64,000 nucleotides of DNA, taken from NCBI RefSeq assembly GCF_964213995.1, contig NC_135828.1, positions 30,380,001-30,444,000 on the forward strand, in the 5' to 3' direction. This document shows, one piece after another, positions 1 to 64,000 of the stretch. The position numbers and the translations under genes were made by a program. This DNA is from Mustelus asterias (lineage: Eukaryota). The notes beneath the pieces are model-generated. The model made no database searches. It had not been told where the DNA came from and saw nothing but the letters and a program-made list of their open reading frames with translations. How positions within the stretch are numbered: the first letter of the stretch is position 1; every line of letters starts with the position of its first letter.

Positions 1-417
1 TATGAGGAAAGGTTGAGGGAGCTAGGGCTGTTCTCTCTGGAGCGGAGGAGGCTGAGGGGGACTTAATAGAGGTTTATAAAATGATGAAGGGGATAGAAAG
101 AGTGAACGTTCAAAGACTATTTCCTCGGGTGGATGGAGCTATTACAAGTGGGCATAACTATAGGGTTCGTGGTGGGAGATATAGGCAGGATATCAGAGGT
201 AGGTTCTTTACGCAGAGAGTGGTTGGGGTGTGGAATGGACTGCCTGCAGTGATAGTGGAGTCAGACACTTTAGGAACATTTAAGCGGTTATTGGATAGGC
301 ACATGGAGCACACCAGGATGATAAGGAGTGGGATAGCTTGATCTTGGTTTCAGATAAAGCTCGGCACAACATTGTGGGCCGAAGGGCCTGTTCTGTGCTG
401 TACTGTTCTATGTTCTA
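1..417 (+). mobile_element. CR1 LINE 3' end (truncated by window start)
   Basis: ORF2 C-terminal motif FFTQRVVGVWNGLP; CR1-type 3' tail GGGCCGAAGGGCCTGTTCTGTGCTGTACTGTTCTATGTTCTA. Confidence 0.9.
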
Positions 418-429
418 GTTCAGGCCGAT

Positions 430-1833
430 GCGAAAACACTAAACGTAACACCGCTGTTTAAAAAAGGAGGTAGACAAACGCCAGGTAACTATAGTCCTGT
501 TAGCTTAACTTCTGGAGAAGGAAAAATGCTTGAGTCTATCATCAAGGAAGAAATAGCGAGATATCTGGATAGGAATTGACTCATTGGGAAGACACAGCAC
601 GGCTTTGTGAAATGCAGGACATGTTCAACTAATTTACTGGAACTCTTTGAGAACAAAATGAGCACAGTGGACAATGGGGAACCTGTGGATGTGGTGCATC
701 TGGATTTCCAGAAGGCATTTGACAAGGTACCACATCAAAGACTGCTGTATAAGATAAAGGTGCATGGAGTTACGGGTAATGTATTTGCATGGATAGAGGA
801 TTGGTTCACTAACGGAAAGCAAAGAGTGGGGGTAAATGGGTGTTTTTCTGGTTGGCGATCAGTGACTAGTGTGCCTCAGGGATCAGTGTTGGGACCGCAA
901 TTGTTTACAATTTACATCGATGGTTTGGAGTTGGAGACCAAGGGTAGTGTGTCAAAATTCGTAGATGACACTAAGATGAGTGGGAGCACAAAGTGTGCAG
1001 AGGACACTGAAAGTCTGCAAAGGGATATAGATAATCTAAGTGAGTGTGAAAGGGTCTGGCAGATGGAGTACAATTTTTGTAAATGTGGGGTTATCCATTT
1101 TGGTAGGAATAACAGCAAACTGGACTATTATTTAAATGGTTAAAAAAAATGCAACATGCCGCTCTGCAGAGGGACCTGGGTGTCCTTGTGCAAGAATCAC
1201 AAGGAATTGGTTTGCAGATGCAGCAGGTAATTAAGATGGCAAATTGAATTTTGTCCTTCATTGCTGGAAGGATGGAGTTTAAACACAGCGAGGTTATGTT
1301 GCAGCTGCATAAGGTGTTGATGAGGCCACACCTGGAGTACTGTGTACAGTTTTGGTCTCCTTACTTGAGAAAGGATGTACTGGCACTGGAGGAGGTGCAG
1401 AGGAGATTCACTAGATTGTTTCCAGAGTTGAGAGTTGGCTTATGAGGAGCGACTGAGTGGACTGGGACTTTACTCATTGGAATTCAGAAGAATGAAGGGG
1501 GGTCTTATCGAAACATGTAAAATTATGAAGGGAAAAGATAAGATGGAAGCAGGGAGGTTGTTTCCACTGGGGAGTGAAGCTAGAACTAGGGGGCATTGCC
1601 TCAAAATAAAGAGGAACAGATTTAGGCCTGAGTTGAGGAGGAACACCTTCACCCAAAGGGTTGTGAATCTATGGAATTCCCTGCCTAGTGAAGCAGTTGA
1701 GGCTATTTTGTTGAATGTTTTTGAGGCAAAGATAGATACATTTTCGAACAGCCATGATCTTATTGAATGGTGGAGCAGGCTCGAGGGCCAGCTGGCCTAC
1801 TCCTGCTCCTAGTTCTTATGTTTATGTCCTTAT
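430..1833 (+). mobile_element. CR1 LINE, 5'-truncated, degenerate RT
   Basis: LDFQKAFDKVPH, VPQGSVLGP, KFVDDTK, RPHLEYCVQFWSP across frameshifted ORFs 607-1812; TTCTTATG-type tail. Confidence 0.9.
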
Positions 1834-2044
1834 CATGTCATTTTCAGACAGCAGCCAGCCCGTATGCAAACTTTAACATTTTACTCTTTCAGTCTGCAGC
1901 ATTGTGAGAATCTCACTGTCAGCTTTGAAAAGCAGGCCTTCCAAGAGAGGATCTGAGAACCCTCAAGTCAGAACCAGCCTGCGGCCCCCTCGGAGCCACA
2001 GGGGGCATTTTGAGAGACCAGAGACAAGAGGGGGAAGAGCAGGA

Positions 2045-2284
2045 ATGTCACAGAGCAGACACAGGATAGCTCCACGGTTCAGCGATGCCTCCCTGCACGT
2101 CCTCCTCCAGGGGGTCCGGGTACGCCGCGATGTCTTGTTCCCGACTGACAGAAAGAAAAGACCATCGCGCCTCACCAGGGATGCCTGGATGGAGATTGCC
2201 ACGGAGGTGACCAGCTGCGGGATGCAGCAGAGGGACTGGATCCAATGCAGGAAGAGGATGAATGACCTGCTCCGCACCGCAAAG
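2045..2284 (+). CDS. Myb/SANT-like DNA-binding protein (Harbinger ORF2/NAIF1-like), exon 1
   Basis: ATG 2045; APRFSDASLHVLLQGV...AWMEIATEV...RDWIQCRKRMNDL trihelix Myb/SANT motif; donor AAG|GTAAGT at 2284/2285, phase 0. Confidence 0.8.
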
Positions 2285-2291
2285 GTAAGTG

Positions 2292-3914
2292 TGACTGTGT
2301 TCCAACCCAGGCCAGGAACTCCAAGGTATTTTATGAAGTTAGCCAAGACACCAGGTTTTTAGATTTGAATTTGGCACTGGTGAGTGTAAGGTCTTTCACT
2401 CCAGGTATGATTCAAGTGACCCACTGGGAAGTGATTGTCAAACAAAGTTTATTCAAGAACACAGTTAAAATATAATAAAAGGAATTAGCATAACTTGTGG
2501 AAATTACAAGATTCAAACATGATACGGTGTGAACTTTAACAGCTAGTTATCTATGATATTTCAAATCAAACAACATCCCACAAACATACACCCTCTTCTA
2601 GACTTGGCACACAAAGCAAGTGGTCACCCTATTATAGAAAGGATATTACTCCCCCCATCAGGATCCCCGATCATTAATCACAGATCTGGGTCCCGACACT
2701 GCACCAACCAGGGCAGGACTTACTCAGTTAATGGTAGGGCGTTGGGGAGAGTTACAGAACAAAGAGATCTCGGGGTACATGTTCATAGCTCCTTGAAAGT
2801 GGAGTCACAGGTGGACAGAGTGGTGAAGAAGGCATTCGGCATGCTTGGTTTCATCGGTCAGAACATTGAATACAGGAATTGGAATGTTTTGTTGAAGTTG
2901 TACAAGACATTGGTAAGGCCACATTTGGAATATTGTGTGCAATTCTGGTCACCCTATTATAGAAAGGGTCTTATTAAACTAGAAAGAGTGCACAAAAGAT
3001 TTACCAGGATGCTACCGGGACTTGATGGTTTGAGTTATAAGGAGAGGCTGGATAGACTGGGACTTTTTTCTCTGGATCGTAGAAGGCTGAGGGGTGATCT
3101 TATAGAGGTCTATAAAATAATGAGGGGCATACATCAGCTCGATAGTCAATATCTTTTCCCAAAGGTAGGGGAGTCTAAAACTGGAGGGCATAGGTTTAAG
3201 GTGAGAGGGGAGAGCTACAAAAGGGTCCAGAGGGGCAATTCTTTCACGCAGAGAGTGGTGAGTGTTTGGAACAAGCTGCCAGAGGTCGTAGTAGAGGCGG
3301 GGACAACTTTGTCTTTTAAAAAGCATTTAGACAGTTACATGGTAAGATGGGTATGGAGGTATATGGGCCAAATGGAGGCAATTGGGACTAGCTTAGGGGT
3401 TTAAAAAAAAAAGGCGGCATGGACACTTTGGGCCGAAGGGCCTGTTTCCATGCTGTAAACCTCTATGACTCAATGTGTGCTTCGCGTGATGCTGGGTTTT
3501 CAGCTTTTTAACACCTGCTGTGAATTGGTCCTTTGAATGTTGCAACAATCTCTGAGTCTTCCCAGTCCTGGAACTTTCAGCATGCCTCTGGAGAGAGAGA
3601 GGGCCGCTGCTTTCTGTCTTAAATCCAAACAACAGCTACGAAAAATGAAACTAAAATCTTGGACTTTCTGTGGAAAATAAATTGTCCCCAGGCATTGCCT
3701 GAGCTCCCAAATCAACTCCATTCAATAATCCCCAAAGGATTATAAAACCACGGGACACTGCATTAGGCCAGATTAAAAATAAATGTTGCTTCAGTAACAA
3801 TTAGAGGACACTGGTTACAGACAAACCAGCGCTGACAACTTCCAGGGCCTGATAGAAACATCCTGCAAAAGAACATGTCTAATATACATTTCTTAAAGGC
3901 ACAGTACCCTCACA
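2292..3914 (-). mobile_element. Solo LTR (probably Gypsy), interrupted by a CR1
   Basis: TG...CA ends; AGTG duplicated at 2288-2291 and 3915-3918; minus-strand AATAAA near 2448-2453; no internal retroelement ORF. Confidence 0.6.
2705..3472 (+). mobile_element. CR1 LINE 3' fragment inside the solo LTR
   Basis: RDLGVHVH, RPHLEYCVQFWSP, FTQRVVSVWNKLP; tail CTGTAAACCTCTATGACTC. Confidence 0.9.
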
Positions 3915-4193
3915 AGTGAGTAATGTATACTCAATGGCTGCACGCTGGGCCAGAGGTGAAATGTCAGTAAGTTGGACAGGATCCCAAAGGCGGCTTTGTT
4001 CTTCAGCAGGTGTCTCAGCAGCAACAAGGGTGACCAGCATCTGGCTCCCTGTACCAATGTCCTCCAAGTCCCATGACAAGGGATGTGTGAGAGAGACAGA
4101 CATTGGAGAGCCCATTATTGGCACAAGAGAGGGCAGGTGATACGGGCTCACTTTATTGTGCTCTGGAGTCTCATTCTCCCTTCCTTCCCCCAG

Positions 4194-4356
4194 GAGAAAA
4201 AGGCCTACAACAACATTGAGGTGTCGAAGATGGGAGGAGGTGGAGTACCGGACTTCCGGAACCTGACCGCCGCTGAGACCGAAGCACTCGAGTTAGCCGG
4301 AGACCAGGGCGGCTTTTGCATCTCCGATGATGAGACCGGAGTGATGAGCATTAAAC
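4194..4356 (+). CDS. Myb/SANT-like gene exon 2
   Basis: Polypyrimidine tract + CAG acceptor (4191-4193); EKKAYNNIEVSKMGGGGVP matches the K/R-x-GGG-P motif that follows the Myb domain in Harbinger ORF2 proteins; donor C|GTGAGG, phase 1. Confidence 0.75.
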
Positions 4357-4887
4357 GTGAGGAGAACTGGAGCTTTTGTAAACACCTCTGGGCAGAAAGG
4401 GAAGGTGGTACACATGGCAGGGAGTCAGGGTTCAGAGGGCAGCAGAGGCTGATAGGGTGACAGGGTGGCACAGTGGTTAGTAATGCTGCATCACAGCACC
4501 AGCGATCCGAGTTCGATTCTGACCTTGTGTGACTGTGTGGAGTCTGCACATTCTCCACATGTCTGCATGGGTTTCCTCCGGTTGCTTCGATTTCCTCCCA
4601 CAGTCCAAAGATGTGTAGGTTAGTTGAGGCCATGGTAAATTGCCCCTTAGTGTCCAAAGATTTGTAGGTTACATGGACTGCCATGCTAAATTGCATCTTA
4701 TTGCCAAAGATGTGCAGGTTAGGTGGATTGGTCATGCTAAATTGCTCCTTGGTGCCTAAATATGTGTACGTTAGATGGATTGGCCATGATAAATTGCCCT
4801 TTCGTGTCCAAAGATGTTTAGTTTCGATGGATTAATCGTGATAAATGTGTGGGGTAATGGGGGGGCAGGCCTGGGTAAGGTAATCTC

Positions 4888-5498
4888 AGTAAGAGTTTTA
4901 ACAACAGCAGGTTAAAGTCCAACAGGTTTATTTGGTAGCAAATACCATTAGCTTTCGGAGCGCTGCTCCTTCGTCAGATGGAGTGGAAATCTGCTCTCAA
5001 ACAGGGCACAGAGACACAAAATCAAGTTACAGAATACTGATTAGAATTGCTACCAAATAAACCTGTTGGACTTTAACCTGGTGTTGTTAAAACTCTTACT
5101 GGGGCGGCACGGTAGCACAGTGGTTAGCACTGCTGCTTCACAGCTTCAGCGACCTGCGTTCGATTCCCAGCTTGGGTCACTGTCTGTGTGGAGTTTGCAC
5201 ATTCTCCCCGTGTCTGCGTGGGTTTCCTCCGGGTGCTCCGGTTTCCTCCCATAGTCCAAAGATGTGCGGGTTAGGTTGATTGGCTATGCCAAAGTTTCCC
5301 CTTAGTGTTCTGAGATGTGTAGGTTAGAGGGATTAGCGGGTAAATGTGTAGGGATATGGGGGTAGGGCCTGGGTGGGATTGTGGTCGGTGCAGACTCGAT
5401 GGGGCAGATGGCCTCTTTCTGCACTGTAGGGATTCTATGATTCTATTCTATGATTCTATTCTATGATACCCCAGTCCAACGCTGGCATCTCCACATCA
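4888..5498. mobile_element. Penelope-like element remnant with inverted terminal segment
   Basis: 54-bp inverted repeat (4888-4941 vs 5047-5100, 1 mismatch); related sequence recurs at about 45835-46140; 10-bp flanking duplication. Confidence 0.65.
5101..5467 (+). mobile_element. HE1 SINE, full length
   Basis: GGGCGGCACGGTAGCACAGTGGTTAGC head through GGATTCTATGATTCTA tail. Confidence 0.9.
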
Positions 5499-5601
5499 AG
5501 GTACTCTCAACAGAGAGTCAGCGCAGACTTGGTGGGCTGAATGGCCTCCTCCTGCACTGCAGGGATTCAGTGATTGTAATAGTTTGTGCTGTGCCTTGCA
5601 G

Positions 5602-6428
5602 GTCTGCATGCTGCGGAGCAATGTCGAGAAGCTGCCAATGATGTCCTCCTGGCCTCTTCAGAGGAAGGGAGTGCCCACACCTCGGAGGATGCAGGATCGC
5701 ACCTCTCACCCTCCCTCTGCACAGACGGAGAGACGGTCGCCTCGGCAGGAAAGCAATTGGTCCCCGACTCTGAATACACTGAACACCTCAATGTAATGCA
5801 GGTGCAGCTGATGGAGGCTGTGAAGGACGAGGATCGCGAGAGCCTGCAGCCTGTTGGAGGACCTGCCCCTTCTGGAGGACATGCCCCTCCCAAAGGTCAG
5901 GCCGATGATGAGGGGCCCCTGATGTCAGCCACTCTCAGTCTGCTGGAGTTGCAGCAACGAGCCGGAGAGAGTCTGGCCGAGCTGCCCAGAGCTGTGAGCG
6001 GACATGCATGGACAATGGAGGAGTCCCTTCAGGATATGAGTATGGTGATTGCTCGGTCGTGCGAGCACATGGCCTCTGCCATGGAGAGACTGGCGGCCGT
6101 CATGGAGAGCCAGATCCAACAGAGCACTCAGTGCCTGCTGGGTGTGAGTGCCAACTTGCAAACCATCGCCTTAGCTGTCAGCTCACTGCAGCGGTGGCCA
6201 AATGGGAGGTGCACGGTGTGCCTGGACACCCCGCCCTGTGCCACATCCCCCACATCGATGGAAAGCAGGGAGGTGCCATCGCGCATGGACAGACCGGAGG
6301 AACTCCAGCCTGCCACACCACGGGGCTCCTATCAAGGTGTTCTGAGGATGGACAGGAGCCCTCCAGCCCCTCTGGCAGTGAACAACCGCATCCGCCGCAA
6401 GCGGCCACAGAGGAGGCTTCTGGACTGA
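5602..6428 (+). CDS. Myb/SANT-like gene exon 3 (acidic/low-complexity and coiled-coil C-terminus)
   Basis: TTGCAG acceptor ending 5601; phase 1 joins exon 2 in frame with ORF 5586-6428; total spliced length 1230 nt. Confidence 0.65.
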
Positions 6429-6984
6429 TGCAGAAGTGCCTCAGTTTTCCGGGGACCCCCTGAGCCTCGGACAATCAGAGTACAGCCGCCATGGGTATCA
6501 CAAACTGTGGGCCATGAAGAATGAAGGATGGGCATTAAATGCTGGCCCAGCCAACATCACCCACTTCCCGTCAAATGAATTTAAAAAACGATGCTGCCCT
6601 TGAAGATGCCAGTTTGATTAGAAAGAGAAGTTTAGCTGCCCCAGGCTGCCAGGGATGAAATACATTGCTGTTATATATTGTTGCTCGTTTATGATTAAAT
6701 GGATTCTTGCCCTTTCACATGCGTCACTTTTGTTCAGAGAATGATGCTCTTTCCATGCTCAAAGCTCTGGATGCCGCTGTTCAGAGATGCAAGGTGAAAT
6801 ATGGCCCTCTCTGTGCTTTGTAGCAGGGTGGCAGTGGGGACTGGGCAGTAATGTCAGAATTGCCCACATTGCCAATGACATTTGTGGGTGGTGAGACAGG
6901 TGGGAGAGTGGCTGCTCCTCGTGAGGGTGTTCAAAACAGAAAGCAGCTGAAAATCAAGATCTTGCTGGCTTCCCTGGTGCCCGT

Positions 6985-7420
6985 TTTTAAAAAATACATG
7001 TATAGGGATGTGGGCATCGCTGGTCAGGCCAGCATTTATTACCCATCCCAAATGCCCCTTGACAGGATGGTGGTGAGTTGCCTTCTTCAACTCCTGCAGT
7101 TCATGTGGTGTAGGTACACCCACAGTGCTGTTGGAGAGGGAGCTCCAGGTTTTGACCCAGCGACAGTGAAGGAACAGCGATATATTTCCAAGTCAGGATG
7201 GTGAGTGGCTTGCAGGGGAACCTCCAGGTGGCGGTGTTACCAGGTAGCTGCTGCTCTTGTTCTTCTAGATGTTGTTGTGGGTTTGGAAACTGCTGTCTCA
7301 GGAGTCTTGGTGACTTTCAGCAGTGCATCTTGTAGCTTGTACACATTGCTACCACTGTGTGTTGGTGGTGGAGGGAGTGAATGTTTGTAGATGAGCTGCT
7401 TTGTCCTGGATGGTTTCAAG
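6985..7420 (-). mobile_element. LINE (CR1/L2-group) 3' end
   Basis: Reverse complement matches the 3' region of the plus-strand LINE at 7500-8720 (GCAGTTCAAG..GGC..CTCACCACC..CTT...ATAAATGCTGGCC). Confidence 0.65.
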
Positions 7421-7499
7421 GTTCCTTTAAATAAGGTCCCTTTGTAAAGGAAGGATCCACTACAAAAGGAGAGTTCTGGCTTCGGAGGAGAGAATCCAC

Positions 7500-8720
7500 C
7501 AAGGACACTCAGCTCCTGACCTCATTCCAACATTGGAGAGAACAGGGCCTGAATTCCAGAGGCGATGTGAGGGTGATTGCCCTTGACATCAAAGCAGCAT
7601 TTGACTGTGTTGCATCACGGAACCCCACCAAAATGAGAGTCAGTGGGATTCAGGGGAAAAACTCTCTGCTGGTTAGAGTCATATGAAGTTCCAAGGAAGA
7701 TTGTTGTAGTTCTTGGAGGCCAGTCATTTAAGTTCCAGATGATGGTTGCAGGAGTTCCACAGGGGTATGCCCTCGGCCAAACCATCTTCAGCTGCTTCAT
7801 CAATGACCTCTCTTCCATCATATGGTCAGAATTGGGGATGTCCACACATGTTTGGACAGTGTTCAGCATGGTTGGTTCACAATGTGTCAGATACTGACAT
7901 AGTCTGTGCCGATATGCATCAAGACCTGGGTAACATTCAGGCTTGCATTGGTAAGTGGCAAACAACTTTTGTGCCACACAAGTGCCATGCAATTACAATC
8001 TCCAACAAGAAATCAATCCAACCATCACTTCTTGACATTTAATGGCATTGCTATCGCTGAATCCCCCACTATCAACATCCTGCGGGGTTACCATGGAGCA
8101 GAAACGCAACTGGACACACCACATAAACACAGTGGTTACAAGAGCAGGTCACAGGCTAGGAATCCTGTGGCGAGTAACTCACCTCCTGGCTCCCCCAAGC
8201 CTATCCACCATCTACAAGGCACAAGTCAGGAGTGTGGTGGCATACTACCCACTTGCCTGGATGGGTGAAACTCCAAAAACACCCAAAGAAGCTTTATACT
8301 ATCCAGGACAAAGCAATCTGGTTGTTTTGTGCACCATCTACTACCTTTAACATCCACTGCCTCCACCAGTGATGCGCTATAGATGCAGTGTTTGCCTACT
8401 ACAAGATGCATTGCACTAAATGGTCAAAGCAACATCTTCCAAAGTCATCACCTCTACCTGCTGGAAGGACAAAGGCAGCAGATTTAAGGAAACACCAGCA
8501 CTTGTGGCTTCCCCTCCAAGCCACATGCCATCTGTGCTTGGAATTATTTTGTCATTCTCTCTCTGTCACTGAATCAAAATCCAAGAACTCCTTCCACAAC
8601 TGCACTGTGGATGTACCCACATCACACAGACCACAGCAGTTCAAGACAGCAGCTCTCAAGCACCTTCTCAGGGGCAGTAAGAGATGGGAAAGAAGTTATG
8701 GCAATGCACACAAGCCATTA
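7500..8720 (+). mobile_element. Degenerate LINE RT fragment (CR1/L2-group)
   Basis: ALDIKAAFD, GVPQG..LG..IFSCFINDL, LSTIYKAQVRS motifs across broken frames. Confidence 0.8.
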
Positions 8721-9296
8721 TTGTAGAAAATGTGTTTCCAATTTAAGAAGAAACCTGGATGAAGAAGTGTTTCTGCTGCAGCAGTATCCAGGGATTGCAG
8801 ATTTTGGATTTCGGGAGTAAACTTTGGCCGAGGATGAAATGAGGAACTGAGCAGTTCATTTATCTATTATTTATTTCCTAACGTTCCTTCCCAGAAATAT
8901 AACTGAAATTTAAAGTAATCTCATCTCATATTTGTATGCTTGCCTTTTCATGGAACTGCTGGGTCGAACTACTTTGTTATGTCTTAGTGTGATTTAAAAA
9001 CTGATTTGAATGCAAAGAAAAATTCCAAGAAGCCCCTGAGCCGCTACTCCATCCACTTAAAACAAAATTCATTATTTTACAGGATGTTGCTCTCACTTGC
9101 TAGACCAACATTTATTGCCATCCCTTAATGCCCTTTAGACTGCTGCAGTGCATGTGCTCATGAGCACTCGCTAATCGTGCTGCTATGAACAGAGTTACTT
9201 AATAATGACAAGGTCAAACTGAATTACTTGCTAAGCCATTTCAGGGGGAAGTTGGAGTCAACCACATGGCAGTGAGTCTGGAATCACTTGTAAATT

Positions 9297-9900
9297 GTGG
9301 CACGGTGGCACAGCGGTTAGCACTGCTGCCTCTCAGCGCCAGGGATCCGGGTTCAATTCTGACCTCTATTGACTGTGCAGAGTCTGCACGTTCTCCCGTG
9401 TCTGCATGGGTTTCTCCGGGTGCTCCAGTTTCCTCCCACAGTCCAAAGATGTGCAAGTTAGAGAGATTAAGCATGTTAAATTGTCCCTTAGTGTCCCAAG
9501 ACATGTAGGTTAGCGGGGTTGGCCATGCTAAATTGCCCCTTTGTGTCCCAAGACATGTAGGTTAGCGGGGTTGGCCATGCTAAATTGCCCCTTAGTGTTC
9601 CACGATGTGTAATTTAGGTGAAATGGCCATGCTAAAATGCCCCTTAGTGTTCCACAATGTATAGGTTAGGGAGATTGGCCGTGCCCAATTGCCCCTTAAT
9701 GTCCCAAGATGTGTAGGTTAGGTGGATTGGCCATCATAAATTGCCCCTTAGTGTCCCAAGATATGCAGGTTAGGGGGATTAGTTGGGTAAATATGTGGGG
9801 TTATGGAGATATGGGCCTGGGTAAGATGCTCTTTCGGAGAGTTGGTGCAGTCTTGATGGGTGAAATGGCCTGCTTTTGTACTGTAGGGATTCTATGATGA
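9297..9900 (+). mobile_element. HE1-type SINE with about five 58-59-bp tandem units
   Basis: tRNA head at 9297; repeated TAGGTTAG..GG.TTGGCCATGCTAAATTGCCCCTTAGTGTCCC; GGGATTCTATGA tail. Confidence 0.85.
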
Positions 9901-10374
9901 TGATGTCCCTTCCCTCATGGACATTAGTGAAAAATTCTGTGTTTCCATGATAAACATTTCATGATCACCATTGCTGAGACCAGTCTACAATTCCAGGTTT
10001 GGGTAATTCAATTTAAGTTCCAGCAGCCACCATGGTGGGATTTGACCTCATGTTCCAAAATAATTTGTGTGGGCCCCTTGATGACTAAACCAGTGACATT
10101 GTTACTACATCACCACCAGCACTGTAAATCGCCTTGGACTGGGATACATAGCACTCAGAGCTGTATCAACCCAGCCATTGCATGAAAACTTCACGGGAAA
10201 GAGGAATCCCCATTTTAACAGATTTTTTCACTCTATTGGTCATTGTTATATTGCACAGTACACCGCATCAATTTAATATTGGTTCATGGATAATTATTTG
10301 CCTGGGGAAATTGAGGTGACCTCCCTCTGCTTACTATCTCTGTCAATAATGACCACTCAATTGTTCAGAGCCAT

Positions 10375-10676
10375 CGGTGGCGCAGTGGTGAGCACTGCTG
10401 CCTCACAGCGCCAGGGACCCGGGTTCAATTCCGGCCTCGGGTGACTGTCTGTGTGGAGTTTGTGCATTCTCCCAGTGTCTACGTGGGTTTACTCAGGGTG
10501 CTCCGGTTTCCTCTCACAGTCCAAAGATGTGCAGGTTTGGTTGATTGGTCATGATAAATTAGTTTCGCCGGGGTTAGGACGGTAAATATGATGGGAGTAG
10601 AACCTGGGTGGGATTGTTGTCAATGCAGGCTCGGTGGGCCGAATGGCCTCCTTCTGCACTGTAGGGATTCTATGAT
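10375..10676 (+). mobile_element. HE1-type SINE
   Basis: A/B boxes and GGGATTCTATGAT tail. Confidence 0.85.
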
Positions 10677-11289
10677 CTGAGAAGGCCGAAGAAGATTCGG
10701 TTTATTCTCTTATGGAACCACTGTGCCTTCCAGCAGTGCAGATTTTATCTGCTCCTTTGGTAAGTCTGTCTTTTTGCAGCCCCCTTTCCTGCCCAGATTT
10801 TCTGCTGGCAATCTGTCCACTTCCCGCAACTGGCTCCTGCCAATTGAAATATATCCAGCTGCAAAGTAAATTCAAAAATCCTTCCGACCTGAAATGGGCC
10901 CCAGTTGCTAAGGAATGACTTTATGCTCCACCAAGCTTTTATTTAATGGTCATGCAATAACTTCCCTTAGCACAATGGAAGCACATTTTGAATTGAAACC
11001 AAAACCTCCACACATTAGACAGTTTTTTTGCCTGACGTGAATCTAATTATAAATTTAACCTCCCTTACGCACGCACTAAATTGAACCAACTTAAAACTAT
11101 ACTTTATTTCTAATATTTAACAATACAAATATAAATCCATTAAAACTACCATTGCTTTCCTAACATATACCCTCGGGACTGCTCATCCAACAGCACAGAT
11201 CTCTCTCTGTAGTAACCATTTCACAGTGTGGTGCTTCTTCATTGCTGACACTCTGACAGTGCAGCACTCCCTTAATACTGACCCTCTGG

Positions 11290-12390
11290 CAGTTCAGTTG
11301 TCACAAGTTGTTCTGTGTTGCAGCTTCAGCAGGTTGACGCTTCGTTTTTGGTTATGCTTGGAGCTACTTCTGGCATGTCCTCCTGTACTCTTTATTGACA
11401 TATGCTTTCCCCAGGGTTAGATGGACGAGTGGAATACTTGTCAGAGCATGAGAATACAGATTTTGTTTGTGTACAACTCCGGTACTGATGATGACCCACC
11501 ATCTTTCATGGATGCATGGGTTTGAGTTGCTAGATCACATTTTACACATTAGAGCTGCACAACAGGTGAATTGTACCCTCCGCGTGAAGGCGGGACGTTA
11601 TCTACATAAGGTGGTAATTAGCAAGAGACTTCCTCGTCATGTTTGGCCTGAAGCCATGACACTTGATGGTGTCTAGATTCGATATTTAATAAATGCCAGA
11701 ACAACTCCCTCCCAACTGTATACGAAGGTGCCACCAGATTTTGTCTGTGCTGCTGGTGGGACAGGACAGACCCAGGGAGGGCGATGGGAGTGTCTGAGAC
11801 ATTGTTTGCAAGGCATGATTCAGTGAGTATAACCATGCCAGGAAGCTGCCTGAATAATTTGTGAGACATCTCTCCAAATTGTTGCATGTTACCCAAGGAG
11901 GAATCCACAGGGTCGACAGGGCCACGGACAATTGGAACTAGCTTAATGGTAAAAAATTGGGCGGCATGGACAAGTTGGGCTGAAGGGCCTGTTTCTACGC
12001 TGTAAACATCTATGACTCTATGGCTGGCTATGATGTTGTCCCGCCAGTGCCTTAGTCGATGTTGGCTCTCCAATTGATATTGGTGTATTTTTTCAAGCTG
12101 TGTAGCGCGTTTTTGTGAGTGTTTTATGGGCAGTTTCAAAGGCAAGAGGAGATTCAACCACACAGCTGTGGGTCTATATTCACATACAGGCTGAACCAGG
12201 GAAGGACAGCAGAATCCCTTCACTAACTGACATTAGTGAACCAGTTGGGGTATTATTTTGCTGATAATCATCAGGATAGGTTTTAATTGCAGATTTATTA
12301 AACTAATTGATATTTCATCATCTGCTGTGGTGGGATTCGATACCATACATGCAAAGCTCTATCCTTGTTTCCTCATCCAGCAATATTACC
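11290..12390 (-). mobile_element. Degenerate LINE 5'/endonuclease region, with a short plus-strand CR1 tail at about 11925-12022
   Basis: VILTESCL...PGSVLSH APE-endonuclease-like motif in minus ORF 11618-12223. Confidence 0.6.
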
Positions 12391-12496
12391 AGCATCTTCC
12401 ACTGAACAGTTCTGTTTGATTTAGGTTTGTGTTAGAGATGGTGTTAGGTTTAGATTCCCTGATAGTTTCAGATTTAAGGGTTTGGAAGAGATTCTA

Positions 12497-12660
12497 GACA
12501 TAGACATAGAACAGTACAGCACAGAACAGGCCCTTCGGCCCACGATGTTGTGCCGAGCTTTATCTGAAACCAAGATCAAGCTATCTCACTCCCTATCATC
12601 CTGGTGTGCTCCATGTGCCTATCCAATAACCGCTTCAATGTTCCTAAAGTGTCTGACTTT
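12497..12660 (-). mobile_element. CR1 3' tail
   Basis: Reverse complement of the tail at about 265-417. Confidence 0.85.
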
Positions 12661-12977
12661 ACGCGGGAAACATGCAATCTGAATTTAGCATAATGGCGTC
12701 ATTTGCAAGTAATTTCATTGGCTGTTCCAGTCATATAATCAGTTTCCGGTTATACAATTGGCTGGATGCCAGAGACCATTCTGAAAAATCTGAATCAACT
12801 TGTACATAAAATACAGTCTTTTAACTCTCGCAAAAACTCTAGAGATTCACTATCAAAAGACAAAGTGTGCCGTGAGGAATATCTTCAGAGAGACCATGAG
12901 GGCAGATTCGACATCAGCAACTGACTTGACCAGTTAATTCTAACTGGGTAGTGTTTGCGTTCAGTTAATTGAAGAAA

Positions 12978-13162
12978 TAGAATCATAGAAACCCTACAGT
13001 GCAGAAGGAGGCCATTCGGCCCATCGAGTCTGCACCGACCACAATCCCACCCAGGCCCTACCCCCACATATTTACCCGCTAATCCCTCTCATTTACGCAT
13101 CTTAGGACTTGAAGGGGCAATTTTTAACCTGGCCAATCAACCTAACCCGCACATCTTTGGAC
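12978..13162 (-). mobile_element. HE1 SINE 3' half
   Basis: Reverse complement of the HE1 tail (ATAGAAACCCTACAGTGCAGAAGGAGGCCATTCGG). Confidence 0.85.
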
Positions 13163-13609
13163 ATAGAACGTTAAACAGCTAATGTTCAGTTCAGAGTTAA
13201 AGTTCAGTCAAAGAGTAAGTGTTGCAACTGTTTACTGGGCTGCAATCAGTTGAATTGTTTATTTATCAATTGAATAATTGTTGTCACTGGATATATTACT
13301 GTGAGCTTGGGCTATTTTCTGAATCTGGACTGAGTTGCCATATAAATAAATGTGTTTGTCCATCAATTTAGGTGTTGCAGGGTCTCTCTGACTGCTGTAA
13401 AGATAAACTCGGAGTTGCTACAATCTCGGCTATTTGCACCTGCAACACGATTATATATGAAATGCAAAATATACAACAACCATAAAAGTGGGAAGCTGCT
13501 GGATATGCTGAAGAGGAAAATCACACACTTTCTTCTGCTCCCCATCACTGCAAAGAACAAAGAACAATACAGCACAATACAGCAATACAACAATACCCTC
13601 TCCACCTGT

Positions 13610-13738
13610 GGGGCGGCATGGTAGCACAGTGGTTAGCACTGCTGCTTCACAGCTCCAGGGACCTGGGTTCGATTCCCGGCTTGGGTCACTGGCTGTGTGG
13701 AGTTTGCACGTTCTCCTCGTGTCTGCGTGGGTTTCCTC
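13610..13738 (+). mobile_element. HE1 SINE 5' half (split by the ERV; 3' half at 27114-27325)
   Basis: GGGTTTCCTC|CAGGTGCTCCGG is restored when the ERV is removed. Confidence 0.9.
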
Positions 13739-14386
13739 TGTAATGGGGAAAATACAAGGGGGGCACACTTTAAAATGGCAATACAAGAAAGCACACTCTA
13801 AAATGGCTGCCTGGCACACAAAGGGTTAACTGGGAAAGCCAAAAGAGCAGTCACAGGCTCCTGCTGTTCAGAAAAACCTAACAGACAAGCCACTTCAAAA
13901 GTACAGACAGTGACTCATAGCAAACAAACACCTCAGGAAGCCAAGCCAAGGGTCAAAACATCTTTTTAAGATAAGGAAACCCCAAAACAAAGAGCTTAGA
14001 TTAACGTTAAAGGAACGTGGGAAATATGAATGCGAGGGAACCGATTAGCACCTGAACGAGACGAAACTAGCCATTGATAGATACAGACATAAGGAGATGT
14101 ACCCATTCATAAAATGCTAAATGTCTATACCTGTTTGTACTTTTGTAAACATGAGGAAATGTACCCATTCATAAAATGTTAAATACTTGTATTCACTTAA
14201 ACAATGTGATAATGTTCGAATCACCGGTTTACCCATTGTGTAAAGGGTATAAAAATGAACCGCTCCTGACATACTATTGAGAGAAAGTTTGCTACAGACA
14301 TGTGCCTTGTCTCCACGGAGCTCCATTTAATAAATCGTATTTTCTGAATCTCGAAGTCTGACTACTAGTGGATTTTTCCCGCAACA
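13739..14386 (+). repeat. ERV 5' LTR (648 bp)
   Basis: TGTAA...CAACA; TATAAAAA about 14248; AATAAA 14329-14334; U3 duplication ATGTACCCATTCATAAAATG. Confidence 0.95.
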
Positions 14387-14388
14387 AA

Positions 14389-14407
14389 TGGCGTAGTCGG
14401 CTAGGAT
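14389..14407 (+). promoter_or_regulatory. ERV primer-binding site, tRNA-Ser
   Basis: TGGCGTAGTCGGC(T)AGGAT is the complement of the vertebrate tRNA-Ser 3' end (...ATCCTGCCGACTACGCCA) with one extra base. Confidence 0.85.
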
Positions 14408-14981
14408 CCTATTACTGGTGAGACCGATTGGCCACGGTCGCAACCGGGGTAGAGATCACGGAATCTGTGAGAGTCGGACTGGATCGGAAAATACGGTTTA
14501 TAAGGGGGAAATATTTGTACTGTGTATTTGTGATAGTATTTGTTATAGTGATAAATACTAACTGCTGATAGGAATAAATAACTGTGATTTGTGCTGATTG
14601 ACAAAAGGACAAGGTAGTGCCTGTCTCAAAACCTCTGCCTTAGACTGGCTATTAAGAGCAGAAATCTGCCACGTGAAGGTCAGGAATTGAAGTGAGTGAG
14701 AGACACCAAGGGCACTAAAGGATTGTGAAGCACAAAAGGGCAGAAGTCGGTTTAACATCACCCTCTGTAGTGGCGAACAGATGCACAGGTGCCAGCTGAT
14801 TGCATGAATGTATTGAAAAGTTGGGAACTGCACTGTCAATGTGGTGAAAAGCGGGGCGGAACAGGAGTTTGATCAACTCTGACCTAAACCGGAATCCGGT
14901 GGAGAAGCACATTGCCGAAGTGGTAATCGTGGAAGCCGTGAGTATAACTTAAAACCCTGTAACGGCAGTGAAACACGGTGT

Positions 14982-15130
14982 GAGAATAGCAATAGTGGCC
15001 GGGGGTAGTGAAGTCCCTATGGTAGTTAGCACACTTTGCTAAGAGTAGTAATAGTGGCCGGGGGTAGTGAAGTCCCTACGGTAGTTAGCACACTTTACTC
15101 AAGAATAATCGTGGCCGGGGTTAGTGAAAT
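14982..15130 (+). repeat. About 2.5 copies of a 57-59-bp tandem repeat in the ERV leader
   Basis: AATAGTGGCCGGGGGTAGTGAAGTCCCTA at 14991 and 15050; partial copy at 15107. Confidence 0.9.
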
Positions 15131-15137
15131 CTGCGAA

Positions 15138-16471
15138 ATGGCAGATAGTGAAGTTAAAAGGGGATCTGCAGGTTCCCTGATTGAAATCTACATGACAGAC
15201 AGGAAGGAGTTAATAAAGAGAATGCAAAAGGATGGCTGGGATACTTCTCAAACCTTAGAGCAGCAGAGAAAGTGGATAGATAAAGAAAAAAGCAGAACGA
15301 AGAAAATAGGAATAATGTTAACACATCAGTTAGCAGGTCTAATTGAACAAATAGTTTCCTCTACGAGGAAATGGAGGGAAGATAAAGAAAGAATTAGAGA
15401 ATTAGAATCCCGAGTGAGGGAACTGGAAAAACAAAATCAGGTTTTAGAAAGGCAAGGGGAGGAGAAACTGATCCTCTACCTTCTTATGAGTCCACCCAGC
15501 AAGGACCAACCGCACCCTCAGAAAAATGGGAACAGCTGGAACACAACTTAGCGCCCATAACTAGAGGGGGGACAGCAGCGCGACCAAAGGCAAATTATAA
15601 ACTTTTTACCCCAGGTGAGAGACAGCAGATAATGGCTTCCCTGGGCAAATTACAAACTAGAAGCGCGAACACTACATTCTGGGAAGAATTAGACACAATC
15701 TGGGTAGGACATCAATTACACCTAAGAGACGTACACCAGCTGGTCACGGCAGCCTGTCCAGCGGATAAGTGGAGGCAGGTAGCAGGGGGACCCGTTGCCC
15801 CTGTAGCACAGGATTATAATGGGGGACGGTGGACACTTGTAATTCCCCTAACAGCAGAGATAGATGCCCAACAGGCCCCCTTCTTACAGTTTAAAGAAGA
15901 AATTCAGAGGGTCTTAGGGAATGCTCCCACTAACTGGAGCAGAATTACCACCACAAAGCAGCTAAAAGGAGAAGGAGCCTCTGAGTACGGGGAACGATTG
16001 TTCCGAATATACCAAGAGTGCTCAGGACAAGGGGACCCAGGACGAGGAGATCGAGCATTCATCCAAGCTTTTAAGGATGGACTCTCTAGTGCCCACCAGA
16101 TCATCCTAAAAATGGGAGTGATCATGTCCCAAAATTACGATGAACTGGTGGAGTGGGCTAGCGGCATCCCAGCGGAAGAGAAACCCCAGGCAAGAGCAAG
16201 GTTAGAAAGAGTAGCAGCCTACAGTAACGGAAGTGAAACAAAACCCAAATTGATTTGCCACAATTGTGGGCAACAGGGGCACTTTGCGAGGGATTGCGGG
16301 ACTCCACGGAGAAAGAGCAAAACTGGGAACAGTGGTAAGCAGTGCAGCCACTGTAAAAGACACGGACATATGGAAGCAGTATGTTGGCATAAGCATGGGA
16401 GACCCCCAGCCCAATCCACGTCCCCAGCTGAACCCCAGGAACAAAAGGACACCCAGGGTCAGCAAGATTGA
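15138..16471 (+). pseudogene. gag: ERV gag, one frameshift near 15460
   Basis: ATG 15138; coiled coil; PTAP at 15506-15517 in the downstream frame; MHR-like QLKGEGASEYGERL; two CCHC knuckles CHNCGQQGHFARDC and CSHCKRHGHMEAVC. Confidence 0.85.
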
Positions 16472-19400
16472 CGGTCTGCAGCCCCCGTTCACAAGGGTAA
16501 AAAGGAGGGAAGGATTTATGTGTCAGCACTGGTAGGGGGCAGACAATGCGAGATGCTAGTGGACACAGGGGCATCCATATCCGTTACCGACCTACCCTTA
16601 CCCACTACAAATAAAATGATTTATCTGACCGGGATAGGAGGGAACAAAACTCCCGCCTACCTGAGCGAGACCACGTTAGTAGAAATAAATAATCTATATA
16701 TCTCAATGAAGTTCTATGTGTGCAGAAATAACGAGGGAACCATAATGGGGAACGATTTAATGAAAGAATATGAGATCTTGATAGATTGTGGGAAGGGAGA
16801 ATTAATTTGGCCAAGACAGGACGGTCGAAAAATTAGAATAGGGAAACTCACAAGTCACCTCGAGACCATTAAGGTGGCCACAGACACCGCCAGAAAATGG
16901 GAGTTAGAGACAGGAGGGTTTGGAGCCATTTGTGCTTCTGTTCCCGGAGTATGGGCTGAAACAAAGTTAGATACCGGTTTAACCGGGACCAGAGCATAAG
17001 CCACACCGGCAGTACCCAATTAAACCAGAAGCAGAGAAAGCTGTAGTAGAAATTGTGAAAGGGTTAGTGGTAAAGGGGATCCTGAGAGAAGCCACGAGCA
17101 CCACTAACTCCCCAACATAGCCAGTGAGTAAACCTGACGGGAGCTATAGGCTCACGATAGATTACACTGGACTTAATAAAGTCACGTCCAAGCTGCACCC
17201 CATTGTAGCAAGCCCTTCGACAATCCTGAATGGACTGTCACAGGAGCATAAAATATTTACAGTACTGGACATAGCTAATGGATTCTGGTCCTTACCCTTG
17301 GATCCTGAATCCCAAGACAAATTTGCATTTACAGTAGGGGACAAGCAGTATACCTGGACCTGTTTATACCATGGCATGAATTCTCTGCCCACTGAGGTGG
17401 TGGAGGCTACCTCGCTGAATATGTTTAAAGCGCGGATGGATGGATTCCTGATCGGTAAGGGAATTAAGGGTTATGGGGATCAGGCGGGTAAGTGGTACTG
17501 ATCCACGTCAGATCAGCCATGATCTTATTGAATGGCGGGGCAGGCTCGAGGGGCTAGATGGCCTACTCCTGCTCCTATTTTTTATGTTCTTATGTTTACC
17601 ACAGGGATTCCACAACAGCCCCCCTATATTCCATCGAGTGATGAGTGACATCCTAAATAGGGTAGAACTGCCAGAGGGTAACACGACCTTACAATATGTA
17701 GACGACATCCTAATAGCTTCAGAGTCCAAGTCAGGACATCAAGAAGCCCTATACTTGGTACTGAATGAATTAAAAGCCGCAGGATTAAAGGTCAGCCCCA
17801 AAAAGGCGCAGATCGGGAAGTCACAGGTCCTATACCTAGGGCACCTTATATCCCAAGGACTTAAAGAAATGCCGGCGGACAGGAAAGAGGAAATACAACA
17901 GATGCCGCGGCCGGTTAATATAAGAGGGGTTAGAAAGGTGCTAGGACTATTCAACTACAGTCGGAGTTTCGTCCCAGGGTTCACAAAACTCGCAGAACCC
18001 ATACAAAGACTCGTTAAAGGGGGGAAGCCAGCTTTAGACCCCGTAGAGTGGGGACCCGAGCAAGACGAAGCTTACACTAAATTAAAAACAGAACTAATAT
18101 CAGCCCCCAGACTAGGCTTACCCGATCTTAACAAAGACTTCCACATTTATTGTAATAATGAGGAAGGGTTCTATTCCGCAATAGTGACACAGGACCATGG
18201 CAACAGAAGGAGACCCATAGGGTATTATTCCACCGCAGAGGGGCCAGTAGTCACTGGACTGCCAAGGTGCATAGCCGCCTTGGATTGCGCCGCATGGGCT
18301 GTAAAGGTTAGCGAGCCAGTAATCATGACAGGGAATATAATCCTCCACACCAAACACACCTTGGTGGAAATGTTGAACACAGGAAAACTAAAGTCAGTCT
18401 CCAACATGAGAAGGGCTAAATGGGAAGCTGTCCTCCTACCTCCCAGCAAGTCCGTAACAATAATAAGGGATACGGGAAATAACCCAGCAGAAGGAATCTT
18501 AGATGGAGGAGAACCCCACAATTGTGGGGATGTGGATGCAGGAGAAGGAGAAGGAAGGATAAAGGACATGCCCCTGGTAACAGCGGAAGAGACCCTCTTT
18601 GTGGATGGGTCACGCAAATATGTGGAAGGATCACCCCGGACAGGATGGGCAGTCGTAAATAGTAAACTAGAAACAGTAAGGTCAGGAAGAATTGACGGAA
18701 GCTTGTCCGCACAAGTGGCAGAACTGGTGGCACTCACCCAGGCACTTGAGTTATCCGAGGGTAAGGCGGTAAACATTTATTCAGACAGTCGCTATGCCTT
18801 CGGAGTCATACATGATTATATGACAGCTTGGGGAAGGAGAGGGTTCATAACCACAGGGGGAACCCCTATCAAGCACCAGCAGAGAATTGAGGCATTGTTG
18901 AGAGCTAGCGAGAGACCTAGAGAAGCCGCAGTAATAAAAATTAAAGCGCACCAGAAGGAGCCCGGAAGAGATAGCCCAGACTGGTTAAATTTCAAAGGGA
19001 ACCAAGCCGCAGATAGGGCAGCACAGATAGCCCTAGAGCAGGAAATGATTGATGAATTGCCAATAGCAACAATAGAACCAACAGAAGCCGAAGTAGACAT
19101 TCAGGGTTTACATGAGGATACTCCAAAGGAAGAAAAGGAGAAGTGGGAAGCTCAGGGAACAGTCAAGGGGACAGATAACATTTGGAGACGAGAAGATAAG
19201 GTAATAGCACCAGAGTGCATACAAAACACCCTATTGGGATTACATCATGGACTCTCACATGTGGGTAGAGAGGCCATGATCACTAATATCGGAAAGGAGT
19301 GGTGGTGGAAGGGAATGGGAAAGGATATTGCCCGACACTGTCACCGATGCGTGACGTGCGCGCAACACAACCCTGGTAGACCCATAAAAATTAAAATGGG

Positions 19401-20235
19401 ACACCAGCCGAGACCCAAGGGACCCTGGGAACATCTACAACTGGATTTTACAGGACCACAGTCCCATGGCAAAACTTACTGTCTGGTCATCATAGACCAG
19501 TTCACCAGGTGGGTGGAAGGGTTCCCAACTTCAAACTGCACTGCTACCACAGTGGCCAGGATATTGGCAGAGGAGGTAATCCCAAGATGGGGGGTACCCC
19601 TACAAATTGATTCGGACCAAGGAACGCACTTCACTGGAAAGGTGATAAAAACAGTATGTCAATTAATGGGGATGAAACAAAAATTTCACATCCCCTACCA
19701 CCCGCAGAGCTCTGGAATGGTGGAGCGTATGAACAGAACACTAAAAAATGCACTTGCCAAGGCCATGCAGACATCAGGGAGAAGGTGGACAGAGGTATTG
19801 CCCACCATACTAATGAAATTAAGGGCGACCACAAACCGGACAACAGGATTAACCCCTTATGAACTAATGACAGGACGGGCGATGCAGTTACCAGAAAGCA
19901 TCATAACAGGTGGGACCGATGTCGGTCCACTAAAAGATAAAATCAAAAGATACATTCTGGATCTGAGCACCCAGCTAAAAGGGATGCGCAAATTGGTAAG
20001 AGATAATCAGGAGATAAAAGATGCACAGAGAGAGCTGGAAATGCTCCCTGACATCCCAACAGTGGGAAGTCGCATCCTAGTGAAAACACTACCCGACAAA
20101 CCAGGGTTTGCACTAAAGTGGAATGAGCCATATGAGATCATAATTAGTGGGGATACCTGTGCCTGTATAGACATAAGAGGGAAAGGTGTCTGGAAGCACT
20201 GGACTCAGCTGAAATTATACAAAGGAGATAAGTAG
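16472..20235 (+). pseudogene. pol: ERV pro-pol (PR, RT, RNase H, IN); frameshift near 16985, TAG at 17118, CR1 insert in RT
   Basis: LVDTGAS, LDIANGFW, LPQG, YVDD, LFVDGS, HHCC, QLDF/DSDQG/GMVER catalytic motifs; 17593-20235 is open. Confidence 0.92.
17367..17592 (+). mobile_element. Short CR1 3' fragment inserted in ERV RT
   Basis: NSLPTEVVEA motif and CR1 tail; TGTTTA duplicated at 17361-17366 and 17593-17598; removal restores WTCL|PQG. Confidence 0.9.
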
Positions 20236-20478
20236 CTAAATCGATGAACTAACAGAACTGCTTTCCTCAACACAGGCAAAGACTGCAAACAAGAGCCGGC
20301 GTGCGCGGGTTAATAAATAAAATAACTGTAAAAAATTGAATTGTAGTGTTAAGTTTTATAACTGTTGCGAATATCTATGTAATCGCGTATGTAATTGTAT
20401 TATTTTGCGTTGTGGCAACTGTAAGTTTGACTGGGCTGGAAGATAATTTGTTTTACAAAGCTCACATACATTTACATG

Positions 20479-23400
20479 TGTGGTGGACCTCAGTTGTGCC
20501 TTTGTCCTATATGGACCACCGTTGTGTGTGTTTGTCATACCTGGACACATCCCCTTCCAGTTTGGTTCCTCCCCTCAGCACCTAGTATAAAGGTGGCTGT
20601 CTCCTCCCCCTTGTTCAGTCCAGGTCGGTTAATTGTTGGGATCTGCTCCTGATTCTGTTGTGAATAAAAGCCTACACTTATATTGGCATATCGGTAGTCT
20701 TTCGCCTTATTGATAGCGCATCAATTTTATTCACAACAGTTACTAGTATGGAGCAGTTTCTAAAACCCGACAAGTTAGCATTAGACCCTCAAGAGGTTGG
20801 AGCCTCTGATAAATTTGATCATTGGTTGGACTGCTTCGAAGCATTCGTCAACACTGCTACGGCCATCGACACCGACGCTGCTAAACTCCACGTGCTCCGC
20901 GCCCGGGTAAGCGAAACTGTCTATGGAATCTTCCGGGACGCTGCTACTTACGCGGACGCTATCGAACTCCAAAAAGGGCAGTTCCGACAGAGCCCTAACG
21001 TGGTTTACGCCAGACACCTCCTAACTACCCGCAAACAGCAGCCAGGAGAATCGTGCGCCCAATTTCTGCGCACCCTGCGAGTCCTCGCCCGAGCATGCGA
21101 CTGTAAGGCTGTTTCAGCAGCTCAGAACACGGAGGATCTGATCCGCGACGCCTACGTTGCGGGCATTGAGTCTACATACATCCAGCAGCGTCTGCTCGAA
21201 CAAGATGACCTAGACCTCCGGAAAACGGCCACGATGGCTGAAACGTTAGAAGCAGCCTCCCATAATCTCGGGTCTTACCTTGGATCCCGTTCCACCGACG
21301 GCTCCACTGCGACGGCTGCTCCAGCAGGGCCCAAATGTTACTTTTGTGGCCTCCCTAAGCACCCTCGGCGTCACTGCCCGGCAAAGGACGCGATTTGCTC
21401 CGGATGTGGTAAGCTAGGCCACTTTGTTAAAGTCTGCAGAGCAAAGCCGCTTCTGAAGACTCGTGGAGCCATGTGTGCTCCGAGGGCGCGGCCATCTTTG
21501 ATGCAGGCGGCGGCTGCGCGCGAATCGCCATCTTGGATGCGGTCACCGGAAGTGCGGGAATCGCCATCTTGGATGCGGTCACCGGAAGTGCGGGAGTCGC
21601 CATCTTTGAGACTGGCATCAAGGCAAGCTGAGCAGGAAGCTTCATCCGTGACGTCATCAGACGGCGACGAAGATGGATTCTTCTTTAATTCAACAGTGGC
21701 ATCGATTTGCCTGGACCAGTCGCAGCCACATCAACTCTCCAAGTCCATAATGGAGATCAAGGGAAATGGTTATGCAGAAAACTGCCTGTTTGACTGTGGG
21801 AGCACGGAAAGTTTTATACACCCTCGCACAGTGCGTCAATATGCCCTTCCCGTGCGACCCTGGAGCCAGACCATCACCATGGCCTCGAATTCTCACTCAG
21901 TGGAGGTCCTCGGGTGCTGCTTGGTGACGCTGACGGTACAGGGCACAGTCTACGAGCGTTTTCGGCTCCTCGTGCTGCCGCGACTCTGCGCAGCTGTACT
22001 GCTCGGGTTAGATTTCCTCAGCCATCATAGAAGCGTCATCCTGCAGTACGATGGCCCTTATCCCCCGCTCTCCGTCTGCAAGGCGCCATCACGGCAGCGC
22101 CCCTCACGCACCACCTGCAGTCTCTCGACCCTCAAGATCACCCCCCCCCCGTTATTTGATAACCTCACCCCGGATTGTAGGCCTATAGCCACCAAGAGTA
22201 GGCGCTATAGTGCGGATGACCGGGCCTTCATTCGGTCCGAGGTACAACGTTTGCTCCAGGAAGGGATTATCCAGGCCAGCACCAGCCCCTGGAGGGCGCA
22301 AGTGGTCGTAGTTAAATCGGGGGAGAAACACCGCATGGTGATTGACTACAGCCAGACCATAAACAGGTATACCCAACTAGATGCATATCCTCTTCCCCGT
22401 ATCGCGGACATAGTCAACCACATCGCGCACTATAGGGTTTTTTCAACGATCGATTTGAAATCGGCTTACCACCAGCTCCCTATCCGCTCGGAGGATCGCC
22501 CATACACTGCCTTTGAGGCGGATGGCCGCCTCTACCAGTTCCTCCGAGTCCCCTTTGGTGTCACCAATGGGGTCTCAGTCTTCCAACGGGCCATGGATCA
22601 AATGGTGGACCAGCACGGACTACGGGCCACTTTCCCGTATCTGGATAATGTCACCGTCTGCGGCCATGACCTGCAGGACCATGATGCCAACCTACAAAAA
22701 TTCCTTCGTACGGCCACTCTCCTGAACCTCACATACAATGAGGCGAAGTGTGTTTTCCGGACACGCCGCCTCGCCATCCTTGGGTACGTGATAGAAAATG
22801 GTGTCCTTGGCCCCGACCCAGCCCGTATGCGTCCCCTTATGCAGCTTCCCCTCCCTACTACCCTCAAAGCACTGAGGAGATGCCTGGGCTTCTTCTCCTA
22901 TTATGCCCAGTGGGTTCCCCGTTACGCAGATAAAGCCCGTCCGCTCCTAAAATCGACCTCTTTTCCCCTGGCGGAGGAGGCCTGTCGGGCCTTCGATGAC
23001 ATCAAAGCGGACATCGCGAAGGCCGCGATGCACGCTGTGGACGAATCCATCCCATTCCAAGTGGAAAGTGATGCGTCTGACTTTGCCCTAGCTGCCACCC
23101 TTAACCAGAGGGGCCGTCCGGTGGCCTTCTTTTCCCGGACCTTACAAGGCCCTGAGATTCGACACTCCTCGGTCGAGAAGGAGGCCCAGGCCATCGTGGA
23201 AGCCGTCCGGCACTGGCGCCATTATCTCGCGGGCCAACGATTCACCTTAATTACGGACCAGCGGTCAGTTGCCTTCCTGTTTAACACCAGGCAAAAGGGC
23301 AAGATTAAGAATGACAAGATCTTGCGGTGGAGGATTGAGCTCTCCACCTACAGATATAACATCATGTACCGGCCTGGGAAGCTCAATGAGCCCCCAGACG

Positions 23401-25008
23401 CCCTGTCCCGTGGATCATGTGCCAGTGCCCAACTAGACCAGCTACAGTCCCTCCATAACGACCTCTGTCACCCGGGTGTCACCAGATTTTTCCATTTTGT
23501 CAAGTCCCGTAACCTGCCCTTCTCCCTTGAGGAAGTCCGGATGATTACCAGGCAATGCAGGGTCTGCGCTGAGTGCAAACCGCAGTTCAACCGGCCAGGT
23601 AGGGCGCACCTTGTAAAGGCCACTCGCGCGTTCGAGCGCCTTAGCGTTGATTTTAAAGGCCCCCTCCCCTCCTCTAACCGCAATGTTTATTTCCTGAATA
23701 TCATTGACGAATACTCACGTTTCCCTTTTGCCTTCCCCTGCTCGGACATGACCACGGCTACAGTGATTCGGACCCTGAACAAGCTCTTCACCCTGTTCGG
23801 CTTCCCAGCCTATATTCATAGCGACCGTGGGTCCTCTTTCATGAGTGACGAGCTGAGGCAGTACCTGCTCGCCAAAGGCGTTGCCTCCAGCCGCACCACT
23901 AGCTATAACCCCAGGGTCAATGGTCAAGTAGAGCGGGAGAACGCAACCGTCTGGAAGGCCGTTCTATTAGCGTTACGGTCTAGGGGCCTTCCAGTCAGCC
24001 GTTGGCAAGACGTCCTTCCGGACGCATTACATTCCATTAGGTCACTCTTGTGCACAGCGACCAATACGACCCCTCACGAGCGGATGTTTTCATTTCCCAG
24101 GAAGTCCTCCTCGGGTACTTCGCTCCCAGATTGGCTGATGTCCCCGGGACCCGTCCTGCTTCGGAAGCATGTCCGGACCCATAAGGCAGATCCCTTGGTC
24201 GAGGAAGTCCAATTGCTCCATGCTAATCCCCAATATACTTATGTAGTGTACCCTGATGGGCGGTAGGACACGGTTTCTGTCCGTGACTTGGCACCCGCGG
24301 GTGCCCCGGAGGTCACCACGTCCTTCCGCCCCACGGTCCCTGGTGTCGTCCATTCGGAGACTGCTACGCCTCTTCCTCCCTCAGTCCCTGTCCCCAATGT
24401 AGTGTGCCCAGAGCCTGTTGCAGCCCCCCACCCCCCAGCTCCGGTTCCCACTGTTCCCCATACGCCACCAGGGCCACTGCTCATTCCTCTCGCCCCTATG
24501 TACAGCTCGCTTGAGTCGCCGGAGCCGTCGCCACGCAGTACCCGACGACTGGACGGGACGACGGATCGGTCCGCTTCACACCACCCAGCGCCTTCTCTCG
24601 ACGCTCACTGTACGGAGCCTGGGCCGACATCGCTCCCTGCTCGGACGACTCTGCGACCTGCACTACGACGATCGCGACGACGGATCAAGCCACCGGTTCG
24701 TCTGGACTTGTGATATTGTTTCCGCTTCACCCCCGTGTTGTTTTTTTAAAAGGAAGGGGTGAATGTGGTGGACCTCAGTTGTGCCTTTGTCCTATATGGA
24801 CCACCGTTGTGTGTGTTTGTCATACCTGGACACATCCCCTTCCAGTTTGGTTCCTCCCCTCAGCACCTAGTATAAAGGTGGCTGTCTCCTCCCCCTTGTT
24901 CAGTCCAGGTCGGTTAATTGTTGGGATCTGCTCCTGATTCTGTTGTGAATAAAAGCCTACACTTATATTGGCATATCGGTAGTCTTTCGCCTTATTGATA
25001 GCGCATCA
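20479..25008 (+). mobile_element. Ty3/Gypsy LTR retrotransposon nested in ERV env
   Basis: 245-bp LTRs (20479-20723, 24764-25008), identical by eye; 5-bp TSD ACATG (20474-20478/25009-25013); PPT AAAAGGAAGGGGTG at 24748. Confidence 0.95.
20748..24713 (+). CDS. Gypsy gag-pol polyprotein (single frame, one in-frame TAG at 24264-24266)
   Basis: Two CCHC knuckles, LFDCGS protease, IDLKSAYHQ/PFG/YLDN RT, DASD RNase H, HHCC+DDE integrase in PR-RT-RH-IN order; ORF 24288-24713 is in the same frame. Confidence 0.9.
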
Positions 25009-26448
25009 ACATGGGAATCGGACTGTATGTTACCCGTTAACACAATCTGTAGAAGCCCTATTTGTAGCCACCCCTGGGTGGACCCCTCATGACTTATATA
25101 CTGTAGATACATCAGAGACACCCTGCAAGGGACAAATTGGCAAATATAAAAGAGGTTTACAGGGGAGATGTGTGGGACTTGTAAACCCCACAAATCCTAC
25201 ATGCAAGGGCTCCCAAAAGGAGGGAGGAAAAGCTTGCCCAGAGACTGCAAGCTATCCGCTTTGTTTCACGGGGCAGGGATGGGGATGTGCCTATGCCTTA
25301 GTCCCTAAGAATGATTCTTGTGTACAGACACAGTGTGTCCGTCAACATTGTCAGATTAACAAGGGACAGATTACTTGTATTTGTGACGAATGGAAATGTT
25401 TAAATATAACCGCGGGAAGACAGCTTATTTGTGGACAGTGTAATGGAACTCACGTAAGCTCAGCCAAATGGACATACCCCTTTGATACTTACCAGGTGGT
25501 GGGATCAAACGGGAAGCCAAATAAACTGAACAATTGGCAGTATGAGCAAACTCATAATCAGGACACTAAATGTTACCGGTCTAAGAAGGGGTATGTATTC
25601 CTCTTCAATGGTACCTACATGACAGAAACACCAAACCTCCCAGACCGTTTTGCGGTAGGAACAATCGGGTCACTGACTGTTCCATGCCCTCAGAAGGGGT
25701 ACATTCGGAGGAGAATAGTAACCCGGGCTATTAGCAGGGAATTCTGCGCTGACTGGGAAGCCCCGGGTACACTAGGATCCTCACTGGGGTATGGGTTCCT
25801 CGGAGCGTATCTCTTGGAGGGTCAGCCGGGGTAATTGGAGCAAAGAATAGAAACCATATTGTTTGTGGGCTAACAATCCTGGGAAACAGCACTTCAAAAG
25901 CATTGGAGGCTGTCAACCAAGAAATGGCTGAATTAAGATTGTATGCTCAGCAGACATGATACGCAGTGGACTACCAGTTAGCACAACAAGGGGGAGTATG
26001 TGCAATCATAGGCAACAAATGCATAACCCATGTCACAGATGAGTCTTACAATATTACACAGGTCATCAATGACATCAGGAAACAACTTGATAACTTTAGA
26101 CAGGGACCCAGGAGAGGAAGTAGTTGGCTGGCATGGCTGGTGGGATAATCCTGGGAATCGTACCTGTTACATGGATTGGTCATACTCATTGTCATTATAA
26201 TTGTCTGTTGTCTGACTGTGGGATGTCTTAAAGTCTGTTTTAAGATAATGTTGACAAGAATTGTGTCAGGAGCCAGTGTGTACATCGAAGAAGAGCCCCT
26301 AATGAAGATCCCCGAAGACGTCAGAAGAAATGAAGATACTGGAAGAAATAAAGACATCAAAAGAAGCAAAGAAGGAGAGAAGAACGAAGACCTGTATATG
26401 TGAATGTATGATTGTTGGTCTGAGGATTGTCCAAGCTATAATCCGACC

Positions 26449-26460
26449 AAAAGGAGGGAC
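26449..26460 (+). promoter_or_regulatory. ERV polypurine tract
   Basis: AAAAGGAGGGAC immediately before the 3' LTR. Confidence 0.85.
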
Positions 26461-27109
26461 TGTAAAGGGGAAAATACAAGGGGGGGCACACTTTAAAATG
26501 GCAATATAAGAAAGCACACTCTAAAATGGCTGCCTGGCACACAAAGGGTTAACTGGGAAAGCCAAAAGAGCAGTCACAGGCTCCTGCTGTTCAGAAAAAC
26601 CTAACAGACAAGCCACTTCAAAAGTACAGACAGTGACTCATAGCAAACAAACACCTCAGGAAGCCAAGCCAAGGGTCAAAACATCTTTTTAAGATAAGGA
26701 AACCCCAAAACAAAGAGCTTAGATTAACGTTAAAGGAACGTGGGAAATATGAATGCGAGGGAACCGATTAGCACCTGAATGAGACGAAACTAGCCATTGA
26801 TAGATACAGACATAAGGAGATGTACCCATTCATAAAATGCTAAATGTCTATACCTGTTTGTACTTTTGTAAACATGAGGAAATGTACCCATTCATAAAAT
26901 GTTAAATACTTGTATTCACTTAAACAATGTGATAATGTTCGAATCACCGGTTTACCCATTGTGTAAAGGGTATAAAAATGAACCGCTCCCGACATACTAT
27001 TGAGAGAAGGTTTGCTACAGACATGTGCCTTGTCTCCACGGAGCTCCATTTAATAAATTGTATTTTCTGAATCTCGAAGTCTGACTACTAGTGGATTTTT
27101 CCCACAACA
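26461..27109 (+). repeat. ERV 3' LTR (649 bp)
   Basis: About 7 substitutions and 1 indel relative to the 5' LTR, counted by eye. Confidence 0.95.
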
Positions 27110-27113
27110 CCTC

Positions 27114-27325
27114 CAGGTGCTCCGGTTTCCTCTCACAGTCCAAAGATGTGCGGATTAGGTTGATTGGCCATGCTAAAATTGTCCCTAGTGTCCTGAAATG
27201 CGTAGGTTAGAGGGATTAGTGGGTAAATATGTAGGGATATGGGGTAGGGCCTGGGTGGGATTGTGGTCGGTGCAGACTCGATGGGCCGAATGGCCTATTT
27301 CTGTGCTGTAGGGTTTCTATGATTT
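27114..27325 (+). mobile_element. HE1 SINE 3' half
   Basis: Continues the SINE begun at 13610; GGGTTTCTATGATTT tail. Confidence 0.9.
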
Positions 27326-28397
27326 CACAGGAACAGGCTCTATGGCCCTCCAAGCCTACGCCGCTCATGTGCCCACTGGACCATTCTTTTGTATCCCTAT
27401 ATTCCCAGTCTGTTCATGTGGCTATCTAGATAAGACTTAAACGATCCCAGCGTGTCTGCCTCAATCACCTAGCCTGGCAGTGCATTCCAGGCCCCCACCA
27501 CCCTCTGTGTAAAATACGTCCCCCTGACATCTGTGTTGAACCTTGCCCCCCTCACCTTAAACCCGTGACCCCTTGTGTTCGTCACCTCCGACCTGGGAAA
27601 AAGCTTCCCACTGTTCACCCTATCTATGCCCTTCATAATGTTATACACTTCTATTCGGTCGCCGATCATCCTCCGTCTTTCCAGGCAGGACAACCCCAGT
27701 TTACCCAATCTTTCCTCATAGCTAAGACCCTCCATACCAGGCAACATCTTGGTAAACATTTTCTGTACTCTCTCCAAAGCCTCCGCGTCGTTCTGGTAGT
27801 GTGGCGAACAGAACTGGACGCAGTATTCCAAATGTGGCCTAACCATCGCTCTATACAGCTGCAACATCATATGCCAACTTTTATATTCTATGCCCCATCC
27901 AATAAAGGCAAGCATACCATATGCCTTCTTCACCACCCTCTCCACCTGTGTTGCCACCTTTAAGGACCTGTGGACTTTTCACCCAGGTCCCTCTGTGTGT
28001 CTATACTCCTGATGGTTCTGCCATTTATTATATAGCTCCCCCTTACATTAGATCTACCGAAATGCATCACTTCGCATTTATCCGGATTAAATTCCATCTG
28101 CCATTTCTCCGCCCAATGTTCCAGCCTATCTATATCCTGCTGTATTCTTTGACAATGTTCATCACTATCCACAACTCCAGCAATCTTCATGTCGTCCGCA
28201 AACTTACTGATCACACCAGTTTCATCTTCCTCCAATTCATTTATATATATCACAAACAGCAGAGGTCCCAGTACAGAGCCCTACGGAACACCACTCGTCA
28301 CAGACCTCCAACCGGAAAAAGACCCCTCCACTGCTACCCTCTGTCTTCTATGGCTAAGCCAGTTCTCCACCCATCTAGCTAGCTCACCTTTTATCCC
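27326..28397 (-). mobile_element. CR1 LINE 3' portion; its extreme tail is displaced to about 13552-13576
   Basis: KFADD, RPHLEYCVQF, FTQRVVGAWNALP in minus ORFs. Confidence 0.9.
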
Positions 28398-29996
28398 GCA
28401 ATTCTTTCATTTCCTCTGGCGCCTCACGCCTTTACGGACTTGACTGGCCAATAAAATATGTCTGACTAAGGGCATTGAACAACAAAATTATATTAAACCA
28501 GTCAAATCCGGCCCATCCAGGCTCAGTGTAATAGCTTGCCTTTATATAACAGAACAATGGCACGTTGTCGATTATCTCTACAGGTTCAAGTGGAAAGTAG
28601 GAGAGGATATTTTTGAAACAGGGAAAAGGCAGGTTGTTGCTGGTACCACACAAGCCATTTTTCTCCGTGCAATATTTTGTTTTCAACTCCTGGCAACAGT
28701 TTGCCAAGAATCAGCCCAAGGTAAGTGACAGTGAACCAGACAGAACAGCGTGTAGCTGCATGATGCAGGACATTGATAACTCTGCACACAGGTGTGATGT
28801 ACAAGAAAGACCATGGTTCATAATAATACACAAACTTTCACAGTATGACATTTGTGATAATGAACGCTAGATCCCCTGTTGCCATGGCCATACTATAGCG
28901 AGTGGTGCAGGTCGAGAGGCTGCATCTTCTCCGGTACAGGATCAGAATCGCTACTATACTAACTTGCGGGGAGAGACAGGAAGAGAGAGGGAGAGAATGG
29001 ATTAGAGAAAACAGCAATGATTCATGAAATGTTCCAAGTGTCTTACCCAAAAATGTATGTCAGGATTTTAGTAAGAAAATAGGGCAAGCTGAAAAGACAG
29101 CACAGAGGTTATAATTTTAAGAATCTAGGCCCAGTCCTTACCTACCTCGAGCTGTGCTTCCCTTTTAATGGATTCAGGATGGAGTTGAGGGAAGCCATCC
29201 TATCCTGGGATGCAGATTTGAAAATAAACTAATTCTGGCCACAAGTCTGTTAGATAATTTGTTTCACAAGTTTAAGTGTGAGTGGCCAGGTATTCCCCAT
29301 TAGACCCCAGACCCACCACAGGGATTGGTGACTTGAACCATGCACCCTTCGCCAACAACACACCCCAGGATTGAACCCTCTTCCAGTGCTGGCGGGATGA
29401 AAAGCAGAAAGCCAAATATTCAAAACACCAGGATCAGAGCCAAACAATAACACCACCACATTGTTCCTGCTGAATAAATCGATTAAAAAACATTTCAGGT
29501 CAAGAACGCATATTCATTACGTGGCACTGTTTGATAACAAAACTCAGCACTGATGACCCACAGAATTGCAGGGCCATACTTTGCAAAGTGGATTACCTAA
29601 TACGATGACAACTGAAATATTGATTATGATCAGTTTGCTAATGTCACTACACTCTCCTATTTAGCTGTTGTGAATAGGAAATTTTAAGTATCGGTTCCTG
29701 CCGGTGCCATACAATTGATGACAGAGCAAAGGTACATATTACAGACCATCAGCAAAACCTATGCCCTTTGAAATCACTTACATCTATAATGAACAGAAGC
29801 AGCTCCCTGGAGTGCAAGGACAAGTCAGGCAAACTTTCAAAACAGAGATAACTTTATTTTCTTTCCAGTGAGTGACCCGCACTTGGTAAGATTCTATACT
29901 GACAGACACGTCCAGTAACTCTTGCCACCGGGATCTGGTGATCCCTCCTGTGAATGTCCACTGGGACGATGCTGCAGTGAGAGATACTCCCAGAAG

Positions 29997-30473
29997 AGAA
30001 AAGATTTACGATCATGCTACCAGGACTTGATGGTTTGAGTTTAAGGAGAGGCTGGATAGATTGACACTTTTTTTCTCTGGAGCATGGGAGGCTTAGGGAT
30101 GATCTTATAGAGGTATATAAAATAATGAGGGGCACAGATCAGCTAGATAGTCAATATATTTTCCAAAAGGTAGGGGAGTCTAAAACTAGAGGGTTAAGCT
30201 GAGAGGGGAGAGATACAAAAGAGTCCAGGGGGGCATTTTTTTTATCAGACAGAGGGTGATGAGTGTCTGGAACAAGTTGCCAGAGGTAGTAGTAGAGGCG
30301 GGTAAAAATTTGTCTTTTAAAAAGCGTTTAGACAGTTACATGGGTAAGATGGCTATAGAGGGATATGGACCAAATGCGGGCAATTGGGACCAGCTTCGTC
30401 GTTAAAAAAAGGGGTGGCATGGACAAGTTGGGCCGATGGGCCTGTTTCCAAGCTGTAAACCTCTATGACTCTA
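29997..30473 (+). mobile_element. CR1 3' fragment
   Basis: Near-identical to 2995-3472. Confidence 0.85.
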
Positions 30474-30834
30474 ACTTCCTTGACTCCGTGTTGTGCACTG
30501 TAATACAATTCATTCGTACAAGTTTTCCACAAGAAGTCAATAACTTTGAAAGTTCAGGGAGCGTATGAGAGGCAAATAGATATTTTAATCTCAGTCGAGG
30601 CAATGTTGTAGAAAGTCAATCTGTAAATCGGGTCAACATGTTAGATGTGTCCCTACACAACTGTAGGTTAGCACATGTCATTGTAAATCACAGAAACAAT
30701 CCAGCCAGCAGCTCCGACACATACATTTTAACCTCTTGGTTACAGTCACTTCCCAAGAACAGCGATAACGGCGAGGATATTTTCAGAGTTGTGTCAGTTG
30801 ATAAATGCATTTTCTACATGAAATCATCCACCTC

Positions 30835-31154
30835 CAGCGGCACAGCGCCGGGACCTGGGTTTAATTTCGGCCTTGGGTCACTGTCTGTGTGGAGTTTGCA
30901 CATGTTCCCCATGTCTGCATGGGCTCCCTCCGGGCTCTCCGGTTTTCTCCCACAGTCCAAAGATGTGCGGGTTAGGTTGATTGGCCATACTAAATTGCCC
31001 CTAGTGTCAGGGAATTAGCAGTGTAAATATGTGGGGACCGTTACAGGAATAGGGCCTGAGCGGTATTATGGTCGGTGGAGACTTGATGGGCCGAATGGCC
31101 TCCTTCTACACTGCAGGGATTCTATGATCTTCTGCGATCATTCTATTCTATGAT
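30835..31154 (+). mobile_element. HE1-type SINE
   Basis: HE1 body and tail motifs. Confidence 0.8.
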
Positions 31155-32504
31155 CCCTCCGTGCAGCAAAAAATCTTTGTGTTAACCACTGATTGAGTAC
31201 TTTCGCAGGTCCGGTCATTTACACAACGTGGAATCTGCCTGGGGAAGATGAAATTTAAAACTTTTTTTTGCAAGAATTCGAAATGACATCACCCTGAGTT
31301 TGTTTTGCAATAGAATATATTAACTTCAGAGCTTATGTTCGAAAAATGCTAAGACTGGGTAATCTCAATCGCGTTCATTTTCTAATGAAGATTGGAATCT
31401 ATATTCTCCAAGTAATGAGATTGTTCTTTGAAACAACATCAGTCCCGACGTTAGAGCCCGCATTCGTCCAGTGATGTTCTTCACGGGACTGTTAACATTC
31501 AATAGTTAACCTCTCAACCTTACAGCGTCTCTCACAGCCCAGCTCAACCAAAACCTCAAGCTAATACATCACATCCAGTCAACACAGCACATGACATAAA
31601 TACAACAAATTAACACAGCATATCCCATGGAGCCGGTTGCCGTGTCCAGCATATCATGGCCGACTAAAGAGGGCTATTTGTCATATTCCTACAATATAGC
31701 TCTTTCCCAGATGCTTACAGTGTGCAGCACATCACATATTTACAGCGAGGGTTCGGGAGTTGGCAGGGGGCGTGGGTGGGGGGGGGGGGGGGAGGTGGGC
31801 GGGGGGGTGGTGGTTGGGGGGATTGGGGGGAGGGGGGCGGGGGGGGCGGTGGTGGTTGGAGGACTGGAATTCATTGCCGAAAAGGATGATAGAGAAAGTA
31901 TTATACTTGTCTTGTTCAGCTAAACTTTAATAATGCAAACCGAGAGTTGGAACACGGGAATTCGACTGACAAGATCCATTGTTGGTCCTCCAATGCAAAT
32001 TGTGGTTCCTGTCCCATTGTTGCAGATTGGCACGTCTCAAAGCACAGAGCGATGTGTTGAAGGACCCACTAAAGGTTGTGGCAACTGCCGCAGACACACA
32101 CCGAGCGGAAGGTCAATTTCTCAGAACTTTCCGCCATAATGTACCAAGGGATGAGCATTCTGGAGACTCGCTCTGGTGGTATGACTCACATTGAATGCAT
32201 GCAATTAAATTTACATGCATCAAAATTGTACTGAAGCACTTCAGAGTGCAACGTGGTCATGTGGACAAATTGACCGCCATTGCACTTTGTGTAATGACCA
32301 GTTCTGAAATGCCACTCATGTCCGTTTTGTTGTGTTGGAGCACCACAACATGATCTATAGAAAACATGAATATGATTGCAACTTCTGTAATGACCATTTT
32401 GAAATATTTCATAGTGTTCTGTATGATGTTCTAAGAATAAGGCATTTTTTTGCCATCAGTCAAATAAATCAGTTCTTAAGCTCATGCTCATTCATACCTA
32501 AGAA

Positions 32505-33020
32505 CGGATATGCTGGCCTTGGAGGGAGCCCAAAGGAGTTTCATAAGAATGATCCCTGGAGTGAAGGGCGTGTCATATGAGGAGCTGTTGAGGAGTCTCC
32601 GTCCATACTCGATGGAGTTTAGAAGGATGAAGTGGGATCTAATTGAAACTTACAGAATACTGAGAGGCCTGGAAAGAGTGCACATGCAGAGGATGTTTCC
32701 ACGAGTGGGAGAGACTAGAACTCGAGAGGACAAACTCAGAGTGCAGGGACGCTCCTTTTAATCAGAGATGAAAAGGAATTTATTCAGCCAGAGGGTGGTG
32801 AATCTGTGGAAGTCAGTGCCACAGATCGTTGTGAAGGCCAGGTCATTGAGTGTCTTTAAGACAGAAATAGATAGGTTCTTGATTAATACGGAGATCAAAG
32901 ATTATGGGGAGAAGGCAGGAGAATGGCAATGAGAATCATATCAGCCACGATTGAATGGCAGAACAGACTCGATGGGCCAAATGGCCTAATTGTGCTCCTA
33001 TATCTTATGGTCTTATGTTC
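32505..33020 (+). mobile_element. CR1 3' fragment
   Basis: LALEGAQRSFIRMIPG...DLIETYRIL; TCTTATGGTCTTATG tail. Confidence 0.85.
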
Positions 33021-33839
33021 CTGTATTTCTAAGGTTTGTTTTTGAAATTGGCAGACAGCAGGCCTGAGCATTTTGGAGGAAGAACATTAATATGCTGCTG
33101 ACTGGGAGCAACAAGTGAGAATACCACTGTTGATCATTTCCGTCAGCCTTCTCGCCAGATGTCTCACTGAGTGATAAGCGATTTCATTGGAGGGGGTGAA
33201 GTAAAAAACATGGACAGCAAGAACATCATGTTACCGCTTCCTGCAATGAATGCATTGAAGCCATACGCCAGGTCCATGGACAGAAACATGATGGGCCGCC
33301 GAATGTAGCATCCAATTTGTCCCGTGCCCTCAATTTCCGCTCAGGTATCACCTCCTGCATTTCTGAATGTACCAGGGGACCCGATCCAGGAACACATGAA
33401 TTTAAATTCTCACCCACGGTTCCAAACTCATCAATAATTCTGACATCTCCCCTTATCCCTCTAAACTCCTCCAGGCCCTACAAACCTTCGAATGTAACCC
33501 TTGCACATCTCCGCCAAACCTCCCGATCTCTCTCGAACCTTCTCACTTCTATTATCATGCACTCCTGCGCATCTTTGTAAACTAATCCAGTCCGTACATC
33601 CCTTGGGATATCTTTTGCCTTGTCCAGCCATTTCTTGTCTTTCGGTCTCCGTTAATATCTCCAATTCCATCACCCTGGAAATCTGCGCAACTTGCTCCGA
33701 CCTCAACGACCGTCCATCTCAACGGAAAAATTCCGAATAACAGAAGTAGAGGATCGCGTGGAATTTCGGGAAACTTGGCGAGATGGACCCAAAACTGCCT
33801 TCGTAATAGTTCACAAAGGATGGTGGTAGAAAGCTCTTT

Positions 33840-34370
33840 GAGTGACTGGAGGCCAGTTTCCAAAGACTCCCAACCCGCTGAGAAAAGAAATTCCTCCTGA
33901 TCTCGGTCTTAAATTGGCTTCCCTTCATTCTGAGACTCTGCCCTCTGATCCGAGATCTCCTATGAGGGAAAACATCCTCTTAAGATTTACCATGTCACGC
34001 CCCTTGAGAACCCTATATGTCCCGAATTCCAATGAGTAGAGACCCAATTTTCTCAACCTTCATAACACAGTCCCTCCATACTGAGGATAATTCTAGTGAA
34101 CCTTCTCTGAACTGTCTCCAGTGAAATAATATCGTTTCTTAAATAAGGAGACAAACACTGTTCACATTATTCCAGATGTGGGCCACCAGTCAATGTAAAG
34201 TTGCAGCAAGACTTCCTTACTCTTATTGTCCAGCCCCTTTGAAATAAGGGTCAATATTCAATTAACTTTCCTGATTACCTTCTGCTCCTGCGTTTCTTGC
34301 AGATGTACCCCAAGTCCCTTAATGTTGCAGCTTTCCACAGTTTTTTTTCCCATTGAGATAACACATTGTT
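33840..34370 (-). mobile_element. CR1 fragment
   Basis: RRNFFSQRVGSLW in a minus ORF. Confidence 0.75.
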
Positions 34371-34374
34371 CTTT

Positions 34375-34745
34375 TGATTTGATTTGATTTATTATTGTCA
34401 CATGTATTAACATACAGTGAAAAGTACTGTTTCTTGCGCGCTATATAGACAGAACATACCGTTCAGATAGAAGGAAACGAGAGAGTGCAGAATGTAGTGT
34501 TACAGTCATAGATAGGGTGTAGGGAAAGATCACCTTAATGCAAGGTAAGCCCATTCAAAAGTCTGACAGCAGCAGGGAAGAAGCTGTTCTTGAGTCGGTT
34601 GGTATGTGACCTCAGACTTTTGTATCTTTTTCCCGACGGAAGAAGGTGGAAGAGAGAATGTCCGGGATGCGTGGGGTTCTGAATTATACCGGCTGCTTTG
34701 CCGAGGCGGCGGAAAGTGTAGACAGAGTCAACGGATGGGAGGCTG
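34375..34745 (-). mobile_element. Rex1/Babar-like LINE 3' end
   Basis: (TTTGA)n tail; reverse complement of the copy at about 55380-55932. Confidence 0.65.
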
Positions 34746-35294
34746 GTTTGTTGTGCCTTCTAACATGAAGACCTTACGGATAACATGCTGTTGTATCAGT
34801 AATTTGTCGACCAAGGCTTCGAGTTAATCACTTTTCTTCATAAAGTGCTACACGGTCTGAAGAGGATTTTAATGAAGGTTTTGCGATTACAAAAACTGTG
34901 AAAAATAAAATGGAAGTGTTAATAATAACGGAGGCGAGTTGCATTGCTTCCAACATTGATACCGAAGCTGTTCAGATTTTTCTCATGATCGACAGAAATC
35001 CGCACAAAGTCTGTGCCCACATGTATGTGGGATCCGGGGAACAGTGCAGGCTCTTTTATTTGATCGATATCGACCATATAGCGCTGCGGCTCCCCTGCCG
35101 CCTCGGGGAAAAATGTTAGCACACATGGTCCGCAGATACATAACACGGCTGGTGGTATTAACTATTGATGATTTTTTTAGTTCTTGCTAAAGTGGAGAGA
35201 ATGAGTTCGTACATCTGAGCGTGGAATGACGCAAAACTAAAGTTGGCCACTGACTGAGCATGTCTGATAGCATTTGGAATATAACTATCCAATT

Positions 35295-35567
35295 AGAAAC
35301 ATAGAAACATAGAAACATAGAACAGTACAGCACAGAACAGGCCCTTCGGCCCACGATGTTGTGCCGAGCTTTATCTGAAACCAAGATCAAGCTATCCCAC
35401 TCCCTATCATCCTGGTGTGCTCCATGTGCCTATCCAATAACCGCTTAAATGTTTCTAAAGTGGCTGACTCCACTATCACTCCAGGCAGTCCATTCCACAC
35501 CCCAACCACTCTCTGCGTAAAGAACCTACCTCTGATATCCGTCCTGTATCTCCCACCACGAACCCTA
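35295..35567 (-). mobile_element. CR1 3' end
   Basis: Reverse complement of about 160-417 with (CATAGAAA)n tail. Confidence 0.9.
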
Positions 35568-36160
35568 ATCAATTCCCGCCATTTCCACTCTTGCTCAGCA
35601 GTATTTACTTCGTGGCAAATATTTTAACTTTTTTTTCCCCTGTGTGTCCCACTGGTCACCAAGGTCACTGCAGTGAAAGGAGTTTCTCATTACTTACACT
35701 TTCATAACAGTTTCTGAGCTGGATCATCTGTATCGGTATGAAATTTACCTTATGAGCTTTAACAAGAACACAATCTGCCTCTGCAGTCTCTCAATATAAC
35801 TGATCTTAGTTCTTCACAAGGCCTTCAAGATGTTTGTTCCCACAGAAACCTTCTCCTCTGCTTCATGTTCTTCAGTCAACATTTCATTCTCGTTATTTCT
35901 TCCACTGGACATTAGAACCATAGCATTTTTGCAGTGCAGGAAGAGGTAAATCGACCCATCGAGCGAAGAGCATTCCACCCAGGCTCTACTTTCTATCCCG
36001 GTACGCCCGTTCATTTAGCATGGCCAATCCACCAACCTATGGGGAGGGGATGGCCCAGTGGTACTATCGCTTGACTATTAATCCAGAAACTCAGCTAATG
36101 TTCTGGGGACCCGGGTTCAAATCCCACCATAACATATGGTGGAATTTGAATTCAATTTTT

Positions 36161-36496
36161 GGGCGGCACAGTAGCACAGTGGTTAGCACTGCTGCTTCAC
36201 AGCTCCAGGGACCTGGGTTCGATTCCCGGCTTGGGTCACTGTCTGTGTGGAGTTTGCACATTCTCCTCGTGCCTGCGTGGGTTTCCTCCCACAGTCCAAA
36301 GATGTGCGGGTTAGGTTGATTGGCCATGCTAAAATTGCCCCTTAATGTCCTGGGATGCATAGATTAGAGGAATTAGCGGGTAAATATGTAGGGATATGGG
36401 GGTAGGGCCTGGGTGGGATTGTGGTCGGTGCAGACTCGATGGGCCGAATGGCCTCTTTCTGTACTGTAGGGTTTCTATGATTTCTATGATTTCTAT
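36161..36496 (+). mobile_element. HE1 SINE
   Basis: Full head and (TTTCTATGA)n tail. Confidence 0.9.
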
Positions 36497-38152
36497 ACAT
36501 CTTTGGACACGGAGGGGCAATTTAGCAAGTCCAATCCAACTAATCTGCATATCTTTAGACACGGAGGGTCAAGTTACCATATCCAATCCACATGACCTGC
36601 ACATCTTTGGGCACCACGGGGCAATTAATCATGGCCAATCCATCTAAACTGCAGATCCTTGAGCAGTAAGTGACAATGTAAAATGACCAATCCAATTGGT
36701 CAGTATTTGGAATACTGCGTCCAGTTCTGGTCGCCACACTACCAGAAGGACGTGGAGGCTTTGGAGAGAGTACAGAGGAGGTTTACCAGGATGTTGCCTG
36801 GTATGGAGGGGCTTGGTTATGAGGAGAGATTGGGGAAACTGGGGTTGTTCTCCTTGGAAAGATGGAGGATGAGGGGAGACTTAATAGAGGTGTATAAAAT
36901 TATGAAAGGCATAGATAGGGTGAACGGTGGGAAGCTTTTCCCCGGGTCGGTGGTGACGTTCACGAGGGGTCATAGGTTCAAGGTGAAGGGGGGGAGGTTT
37001 AACACAGATATCAGAAGGACATATTTTACACAGAGGGTCGTGGGGGCCTGGAATGTGTTGCCGGGCAAGGTGGTGGAGGCGGACACACGGGGAACGTTTA
37101 AGACTTATCTAGACAGCTATATGAACGGAGTGGGAATGGAGGGATACAAAAGAGTGGTCTAGTTTGGACCAGGGAGCGGCGCGGGCTAATTGTTCTTTGT
37201 TTCTCGTTTCAAGGCTTCATTCTATGATCATCTTGCTGGTGCCAGTACAGAGCGAGACTTCGGATAGTTGGGAACCTGTCTCGGGGGCAGGGAATTCAGA
37301 TGGTGTTCGTAAAGCAGAAGTGGAAATGAATAGGGTTGGGAAGCATTTTCTGATCAGGGCCAGTGTGATCTCCTGGACTCGTTTCGATCGCCTCAGGGGG
37401 TCGGAGAGGAATTTCCCAGATTTTTTTTTCCCCCATATTGGCCCTGGGGTTTTCACTCTGGGTTTTCGCCTCTCCCTGGAGATCACATGGTCTGGAATGG
37501 GGGGGTGGGGGTGAGTTAATAGGTTGTGATGAACAAAGCATCGTAGCTGTGAGGGACAGCTCGGTGGATAGGATATTAGGATGTAGATAGGCTGGAAAAT
37601 TGGGCGGGGATCCTGGATTCAGGATTCAATCCTGGACCGGCGAGCGGCGCGGGCTTGGAGGGCCGAAGGGCCTGTTCCTGTGCTGTATTGTTCTTTGTTC
37701 TTGTTCAATTAATCTACACATCTTTTGACACGAAGAGGCAATTTACCATGGCCAATATGCCTAACCCACAAATCTTTGGACACTAAGGGGCAGTTTAGCA
37801 TAATCAATCCAATTAACCTATAGATCTTTGGACGGTAAGGAGCAATTTAGCATGACCAATCCATCTAACCTGCACACCTTTGGGCACGAAGGGGCAATTT
37901 ACCTTTCATATCCACCTAACTTGTTCATCCTAACTTGTACATCGTTCGACACTAAGAGACAAGTTAGCATCGCTTAATCCAGCTAACCTGCACATCTTTG
38001 GACACGAAAGGACAATTTAGCTTGGCCAATCCACCTAACCTGCAAATGTTTGGACAGTAAGGGGCAATTTACACTATCCAATACACCTAACCTACATATT
38101 GTTGGACAATATAGAGAAATTTAGCATGGCTAATCGATCTGACCTACATATC
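36497..38152 (-). repeat. Expanded minus-strand array of HE1 internal ~58-bp units, interrupted by a CR1
   Basis: More than 10 degenerate ACATCTTTGGACAC..AGGGGCAATTTAGCATGGCCAATCCA.CTAAC units at 36497-36698 and 37707-38152. Confidence 0.75.
36699..37705 (+). mobile_element. CR1 3' portion with long 3' UTR
   Basis: LEYCVQFWSPHYQKD...FTQRVVGAWN; tail TGCTGTATTGTTCTTTGTTCTT. Confidence 0.9.
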
Positions 38153-38164
38153 TTATTCCTCGAA

Positions 38165-38980
38165 CTTTTTTTTCCCCAAAAAATATACTTCATTCGTAAA
38201 TCTGTGAGGACATGACAAACATTACAAAATGATCATCAGACAAATAGCAATAATATTCAGGGTCTTTACATACATCAGGTAAAATTCTGAAATGCTTCAA
38301 TACAGTAAAGGAAACGTGTCAGACATTTTACAATGGTCTTTAAAATGTTGTAAAGTTATTTTAAAAGTTGTCCACATAGAAAAGCTTGCACTCCGAGGTG
38401 TTTCAGTACAACTGACATACATGTAGTATTCACTGTATGCACTCAGTTGCTCCTTAGCCCGAGGGGGGTTCTGATCCCCTTGGTTCACTGTGGTTGAAAG
38501 GTTTTCGACAGTGACTTTCCCCATTGCGGCTCTGCGGCAGCTGCCTGAGCTTTAGTGCATCTCTCAGCACGTAGTCCTGGGCTTTGGAATGTGCCGGTCT
38601 GCAATAATTGGCCTAGGACAACTCCGTGCACTCGAAGACCAACAGGTTTCGGCCGACCAAAGAGCGTCTTTCACCGAGTTGATGATCTTCCTCCTGGGCG
38701 AACCATCATTTTCTACCCAAAAATATACCTTATTGATAAATTTGTGAGAACGTTACAAACATTCCAAAATGACCATCACATAAAAAGCAATAATGCTCAG
38801 GTTCTTAATATCCATCAAGTAACATGTTTCAATACAGTAATGGAAGCGTTTCAGATATTTTACAATGGTCTTAAATATGTTGCAAAGTTATTTTAAAGGC
38901 TGTCTACATTAAAAAGTTGCACTCCTTCTCAAGTTGCACTGCTTCAGTGCAGCTGAGAAACATGTATCTTATTCCGCTAA
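38165..38980 (-). mobile_element. Two tandem 3' ends of a Tx1/L1-like LINE
   Basis: Minus strand 38520-38690 reads KIINSVKDALW..RNLLVF...QDYVLRDAL; the AT-rich 3' UTR occurs twice (38173-38394, 38713-38925). Confidence 0.65.
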
Positions 38981-39258
38981 TATGACACGTTCAGGCAGTG
39001 TATTGCAGGCAGCAGCATGTTGCTGCAGGAAGTAAAAGAACATTTCCCCCGGTGCCAGCTGCACTTTTTGGTATTTCCAATTATCATCTATCTGTGAACA
39101 TTTTCTAACAAGAAGCCGCCAGACCAACTGACAGTCTTTATCTACTCCACAGAATACCTTCTGAAAGTTAATCTCTGTTATGAGTTATTCCCACCCACTG
39201 GGCTGGGCGGTTAGAATCAATTGGTAAGAAAAGTTATAGGCTGGAGGGCAAGTTTCTC

Positions 39259-39270
39259 AGGAAGTGACGT
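39259..39270 (+). promoter_or_regulatory. V1 promoter Ets/CRE composite
   Basis: AGGAAGTGACGT about 113 bp upstream of the leader ATG; identical at the V3 promoter. Confidence 0.7.
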
Positions 39271-39382
39271 CCACATAATAACTACAATGAAATGTAATAA
39301 GATGAAGTCGAGAAACTTCCTTCAGACCTAGCATTGGACTGCACTCTGTTCATTCAAGCAGCGAGCATCCAAAGAAAGGGTC

Positions 39383-40222
39383 ATGTTGCAGGCAGGTTGC
39401 TATTTAATGCAGTTGGCTGCATTTCTCCCAGGTAAGTGAGGCCTCAACTTGGAAGTTCAGCTGCCACTTAATCTGTCGCAGTCCCATATCTGAGGTACAC
39501 ACCTCTTTGTACGAGTTTATTTCCAGAAGCGGCACCTCACATTCAATTCTGAAGTCGATGTCTGGCTGTGAAGGGAGGCCATGGCTTGGATCTCACGTTA
39601 AGCGGACCAAGCCTTTCAAGTGCACGAAAACGATTTCGTAACCCTGTATTGAGAAGGGCAGAAAATTAAGATGTAAAAAATAACCCCTATGAATCAGTTA
39701 TCATTGGACTGTTGTCTGCGACAACGTACTTACCATAGATTGGAAAGTGTGTTTGTTGCTTTTCGCAGTGAGCAACTTTGTATTATTACAATATTATTTC
39801 ATTAATTGGGAAATAAATTAGGATGAGGTGAGATTGTGACAGGTGTTATGTATCGATGTTAAATGCCCTGGTTCCAACGCATTTTTTTATTTCAATTCGA
39901 ATCTATTCTATGTTGACTTCTTCAGGAATTCTCGCCTCTTACGTGGATCAGTCGCCCTCTTTCGTGTCAGTAGCAACAGGAGAATCGACAACACTCAGCT
40001 GCACGCTGACAAATACTGGCTACCCCAATATGTACTGGTACAGACAACAGCGAGGCCGGGCAATGGAAGTTCTGTTCTTCTCTGCTGGAGCTGGAGCTGA
40101 TGTCACACGTTACACATCTGAGTCTTTTGAGGCCAAGAGGTCCAGCCAAACATCGTTCACTTTGGAAATCACCGACGCCGTTCCATCTTATGCCGCTGTC
40201 TACTTCTGCGCTTGTAGTATTG
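39383..40222 (+). CDS. TRBV: TCR V segment V1 (leader 39383-39431, V exon 39926-40222), family A, apparently functional
   Basis: MLQAGCYLMQLAAFLP|GTAAG; CAG acceptor; LSC...MYWYRQ...YFCACS. Confidence 0.85.
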
Positions 40223-40261
40223 CACAGCGTTTGAGAAAGCGGGTCTACAGCGACAAAAACC
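40223..40261 (+). promoter_or_regulatory. 23-RSS of V1
   Basis: CACAGCG-23 nt-ACAAAAACC. Confidence 0.95.
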
Positions 40262-40324
40262 TACAGGTTATAAGTCGCCTGCTCCGGATTCATTCGCAGA
40301 CACAAGGTGGCAGCAATGTCTTAA

Positions 40325-40480
40325 GATAAATGCAAAATACTGCGGATGCTGGAATCTGAAACAAAAGCAGAAAATGCTGAAAACTCTCAACAGGTCTGAC
40401 AGCATCTGTGGAGGCAGAATAGAGTCTATGTTTCAAGTCTGGATGACCCTTCCTCAAAGCTGAAGACAAGGAAAATAGAG
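40325..40480. mobile_element. Short interspersed repeat, probably a Penelope-like terminal fragment
   Basis: AAAATACTGCGGATGCTGGAATC; reverse-complement copies at about 46580-46670 and 50060-50160. Confidence 0.5.
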
Positions 40481-41259
40481 CAAGATTTAAAGGCAGCAAG
40501 ACTGCTGGGGTAAGGGGAAAGGCGGTAATATTGGGGTGGGCATCTGGTTTCTGAATTAATCGTCTCCCACATTTCCGATCAGCACACAGGACATAACATA
40601 TAAACATAGAAGTAAGAAGCTGGAGTAGGCGATTTGGCCCTTGAAGCCTGTTCCCGCCATTCATTATGATCATGGCTGATCATCAAATTCAATACCCTGA
40701 TTCCCTCTTCCCCCATAACTCTTGATCCCTTTCGCCCGAAGAGTTATATCTAATTCCTTCTTGAACTCACACAACAGTTTGTTCTTGTTTGCAGCTCGTT
40801 AAAGGAGCAGCACCATAGCCATTGTAGCACTCCCTCAGGACTGGCGCGAGTAATCAACTGCTCAATTATGTGTCCAAGTACCAGTTGCCGGGCTGAAACC
40901 ATCTATTTCAATCGTGAGATTCCTGCAAAACTGAGTCCAGCCTAAACAACTGACAGCGCGGCAATCGGATGAACACAAAACTATGTTTCTAAAGTTTCAC
41001 CATTCCAATTGCTTTTGCTGTTGATAAGTCAATACAAATCACACTTTAATCAGGCAGTACCGACCACATCACATGGACTGCACCTGTTCAGGAAGGCAGC
41101 TCACCACCACACTCACAAGGGCTGTTCGGTGTGGACAATTGATGTTGGCCTTAGCGGCGATGCAAACATCTAAGCAACGCATTAAGAGAATAAATCCACG
41201 ACCAATTCAATACCAAACTAATGAAATGTTGTTGCCGAAACTTCATAAATCTCTGATCA

Positions 41260-41590
41260 CGATGGCACAGTGGTTCCCACTGTTGCCTCCCAGCGCCAGG
41301 GAGCCTGGTTCGATTCCGTCTCGAGTGACTATGTGGAGTTGACATATTCCCTCCGTGACTGCGTGAGCTTCCTCCGGCTGCTCCGCTTTCCTCCCACAGT
41401 CTAAAGCTGTGCAGGTTAGGTGTATTGGCCATGGTAAATTGCCCCTTCGTGTCCAAAGATATACAGGTTAATTGGATTGGCCATGGTAAATTACCCCTTA
41501 GTGTCTAAAGATGTTTGGGTTAGGGGGGGATTAGCGGGGCAAATATGTTGGGTTACGCGGATAAGGAAGGGAGGTGGGCCCGGATAATAT
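41260..41590 (+). mobile_element. HE1-type SINE, diverged
   Basis: tRNA head and tandem units. Confidence 0.75.
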
Positions 41591-42029
41591 CACTTCCCTC
41601 GTGATTGCCGATATCCGAAACTCACAATTATGGATCGTTCCTTGCAAAAATCTCTTGAAACTTCTCTTCACTAAGGCTTGCATCTGAGTCTTCTCCAGTC
41701 TCTACTATTAGCCAAGCCGTTTTTAACTAGTGTGGATCGATAGTGAATTGTCCAGAACATTCTTGATTTGAATGGATAGTTTTCTCTGATGCGGATGCGT
41801 GAGAGTGTTGTGCTGGGTTGGTTCTGAGGGAAGAAGAGTCAAAAAGAGTTTTTCTTTTCCTTCACAGTTTGACATCGAATTCCCCCTGGCAATGGTCAGT
41901 AGAAAGTTAAGCAAGTCCTCCCGATGTCCGGGCAATAATGACTCCTAGGCCACATTTCTTTACAACATGCATAGGCAGCTGGGATCAAGTGAATCCCTTC
42001 AAGAGTGTAGGGGGTGTAGGAGTAGAGTT

Positions 42030-42372
42030 ATATCATATAATCCCGACAGTGCAGAAAGAGGCCACTTGGCCCATCGAGTCTGCACCGATCACAATCCCAC
42101 CCAGGCCTTACCCCTATATCCCTACATATTTACCCACTAATCCCTCTAACCTACGCATCCCGGGATACTAAGGGGCAATTTTTAGCATGGCCAATCAACC
42201 TAACCCGCACATCTTTGGACTGTGGGAGGAAACCGGAGCACCCGGAGGAAACCCACGCCGACACGAGGAAAATGTGCAAACTCCACACAGACAGTGACCC
42301 AAGCCGGGAATCGAACCCAGGTCCCTGGAGCTGTGAAGCAGCAGTACTAACCACTGTGCTATCATGCCGCCC
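42030..42372 (-). mobile_element. HE1 SINE
   Basis: Reverse complement of a full HE1. Confidence 0.9.
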
Positions 42373-42374
42373 TT

Positions 42375-44150
42375 AAGTTAAGAGAGAAATCAGGAGGGCA
42401 AAAATGGGACACGAGATTGTGTTGGCATATAAGGCAAAGGAGAATCTAAAGAACTTCTACAAATACATAAAGGCCAAAAGAGTAACTCGGGAGAGAGTAG
42501 AGCCTCTTAAGGATCAACAAGGTCATCTATGTGCGGATCCACAAGAGATGGGTGAGAACCTAAATGAATATTTCTTATCAGTATTTACTGTTGAGAAAAG
42601 CATGGATGTTCGGGAACTTGGGGAAATAAATAGTGATATCTTGAGGAGTGTACATATTACAGAGCAGGAGCTGTTGGAATTCTTAAAGCGCATCAAGGTA
42701 GATAAATCCCCGGGACATGATGAAGTGTATCCCAGGACATTGTGGGAGGCTAGGGATGAAATTGTGTTTCCCCTTGCAGAGATATTTGAATCATCGATAG
42801 TCACAGGTGAGGTGCCTGAAGATTGGAGAGTGGCAAATGTTGTGCCTTTGTTTCAAAAAGGCTGCAGGGAAAAGCCTTGGAACTGCAGGCGGGTGAGTTT
42901 CACATCTGTGATGGGTAGGTTGTTAGAAGGTATTTTGAGAGACAGTTCCTACAGGCATTTAGAGACGCAAGGACTGATTAGGGACAGTTAGCATGGCTTT
43001 GTGAGTGGAAAATTATGCCTCACAAAGTTGATTGAGTTTTTTTGAAGGGGTAACGAAGAAGGTAGATGAGGGCAGTGCAGTTGATGTTGTCTACATGGAC
43101 TTTAGTAAGGCCTTTGAGAAGGTACCGCATGGTAGATTGTTGCATAAAGTTAAATCTGACGGGATCCAAGGTGAGGTAGCTAAAGGGATACAAAATTGGC
43201 ATGATGACAAAAGCCAGAGGGTGGTTGTGGAGGGTTGTTTTTTCAAACTGGAGGCCTGTGACCAGTGGCATGCCTTAGTGATCAGTGCTGGTCCCACTGT
43301 TATTTGTCATTTATATTAATGATTTGGGTGAGAATATAGGAGGCATGGTTAGCAACTTTGCACATCACACCCAAATTGGTGGCATAGTGGACAATGAAGA
43401 AGGTTATCTCGCATTACAACGGGATCTTGATCAATTGGGCCAATGGGCTGACGAACGGCAGATGGAGTTTAATTTAGATAAATGCGAAGTGAAGCATTTT
43501 GGTAGGTTGAACCAGGGCAGGACTTGCTCAGTTAATGGTAGGGCGTTGGGGAGAGTTACAGAACAAAGAGATCTAGTTCATAGCTCCTTGAAAGTGGAGT
43601 CACAGTGGACAGAGTGGTGAAGAAGGCATTCAGCATGCTTGATTCCATTGGTCAGAACATTGAATACAGAAGTTGGGACGTCTTGTTGAAGTTGTACAAG
43701 TCATTGGTAAGGCCACACTTGGAATACTATGTACAGTTCTGGTCATCCAATGATAGAAAGGTTATTATTAAACTAGAAAGAGTGCAGAAGAGATTTACAA
43801 GGATGCTCCCGGTTCTTGATGGTTTGAGGGCATAGGTTTAAGGTTAGAGGGGAGAGATACAAAAAGGTCCAGAGGGGCAATTTTTTAACACAGAGGTGGG
43901 AGTGTCTGGAACAAGCTGCCAGAGGTAGTAGTGGAAGCAGGTACAATTTAGTCTTTTAAAAAACATTTGGACAGTTACATGGGTAAGATGGGTATCGAGG
44001 GATATGGGCCAAATGCGGGCAATTGGGAATAGCTTAGGCGTTTAAAAAGAAAGGGCGGCATGGACAAGTTGGGCCGAAGGGCCTATCGCTCTCTCTCTCC
44101 CTCTGTCAATCTCTCCCTCTCTCTGGCTGTAAACTTCTGTGACTCTATGA
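42375..44150 (+). mobile_element. CR1 LINE, degenerate RT region
   Basis: VPEDWRVANVVPLF, MDFSKAF.KVPH, RPHLEY; tail. Confidence 0.9.
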
Positions 44151-44943
44151 GATGACCTGGTCCAGTAGGCAGTCCTGTTCGTTGGACCTTGCTGCGCACA
44201 GTTTGGCAGCTGTTTTTTTCATATAACAAAAAAACAAATGGCTAGACCAAAATATTCATCGCAGTTTGGAAAATAACTGATCGTCCTAAGGTGACAGGAA
44301 ATGCCACAGGAGAGCAGTATCAGTATTCCTATTTGCTGAACCAACGTTTGCGATTGTTTTAGAATCATTTGTACATTTGCCAATGTTTCAGAATCAGCCC
44401 CTCTTTCACTCTGAGTGAAACACTCAGTGAACCATCAATGGCCCACGCGGTGAATTCCAATTTTTTCGCTGTTGCTGTTCTATTTCTCGCCCAATCTTGA
44501 CTAATACTAAGTGTTACATCTAGATTTGTTTTCAGGGAAGCCTAAAGGGTTTTATATCTGTTTACATCTTCCCCTTGCCATCGGAGAATGGTATAAATGC
44601 TATAATGAACTAAATAAGACAATTCCTTAAAATCTCTACAAATGCTTCTCCAAAGATAACTACTTTGATAAAAAAAAACAAATATTTCTAATTTCATTTG
44701 AAATTCGACAATCCGATATTTTCTGAACTATTAAAGCTATGTTTAATTCAAATTTGATTTGCCGAGAACTCCAGTTGTATCGGGTCAAGTTATCGTCTGG
44801 GGAGGAGTGCGGCGTTGGGTTTTGGCAATGTGGGGTACTGATTCAACCCTTGCCCCGTATCGCGCTCGCCCGAACAGCAATTAGAAAGGTCAGCTAACTT
44901 CTACATTCTGTGTGATCATTCAAACTATCCCCTGCTTCACCAG

Positions 44944-45266
44944 GCTGCCCGCGGGCGGATGTGATACAACAATGGCCGTCTTCGACTGCTGTCGAACTGG
45001 GACAAGAGGCTGGTTTAATTTGTTATCAGAATGACAATAACCGCGATGTAATGCTGTGGCATCACCAAACTGCTGAACAAGGGTTCACACTCATCGGGTA
45101 TCAATACACAGGCAGCAAATCTCAATACGAAGGCGGCTTCCAGAATGGATTTGTAATCTCCCGAACTGCCAATGGCAGGATGTCCATTCTGAAGATCCTC
45201 ACTCGGCGGTGTATTACTGCGCTGCAAGAGATGGTGCACGGCGCTGCAGACTCAATGATAAAAACT
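44944..45266 (+). pseudogene. TRBV: TCR V pseudogene V2, family B (16-nt FR3 deletion; RSS spacer 14 nt)
   Basis: ADVIQQWP...LICYQND...MLWHHQ; YYCAARDG is out of frame; CACGGCG (45237)-14 nt-ATAAAAACT; no clear leader donor found. Confidence 0.85.
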
Positions 45267-45834
45267 CTGACAGAGAAATGCCTGCTTGCTTGGCCCTCTC
45301 AAACACTTCGCCGCGTTAGCAGTTGCGCTTGATTCAGTTTTTAGCCAGTTCACTGAGAAATAAAAAAACAAAGGGATCAATGAAGATGTTTTCAGAAACT
45401 CGGAAAGATAGAGATCAGAATGGACTGGTTATAGGAGGAAAACACGATGAACGGTGAGCTGAAAGAAGAGGAGAGTAGAAGGGCCGATTGTAGTCTAAAT
45501 TATTCTGGTGACATACTGCTGTGGAGTAATGGGAACACGAGGAGGTCATTCGCCCCTTCAAGCCTGCTCGGCCATTCATTATGATCGTGGCTGATCATCC
45601 AACTCAATAGCCTGACCCCGACTTACCCACAGATCATTAGGTCCCTTCACCCCATGTGCTTCTGGAAAACATGCAATGTATTGGCCTCAACTATTTTCTG
45701 TCGCAGCGACTCGCACAGACTGACCACTCTCTGGGTGAAGAAATTTATCTTATCTCTGTTTTGTATTTTTCATGGAATTCATGAAGATGCGAGTTTATTT
45801 TGCTCATCCATGATTGCACTTAGCAAGGTGATCA

Positions 45835-46140
45835 TGGTGTGGAGTTGCCGGTGTTGGACTGGGGTAGGCACAGTAAGTAGTCTCACAATACCAGGTTAAA
45901 GTCCAACAGATTTACTTGGTAGCATGAACTTTCGGAACGCCGCTCCTTTATCAGGTGAGTGCAGTATTTGTTGCACAAACAGGGCATATATAGACACAAA
46001 CTCAATTACAAGATAATGGTTGTAATGCGAGTCTTAACATGTAATCAAGTCTTTACAGGTGCAGACAATGTGAGTGGAGAGAGGGTTAAGCACAGGTTAA
46101 AGAGGTGTGAATTGTCTCTAGACAGGACAGTTTGTGAGCG
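45835..46140. mobile_element. Penelope-like fragment
   Basis: CCAGGTTAAAGTCCAACAG and GTTGGACTGGGG shared with 4888-5498. Confidence 0.55.
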
Positions 46141-46151
46141 ACCTTCTTTAA

Positions 46152-46740
46152 AGGGCGGAATGGTGGCACAATGGTTAGCATTGCTGCCTCACAGCGCCAA
46201 TGACCAGGGTTCAAATCCAACTTTGGGTGGCTGTCTGTGTGGACTATGCACGTTCTCCCCGTTGCCATGCTAAATTGACCCCTCGGGTCCAAACATATGT
46301 AGGTTTGATGGATTGACCATGCTAAATTATCATTTAGAGTCCAAAGATGTGTAGGTTAGGTGGTTTGGCCATGCTAAATTGTCCCATGGTGTCCACAGAT
46401 GTGCGGGTTAGGTTCATTAGCCATGATAACCTGCCCCTATTGTCCAAAGTTGTGGATTGGCCACATTAATGCATGGAATTACCTGGATAGGGTATGGGTA
46501 AGTTGCCCGAAGCAGAGGCAGAAATTGCTGAAACATGGAGAGAGGATAGAGCCAATGTTTTAATTCAGGATACCCCTGCTCTCTCTTCAGATGCTGTCAG
46601 GCCTGTTCCGATTTTCCAGCATTTTCTGTTTTTCTTTCCGATTCCAGCATCCGCAGTATTTTGCCTTTACGCTCTTTCGGAGAGTCTGTGCAGACCTGAT
46701 GGACCGAATGACCTCCTTCTGCCCTGTAGGGATTGTATGG
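46152..46740 (+). mobile_element. HE1-type SINE with tandem units, split by a short repeat at about 46505-46670
   Basis: Head at 46152; tail resumes at GCTCTTTCGGAGAGTC near 46671. Confidence 0.75.
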
Positions 46741-47207
46741 AACCTGGAGTCCATGTGCTTTTTGACTCGCCCTTATTCATCATATTTGTCTTGTTTCTTT
46801 CTCCTCAGCGAGTTTCCCTTGAAACTCCTTTTTGCAATCCGCTTCTATTGGTCATTATATAAATGCTAGTGCTGAAAAGTATTCGGACAAGTTGTGACCG
46901 CGAAACTATAACCCGTAAGCATAAATATCCATCCTGTTCAGTCGTGTGTTTCGGGCATTGATATCTGCCGCGTTTGCTCGGTTGACGCACACGGAACTCG
47001 ATGTGCTGACTATGAACTTACCTCTGAAGTGGCAGGTAAACCATCACCATACTAAATCGCAATAAAATTGACTTTAGATGTCGAGGAAGGCCGCTCATGC
47101 CCACCTCATCAAGAACAATTAGTGATGGGCCGAAAATGGTGACCTCTCCAGCGATGCTTAAAGCCCATGAAATAATACGGAAATAAACATTTTTTGGGTC
47201 CATCTAC

Positions 47208-47543
47208 ATAGATAGATACCCTACAGTGCAGAAAGAGGCCATTTGGCACATCGAGTCTGCACCGACCACAATCCCACCCAGGCCCTTCCCCCATATCCCT
47301 ACATATTTGCCCACTAATCTCTCCAACCTAGGCATCGCAGGACACTAAGGGGCAATTTTAGCATGGCCAATCAACCTAACCCGCACATCTTTGGACTGTG
47401 GGAGGAAACCAGAGCACCCGGAGGAAACCCACGCAGACACCAGGAGAATGTGCAAACTCCGCACAGACAGTGACCGAGAATCGAACCCAGGTCGCTGGAG
47501 CTGTGAAGCAGCAGTGCTAACCACTGTGCTACCGTGCCGCCCT
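47208..47543 (-). mobile_element. HE1 SINE
   Basis: Reverse complement of a full HE1. Confidence 0.9.
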
Positions 47544-47976
47544 GGCTCCAAATCTGGCTAAATACTTTATCCCGAATTCGCGGCTGGGTTTATAAATGCT
47601 AGGATGTTGTTAACACTCCCTTTAATTTGTCTAATATATCCGCTCCTTTTCTTCCTGCCCAAACATTCCTGATTGGAATTTTGGCCTTCCAGTATTTAGC
47701 TAATTGCATTTTGAACGTTGTTATTAGACCGATGACACCACACTTTCTGGTAATCCATTTCAGGCCATGACATCCCGCTGTGAACATTGAAAACTTATCT
47801 GCACGTTTTGACGATCAGTTTCAAGCTAGTGATTCATTTTTAGACCAAGTACCGCTTGATGAATTGACTGTTCTTGCCTCAATCGAATTCATTCTGGGAT
47901 TGCAACAACTCTCACAGGTTTCACACGTCATAATTTTAAGCTGCCCAGAAAAGTATTGGCTTGGGGAAGTTGTCGC

Positions 47977-47988
47977 AGGAAGTGACGT
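47977..47988 (+). promoter_or_regulatory. V3 promoter Ets/CRE composite
   Basis: AGGAAGTGACGT, same as V1. Confidence 0.7.
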
Positions 47989-48101
47989 TGAAGAATCATA
48001 ATAATCGGATTGAATCATATATAACAGGGGAACGGCATTCAGAAGTGGGAGAGCACACATTCCGCTCACTCATCGTGCAAGCAATAAAAGAAAAGGTCGT
48101 G

Positions 48102-48984
48102 ATGCAAGAGGTTTATTTGCGAATATTAATGGCTGCTCTTTTCCAACGTAAGTCAAAGCCGAAAGGCGGAATATTGCATCATAATGGCAACCGTACTTGA
48201 GTAGGTAGCACTCACATCTGAGTTATAAAGACTGAGGTTCGTGTCTCGTTACGGATATTTGAGCTTAAATTAAAGGCTGCAATTCCATCAACAGGCCCCT
48301 TCTATATCCGAGGGCCAACAGTTAGATATATTGTTAAACCGATGTGTCCTCTCAGTTGTCCGAAATGTATTCTATATGCCCATTTAGGGAGCAGAGTAAT
48401 GTTGATTCCTATATCCTGTGGCATGTATCAATCAGAGATAGCCATTTAAAAGCCCATATAAACAGAAGCTCGTCATGGTGCTCTTTGCCAGATGTGGTTG
48501 TACGTAAATTGCTCGTGTTACACTTTAGCAGTGGAGGCTTTTTACTGAACGCAGTTAATTGGTTATCAAGTAATTTCGGCTGCCCTGTGGTTGGGACGGG
48601 CACTTCAACAATTCAATGTCTTTTTTAAAATGTAACTCCCATTCTCCATTACTTACAGACACATGAATCTATTTGATGTTTGATTCAACAGAAATTATTG
48701 CCTCATATGTAGAGCAGTCGCCTTCTGTCGTTTCGACTGCAGCAGGGGATTCCACAACACTTAGATGCAAGCTAACGAATACTGGCTACCCCGACATGTA
48801 CTGGTATAGACAACAAACCGGCAGGGCACTGGAAGCTCTCTTCTATTCTGGTGCTGAAGGGGCTGTTACCGATTACACCCCTGAGTCCTTTAGTGCCACG
48901 AGATCCAGCAATACACAGTTTACCTTGGAATTGAAGGATCTGTCTCCATCGCACACCGCTCTCTACTTCTGCGCGTGCAGTATC
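48102..48984 (+). CDS. TRBV: TCR V segment V3 (leader 48102-48147, V exon 48692-48984), family A, apparently functional
   Basis: MQEVYLRILMAALFQ|GTAAG; LRC...MYWYRQ...YFCACS. Confidence 0.85.
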
Positions 48985-49023
48985 CACAGTGCAGAAAAAT
49001 GCGCTTCTGCAGATACAAAAAAC
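48985..49023 (+). promoter_or_regulatory. 23-RSS of V3
   Basis: CACAGTG-23 nt-ACAAAAAAC. Confidence 0.95.
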
Positions 49024-51333
49024 CTACATGGGAGTGCTGGGCTTTCATGACTCACCTTCGTCCATAAGGTGGCAGCAGTAGATTGGCTTTAAGTGTATAT
49101 TCTCGCCACCACCTTGCACCAGTATACTGCTGTTCATTACCAATCATGAAAATACAGCGTGTTTCACTGGTGAGATGTGCTGCATCAGTCAACATGCTCA
49201 TTCGGCAGACCCGCGACCTCTGCCAACTGGAAGAACAACTAGAAGGCGTTCCAGATGTTTAATGCAGTCCCACCTTTACGTTCAGCTCAAAGTTCGCACG
49301 CCAATCTATACTTTACCTTTATCGCCTTTCTTTCACTTTCGCGGGTTAAAATGTTAGGCGTCCCTTCCTAACTGCGTTGTTCGACTGCAGGGGTGAAGTG
49401 AGTGGCTCACAACCACGTTCAAAACGATTGCTAGGGAATATAAAACAAAGCTGCTATTGCCAGTTACGCCTACTTCCCATGAATGAATAGAACAAAGTGT
49501 TGCATACTCTATTAAGTCGGACTTAGCGAATTGCCCTCGTTCTCAGATTCATTGACAATGCGACTAGGCCACTGCCTCCCATGTCACGGAAACGCTTCAT
49601 TATCTCCACGAAAAAAAATTGAGAAACGCGGGATTGTTATTTACAGGTTACATCGTTCTATTCAAACCATTTATTGATGGGGGAGATATCTTTATATATA
49701 GCCTTCATATCTTATATTACTGCTTCAGTTACTCTCCACTGTGGAATCGGTTAATGTGGACATAATACAGTGGGAGGTTTTCAGTTTTCCAAGTCAAGGG
49801 AGTTGGAGCCAAAGGCACCTCGGAGACACAGAAACAGCCGGTGCCGCCAAATGACGATGAAGTTACTTCCCTCACTTTAACGAAACAAAAATGAATTAGG
49901 CAGAATTCTCATAACAGCAGCCAGGAGTTACGAGTGATTAGTTAGCTAATCAACGTTTGGCTTTTACTTGAGATACAAAAGTCATTAATTCGATATCTAC
50001 AAAGAGATAAGTTGCTGGAAAATCTCTGAAGAAAAGGCATAACGACTTGAAACGTTAATTTAGTGTCTGTCCACAGATTCTGGCAGACCTGCTGTTTTTT
50101 CAAACATTTTATTTTTTCTTTTTAATTTCAGATTCCCAGTGTCTGCTGTATTTTGCTTTTATTGTCGTCAAATCGTCAGCAAAACACCCAATTGGTGTGC
50201 GTTGTGAAGTCATGCTTGTAAGTCGGTCACAGAGAATGAAACAACAATTTCCTGATTGTCAGTCTGTTGACTCAATATTTTTCTGCATTTTAAGGCCTTT
50301 GCCAAGCTGTGATTCCATCGGCGTAAAATACAATATTATTGAATCTTACTCTTGAATTACTGAATGCACTGAGCTTCCAACTATTCTATTAAGAGATAGA
50401 GGGTGGGTTTTCTTGTTTGGTAGGGATTGTTTTAGGAGAGAGAGAAACAGTGGGAGAGAAAGGGGGCGTGGAATGTTGGGGGCGAGATGGGTGTCCGGGT
50501 ATACGTGTTCACATTACCTCTTGTGAAGTTGTGTTTGCTTCTGTTTCTTCTGATCGAAATTCCCGTGTCCACTTAGACTGAACTCTGTCACCATAGAGAA
50601 AGAAAATGCCTGCGGCAACTCTCAGGCATTTTGACGGTTTATACATCTGAGAGAGACCGCAACATATGGCATTCGCCACTGTGTAACTCTAGCATTTACA
50701 AGCTGCCCTTCGATTGCCTTTTTTCCAGGTCCTCTGGGGGAACAATAGAGGGGGTTAATGAGTGGATGAGGGAGAAATTGGTAAATATGTGTATCAAGTG
50801 GTAGAATCAGTCGGAACAACCAATGCAAAATGAAAGTCTTTGAAGAGGAACGGAACTGTCAGTACATGTGCAGGCGGTCCGGTCTGTGAATCAGACAGGA
50901 AACAGCTCGAATGACAGAATTAGGGTGCGGAGGGTATTTTCAATGAGAGGGTGGATGGGGCTCCTGTTAATCAACCACTGAAAGGGAGAACTACCTCTTA
51001 GGGCGAGCGCGACGGCAGGGTTAGCCATTGGAGTGGGCTTGCGGAACTCGGATTCAGGGAGGGTTCGGCGTCGCTGTTCATCACAGGAAGAGAGGCAGGG
51101 ATGGCAAACGGAGAAGGGGAGGCGGAGCCGAAAATCAGAGCAGAGGATTGGCTATCAATCTCTAAGAGTGTGACTAGGCTTAGCGTACCATTAGATTTTT
51201 TTTCCTGTGAATGAAAATTGTCCCAGTTGCAATAAGTCACTTGGTCAAATCTTACTTAAAGCTGCATGCTCCCTACAAGGCCGGGCAGCGGATTGAAAGT
51301 GGGCTCCTTGGTCAGCAACGCTCCGTCCTGACA

Positions 51334-52560
51334 ATGAGTTCTTGGCTCTTTCTTTGCATATCGCTCGTTGCCTTATTGTTGGGTAAGTAAAGTATACGAC
51401 CACCATCGTATTTAAGCCAGTGACACTTGGAACAAGCAAGTATCATAGATTCCGCAGAGCAAGTCTGTAATTGAGAGAGGTAAATGGTGAAATCGAAGAA
51501 GGAGGCTGTAGTAAGAGAAACAGAGAGAGAACTAAAAGAACATAATTATGCGAAGAAACTAAGATGAAGGGTAGAAACGGAGTGTTGCAGGCATTCTATA
51601 CGTCTGCAGTGACTCAACAATTAGATAAAAAATGTGGACACTTCCCGGATTCGGGAGTGTCTCTTTCTAAACGAAATGATGAGTGAAATATGGTAAGGCC
51701 CAGAAGGCTGGGAAAGAGCAGCGAGAACATGCTTTCAATGGAACTGATGAACTTAACGTTGTTCAGCGCCTCGAAATTGCTCCTCGATTCAATCAAGTGA
51801 CGGACGCCACATTGTTGCTCCATTAGGAAGCCTGTGTTATTAAAATTAAAACCAGAACCAACTATCCAAATCTATCATTTCAAATTCCGAGTTTATTGCC
51901 TTCGTGGATATATTGGTGCTTATTTCACGTTTGTCTAATAGAGCTGCTGCCCGACACGTCCGCGCACGGCCTCGCCAATATACACAATTATATATCTCCA
52001 TCTATTCTGTCCACATAGTCCATCACCTGAGGTAGCTTGCATCATGTAACCCCATTGATTTAAGATGTTACAATCTGTGTGTTGGAGGGATGTGTGTGTG
52101 TGTGTGTTTGGGGGGGGGGGGGCGGCGGGGGTGGGGGGGAGGGTACGGTAAAGATGGGGGTTGGGGGTGGCTGTGGAATGGGAGTGTTCGCAGTGGACTA
52201 TAGAAAGTTGAAGAGCGAATACACCATCTCTCCTAATTTTATTTATTGTTTTCTTTCAAGGGCTCAGCCAGTCTCAGAAGATATTGCAAAGCCTGGAGTC
52301 TGTATCGGTGAAAGAGGGCGTGAATGTGACCATCCCGTGCATTCAACACGGGTCTGATAGTTATATGTACTGGTACCGTCAGCCACTGGGACTGGGCCTC
52401 CTTCATATCCTGCACGCTTACAGAGAAAATGACCCAGTCCGGTCAGACGGGATTACAATCCGGTTCGCGGCTACGAAGGCTGCACACGGCTCCTTTGCTC
52501 TACACATAGGGACAGTGCAACCGAGCGACGCGGCTCGATATTTCTGCGCTTCTAGCGATG
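51334..52560 (+). CDS. TRBV: TCR V segment V4 (leader 51334-51382, V exon 52261-52560), family C, apparently functional
   Basis: MSSWLFLCISLVALLL|GTAAG; TTTCAAG acceptor; IPC...YMYWYRQ...DAARYFCASS. Confidence 0.85.
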
Positions 52561-52599
52561 CACAGCGACTCACTTGGGCTGATTCGCATTGCAAAAACC
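52561..52599 (+). promoter_or_regulatory. 23-RSS of V4
   Basis: CACAGCG-23 nt-GCAAAAACC. Confidence 0.95.
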
Positions 52600-53094
52600 A
52601 ACCACATGTCAGCATGACAGACAGCACCTATAATGATATTACGGTGTCTGTGCTGATAGATATACATTGGAAGACTTATAAATCGACTGCATACACCACG
52701 CCCCCTACAGCTCATCTCCCCCCTCTGTGCCTGTCTTCTCTCTACTTCTCCCTGCCTTTCGCAGTCAGCCTTTCTTTCTGGCCGTCTATCCATTTGAATG
52801 TCTCTCTCTGTCTGCAGAATTCAACTGAATAACACAACAGCCTATCTATTATTGTATTGTGTACAATTTAGTACATAGCTGACCTGATTACAGTTCCTCA
52901 TTTAACATTGTAACAAGATTTAATATGCTCCTGGTCATCTGCTTTCCACCTTTCGTCTTCTTCACTCTGAGCGGAACGAAGTCAGTTTCTGCGGCCTCTC
53001 GGCTGCAATCCAACAGCAATCCGTCATCACTGGCATCAGTGTGCTAAATCGATTCATAACGTCAGTAGCATTAAGCTTTACATTCTTTATAGAA

Positions 53095-53382
53095 TAATAG
53101 AATCCCTACAATGCAGGGGGAGACCATTCGGCCGTTCGAGCCTGCACCGATAATAATGAACCAAGACCCTATCCCTGTAACCCTACGTATGATCCTGCTG
53201 AACGCTCTGACACTAAGGGAACATTTACCGTGGCCAATCAACCTAACTTGGGAGTGTGGAGGTAACCGGAGCACCCGGAGAAACTACATAGATAGAATGT
53301 GCAAACTCCCGACAGATAGTCACCGAGCCCGAAATTGAATTGAACTCGGGTCCCTGGCGCTATGTGGCAGCAGTGCTAACAA
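53095..53382 (-). mobile_element. HE1-type SINE
   Basis: Reverse-complement head and tail. Confidence 0.75.
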
Positions 53383-53504
53383 GCACACAGACATCAGTGC
53401 TAACATGGCTGTGGGTTGGTGAAAAGCACGCGATCACAAGAACGAGCTACGTAGCTGAGGATATGTAACATAGTTAAGACAGAACCATGGACGCTTTCAA
53501 TGGA

Positions 53505-53842
53505 CGGTGGTGAGCATTGCTGCCTCACAGCGCCTGGGACCCAGGTTCTATTCCGGCCTCGGCTCACTGTCTGTGTGGAGTTTGCACGTTGTCCCCGTGT
53601 CTACGTGGTTTTCCTCCGGGTGCTCCGGTTTCCTCCCACACTCCAAAGATGTGCAGGCTCTGTCGGTTGGCCATGCTAAATTGCCCCTCAGTGTCCCCAG
53701 ATGTGAAGGTTGGGGGAATTAGGGAATTAGGGTAAATACGTGAGGTGAGAGGGATAGGGCTGGGTAAGATGCCCTGTCAGAGAGTCAGTGCCAACTCGAT
53801 GGGCCGAATGGTCTCTTTCTGTAATTTAGGATTCTATGATTC
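53505..53842 (+). mobile_element. HE1-type SINE
   Basis: Head and GATTCTATGATTC tail. Confidence 0.8.
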
Positions 53843-54715
53843 TGTGCCACTGCGCCATCCTTGGCCTAATTTACAAACGGAAAATGATTCATCATCGAAG
53901 TCTTCAATATCTCAACAAATGTGTGCACTGTGAAAACGCGAACACCTCCTCAGATATGTTCAGCTCTGAGACAGCTGCTTTCTTATCCGCTTTCGCTACC
54001 TTTGAAAAAAAAGTTTACCTTCTGCTGCAGGCAATGCTCGATGCAGTTTTCACAGAAATTCAGAATTAATGCCAGTGAATAATTGAATCACTGAAGATTA
54101 TTTCAGCACAAATAATAGATGAATTTAAAAGTTAAACATCCACTTTCAACGTAATGGGGACACTACAAACTGAGCTGGAGCAGTTGTCTAAATAGAATGG
54201 GCGGGATTCTCCGGCCGCGTTCACCTCAAAACCGGAGAATCCCACCTGTGGTCAATGGACCGTTTCGTGGTCCGCCCCCCGCCCGCTACACTACCCCTGA
54301 CTCCACCCCATGTCTAAAAGCGCAAGTCAAAGGCTGAGAAATCTGCAGATTCAAACTCCCCTCCGCATTCCGTAAAGCCAGTGCACCATATTTCTAGGCA
54401 CAAGTCAGGAGACATGGTAAATACTCTCCACATGCCTGGATGGGTGCAGGTTCAGCGACACACAAGGAGCTTGACAGTATTCAGGATAAACATCACACCG
54501 CTTGCACCAGCTTCAAAACATATTTCACCGACACCGACGCCCGGTGGCAGCACTGTGTATCTTCTATCAAACGCACTGAGAAGTTTACTACATTTACGTG
54601 ACTGCATCTTGCAAATCCAGGATCTCCACCACCTCCACACTGTGGTATCAGATGTACGGGAACGCCGCCACCTGAAAAGCCCATTGAAGTCACGCATTAT
54701 TCTGATTTGGAACCA

Positions 54716-55012
54716 GGGCATGGTGGTGGCACAATGGTTAGCACTGCTGCTTCACAGCGTCAAGGACCCGGGTTTAATTCCCATTTTGGGGCACTGTCCG
54801 TGCAGATTCTGTACATTCTCCTCATGTCTGGATGGGTTTCCTCCGGGTGCTCGGGTTTCCTCCAACAGCCTGAAAGGCGTACTGATTAGATGCATTGGTC
54901 GTGCTAAATTCTCCCTCAGTGTACCCGAGCAGGCACTGCAGTGTAGGCACCAGGGGATTTTCACAGTAACTTAATTGCATAAGCCTACTCGTGACACTAA
55001 TAAATAAACTTA
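54716..55012 (+). mobile_element. tRNA-derived SINE with an HE1-like head and a different 3' tail, inside an older LINE remnant (about 54330-55200)
   Basis: TGGCACAATGGTTAGC head; ends AATAAATAAACTT rather than with the CR1-like tail. Confidence 0.6.
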
Positions 55013-55379
55013 AAAATATATCGCCGTCCCTTAATCTTCATGAGTTGAAAACCAGGGAACCCGCTTCCTAACAGCAATGTGGGCGCACCTACACCACATG
55101 AGCGCAGAGTTTCAAAAAGACAGAACACCAGTCTCTTCCCGAGAACAATTGGGGTTAGGTAATAATTAGTGGCCGAGCCAGATTCACACATCTCAAAACG
55201 AATAATCGAAGAAAAAACCATTGCCGGCTCGTACACTGCAAATTCAGAGCCCTGTAATATCGAATCCAGGCGATGATTTCAAATCGCACTAGGCAGGAGT
55301 GGAATGTATATAGCATTTAGTCAATAGCATTTTTCAATGGCATTATGATGTCGATAATTGCTTAACTATGAAACTGTGA

Positions 55380-55932
55380 CAGACTGCCGTAAAATAAATT
55401 GCATTCACCGATCACTTTGCTCGATGGAAGTGTGCCACCAATTCTCCCAACAACCTTTGCAGACACACCATAAAAATCATTCTTTCTGGTTGCATCACAG
55501 CTTGGTGTGGCTGCTGCTCTGCCCAAGGCCGCATGAAAGGACAAACGGACGTGAACGAGGCCCAGTCATCATGCAAACCAGCCTCCCATCCATTAACTCT
55601 GCCTACACCTTCCGCTGCCTCGGAAAAGCAGCCGACATAATCAAGGACCCCACGCCCCCCCCCCCCCCCCCCCCCAGACGTATTCTCTTCTACCTTCTTC
55701 CGTATAGAAAAATATACGAAGTCTGAAGTCACGCCCCAACCGACTCAAAAACAGCTTCTTCCCAGCTGCCACCAGACTTTTGAATATCCCTATCTGATAT
55801 TAAGCTGATCTTTCACTACACCCGAGCTTTGGCTGCAGCACTACATTCTGCACACCTTTCCTTCTCTATGAACGGGATGCTTTGTCTGTATAGCGCGATA
55901 CATGTGACAATAATAAATCAAATCAAATCAAA
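55380..55932 (+). mobile_element. Rex1/Babar-like LINE 3' end
   Basis: Degenerate ILSGCITAW motif (about 55480-55510); AATAAATCAAATCAAATCAAA tail. Confidence 0.65.
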
Positions 55933-57158
55933 CCATTATCAAATGGTTCCTCCCACACTTAATCCACAGTAAAGCAGTTGACCATTATCCGGGTTTTGAA
56001 ATGACCTTGGATGAACTCTATTATATTCCAGAAGGCTGTTCACCAGCAGTTCCTTGAGGATGTTTAGATAATATTTCAGTATTTCACAGCGGCCTCCTTC
56101 CAGCGCTCTTCAGCTACCCCGATCTGGAATCCATCGATTTCGTTCCATTGAATGCTCTTACTTTCTCCCCTGAATGAACCCACGCGGTATGCTTGGCATC
56201 ATGGGCATTGCGATTGTCTCTGAATTTCCTCTCGGTTTCAATAAATGGCATACTGATGGCCATCTGATTTGGTCTTTCATATAGAATCATTATCAACCCA
56301 TGCTCTATTGCAATATCCCGGTGTTTATTTTCGAATTGAAACGTACTGTCAATCCATTGAAATAAAAACTTCTTATCGAATGTGCACCCGGCTCCTAATT
56401 GTGCCGTAATAGCATTCCACTTTAAACAGATTCTCCTCAAATAACTCAATTACTTACTTCAACCGTTGATGCTGTATCTGGATTAGCCACTTTCTGACGA
56501 TCCTCTGGGTTGCGGTTAAAATCGCTCGAATTTCTGTCGCGCACCTGCTGAATGATTATATTATCCTGCTGCGCTCTAAGCAGGAGGATCTTTGTATCAG
56601 CAGTGTCTCCACAGCATCAATGCTTCTCAGCAGGAGTACCATTCTGTTAAATATACATCTAACCTCCTAGACATTTAATTTAACAACCAAAGTTCATCTC
56701 TCCACCCTGTTATCTGATGCCTTTTATCCTTGGTATAATTCCATGTTGACTGATCAAATAAAGTCGTGGTTTAAGTGGATAATTCACTCTGATACACCAA
56801 TGTAATATTGAGGGAGCGCTGCATAGTTGGAGAGATATTCCTGAGGAGATAATTAAAACTCTGTTCTGTCCACACTCTCAGTTGGACATAGGATTCCTCT
56901 GGAACAATATTGAGAATAAGAGTTAGGAGCTCGCCTGGACGTCAAAACTCAGATATCCCTCAGACATAATCGCTAACAGCAAATTATCTCTCTCCAGCCG
57001 AAATGCTACTTTTGGGATCTTGCACAAAGCGTTACAATGTTCCATATGATCACTCTTCAAATAAAGAAAAAGAATACCAAAGGTTAGAAAAGGTAATGAT
57101 TGGCCTGAGTTAATCAGATGGGCACCAGGCATGTAGAATATTTCTATTTGCTGAGGCA

Positions 57159-57175
57159 ACTTCCGGCCCTGACGT
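57159..57175 (+). promoter_or_regulatory. V5 promoter Ets (ACTTCCGG) and CRE-like (TGACGT) sites
   Basis: About 70 bp upstream of the leader ATG. Confidence 0.6.
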
Positions 57176-57241
57176 TAAATCCTGGTGACTTGCACTCTCA
57201 ACCTTCAGAGAAAACATAATACCCTCGGATTGCCCTCAACG

Positions 57242-58050
57242 ATGCATCTCAATTTGGTTATATTTGCTCTTCTACCTCTGGCCGCAAGTAAGTTACCTTG
57301 ACTGATTCAAAATGTCATTCTCCCATTTCAGATGGTAAAACGACTTGGTAAACGCCATCCTTTCATGTCCCGGTATGATAATGGCATATGTATAGGGAAC
57401 AATATCTAACCACGGCACTTTAATATAGTCAGCACATATTCTTCTCAAAAGGCGCTAGATATTTTAGTTGCTATAACATTTGTTGATGTAGATATTCACA
57501 ATTTAACTTAACCCTCCAGAATTGGGTTGCGCTTTTACACGGTTATTCATTCTTCCGCTTTTGGCTTGCTGATAGTGCCAGATGTATCGGAATGGGATAC
57601 TTATCCAGGCTGCGTACATTGAAAGATTTGCACGTTGCTGATGCCCGTTTTAAAATCGGTTATTCACCCCAACAATTTGAAAGGAGAGTGAACGTTGTCA
57701 AAAGCACATGATTATTGAAACTGTCGCCTGCTTTTATTCAGAAGGTCAGCTGGCGGATGTGATACATCAGTGGCCGGCTTCGATCACAGTGGAAGTGGGA
57801 CACAAGGCCGAGTTAAATTGTTATCAGAATGACACTACGCATACGAACATGCTCTGGTATCGCCAAATTCCCGGACAAGGTTTCACGCTGATCGGGACTA
57901 GGTTCAGCGACAACGAACCTCAATATCAAGAGGGCTTCCAAAGTGGATTTGAAATCACAAAAACAATGAAGAATAAGATGTCTACACTCAAGCTCCTAAC
58001 CGTTAATCTTGTCGACTCGGCGGAGTACTACTGCGCCGCTCGTGATGGTG
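57242..58050 (+). CDS. TRBV: TCR V segment V5 (leader 57242-57287, V exon 57742-58050), family B, apparently functional
   Basis: MHLNLVIFALLPLAA|GTAAG; CAGAAG tandem acceptor; LNC...MLWYRQ...DSAEYYCAARD. Confidence 0.85.
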
Positions 58051-58089
58051 CACAGTAACATACACTAAACAGAGGCCCGAACAAAAACT
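58051..58089 (+). promoter_or_regulatory. 23-RSS of V5
   Basis: CACAGTA-23 nt-ACAAAAACT. Confidence 0.95.
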
Positions 58090-59344
58090 TCCGTCAAGTC
58101 ACATCGGGTTCGTTGACCCGCCCAAACCCTTCGCTGCGATTGAACTTCTGCTCGTTTTGGCTTTGAAACAGGTTTATCATGGGAAAAAAAAGGAATTAGT
58201 TTCTATCGATCCAGAAAATGGGGGATTAAAGTGAGCAAGAAAATGGGGACATCCATGTAGAGGAAAAAAAAAGAACATCAAAGAAAGAAATATCTGGCGG
58301 AGTTAGCTACAGTAGCGTGAGTTCTCCTGGTGATAAAATCTTGTGCGTTCCCTTAATCTATTTATCTCCTGAAAGCCCGAAAACCTTTCTCAGATTCCTC
58401 TGCAAGACCGCGACTGGGTTGTATTGTCCTTGCTGAGAATGTTAAACTTTTGTCGCAATCACTGTTCTTTGCAACTAAACGGGATTATTGAGGTGTGCGA
58501 CAGACTTGCAAACATAAAAAGAAAAAATACAGATTCAATATAAAGTATTCACTCAGGTTCATTTTTGGGAGCACGAGCGTTTTGGACATATTAAGGGTTT
58601 GATAATTACACTCACGAGCACATGTGGAGATGTATATTTTATGATTGCTCATCTGTATAGATAGATCTGTTTGTGTAGAATCAAGACACAGAGTGAATTT
58701 GCTTTTTTTGACGTTTCAGAACGGCAGAAGTGACGGAAACACGCGTGCTTGAGCAATCGGAAAACAGTCCAGCCTAATCCCTGTTTCTTTGTGGTTCCGA
58801 GGGGGCTGGGGGCAGGGGGGGGGGGAGGGGGGGGGCTTTACCGAGTCAATTACCTTGTTCGTATGACACCAACGAGCAAGGATCCGTCAAATGGCCTCAG
58901 CGCAAAAATGAATACTTCCGGCTATCCGAGTGAGATGCGTTCTGCCCATTGGAAAATACCTCATGTTATTCGGCCGTATTTTTTCAGACACTGATGATCG
59001 ATGCAAAGAGCGCATAAACCCAGACTACCCCGCAAGACTACCACTCACGAGGCAGTGATGCTAGTGCGAGTATGTTTACCTTGTAATTGTACAACAACAT
59101 CGGGAAACCACCCATAGTTTGAACCGCGCAAACCCCGAATCTGGAGGGGACGGTGCACAGGATTACTGCACAACGGTGGAGTGGCCTGGACTTCATTGGA
59201 ACTGGCAGAATATCCGGTCGTGCATTACTGCACCTGCTGCCCTTACATTGACTCACAACATGAGCCAGGTTAAGAAGATTCCTAAGTGTGGCAGGAAAGA
59301 CCTGATCCAGATAAAATCTCTCACTGCCAGATGAAAGTGCTTTT

Positions 59345-59838
59345 TCATAGAATCATAGATACATACTGTGCAGAAAAGGCCCTTCGCTCATCGGGTCTGC
59401 ACCGACACAACAGAAACACCTAATATCCCACCTAATCCCACCTACCAGCATTTGGCTCATAGCTCTGAATGTTATGGCGTGCCAAGTGCTTATGCAGGTA
59501 CTTTTAAAGGGTGTGAGACAACCTGCCTCGAACACCCTCCCAGACAGCGCATTCCAGACTGTCAGCACCCTCCAGGTAAAAAAGAAAGTATTCCCTCACA
59601 TCCCCCCTAACCTCCTGCCCTCAGCTTAACCTCGTGACTGACCCTTCAACTAAGGGGAACAGTTGCTCCATATCCATACTGTCCATGTCTCTCATAATCT
59701 TGTACACCTCCATCAGGTCGTCCCTCTATCTTTTCTGCTCCAACGAAAACACCACAAGTCTACCCAACCTCTCTTCATTACTGAAATGTTCCATCCCAGG
59801 CAGCATCCTGGCGAAGATCCTCTGCACCCTCTCCAGTT
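59345..59838 (-). mobile_element. CR1 3' fragment
   Basis: LTVWNALSGRVFEA; CATAGAATCATAGA tail. Confidence 0.8.
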
Positions 59839-61164
59839 CTCGTTTTCAAGAAGGCCAGTGTGGTTAGAAAAAAAACCTTTCAGCTTTAGAACATTGAATC
59901 ATGTATGCAGGGGCATGCACAGGGGTGATGCCGGAACTGAGTTTGCATATTTATCAAGAAGGCCAGAAAGACCACGACGCTTTTTCTAGAAACTGCTAAA
60001 TGAAACCTGATAGTTGACCTGGGGAGCTCGTTAGGTACAGTCAGGGGTGAATGGTTCAGACTCCCTAGAAAATACTGGTGAACAGAAAAATAAGATAAAA
60101 AGCAACAAAGTTACCAAAGCCACCAAGAACGAAAAAAAAGAATACGCGACAATTTATGCACCGACTCTTTTTCCTTTCAGATTACATACAGCAGAGGGCG
60201 CTTCAGGGCCATGATGTAGAACATGACAGTTTAATCTGAACACAGGAACGGGAGGCCATTCGGCCCCTCAATATATTTGCACACGAACAAGGGGACGCCC
60301 ATTTAGCACCTCGAGCCGGTAACAGAAGCAGAGCCCCTTGTGCCCGTTAAACAGGAATATAATCGGGCCAATCGCTCCCCTCAATCATATTACACAGAAT
60401 AGGAGACTGCCTCGGGTCTCGGCGTCAGCAACAGGAAGAGGCCATTTAGACACCGTCCGAACTAGCTCTCCAGTCAGTGAGATCATGGGTAATTGTGTAT
60501 CCCAACCGTTTCCCACGCCTTGCTTCCATCACCCTTAAAACTCTGAATCACATTAGTTCAACATAAATCGGTTGCTTAATTATGGAATTGAAAACCAGAC
60601 GTTCGGAGCGGTCATTCCTTCCTAATGAACCCATTTGCTTCGCTGATGTTATTTGGGGAAGATAATCTGTTGAAGTACTTTTAAAATCTCGCCTCCATGT
60701 GCTTCTAGGCGCTTTGCAACGAGTTACTACCGCATGAACCAGGGGTTCATTCAATCCCTCGAGCCAGGTGAGCAGTGAAGGGATGAGGGTAATTCACTTT
60801 TCCCTCGCTCATTCGTCAGAATGGATTCTTTGTGACCTCTATGGCTCAGCCATCGTGGGAGGTCATTCAGCCCCTTCAATGCTGTTGCACAGCAAGAGGA
60901 TACCACCCAGAACACAGGCGTTAAGTAGGAGTATCCCGCTCTCCAACTTATTACATTGGAACTGGTTCTAAACCATTCATATTCCTGGAGCCTATTGCAC
61001 ATCATTAGGAACAGCCCTTTCCGTGGTCCACCCATTACTTTCTACCATTCAGTTACATCATGACGGATCTCAAACTTAACTTTTTTCCCCCGTCTCGGTC
61101 CCCTTCCCTTAGCACCTTTAACATTACAAATGTGTTATTCTCATTCTTGAAACTGTAACTGGAC

Positions 61165-61392
61165 CTCATTCTCATGGGTTGGTAAGAGAGAGAGAGAGAA
61201 ATAGAGAACGAGAAAGATAGAACGAGAGAGAGAAAAAGAGAGGGAGATGCACTAAGAGGGGTACGGGTAGAGAGACACAGTGAGAGTTGCAAAGAGAGAG
61301 AGAGATATATATAAGGACACACACACACAGCAAGAAAGAGATACAGAGAGAAAAAAAATAGAGGGGACACGGAGAGAGACACGGGAGATATA
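61165..61392. repeat. (AG)-rich degenerate microsatellite
   Basis: Direct inspection. Confidence 0.85.
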
Positions 61393-61394
61393 TA

Positions 61395-64000
61395 AACAAA
61401 GAACAAAGAACAGTACAGCACACGAAACAGGCCCATCGGCCCTCCAAGCCTGTGCCGCTCCTTGGTCCAACAAGACCAATCGTTTGTATCCCTCCATTCC
61501 CAGGCTGCTCATGTGACTATCCAGGTAAGTCTTAAACGATGTCAGCGTGCCTGCCTCCACCACCCTACTTGGCAGCGCATTCCAGGCCCCCACCACCCTC
61601 TGTGTAAAAAATGTCCCTCTGATATCTGAGTTATACTTCGCCCCTCTCACCTTGAGTCCGTGACCCCTCGTGATCGTCACCTCCGACCTGGGAAAAAGCT
61701 TCCCACTGTTCACCCTATCTATACCCTTCATAATCTTGTACACCTCTACTGATCTCCCCTCATTCTCCGTCTTTCCAGGGAGAACAACCCCAGTTTACCC
61801 AATCTCTCCTCATAGCCAAGACCCTCCATACCAGGCAACATCCTGGTAAACCTTCTCTGCACTCTCTCTAACGCCTCCACGTCCTTCTGGTAGTGCGGCG
61901 ACCAGAACTGGACGCAGTACTCCAAATGTGGCCTAACCAGCGTTCTATACAGCTGCATCATCAGACTCCAGCTTTTATACTCTATACCCCATCCTATAAA
62001 GGCAAGCATACCATTTGCCTTCTTCACCACCTTCTCCACCTGTGTTGCCAACTTCAAGGATTTGTGGACTTGCACACCTAGGTCCCTCTGTGTTTCTATA
62101 CTCCTGATGACTCTGCCATTTATTGTATAATTCCTCCCTACATTATTTCTTCCAAAATGCATCACTTCGCATTCATCCGGATTAAACTCCATCTGCCACC
62201 TCTCCACCCAATTTTCCAGACTATCTATATCCTGCTGTATTGCCCGACAATGCTCTTCGCTATCCGCAAGTCGAGCCATCTTCGTGTCATCTGCAAACTT
62301 GCTGATTACACCAGACACACCTTCTTCCAAATAATTTATGTATGTCACAAATAGCAGAGGCCCCAGTACAGAGCCCTGCGGAACACCACTGGTCACAGAC
62401 CTCCAGCCAGAAAAAGACCCTTCGACCACTACCCTCTGTCTCCTATGGCCAAGCCAGTTCTCCACCCATCTAGCCACTTCTCCTTGTATCCCATGAGCCT
62501 TAACCTTCTTAACCAACCTGCCATGTGGGACTTTGTCAAATGCCTTACTGAAATCCATATAGACGACATCCACGGCCCTTCCTTCATCAACCGTTTTTGT
62601 CACTTCCTCAAAAAACTCCACCAAATTTGTAAGGCACGACCTCCCTCTTACAAAACCATGCTGTCTGTCACTAATGAGATTGTTCCGTTCTAAATGCACA
62701 TACATCCTATCTCTAAGAATCCTCTCCAACAACTTCCCTACCACAGACGCCAAGCTCACCGGCCTATAATTTCCTGGGTTATCCCTGCTACCCTTCTTAA
62801 ACAACGGGACCACATTCGCCATCCTCCAATCCTCAGGGACCTCACCCGTGTCCAAAGAAGCGACAAGGATTTCCGTCAGATGCCCAGCAATTTTATCTCT
62901 CGTCTCCCTGAGCAGTCGAGGATAGATGACATCAGGCCCTGGGGCTTTGTCAGTTTTAATGTTCCCTAAAAAACCTAACACTTCCTCTCTTGTAATGGAG
63001 ATTTTCTCTAACGGGTCAACACCTCCCTCCGAGACACTCCCGGTTAACACGCCCCTCTCCTTCGTGAATACCGATGCAAAGTATTCATTTAAGATCTCCC
63101 CTATTCCCTTGGGTTCTAAGCCTAATCCCCTCCTTTGTCCCTGAGAGGTCCGATTTTCTCCCTGACATCTCTTTTGTTCCTGACATATGAATAGAATGCC
63201 TTAAGATTCTCCTTAATCCTGCCTGCCAAGAACATCTCGTGACCTCTTTTTGCCCTTCTAACTCCCCGTTTGAGTTCTTTCCTACTCTCTCTGTATTCCT
63301 CCAGAGCTCCATCTGTTTTCAGTTGCCTGGACTTAACGTACGCCTCCCTTTTCATTTTAATCAGATCCTCAATTTCCCTGGTTATCCACGGCTCTTGAAT
63401 CCTACCTTTCCTATCTTTCCTTTTTACATGCACACGACTATCCTGCAGCCTTATCAATAGTTCCTTAAAAGACTCCCACATGCCGGACGCGGACGTAGCC
63501 TCGAACATCCTCTCCCAATCAACATCCACCAATTCCTGCCTAATCCGGCTATAGTTAGCCTTCCCCCAATTTAGCACCCTGCCCGTAGGACAGCACTCAT
63601 CCTTGTCCATTACTATCGTAAAGTTAACAGAGTTGTGGTCACTATTTGCCACATGTTCCCCGACCGAAACTTTGACGACCTGACCGGGCTCATTTCCCAG
63701 AACTAGGTCCAGTATAGCCCCCTCTCTAGTGGGGCTATCTACATACTGTTCCAAAGGATCTTCCAGTACGCATTTTACAAATTCCTCCCCGTCCGGACCC
63801 CCAGCTCTAAGCACTTTCCAGTCTGTGCCAGGGAAATTAAAGTCCCCCACTACAACAACCCTATATTTTCTGCACCTATCCAGAATCTCCTGACATATCC
63901 TTTCCTCCACTTCCCGTGGGCTGTTGGGTGGTCTGTAGTACACCCCCAGCATAGTGACTGCACCCTTCCTGTTTCTGAGTTCCACCCACAGCGACTCAGT
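61395..64000 (-). mobile_element. Young CR1 LINE ORF2 (APE endonuclease + RT), two frameshifts, continues beyond the window
   Basis: GVYYRPP, VGDFN, ILDLVL, SDHN (EN); MDFSKAFDKVPH, PQGSVLGP, KFADD (RT); frame breaks near 63120 and 61745. Confidence 0.95.

Follow-up and report, generated by a model that had tools for sequence, protein, structure and literature searches.

A Gypsy LTR retrotransposon in the genome of Mustelus asterias very probably primes its own reverse transcription with a segment of its own sequence, free of tRNA. The element occupies positions 20479–25008 of the window, the 64 000-nucleotide stretch of DNA analysed here. Its LTRs are 245 nt long (TG…CA) and mutually identical, and they enclose a single gag-PR-RT-RH-IN frame, which in this copy is ended by a premature stop in the C-terminal region of integrase. 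The initial annotation had claimed that the PBS lacks TGG and is an exact 15-nt reverse complement of an LTR segment that recurs in the 3′ LTR, and all of this was confirmed. A TATA box at 20586 was also borne out, and the RNA start that the annotation predicted near 20615 is refined by an Inr-like motif to a predicted +1 at A20617. The features are as follows.

20474–20478, + strand: 5-bp TSD ACATG, second copy at 25009–25013
20479–20723, + strand: 5′ LTR, 245 nt, TG…CA, same sequence as the 3′ LTR
20586–20591, + strand: TATA box TATAAA
20615–20619, + strand: Inr-like TCAGT, with +1 at A20617 predicted from promoter motifs
20643–20649, + strand: outer helix arm CUGCUCC, with a partner at 20750–20756 across the gag start predicted by folding
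20655–20669, + strand: putative self-primer segment ending in AATAAAA, predicted 3′-OH at 20669 (TAAAA^GCC)
20663, + strand: AATAAA
20670–20688, + strand: residual R for strand transfer, up to the candidate poly(A) CA at 20687–20688, a presumed site
20724, + strand: spacer A between 5′ LTR and PBS
20725–20739, + strand: PBS TTTTATTCACAACAG, exact reverse complement of 20655–20669, 1 nt past the LTR terminal CA
20748–24266, + strand: gag-PR-RT-RH-IN in a single frame, with two CCHC knuckles and RT motif YLDN
24748–24759, + strand: polypurine tract AAAAGGAAGGGG, 4 nt upstream of the 3′ LTR
24764–25008, + strand: 3′ LTR, carrying the second segment copy at 24940–24954

The window element is a young, high-copy, chromodomain-less Gypsy LTR retrotransposon. 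It has the TG…CA LTRs, TSD, polypurine tract and PR-RT-RH-IN order of Ty3/Gypsy members, its top PDB match is the Ty3 RT (E 5.5e-51), and the RNase H acidic motifs are present. Two pieces of the window sequence and four full-length relatives were searched for a chromodomain, and none was detected at E ≤ 0.1. The 3.68-Gb genome holds 559 exact LTR–PBS junctions, and the PBS is identical in all 30 copies fetched, which were chosen as 100%-identity matches. A search of Rfam with 20479–20800 returned no matches at E ≤ 1. The element is nested in an endogenous retrovirus (approx. 13739–27109), after pol in the presumed env region; env is presumed by position, and Pfam gave no confirmation of it. 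This host element has LTRs of about 650 nt that are 97.7% identical, a gag knuckle, protease and pol, and a TGG-type PBS near 14389. SINE copies are abundant elsewhere in the window (4600–4850, 9400–9850, 36490–38160 and 46200–46440), some with tandem 52-nt units.

The complementarity between 20725–20739 and 20655–20669 extends no further on either side. Chance matches to the LTR never exceeded 9 nt among 794 internal 25-nt windows or 11 nt among 2000 LTR shuffles; the one observed has 15. Folding predicts the helix with a pairing probability of 0.94–0.97 across all 12 choices of start and end, and a small GCC…GGC hairpin within the residual R (20670–20688) would stack on the predicted cut site. 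The predicted outer helix (20643–20649 with 20750–20756) covers the gag AUG, and similar pairings are seen by eye in sister families.

The duplex recurs throughout the relatives. In total, 128 loci were examined, and 72 of them have a gag start preceded by at least 130 nt. Among the 41 from other genomes, 33 carry a perfect inverted repeat of 11–19 bp at the same place. The other eight are diverse: L151 keeps 12 of 13 pairs in register, L104 is a mutated copy of a duplex-positive family, L156 fails the duplex pattern and has three G–U pairs, and no duplex was found in L098–L100, L124 and L128. Of 30 older copies from the window genome, 19 retain an unbroken duplex of 13 bp or more; in the other 11 it is interrupted. 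Of a further 40 regions, 39 have a gag start and 37 of these reach at least 12 of 13 pairs. In L106, skipped in the count for its short flank, the duplex is visible by eye.

Pairing is preserved while sequence changes. Twenty-six family representatives were hand-picked; L098–L100, L124 and L128 were left out, since the three of them that were tested yielded no LTR pair. The duplex is kept in the same register, with differing sequences, by 25 of the 26. Pairing occurs at the first base after CA+1 in 24 of 26 and at the preceding base in none; 24–26 representatives pair at each position through 13, after which the numbers drop to 19, 14, 14 and 8. At least 13 of 14 pairs are reached by 23 of 26, against a maximum of 12 of 14 in 236 control searches inside gag. 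Positions 1–13 of 25 representatives (L156 left out, register re-chosen with G–U given equal credit) comprise 319 WC pairs, six mismatches and no G–U pair in 325 cells, counts that are not independent events because the families are related. In the same comparison, the predicted loop helices contain 31 G–U among 254 pairs. The covariation check suggested by the initial annotation was run on 19 sister sequences of the window genome, where 95.1% of cells are paired (40–52% in slid controls). Two-sided changes affect 11 of 15 pairs, and 0 of 500 shuffles scored as high, a control that relatedness inflates. Compensation can be seen in L108, which carries a one-base change in both LTRs and a compensating PBS change, all absent from its five sister copies. 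Many different PBS sequences coexist within the window genome, each matching its own LTR. Pure WC pairing with no G–U is the expected outcome of PBS re-copying from the primer, and covariation whose register is tied to the LTR end is the trace that a primer copied into the plus strand would be expected to leave. The conserved motif at the segment end is TAAA followed by RCCT (cut notation TAAA^RCC), not AATAAA. In 17 of 25 families (7.4 expected from shuffles) the RCC opens a small hairpin on the cut side, and a helix at the U5 end shows no enrichment over shuffles (7 of 25, 6.2 expected).

Promoter geometry suggests where the primer lies. In window genome families, 37 of 39 sister copies have a TATA–Inr spacing of 31–33 nt, whereas between 77 and 107 nt separate TATA from the segment end. 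Because the former is fixed and the latter is not, the primer segment is probably internal to the RNA, unlike the first 11 nt used by Tf1, at a predicted +39 to +53 from the +1 at 20617. We modestly favour the view that the minus-strand primer is this internal 5′-leader segment, cut out by RNase H. The internal position proposed by the initial annotation thus gains indirect support, from promoter geometry and from a single fold-back insertion (L279, below).

The mechanism proposed runs as follows. (i) Transcription would start at about 20617. (ii) A helix between +39 to +53 and the PBS, set 1 nt away from the LTR end, is supported by folding and covariation; the small hairpin is presumably stacked on its cut side. 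(iii) By analogy with Tf1, the element's RNase H would cut after 20669, at AAUAAAA^GCC, leaving a 3′-OH. (iv) RT would copy 20724 to 20670 and then jump to the 3′ end; for this transfer, a cut at 20669 would leave a residual R of about 19 nt, up to the candidate poly(A) site. (v) The plus strand would copy about 13–17 nt of the primer and so rewrite the PBS as a pure WC complement in each cycle, in keeping with the sequence comparisons above. (vi) Occasionally the plus strand would fold back on its own R and integrate as a palindromic mini-element, a step seen as fossils. Masking of the 5′ poly(A) signal may bring some families an added advantage. That the primer is copied during plus-strand synthesis is textbook biology; for Tf1 it is reportedly treated by Atwood-Moore 2006. 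A 53-nt leader primer needs a stop of plus-strand copying at 13–17 nt, and such a stop is hypothesized here. Removal of the primer at the polymerase–RNase H spacing of RT would free the plus strand after about 13 nt. According to the available text of PMC11363490, Ty3 RT cuts RNA 11–12 nt from the polymerase site, which would fit the 13-bp floor of the duplex.

Over-copying or fold-back was predicted to leave an LTR end joined to a longer complement, and the genome was searched on this premise. Fourteen integrated fold-back copies with 5-bp TSDs, new in this analysis, were found in the window family, against 559 normal junctions, and three other families gave 10, 11 and 8 exact matches to the pattern (L268–L281 and L282–L310 are the loci of all four families). 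A script found exact TSDs in 13 of the 14, and inspection by eye found one in the last; these insertions are therefore independent integrase products. Seven have the simple form of LTR, A and inverted U3-R; a second fold-back is present in five, a switch at 20506 in one, and the last is L279, described below. Some twice-folded mini-elements of the four families end in inverted U5. The two arms of the seven simple fossils have 19 variants in common and 8 private ones. In L273, eight A-to-G changes are present in both arms, two of them in R. They affect the sense strand of U3 and R and are absent from the loop and PBS. This cluster resembles ADAR editing, which would have acted on the RNA before reverse transcription. 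Because the arms share variants, the L273 cluster included, fold-back of one RNA-derived plus strand is indicated. The fossils show that the duplex serves as a primer–template for cDNA. They are compatible with any R copy priming the minus strand and could also form after second strand transfer. Taken with the covariation in fixed register, they leave the claim of tRNA-free self-priming well supported.

One fossil bears on the RNA start. The complement in L279 ends at 20615–20621, spanning the predicted +1, and from there a 7-nt microhomology jump leads into inverted internal sequence, which would fit read-through to a cap at 20617. Of five early-stopping arms, L279 alone ends at the predicted start; stops at 38, 164, 167 and 222 nt were found in the rest, and a sixth arm is interrupted by another repeat. 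A stop near the Inr in L309 was dropped as start-site evidence: another repeat begins there, and an ordinary copy carries a similar repeat at the same site. A short unrelated repeat, presumably Penelope-like, recurs at the Inr position of the LTRs of L048, L049, L181 and L309, which suggests target preference.

Two rival explanations dispense with self-priming by this segment. That a host tRNA or tRNA fragment primes at the PBS would be the default for Gypsy elements, but here it is very improbable. None of the 26 representative PBSs starts with TGG, TGG sites do occur in two outgroup elements and in the surrounding endogenous retrovirus, and one genome contains many PBS sequences, each suited to its own LTR. 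The tRNA search that the initial annotation called for (63 scored matches, 30 loci fetched) sampled part of the host set, 26 distinct tRNA genes of few isotypes, mostly Thr, among which the longest match to the segment is 7 nt. There are no tRNA genes in the window. Priming by tRNA is largely refuted by the covariation. Less remote, but still unlikely, is a purely regulatory hairpin that would mask the gag start or else the 5′ poly(A) signal, or a PBS that results from DNA fold-back for second strand transfer, with some other primer starting the minus strand. DNA fold-back on the duplex does happen, as the fossils attest, AAUAAA is predicted to be paired in the 5′ leader, and a canonical A(A/T)TAAA lies inside the stem in 16 of 26 families. 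A regulatory stem, however, should tolerate G–U pairs and shifts, whereas the 325 cells contain no G–U and the register is tied to the LTR end. The stem hexamer is non-canonical in 10 of 26 families, and in L081 and L084 the canonical one lies in the loop. AAUAAA is predicted to be largely paired in the 3′ copy as well, so that folding of the two copies gave no clean contrast between a masked 5′ and a free 3′ signal. With TAAA^RCC rather than AATAAA as the conserved motif, poly(A) masking is secondary at most. The masking proposed by the initial annotation is the less well supported half of its interpretation.

Two other readings keep the segment as primer and change its source; both are improbable, to the same degree, though less so than a regulatory hairpin. 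In a classic Tf1-type arrangement, the RNA would start at or near the 5′ end of the segment (about 20655), and its first 11–15 nt would be the primer. A short 5′-terminal primer would account for the 13–17-nt limit without an extra stop, and the L120 duplex is exactly 11 bp. Tf2 has alternative start sites (available text of PMC5341516). A clear TATA box is missing from most invertebrate LTRs, the final 11 nt of the segment share a loose consensus, and 4 of 26 families place an Inr-like motif 10 nt ahead of the segment end, which leaves room in invertebrate families for a Tf1-like 5′ primer. In the window genome, by contrast, TATA and Inr keep their spacing at a place some 40 nt or more upstream, whereas the distance to the segment ranges over 30 nt; pairing continues beyond 11 nt in most families (24 of 26 are WC at position 13), and the L279 complement runs on to the upstream Inr. 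Alternatively, the same segment could be supplied by the R copy at the 3′ end or by a short LTR transcript made separately, in either case trimmed to AAUAAAA-3′. The sequence would be identical and the covariation would fit equally well, and fossils with U3-R directly joined to a minus-strand U5 copy fit primer read-through. Against this stand the variants common to both fossil arms, such as the L273 cluster, which point to one cDNA and not two RNAs; the local helix, predicted at P 0.94–0.97; and the loss of the poly(A) tail and downstream R that trimming of a 3′ copy would entail.

In protein searches, the closest named proteins are from rays and catsharks, and named relatives occur in cnidarians, nematodes, insects, crustaceans, sea cucumbers and a tunicate. 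No relatives were found among viral contigs. Several bacterial MAGs in the genome collection hold contigs of animal-type retrotransposons (L031–L047), which suggests host contamination. A quick RT-RH tree, from which 6 of 51 rows were dropped as too short and which holds no Tf1 or sushi sequence, separates a 39-row clade from a 6-row outgroup with support 99, long branches meeting at the root; two outgroup elements have a TGG-type PBS. The clade of the window element is possibly Cigr-1. Cigr-1 elements have short LTRs and a single ORF of about 1200 aa, and the relatives found here match that description. The Cigr-1 clade (Ciona, molluscs, annelids) has been placed under the Mag lineage and occurs in several invertebrate phyla (PMC6238403, PMC8556966, available text). 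The main text of those papers, as far as available, contains no mention of a PBS.

Tf1 and Tf2 of Schizosaccharomyces pombe, Tj1, Tosmo and the Tf1/sushi chromoviruses resemble the window clade in having, beside the 5′ LTR and without tRNA, a PBS complementary to their own LTR. The Tf1 primer is released by an RNase H cut between nt 11 and 12 (PMC7175516) and sits in a three-duplex ‘pretzel’ (bioRxiv 2022.12.06.519325), as stated in the available portions of those sources. The window clade differs in several respects. No chromodomain was found in it, and its duplex is 13–17 bp long against 11 in Tf1. In the window element, the segment apparently sits some 39 nt in from the RNA start, and it overlaps the poly(A) signal. 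Where Tf1 has two PBS-flanking duplexes, the window clade has the cut motif TAAA^RCC and a local hairpin, recognized here from sequence alone. The window clade appears to work like Tf1 and yet is not classed as Tf1/sushi, since no chromodomain was found and its primer appears internal. Self-priming has also been predicted, from a PBS–5′ LTR match of at least 10 bp, for the TAR lineage of plant Ty1/copia (Houba, Osr-1) and for Tcn1 chromoviruses (PMC6317226, available text). As TAR is Copia, the prediction extends outside chromoviruses. These belong to another superfamily or clade and have plant hosts, and an internal primer, a cut motif and fold-back products are not described for them in the available text of PMC6317226. 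No description of self-priming in the window clade was found in the openly accessible literature searched, including the available text of PMC3601003, PMC4600332, PMC5006619 and PMC2774666; subscription papers, the original Cigr-1 paper, Repbase or GyDB may note it.

A wider proposal, to which we give slightly less than an even chance, is that self-priming arose, independently of Tf1/sushi, in a pan-metazoan Gypsy clade with named relatives in cnidarians, nematodes, arthropods, echinoderms, tunicates and cartilaginous fish. Its members would cut their own capped leader internally, at a conserved TAAA^RCC helix–hairpin junction overlapping the poly(A) signal. The PBS would be regenerated from the primer in each cycle, with its length set by polymerase–RNase H spacing, and palindromic fold-back insertions would be a by-product. 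Self-priming has been regarded as characteristic of Tf1/sushi chromoviruses, and one plant Copia lineage is predicted to use it; if the proposal is true, a large chromodomain-less self-priming clade in animals would be another origin of tRNA independence. An internal primer would likewise be a new geometry, in which RT cuts within a capped leader and strand transfer has some 19 nt of R to work with. How a retroelement RNase H cuts an RNA–RNA duplex is directly testable here, given the short leader, the conserved cut motif and the natural series of compensatory changes. Tools that demand a tRNA PBS would miss or mis-score the window clade, and the host acquires palindromic DNA from the fold-back mini-elements.

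Follow-up and report, generated by a model that had tools for sequence, protein, structure and literature searches.

The window, i.e., the entire 64,000-nt stretch of Mustelus asterias DNA analysed here, contains a provirus (13739–27109) bordered by a 4-bp target duplication (13735–13738 and 27110–27113) and located inside a SINE. The following features were recognised within it:

13739..14386, + strand: 5′ LTR (TG...CA), 98.8% identical to the 3′ LTR (7 mismatches, 1 gap)
14389..14407, + strand: primer-binding site, after the 5′ LTR
15030..16471, + strand: gag, broken, in two overlapping frames (ORFs 15030–15551 and 15398–16471), with a CCHC zinc knuckle (zf-CCHC, E 3.8e-6)
16472..20235, + strand: pro-pol, class I (MLV-like), with RVP, RVT_1, RNase H and rve; broken by stops and by an insert in RT
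20370..20478, + strand: env signal peptide and start of SU, matching the N-terminus of the intact relative P0003; split off by the nested element
20479..25008, + strand: nested Ty3/gypsy LTR retrotransposon in env, with 100% identical LTRs, a 5-bp target duplication and gag-PR-RT-RH-IN
25010..25711, + strand: env SU, Cys-rich, without a Pfam match; about 250 aa in the intact relative P0003
25712..25735, + strand: SU/TM junction lacking a canonical furin motif; compatible with R-X-aliphatic-Z (SKI-1/S1P) and with a P6/P1 basic pattern
25745..25866, + strand: predicted internal fusion loop, Gly-rich and hydrophobic, bounded by a Cys on either side; contains the frame change near 25805–25810
25867..25998, + strand: HR1 with an N-glycan site and an ISD-like region; in-frame stop at 25957–25959
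25999..26025, + strand: CX6C chain-reversal motif without the third Cys; Ile follows
26026..26403, + strand: HR2, Trp-rich membrane-proximal region, membrane anchor and cytoplasmic tail; in-frame stop at 26146–26148
26461..27109, + strand: 3′ LTR, with a polypurine tract just before it

Among solved structures, Pol was closest to the MLV reverse transcriptase (E 9e-81, with foamy Pol at 5e-21) and the proviral backbone was thus assigned to class I. On this class I Pol backbone, the primer-binding site is presumably of the tRNA-Ser type. The gag frame ends with a TGA that lies in the same frame as the protease and is directly followed by CGG (16469–16474), which we take to be a context for UGA read-through; the gag stop in MLV-type viruses is UAG. 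Just 5′ of gag, the end of the leader (14983–15131) carries a unit of about 59 bp twice in tandem (88% similarity across 92 bases). The short insert in RT (approximately 17370–17600) partially matches positions 1746–1827 and 40595–40681 of the window and looks, as we assume, like the 3′ end of a LINE. SINE tails with arrays of a 52-bp unit recur elsewhere in the window, at 9400–9850, 36490–38180 and 46200–46440.

The env gene has been damaged by the Ty3/gypsy insertion, by the frame change near 25805–25810 and by two stops in the TM part, and no in-frame Met was found in 20373–20477 of its 5′ piece. The inserted Ty3/gypsy element (4.5 kb) has a long gag-pol frame with one TAG at 24264–24266 in the integrase region, and no obvious tRNA primer site was seen 3′ of its 5′ LTR; with its identical LTRs, it is very young. 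The provirus is young as well, as indicated by the near-identity of its LTRs. This copy is dead and defective and shows no sign of a function of its own. A co-opted host gene at the env locus was rejected in view of the several lesions, as was an endogenous element of filovirus (mononegavirus-encoded) origin, since the sequence is the env of a provirus.

The TM subunit is read from two frames. The first one holds the R-I-V-T motif of the junction (25712–25723), the first loop Cys (25745–25747) and a hydrophobic stretch (25784–25804), and the second one holds the second loop Cys (25864–25866), an N-S-T glycan site (25885–25893), an ELR motif (from 25930), the CX6C motif with its Ile (25999–26025) and the membrane anchor (about 26176–26229). 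The original prediction had proposed a retroviral TM subunit at this place, with a frameshift near 25807 and an architecture resembling that of filovirus GP2. With frames and coordinates checked, each motif it listed was found where it had been placed, the TM reading holds, and the frame change was located near 25805–25810. The second TM stop (26146–26148) was absent from its list, and the stop at 25957–25959 is present too. The Ebola GP2 sequence that it quoted agrees with the PDB chain. Its assignment of the gene to a shark retroviral env was borne out by the position in the provirus and by the relatives, those with a source name being all from sharks or rays.

These relatives were collected by three word-index searches and one full profile search, and 28 natural relatives were compared by motif; three further SU-only matches entered the SU alignment alone. 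The 11 named relatives come from Rhincodon, Pristiophorus, Heterodontus, Leucoraja, Mobula and Scyliorhinus. One relative, P0003, is an intact Env of 497 aa that is identical to the window copy at 455 of 493 compared positions. Together with P0004, P0006, P0009 and P0011, it belongs to a set of apparently complete Env frames from several sharks and rays.

Results of the comparison showed that the predicted Cys-flanked internal hydrophobic loop is conserved across the family. The first loop Cys is kept in 21 of the 23 relatives that span its position, the second in 21 of 22, and both flanking cysteines in 18 of 21. The original prediction had named unconserved flanking cysteines as a finding that would overturn it, and on these counts it was not overturned. 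The two are 39–43 residues apart in the family vs. 44 in three filovirus GPs. In four members examined for hydropathy, the TM starts with a polar stretch, seen over the 15 residues that follow the junction (KD −0.1 to −1.1), and the hydropathy peak (KD 1.3–1.5) lies inside the loop, 16–20 residues after the first Cys. Where CX6CC would have its third Cys, all 21 relatives that reach this position carry Ile, Met, Val or Thr (7 others end before), while all three filovirus GPs and an endogenous retroviral (ERV) Env of cobra carry Cys. The lack of this cysteine, already pointed out in the original prediction, is thus a trait of the lineage; decay of a single copy was rejected on the same family-wide count. 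Near-complete TM ectodomains contain exactly four Cys (10 of 10 relatives).

In the SU, an N-terminal Cys (motif at 25025–25036) and a C-terminal Cys (motif at 25679–25690) are invariant among the 12 near-complete relatives (12/12). Half of these (6/12) have an odd number of SU cysteines, which largely follows one variable Cys (7/12). A single CXXC is complete in 7/12, and for this reason it was rejected as an isomerase motif. Four relatives (P0009, P0015, P0024, and P0161) have an extra N-terminal segment of up to about 150 aa ahead of the shared SU core; it contains Cys in P0015 and P0024, basic furin-like motifs follow it in several, and it is possibly a cleaved accessory domain. P0161, from Scyliorhinus, is annotated as an LDLRAD3 isoform that runs on into the family Env with SU joined to the TM end, and reflects either a chimera created by gene modelling or a genuine transcript that fuses host and viral sequence.

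To compare the TM with solved structures, its downstream piece, with X at the stop, was used as a phmmer query against 177,635 distinct PDB sequences. The best filovirus glycoprotein was found at E 1.4e-13, followed by GP2 of CAS virus (4e-8) and syncytin-1 (8e-4); values for other retroviral TMs were 0.1–0.5, for the TM chains 4jf3 and 4jgs, named ‘envelope glycoprotein’, 0.1–0.2, and for the ASLV TM 0.7–0.8. Judged by these scores, the match of the TM to filovirus GP2 is beyond chance. The best Pfam family was Ebola-like HR1-HR2 (E 2.6e-5), at 24.4 bits and thus below the cut-off of 27. When a profile of the family TM was run against PDB, filovirus GP chains holding the core scored 55–79 bits, CAS virus GP2 47, syncytin-2 33–46, syncytin-1 30–35, ASLV 31 and MLV-like TMs 26–31; for the matching core, Ebola reached 55 bits vs. 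30.9 for ASLV, 30.8 for MLV-like TMs and 32–33 for the syncytins. The best viral match among the PDB chains, to which this ranking applies, is thus a filovirus glycoprotein, and GP2 ranked ahead of the ASLV and gamma-type TMs in sequence and profile searches alike, in line with the filovirus kinship of the original prediction.

The likeness to filoviruses is less specific than this ranking suggests, because PDB holds few non-mammalian ERV Envs. For the shared core (residues 327–392 of P0003), we compared three filovirus GPs with the cobra Env, P0152, the sole named non-shark ERV Env that could be used, which has CX6CC, an HR1 glycan and a furin site but no loop Cys. The cobra Env scored 75 bits at 43% identity vs. 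57–59 bits and 34–37% for the filoviruses. The registers of the glycan site, AL, ELR and GG-C, which had been cited as signs of GP2 likeness, are consequently not filovirus-specific, as an Env devoid of the loop Cys matches the core better. The profile search ranked 47 proteins from beyond the core family above the best filovirus GP (by table position only), of which 34 align only downstream of the loop-closing Cys; TM-only matches in this search are mostly unnamed, and about 120 of them, some possibly human ERV proteins, were left out. In the ESM Atlas, TLV_coat clusters (0.93–0.95) came ahead of a filovirus cluster (0.84) for the TM.

The loop interior showed no detectable similarity to filovirus loops, with 121–177 of 200 shuffles scoring as high. 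Conversely, the 14 residues around the loop-closing Cys are 37–49% identical to the filoviruses vs. 12% to the cobra Env, and two of the three filovirus segments beat all 200 shuffles (the third gave no score). By these alignments, this 14-residue stretch is the filovirus-particular part of the TM. The claim of a gapless register with GP2 therefore stands through HR2 from a point some 8 residues ahead of the loop-closing Cys, but fails for the loop interior, and the first Cys is not covered by it.

Structure prediction for the full-length P0003 gave a mean pLDDT of 49, with the whole TM ectodomain below 50. Searches with this low-confidence model were uninformative: BFVD was headed by the EAV-HP Env (E 1.5e-4) and the GP of Mengla type (E 3e-3), both at TM-scores of about 0.1, and in VIA only the anchor helix was matched. 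The low-confidence model of an SU-only relative (pLDDT 54) matched no known structure (best Z 2.7); a Bundibugyo GP1 chain ranked 28th, at the level of noise (Z 2.2, 62 residues, rmsd 4.5). We also built a tree from 24 TM ectodomains (20 of the family, 3 of filoviruses and 1 of cobra); being unrooted, with three groups and long branches meeting, it does not bear on sisterhood, and its one result is that members with furin-type junctions and members with S1P-type junctions are intermixed within a single subclade.

Set against known systems, the shark/ray family shares with filovirus GP2 (Ebola, Marburg and Mengla types) a Cys-bounded loop of nearly equal length, the N-x-N-x-x-x-C-x-L register, the HR1 glycan, an ISD-like region, CX6C, the gapless core and a Trp-rich membrane-proximal region. 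It differs in its retroviral context, in lacking the third Cys and hence the CX6CC that links GP2 to GP1, and in a loop interior that is unrelated in sequence and twice as Gly-rich. Moreover, the distance from the cleavage site to the first Cys is about 7 residues in the family vs. tens of residues in GP2, and no sequence likeness was detected between SU and GP1. The ASLV TM has by sequence the same architecture (the disulfide is predicted), but ASLV combines CX6CC with a covalent SU-TM link, whereas CX6CC occurs in 0 of 21 family members and the TM has no Cys to spare. The ASLV TM core is no closer to the family than are those of gammaretroviruses. The Pol of the present provirus was computed as class I, and that of ASLV is class II. 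For the SU, ESM Atlas placed the family near Avian_gp85 and TLV_coat clusters (0.92–0.93), a lead only; the Pfam Avian_gp85 family gave no match in 22 family members, and the low-confidence SU model did not bear the lead out either. Ordinary gamma-type TMs (MLV, syncytins) begin with an N-terminal hydrophobic fusion peptide and have CX6CC along with a conserved CXXC in SU, while the family TM has a polar N-terminus, no third Cys, and a CXXC that is complete in 7/12. The GP2 of CAS virus, a reptarenavirus, matched the core (E 4e-8, 47 bits), yet its solved construct aligns only after the loop region.

A relationship between filovirus spikes and ERVs of cartilaginous fish is already known. Nino Barreat and Katzourakis 2024 (PMC11521997; preprint 10.1101/2023.10.26.564176) found that retroviral elements in Chiloscyllium, Scyliorhinus, Amblyraja and Leucoraja encode ectodomains like those of filoviruses, and place these ectodomains as sister to the GP2 of ebola-, cueva-, marburg- and dianloviruses with a posterior of 0.83, so that the published support is moderate. 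In the same tree, the wider clade (posterior 0.89) also takes in the GP2 of reptarenaviruses, sister to tarsier ERVs and a separate capture, and other retroviral sequences fall outside it. Those elements resemble ours in that an Env ectodomain lies within an LTR retroviral element, in their best viral matches to filovirus GPs (E 1e-9 to 2e-17 among the rows listed, 1e-13 here) and in the genera Leucoraja and Scyliorhinus, which also occur among our named relatives; four short motifs had no match in part of the supplementary files. Of the shared lineage that the original prediction drew for filovirus, reptarenavirus and ASLV fusogens, the filovirus kinship thus stands as a published relationship, that with reptarenaviruses is indirect, and that with ASLV finds no support in the TM sequence.

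The main text of PMC11521997, as available, makes no mention of a fusion loop, fusion peptide, cysteine, disulfide or furin. A loop and glycan have been described for ASLV and filoviruses, and according to the same 2013 review (PMC3758190) birds were the only hosts in whose retroviral TMs a Cys-flanked peptide had been seen. Chen et al. (bioRxiv 2021.11.23.469661) report, in the portions available, CXnC variants, Envs in six cartilaginous fish and three novel predicted fusion peptides; their text on fish and amphibian Envs gives Cys-flanked loops only for alpharetroviruses, and on this text comparison the present family may be among their types. In the literature searched, which covers little of the subscription journals, we found no shark-Env loop, family-wide loss of the linking Cys or S1P-cut retroviral Env. 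By its motifs, the combination of a loop, no linking Cys and a non-furin junction fits no defined TM type.

We favour, with fair though not high confidence, the view that the locus holds the dead TM of a shark/ray Env family that is likely a filovirus-type class I fusogen with a predicted clamped loop and an SU likely free of a disulfide to TM. This reading builds on what was observed directly: the gene is the env of a class I provirus and belongs to the family, and its conserved cysteine pattern, gapless GP2 match and lesions were seen in the sequence. In an intact virus, cleavage of the precursor would fall 6–7 residues ahead of the first loop Cys, with furin as the protease in some members. 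The four ectodomain cysteines would then form two intrachain bonds, one closing the 39–43-residue loop and one the CX6C turn, with none left for the SU. Given this TM cysteine count, the SU would be held non-covalently and gamma-type disulfide exchange would not be needed. After receptor binding, probably in endosomal acid as for ASLV and filoviruses, the SU would be shed without such an exchange, HR1 would extend, the loop would insert, and HR2 would fold back to give a six-helix bundle. The scheme is modelled on ASLV and filovirus biology as described in the accessible parts of PMC3758190, PMC9967133 and bioRxiv 2023.10.07.561363. As filoviruses, ASLV and gammaretroviruses all keep CX6CC, its loss would be derived in the shark lineage, from which we infer that this lineage is a sister of the Env captured by amniote filoviruses and not its donor.

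How the precursor is cut in the subgroup of the window copy can be read in two ways. The canonical furin motif R-X-K/R-R is absent at the junction of the window copy. Among 21 relatives, four have a canonical furin site ending 6–7 residues before the first Cys, by which the TM start was fixed; 12 have R-X-aliphatic-Z ending 7 residues before it, two have Lys in place of the Arg and three have neither. The window junction fits R-X-aliphatic-Z, the motif of SKI-1/S1P substrates, and site C of SKI-1 itself is likewise followed by Arg-Ala (relevant passages of PMC8310232). The 14 non-furin junctions retain an aliphatic residue at P2 for S1P in all cases and Arg at P4 in 12, while positions upstream vary. 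Alternatively, the cut may fall after the last Arg, by a basic-site protease of the PC5/PACE4 type (P6 plus P1) or a trypsin-like one, the SKI-1/S1P match being incidental. The last Arg is kept in 12/14, at the alignment position that is the furin P1 in three relatives, and the P6/P1 basic pattern is seen in 10/14; sites basic at P1 and P6 are cut by PC5A, PACE4 or furin (same passages of PMC8310232). Against it speak the fully conserved P2, the conserved P4 next to variable upstream positions and the Arg-Ala that follows SKI-1 site C. We give the basic-site cut about an even chance; it concerns one step only and is compatible with the fusogen reading. SKI-1/S1P is our most likely single candidate for this subgroup, yet we put it forward as a lead, at somewhat under even chances, because the P6/P1 pattern fits too, the register was chosen after looking at the junctions, and the 14 sequences are related, so that their counts are not independent. 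If true, a switch between furin and SKI-1/S1P within one Env family would be new for retroviruses, within the literature searched.

The filovirus-like architecture could also have another origin, with the TM as one of many non-mammalian gamma-type TMs having an HR1 glycan and with the clamped loop having arisen separately, the closeness to GP2 then coming from conserved core residues and sparse sampling. The better core score of the cobra Env, the 34 of 47 higher-ranking matches that align only after the loop-closing Cys, the dissimilar loop interior and the lead of TLV_coat clusters over the filovirus cluster all agree with this, and XtERV-S has an internal fusion peptide and a glycan without cysteines (PMC8278194, text in part). 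We nevertheless regard a separate origin as rather unlikely, since a gapless alignment of the closing-Cys segment is obtained with filoviruses and not with the cobra Env, the loops are of near-equal length (39–43 vs. 44), and the published tree joins shark ERVs with filoviruses (PMC11521997, as available). An SU still bound covalently to TM through another Cys pair, e.g., the N-terminal SU Cys and a TM Cys, with one intrachain bond missing, appears improbable to us. The N-terminal SU Cys, which is the linking position in ASLV and Ebola (bioRxiv 2023.10.07.561363, accessible part), is kept in 12/12 and the SU Cys count is odd in 6/12; at the same time, the C-terminal SU Cys is equally invariant and could pair with the N-terminal one, the odd count is mostly due to one variable Cys (7/12), and TM always has four Cys.

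On the origin of the filovirus spike, the shark link has one moderately supported tree behind it. Under the favoured reading of a filovirus-type fusogen, the clamped loop and the closing-Cys register would be a discrete shared character that supports this link independently, and the Cys-clamped-loop TM architecture would extend beyond bird retroviruses, to which the 2013 review (PMC3758190) confined it. The loss of the third Cys would separate two traits that are joined in ASLV and filoviruses, and would mark the shark lineage as sister and not donor. A stronger proposal, which we consider speculative and unlikely to hold in full, is that sharks and rays have a distinct Env type to which, among retroviruses, the filovirus spike is most closely related as a sister, with the GP2 loop inherited from a common ancestor, no SU-TM disulfide and one branch using SKI-1/S1P. 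If true, activation by SKI-1/S1P, like that of arenavirus glycoproteins, would be unprecedented among retroviral Envs, the fusogen captured by filoviruses would already have had its loop, and the intact shark copies would be its nearest testable model.
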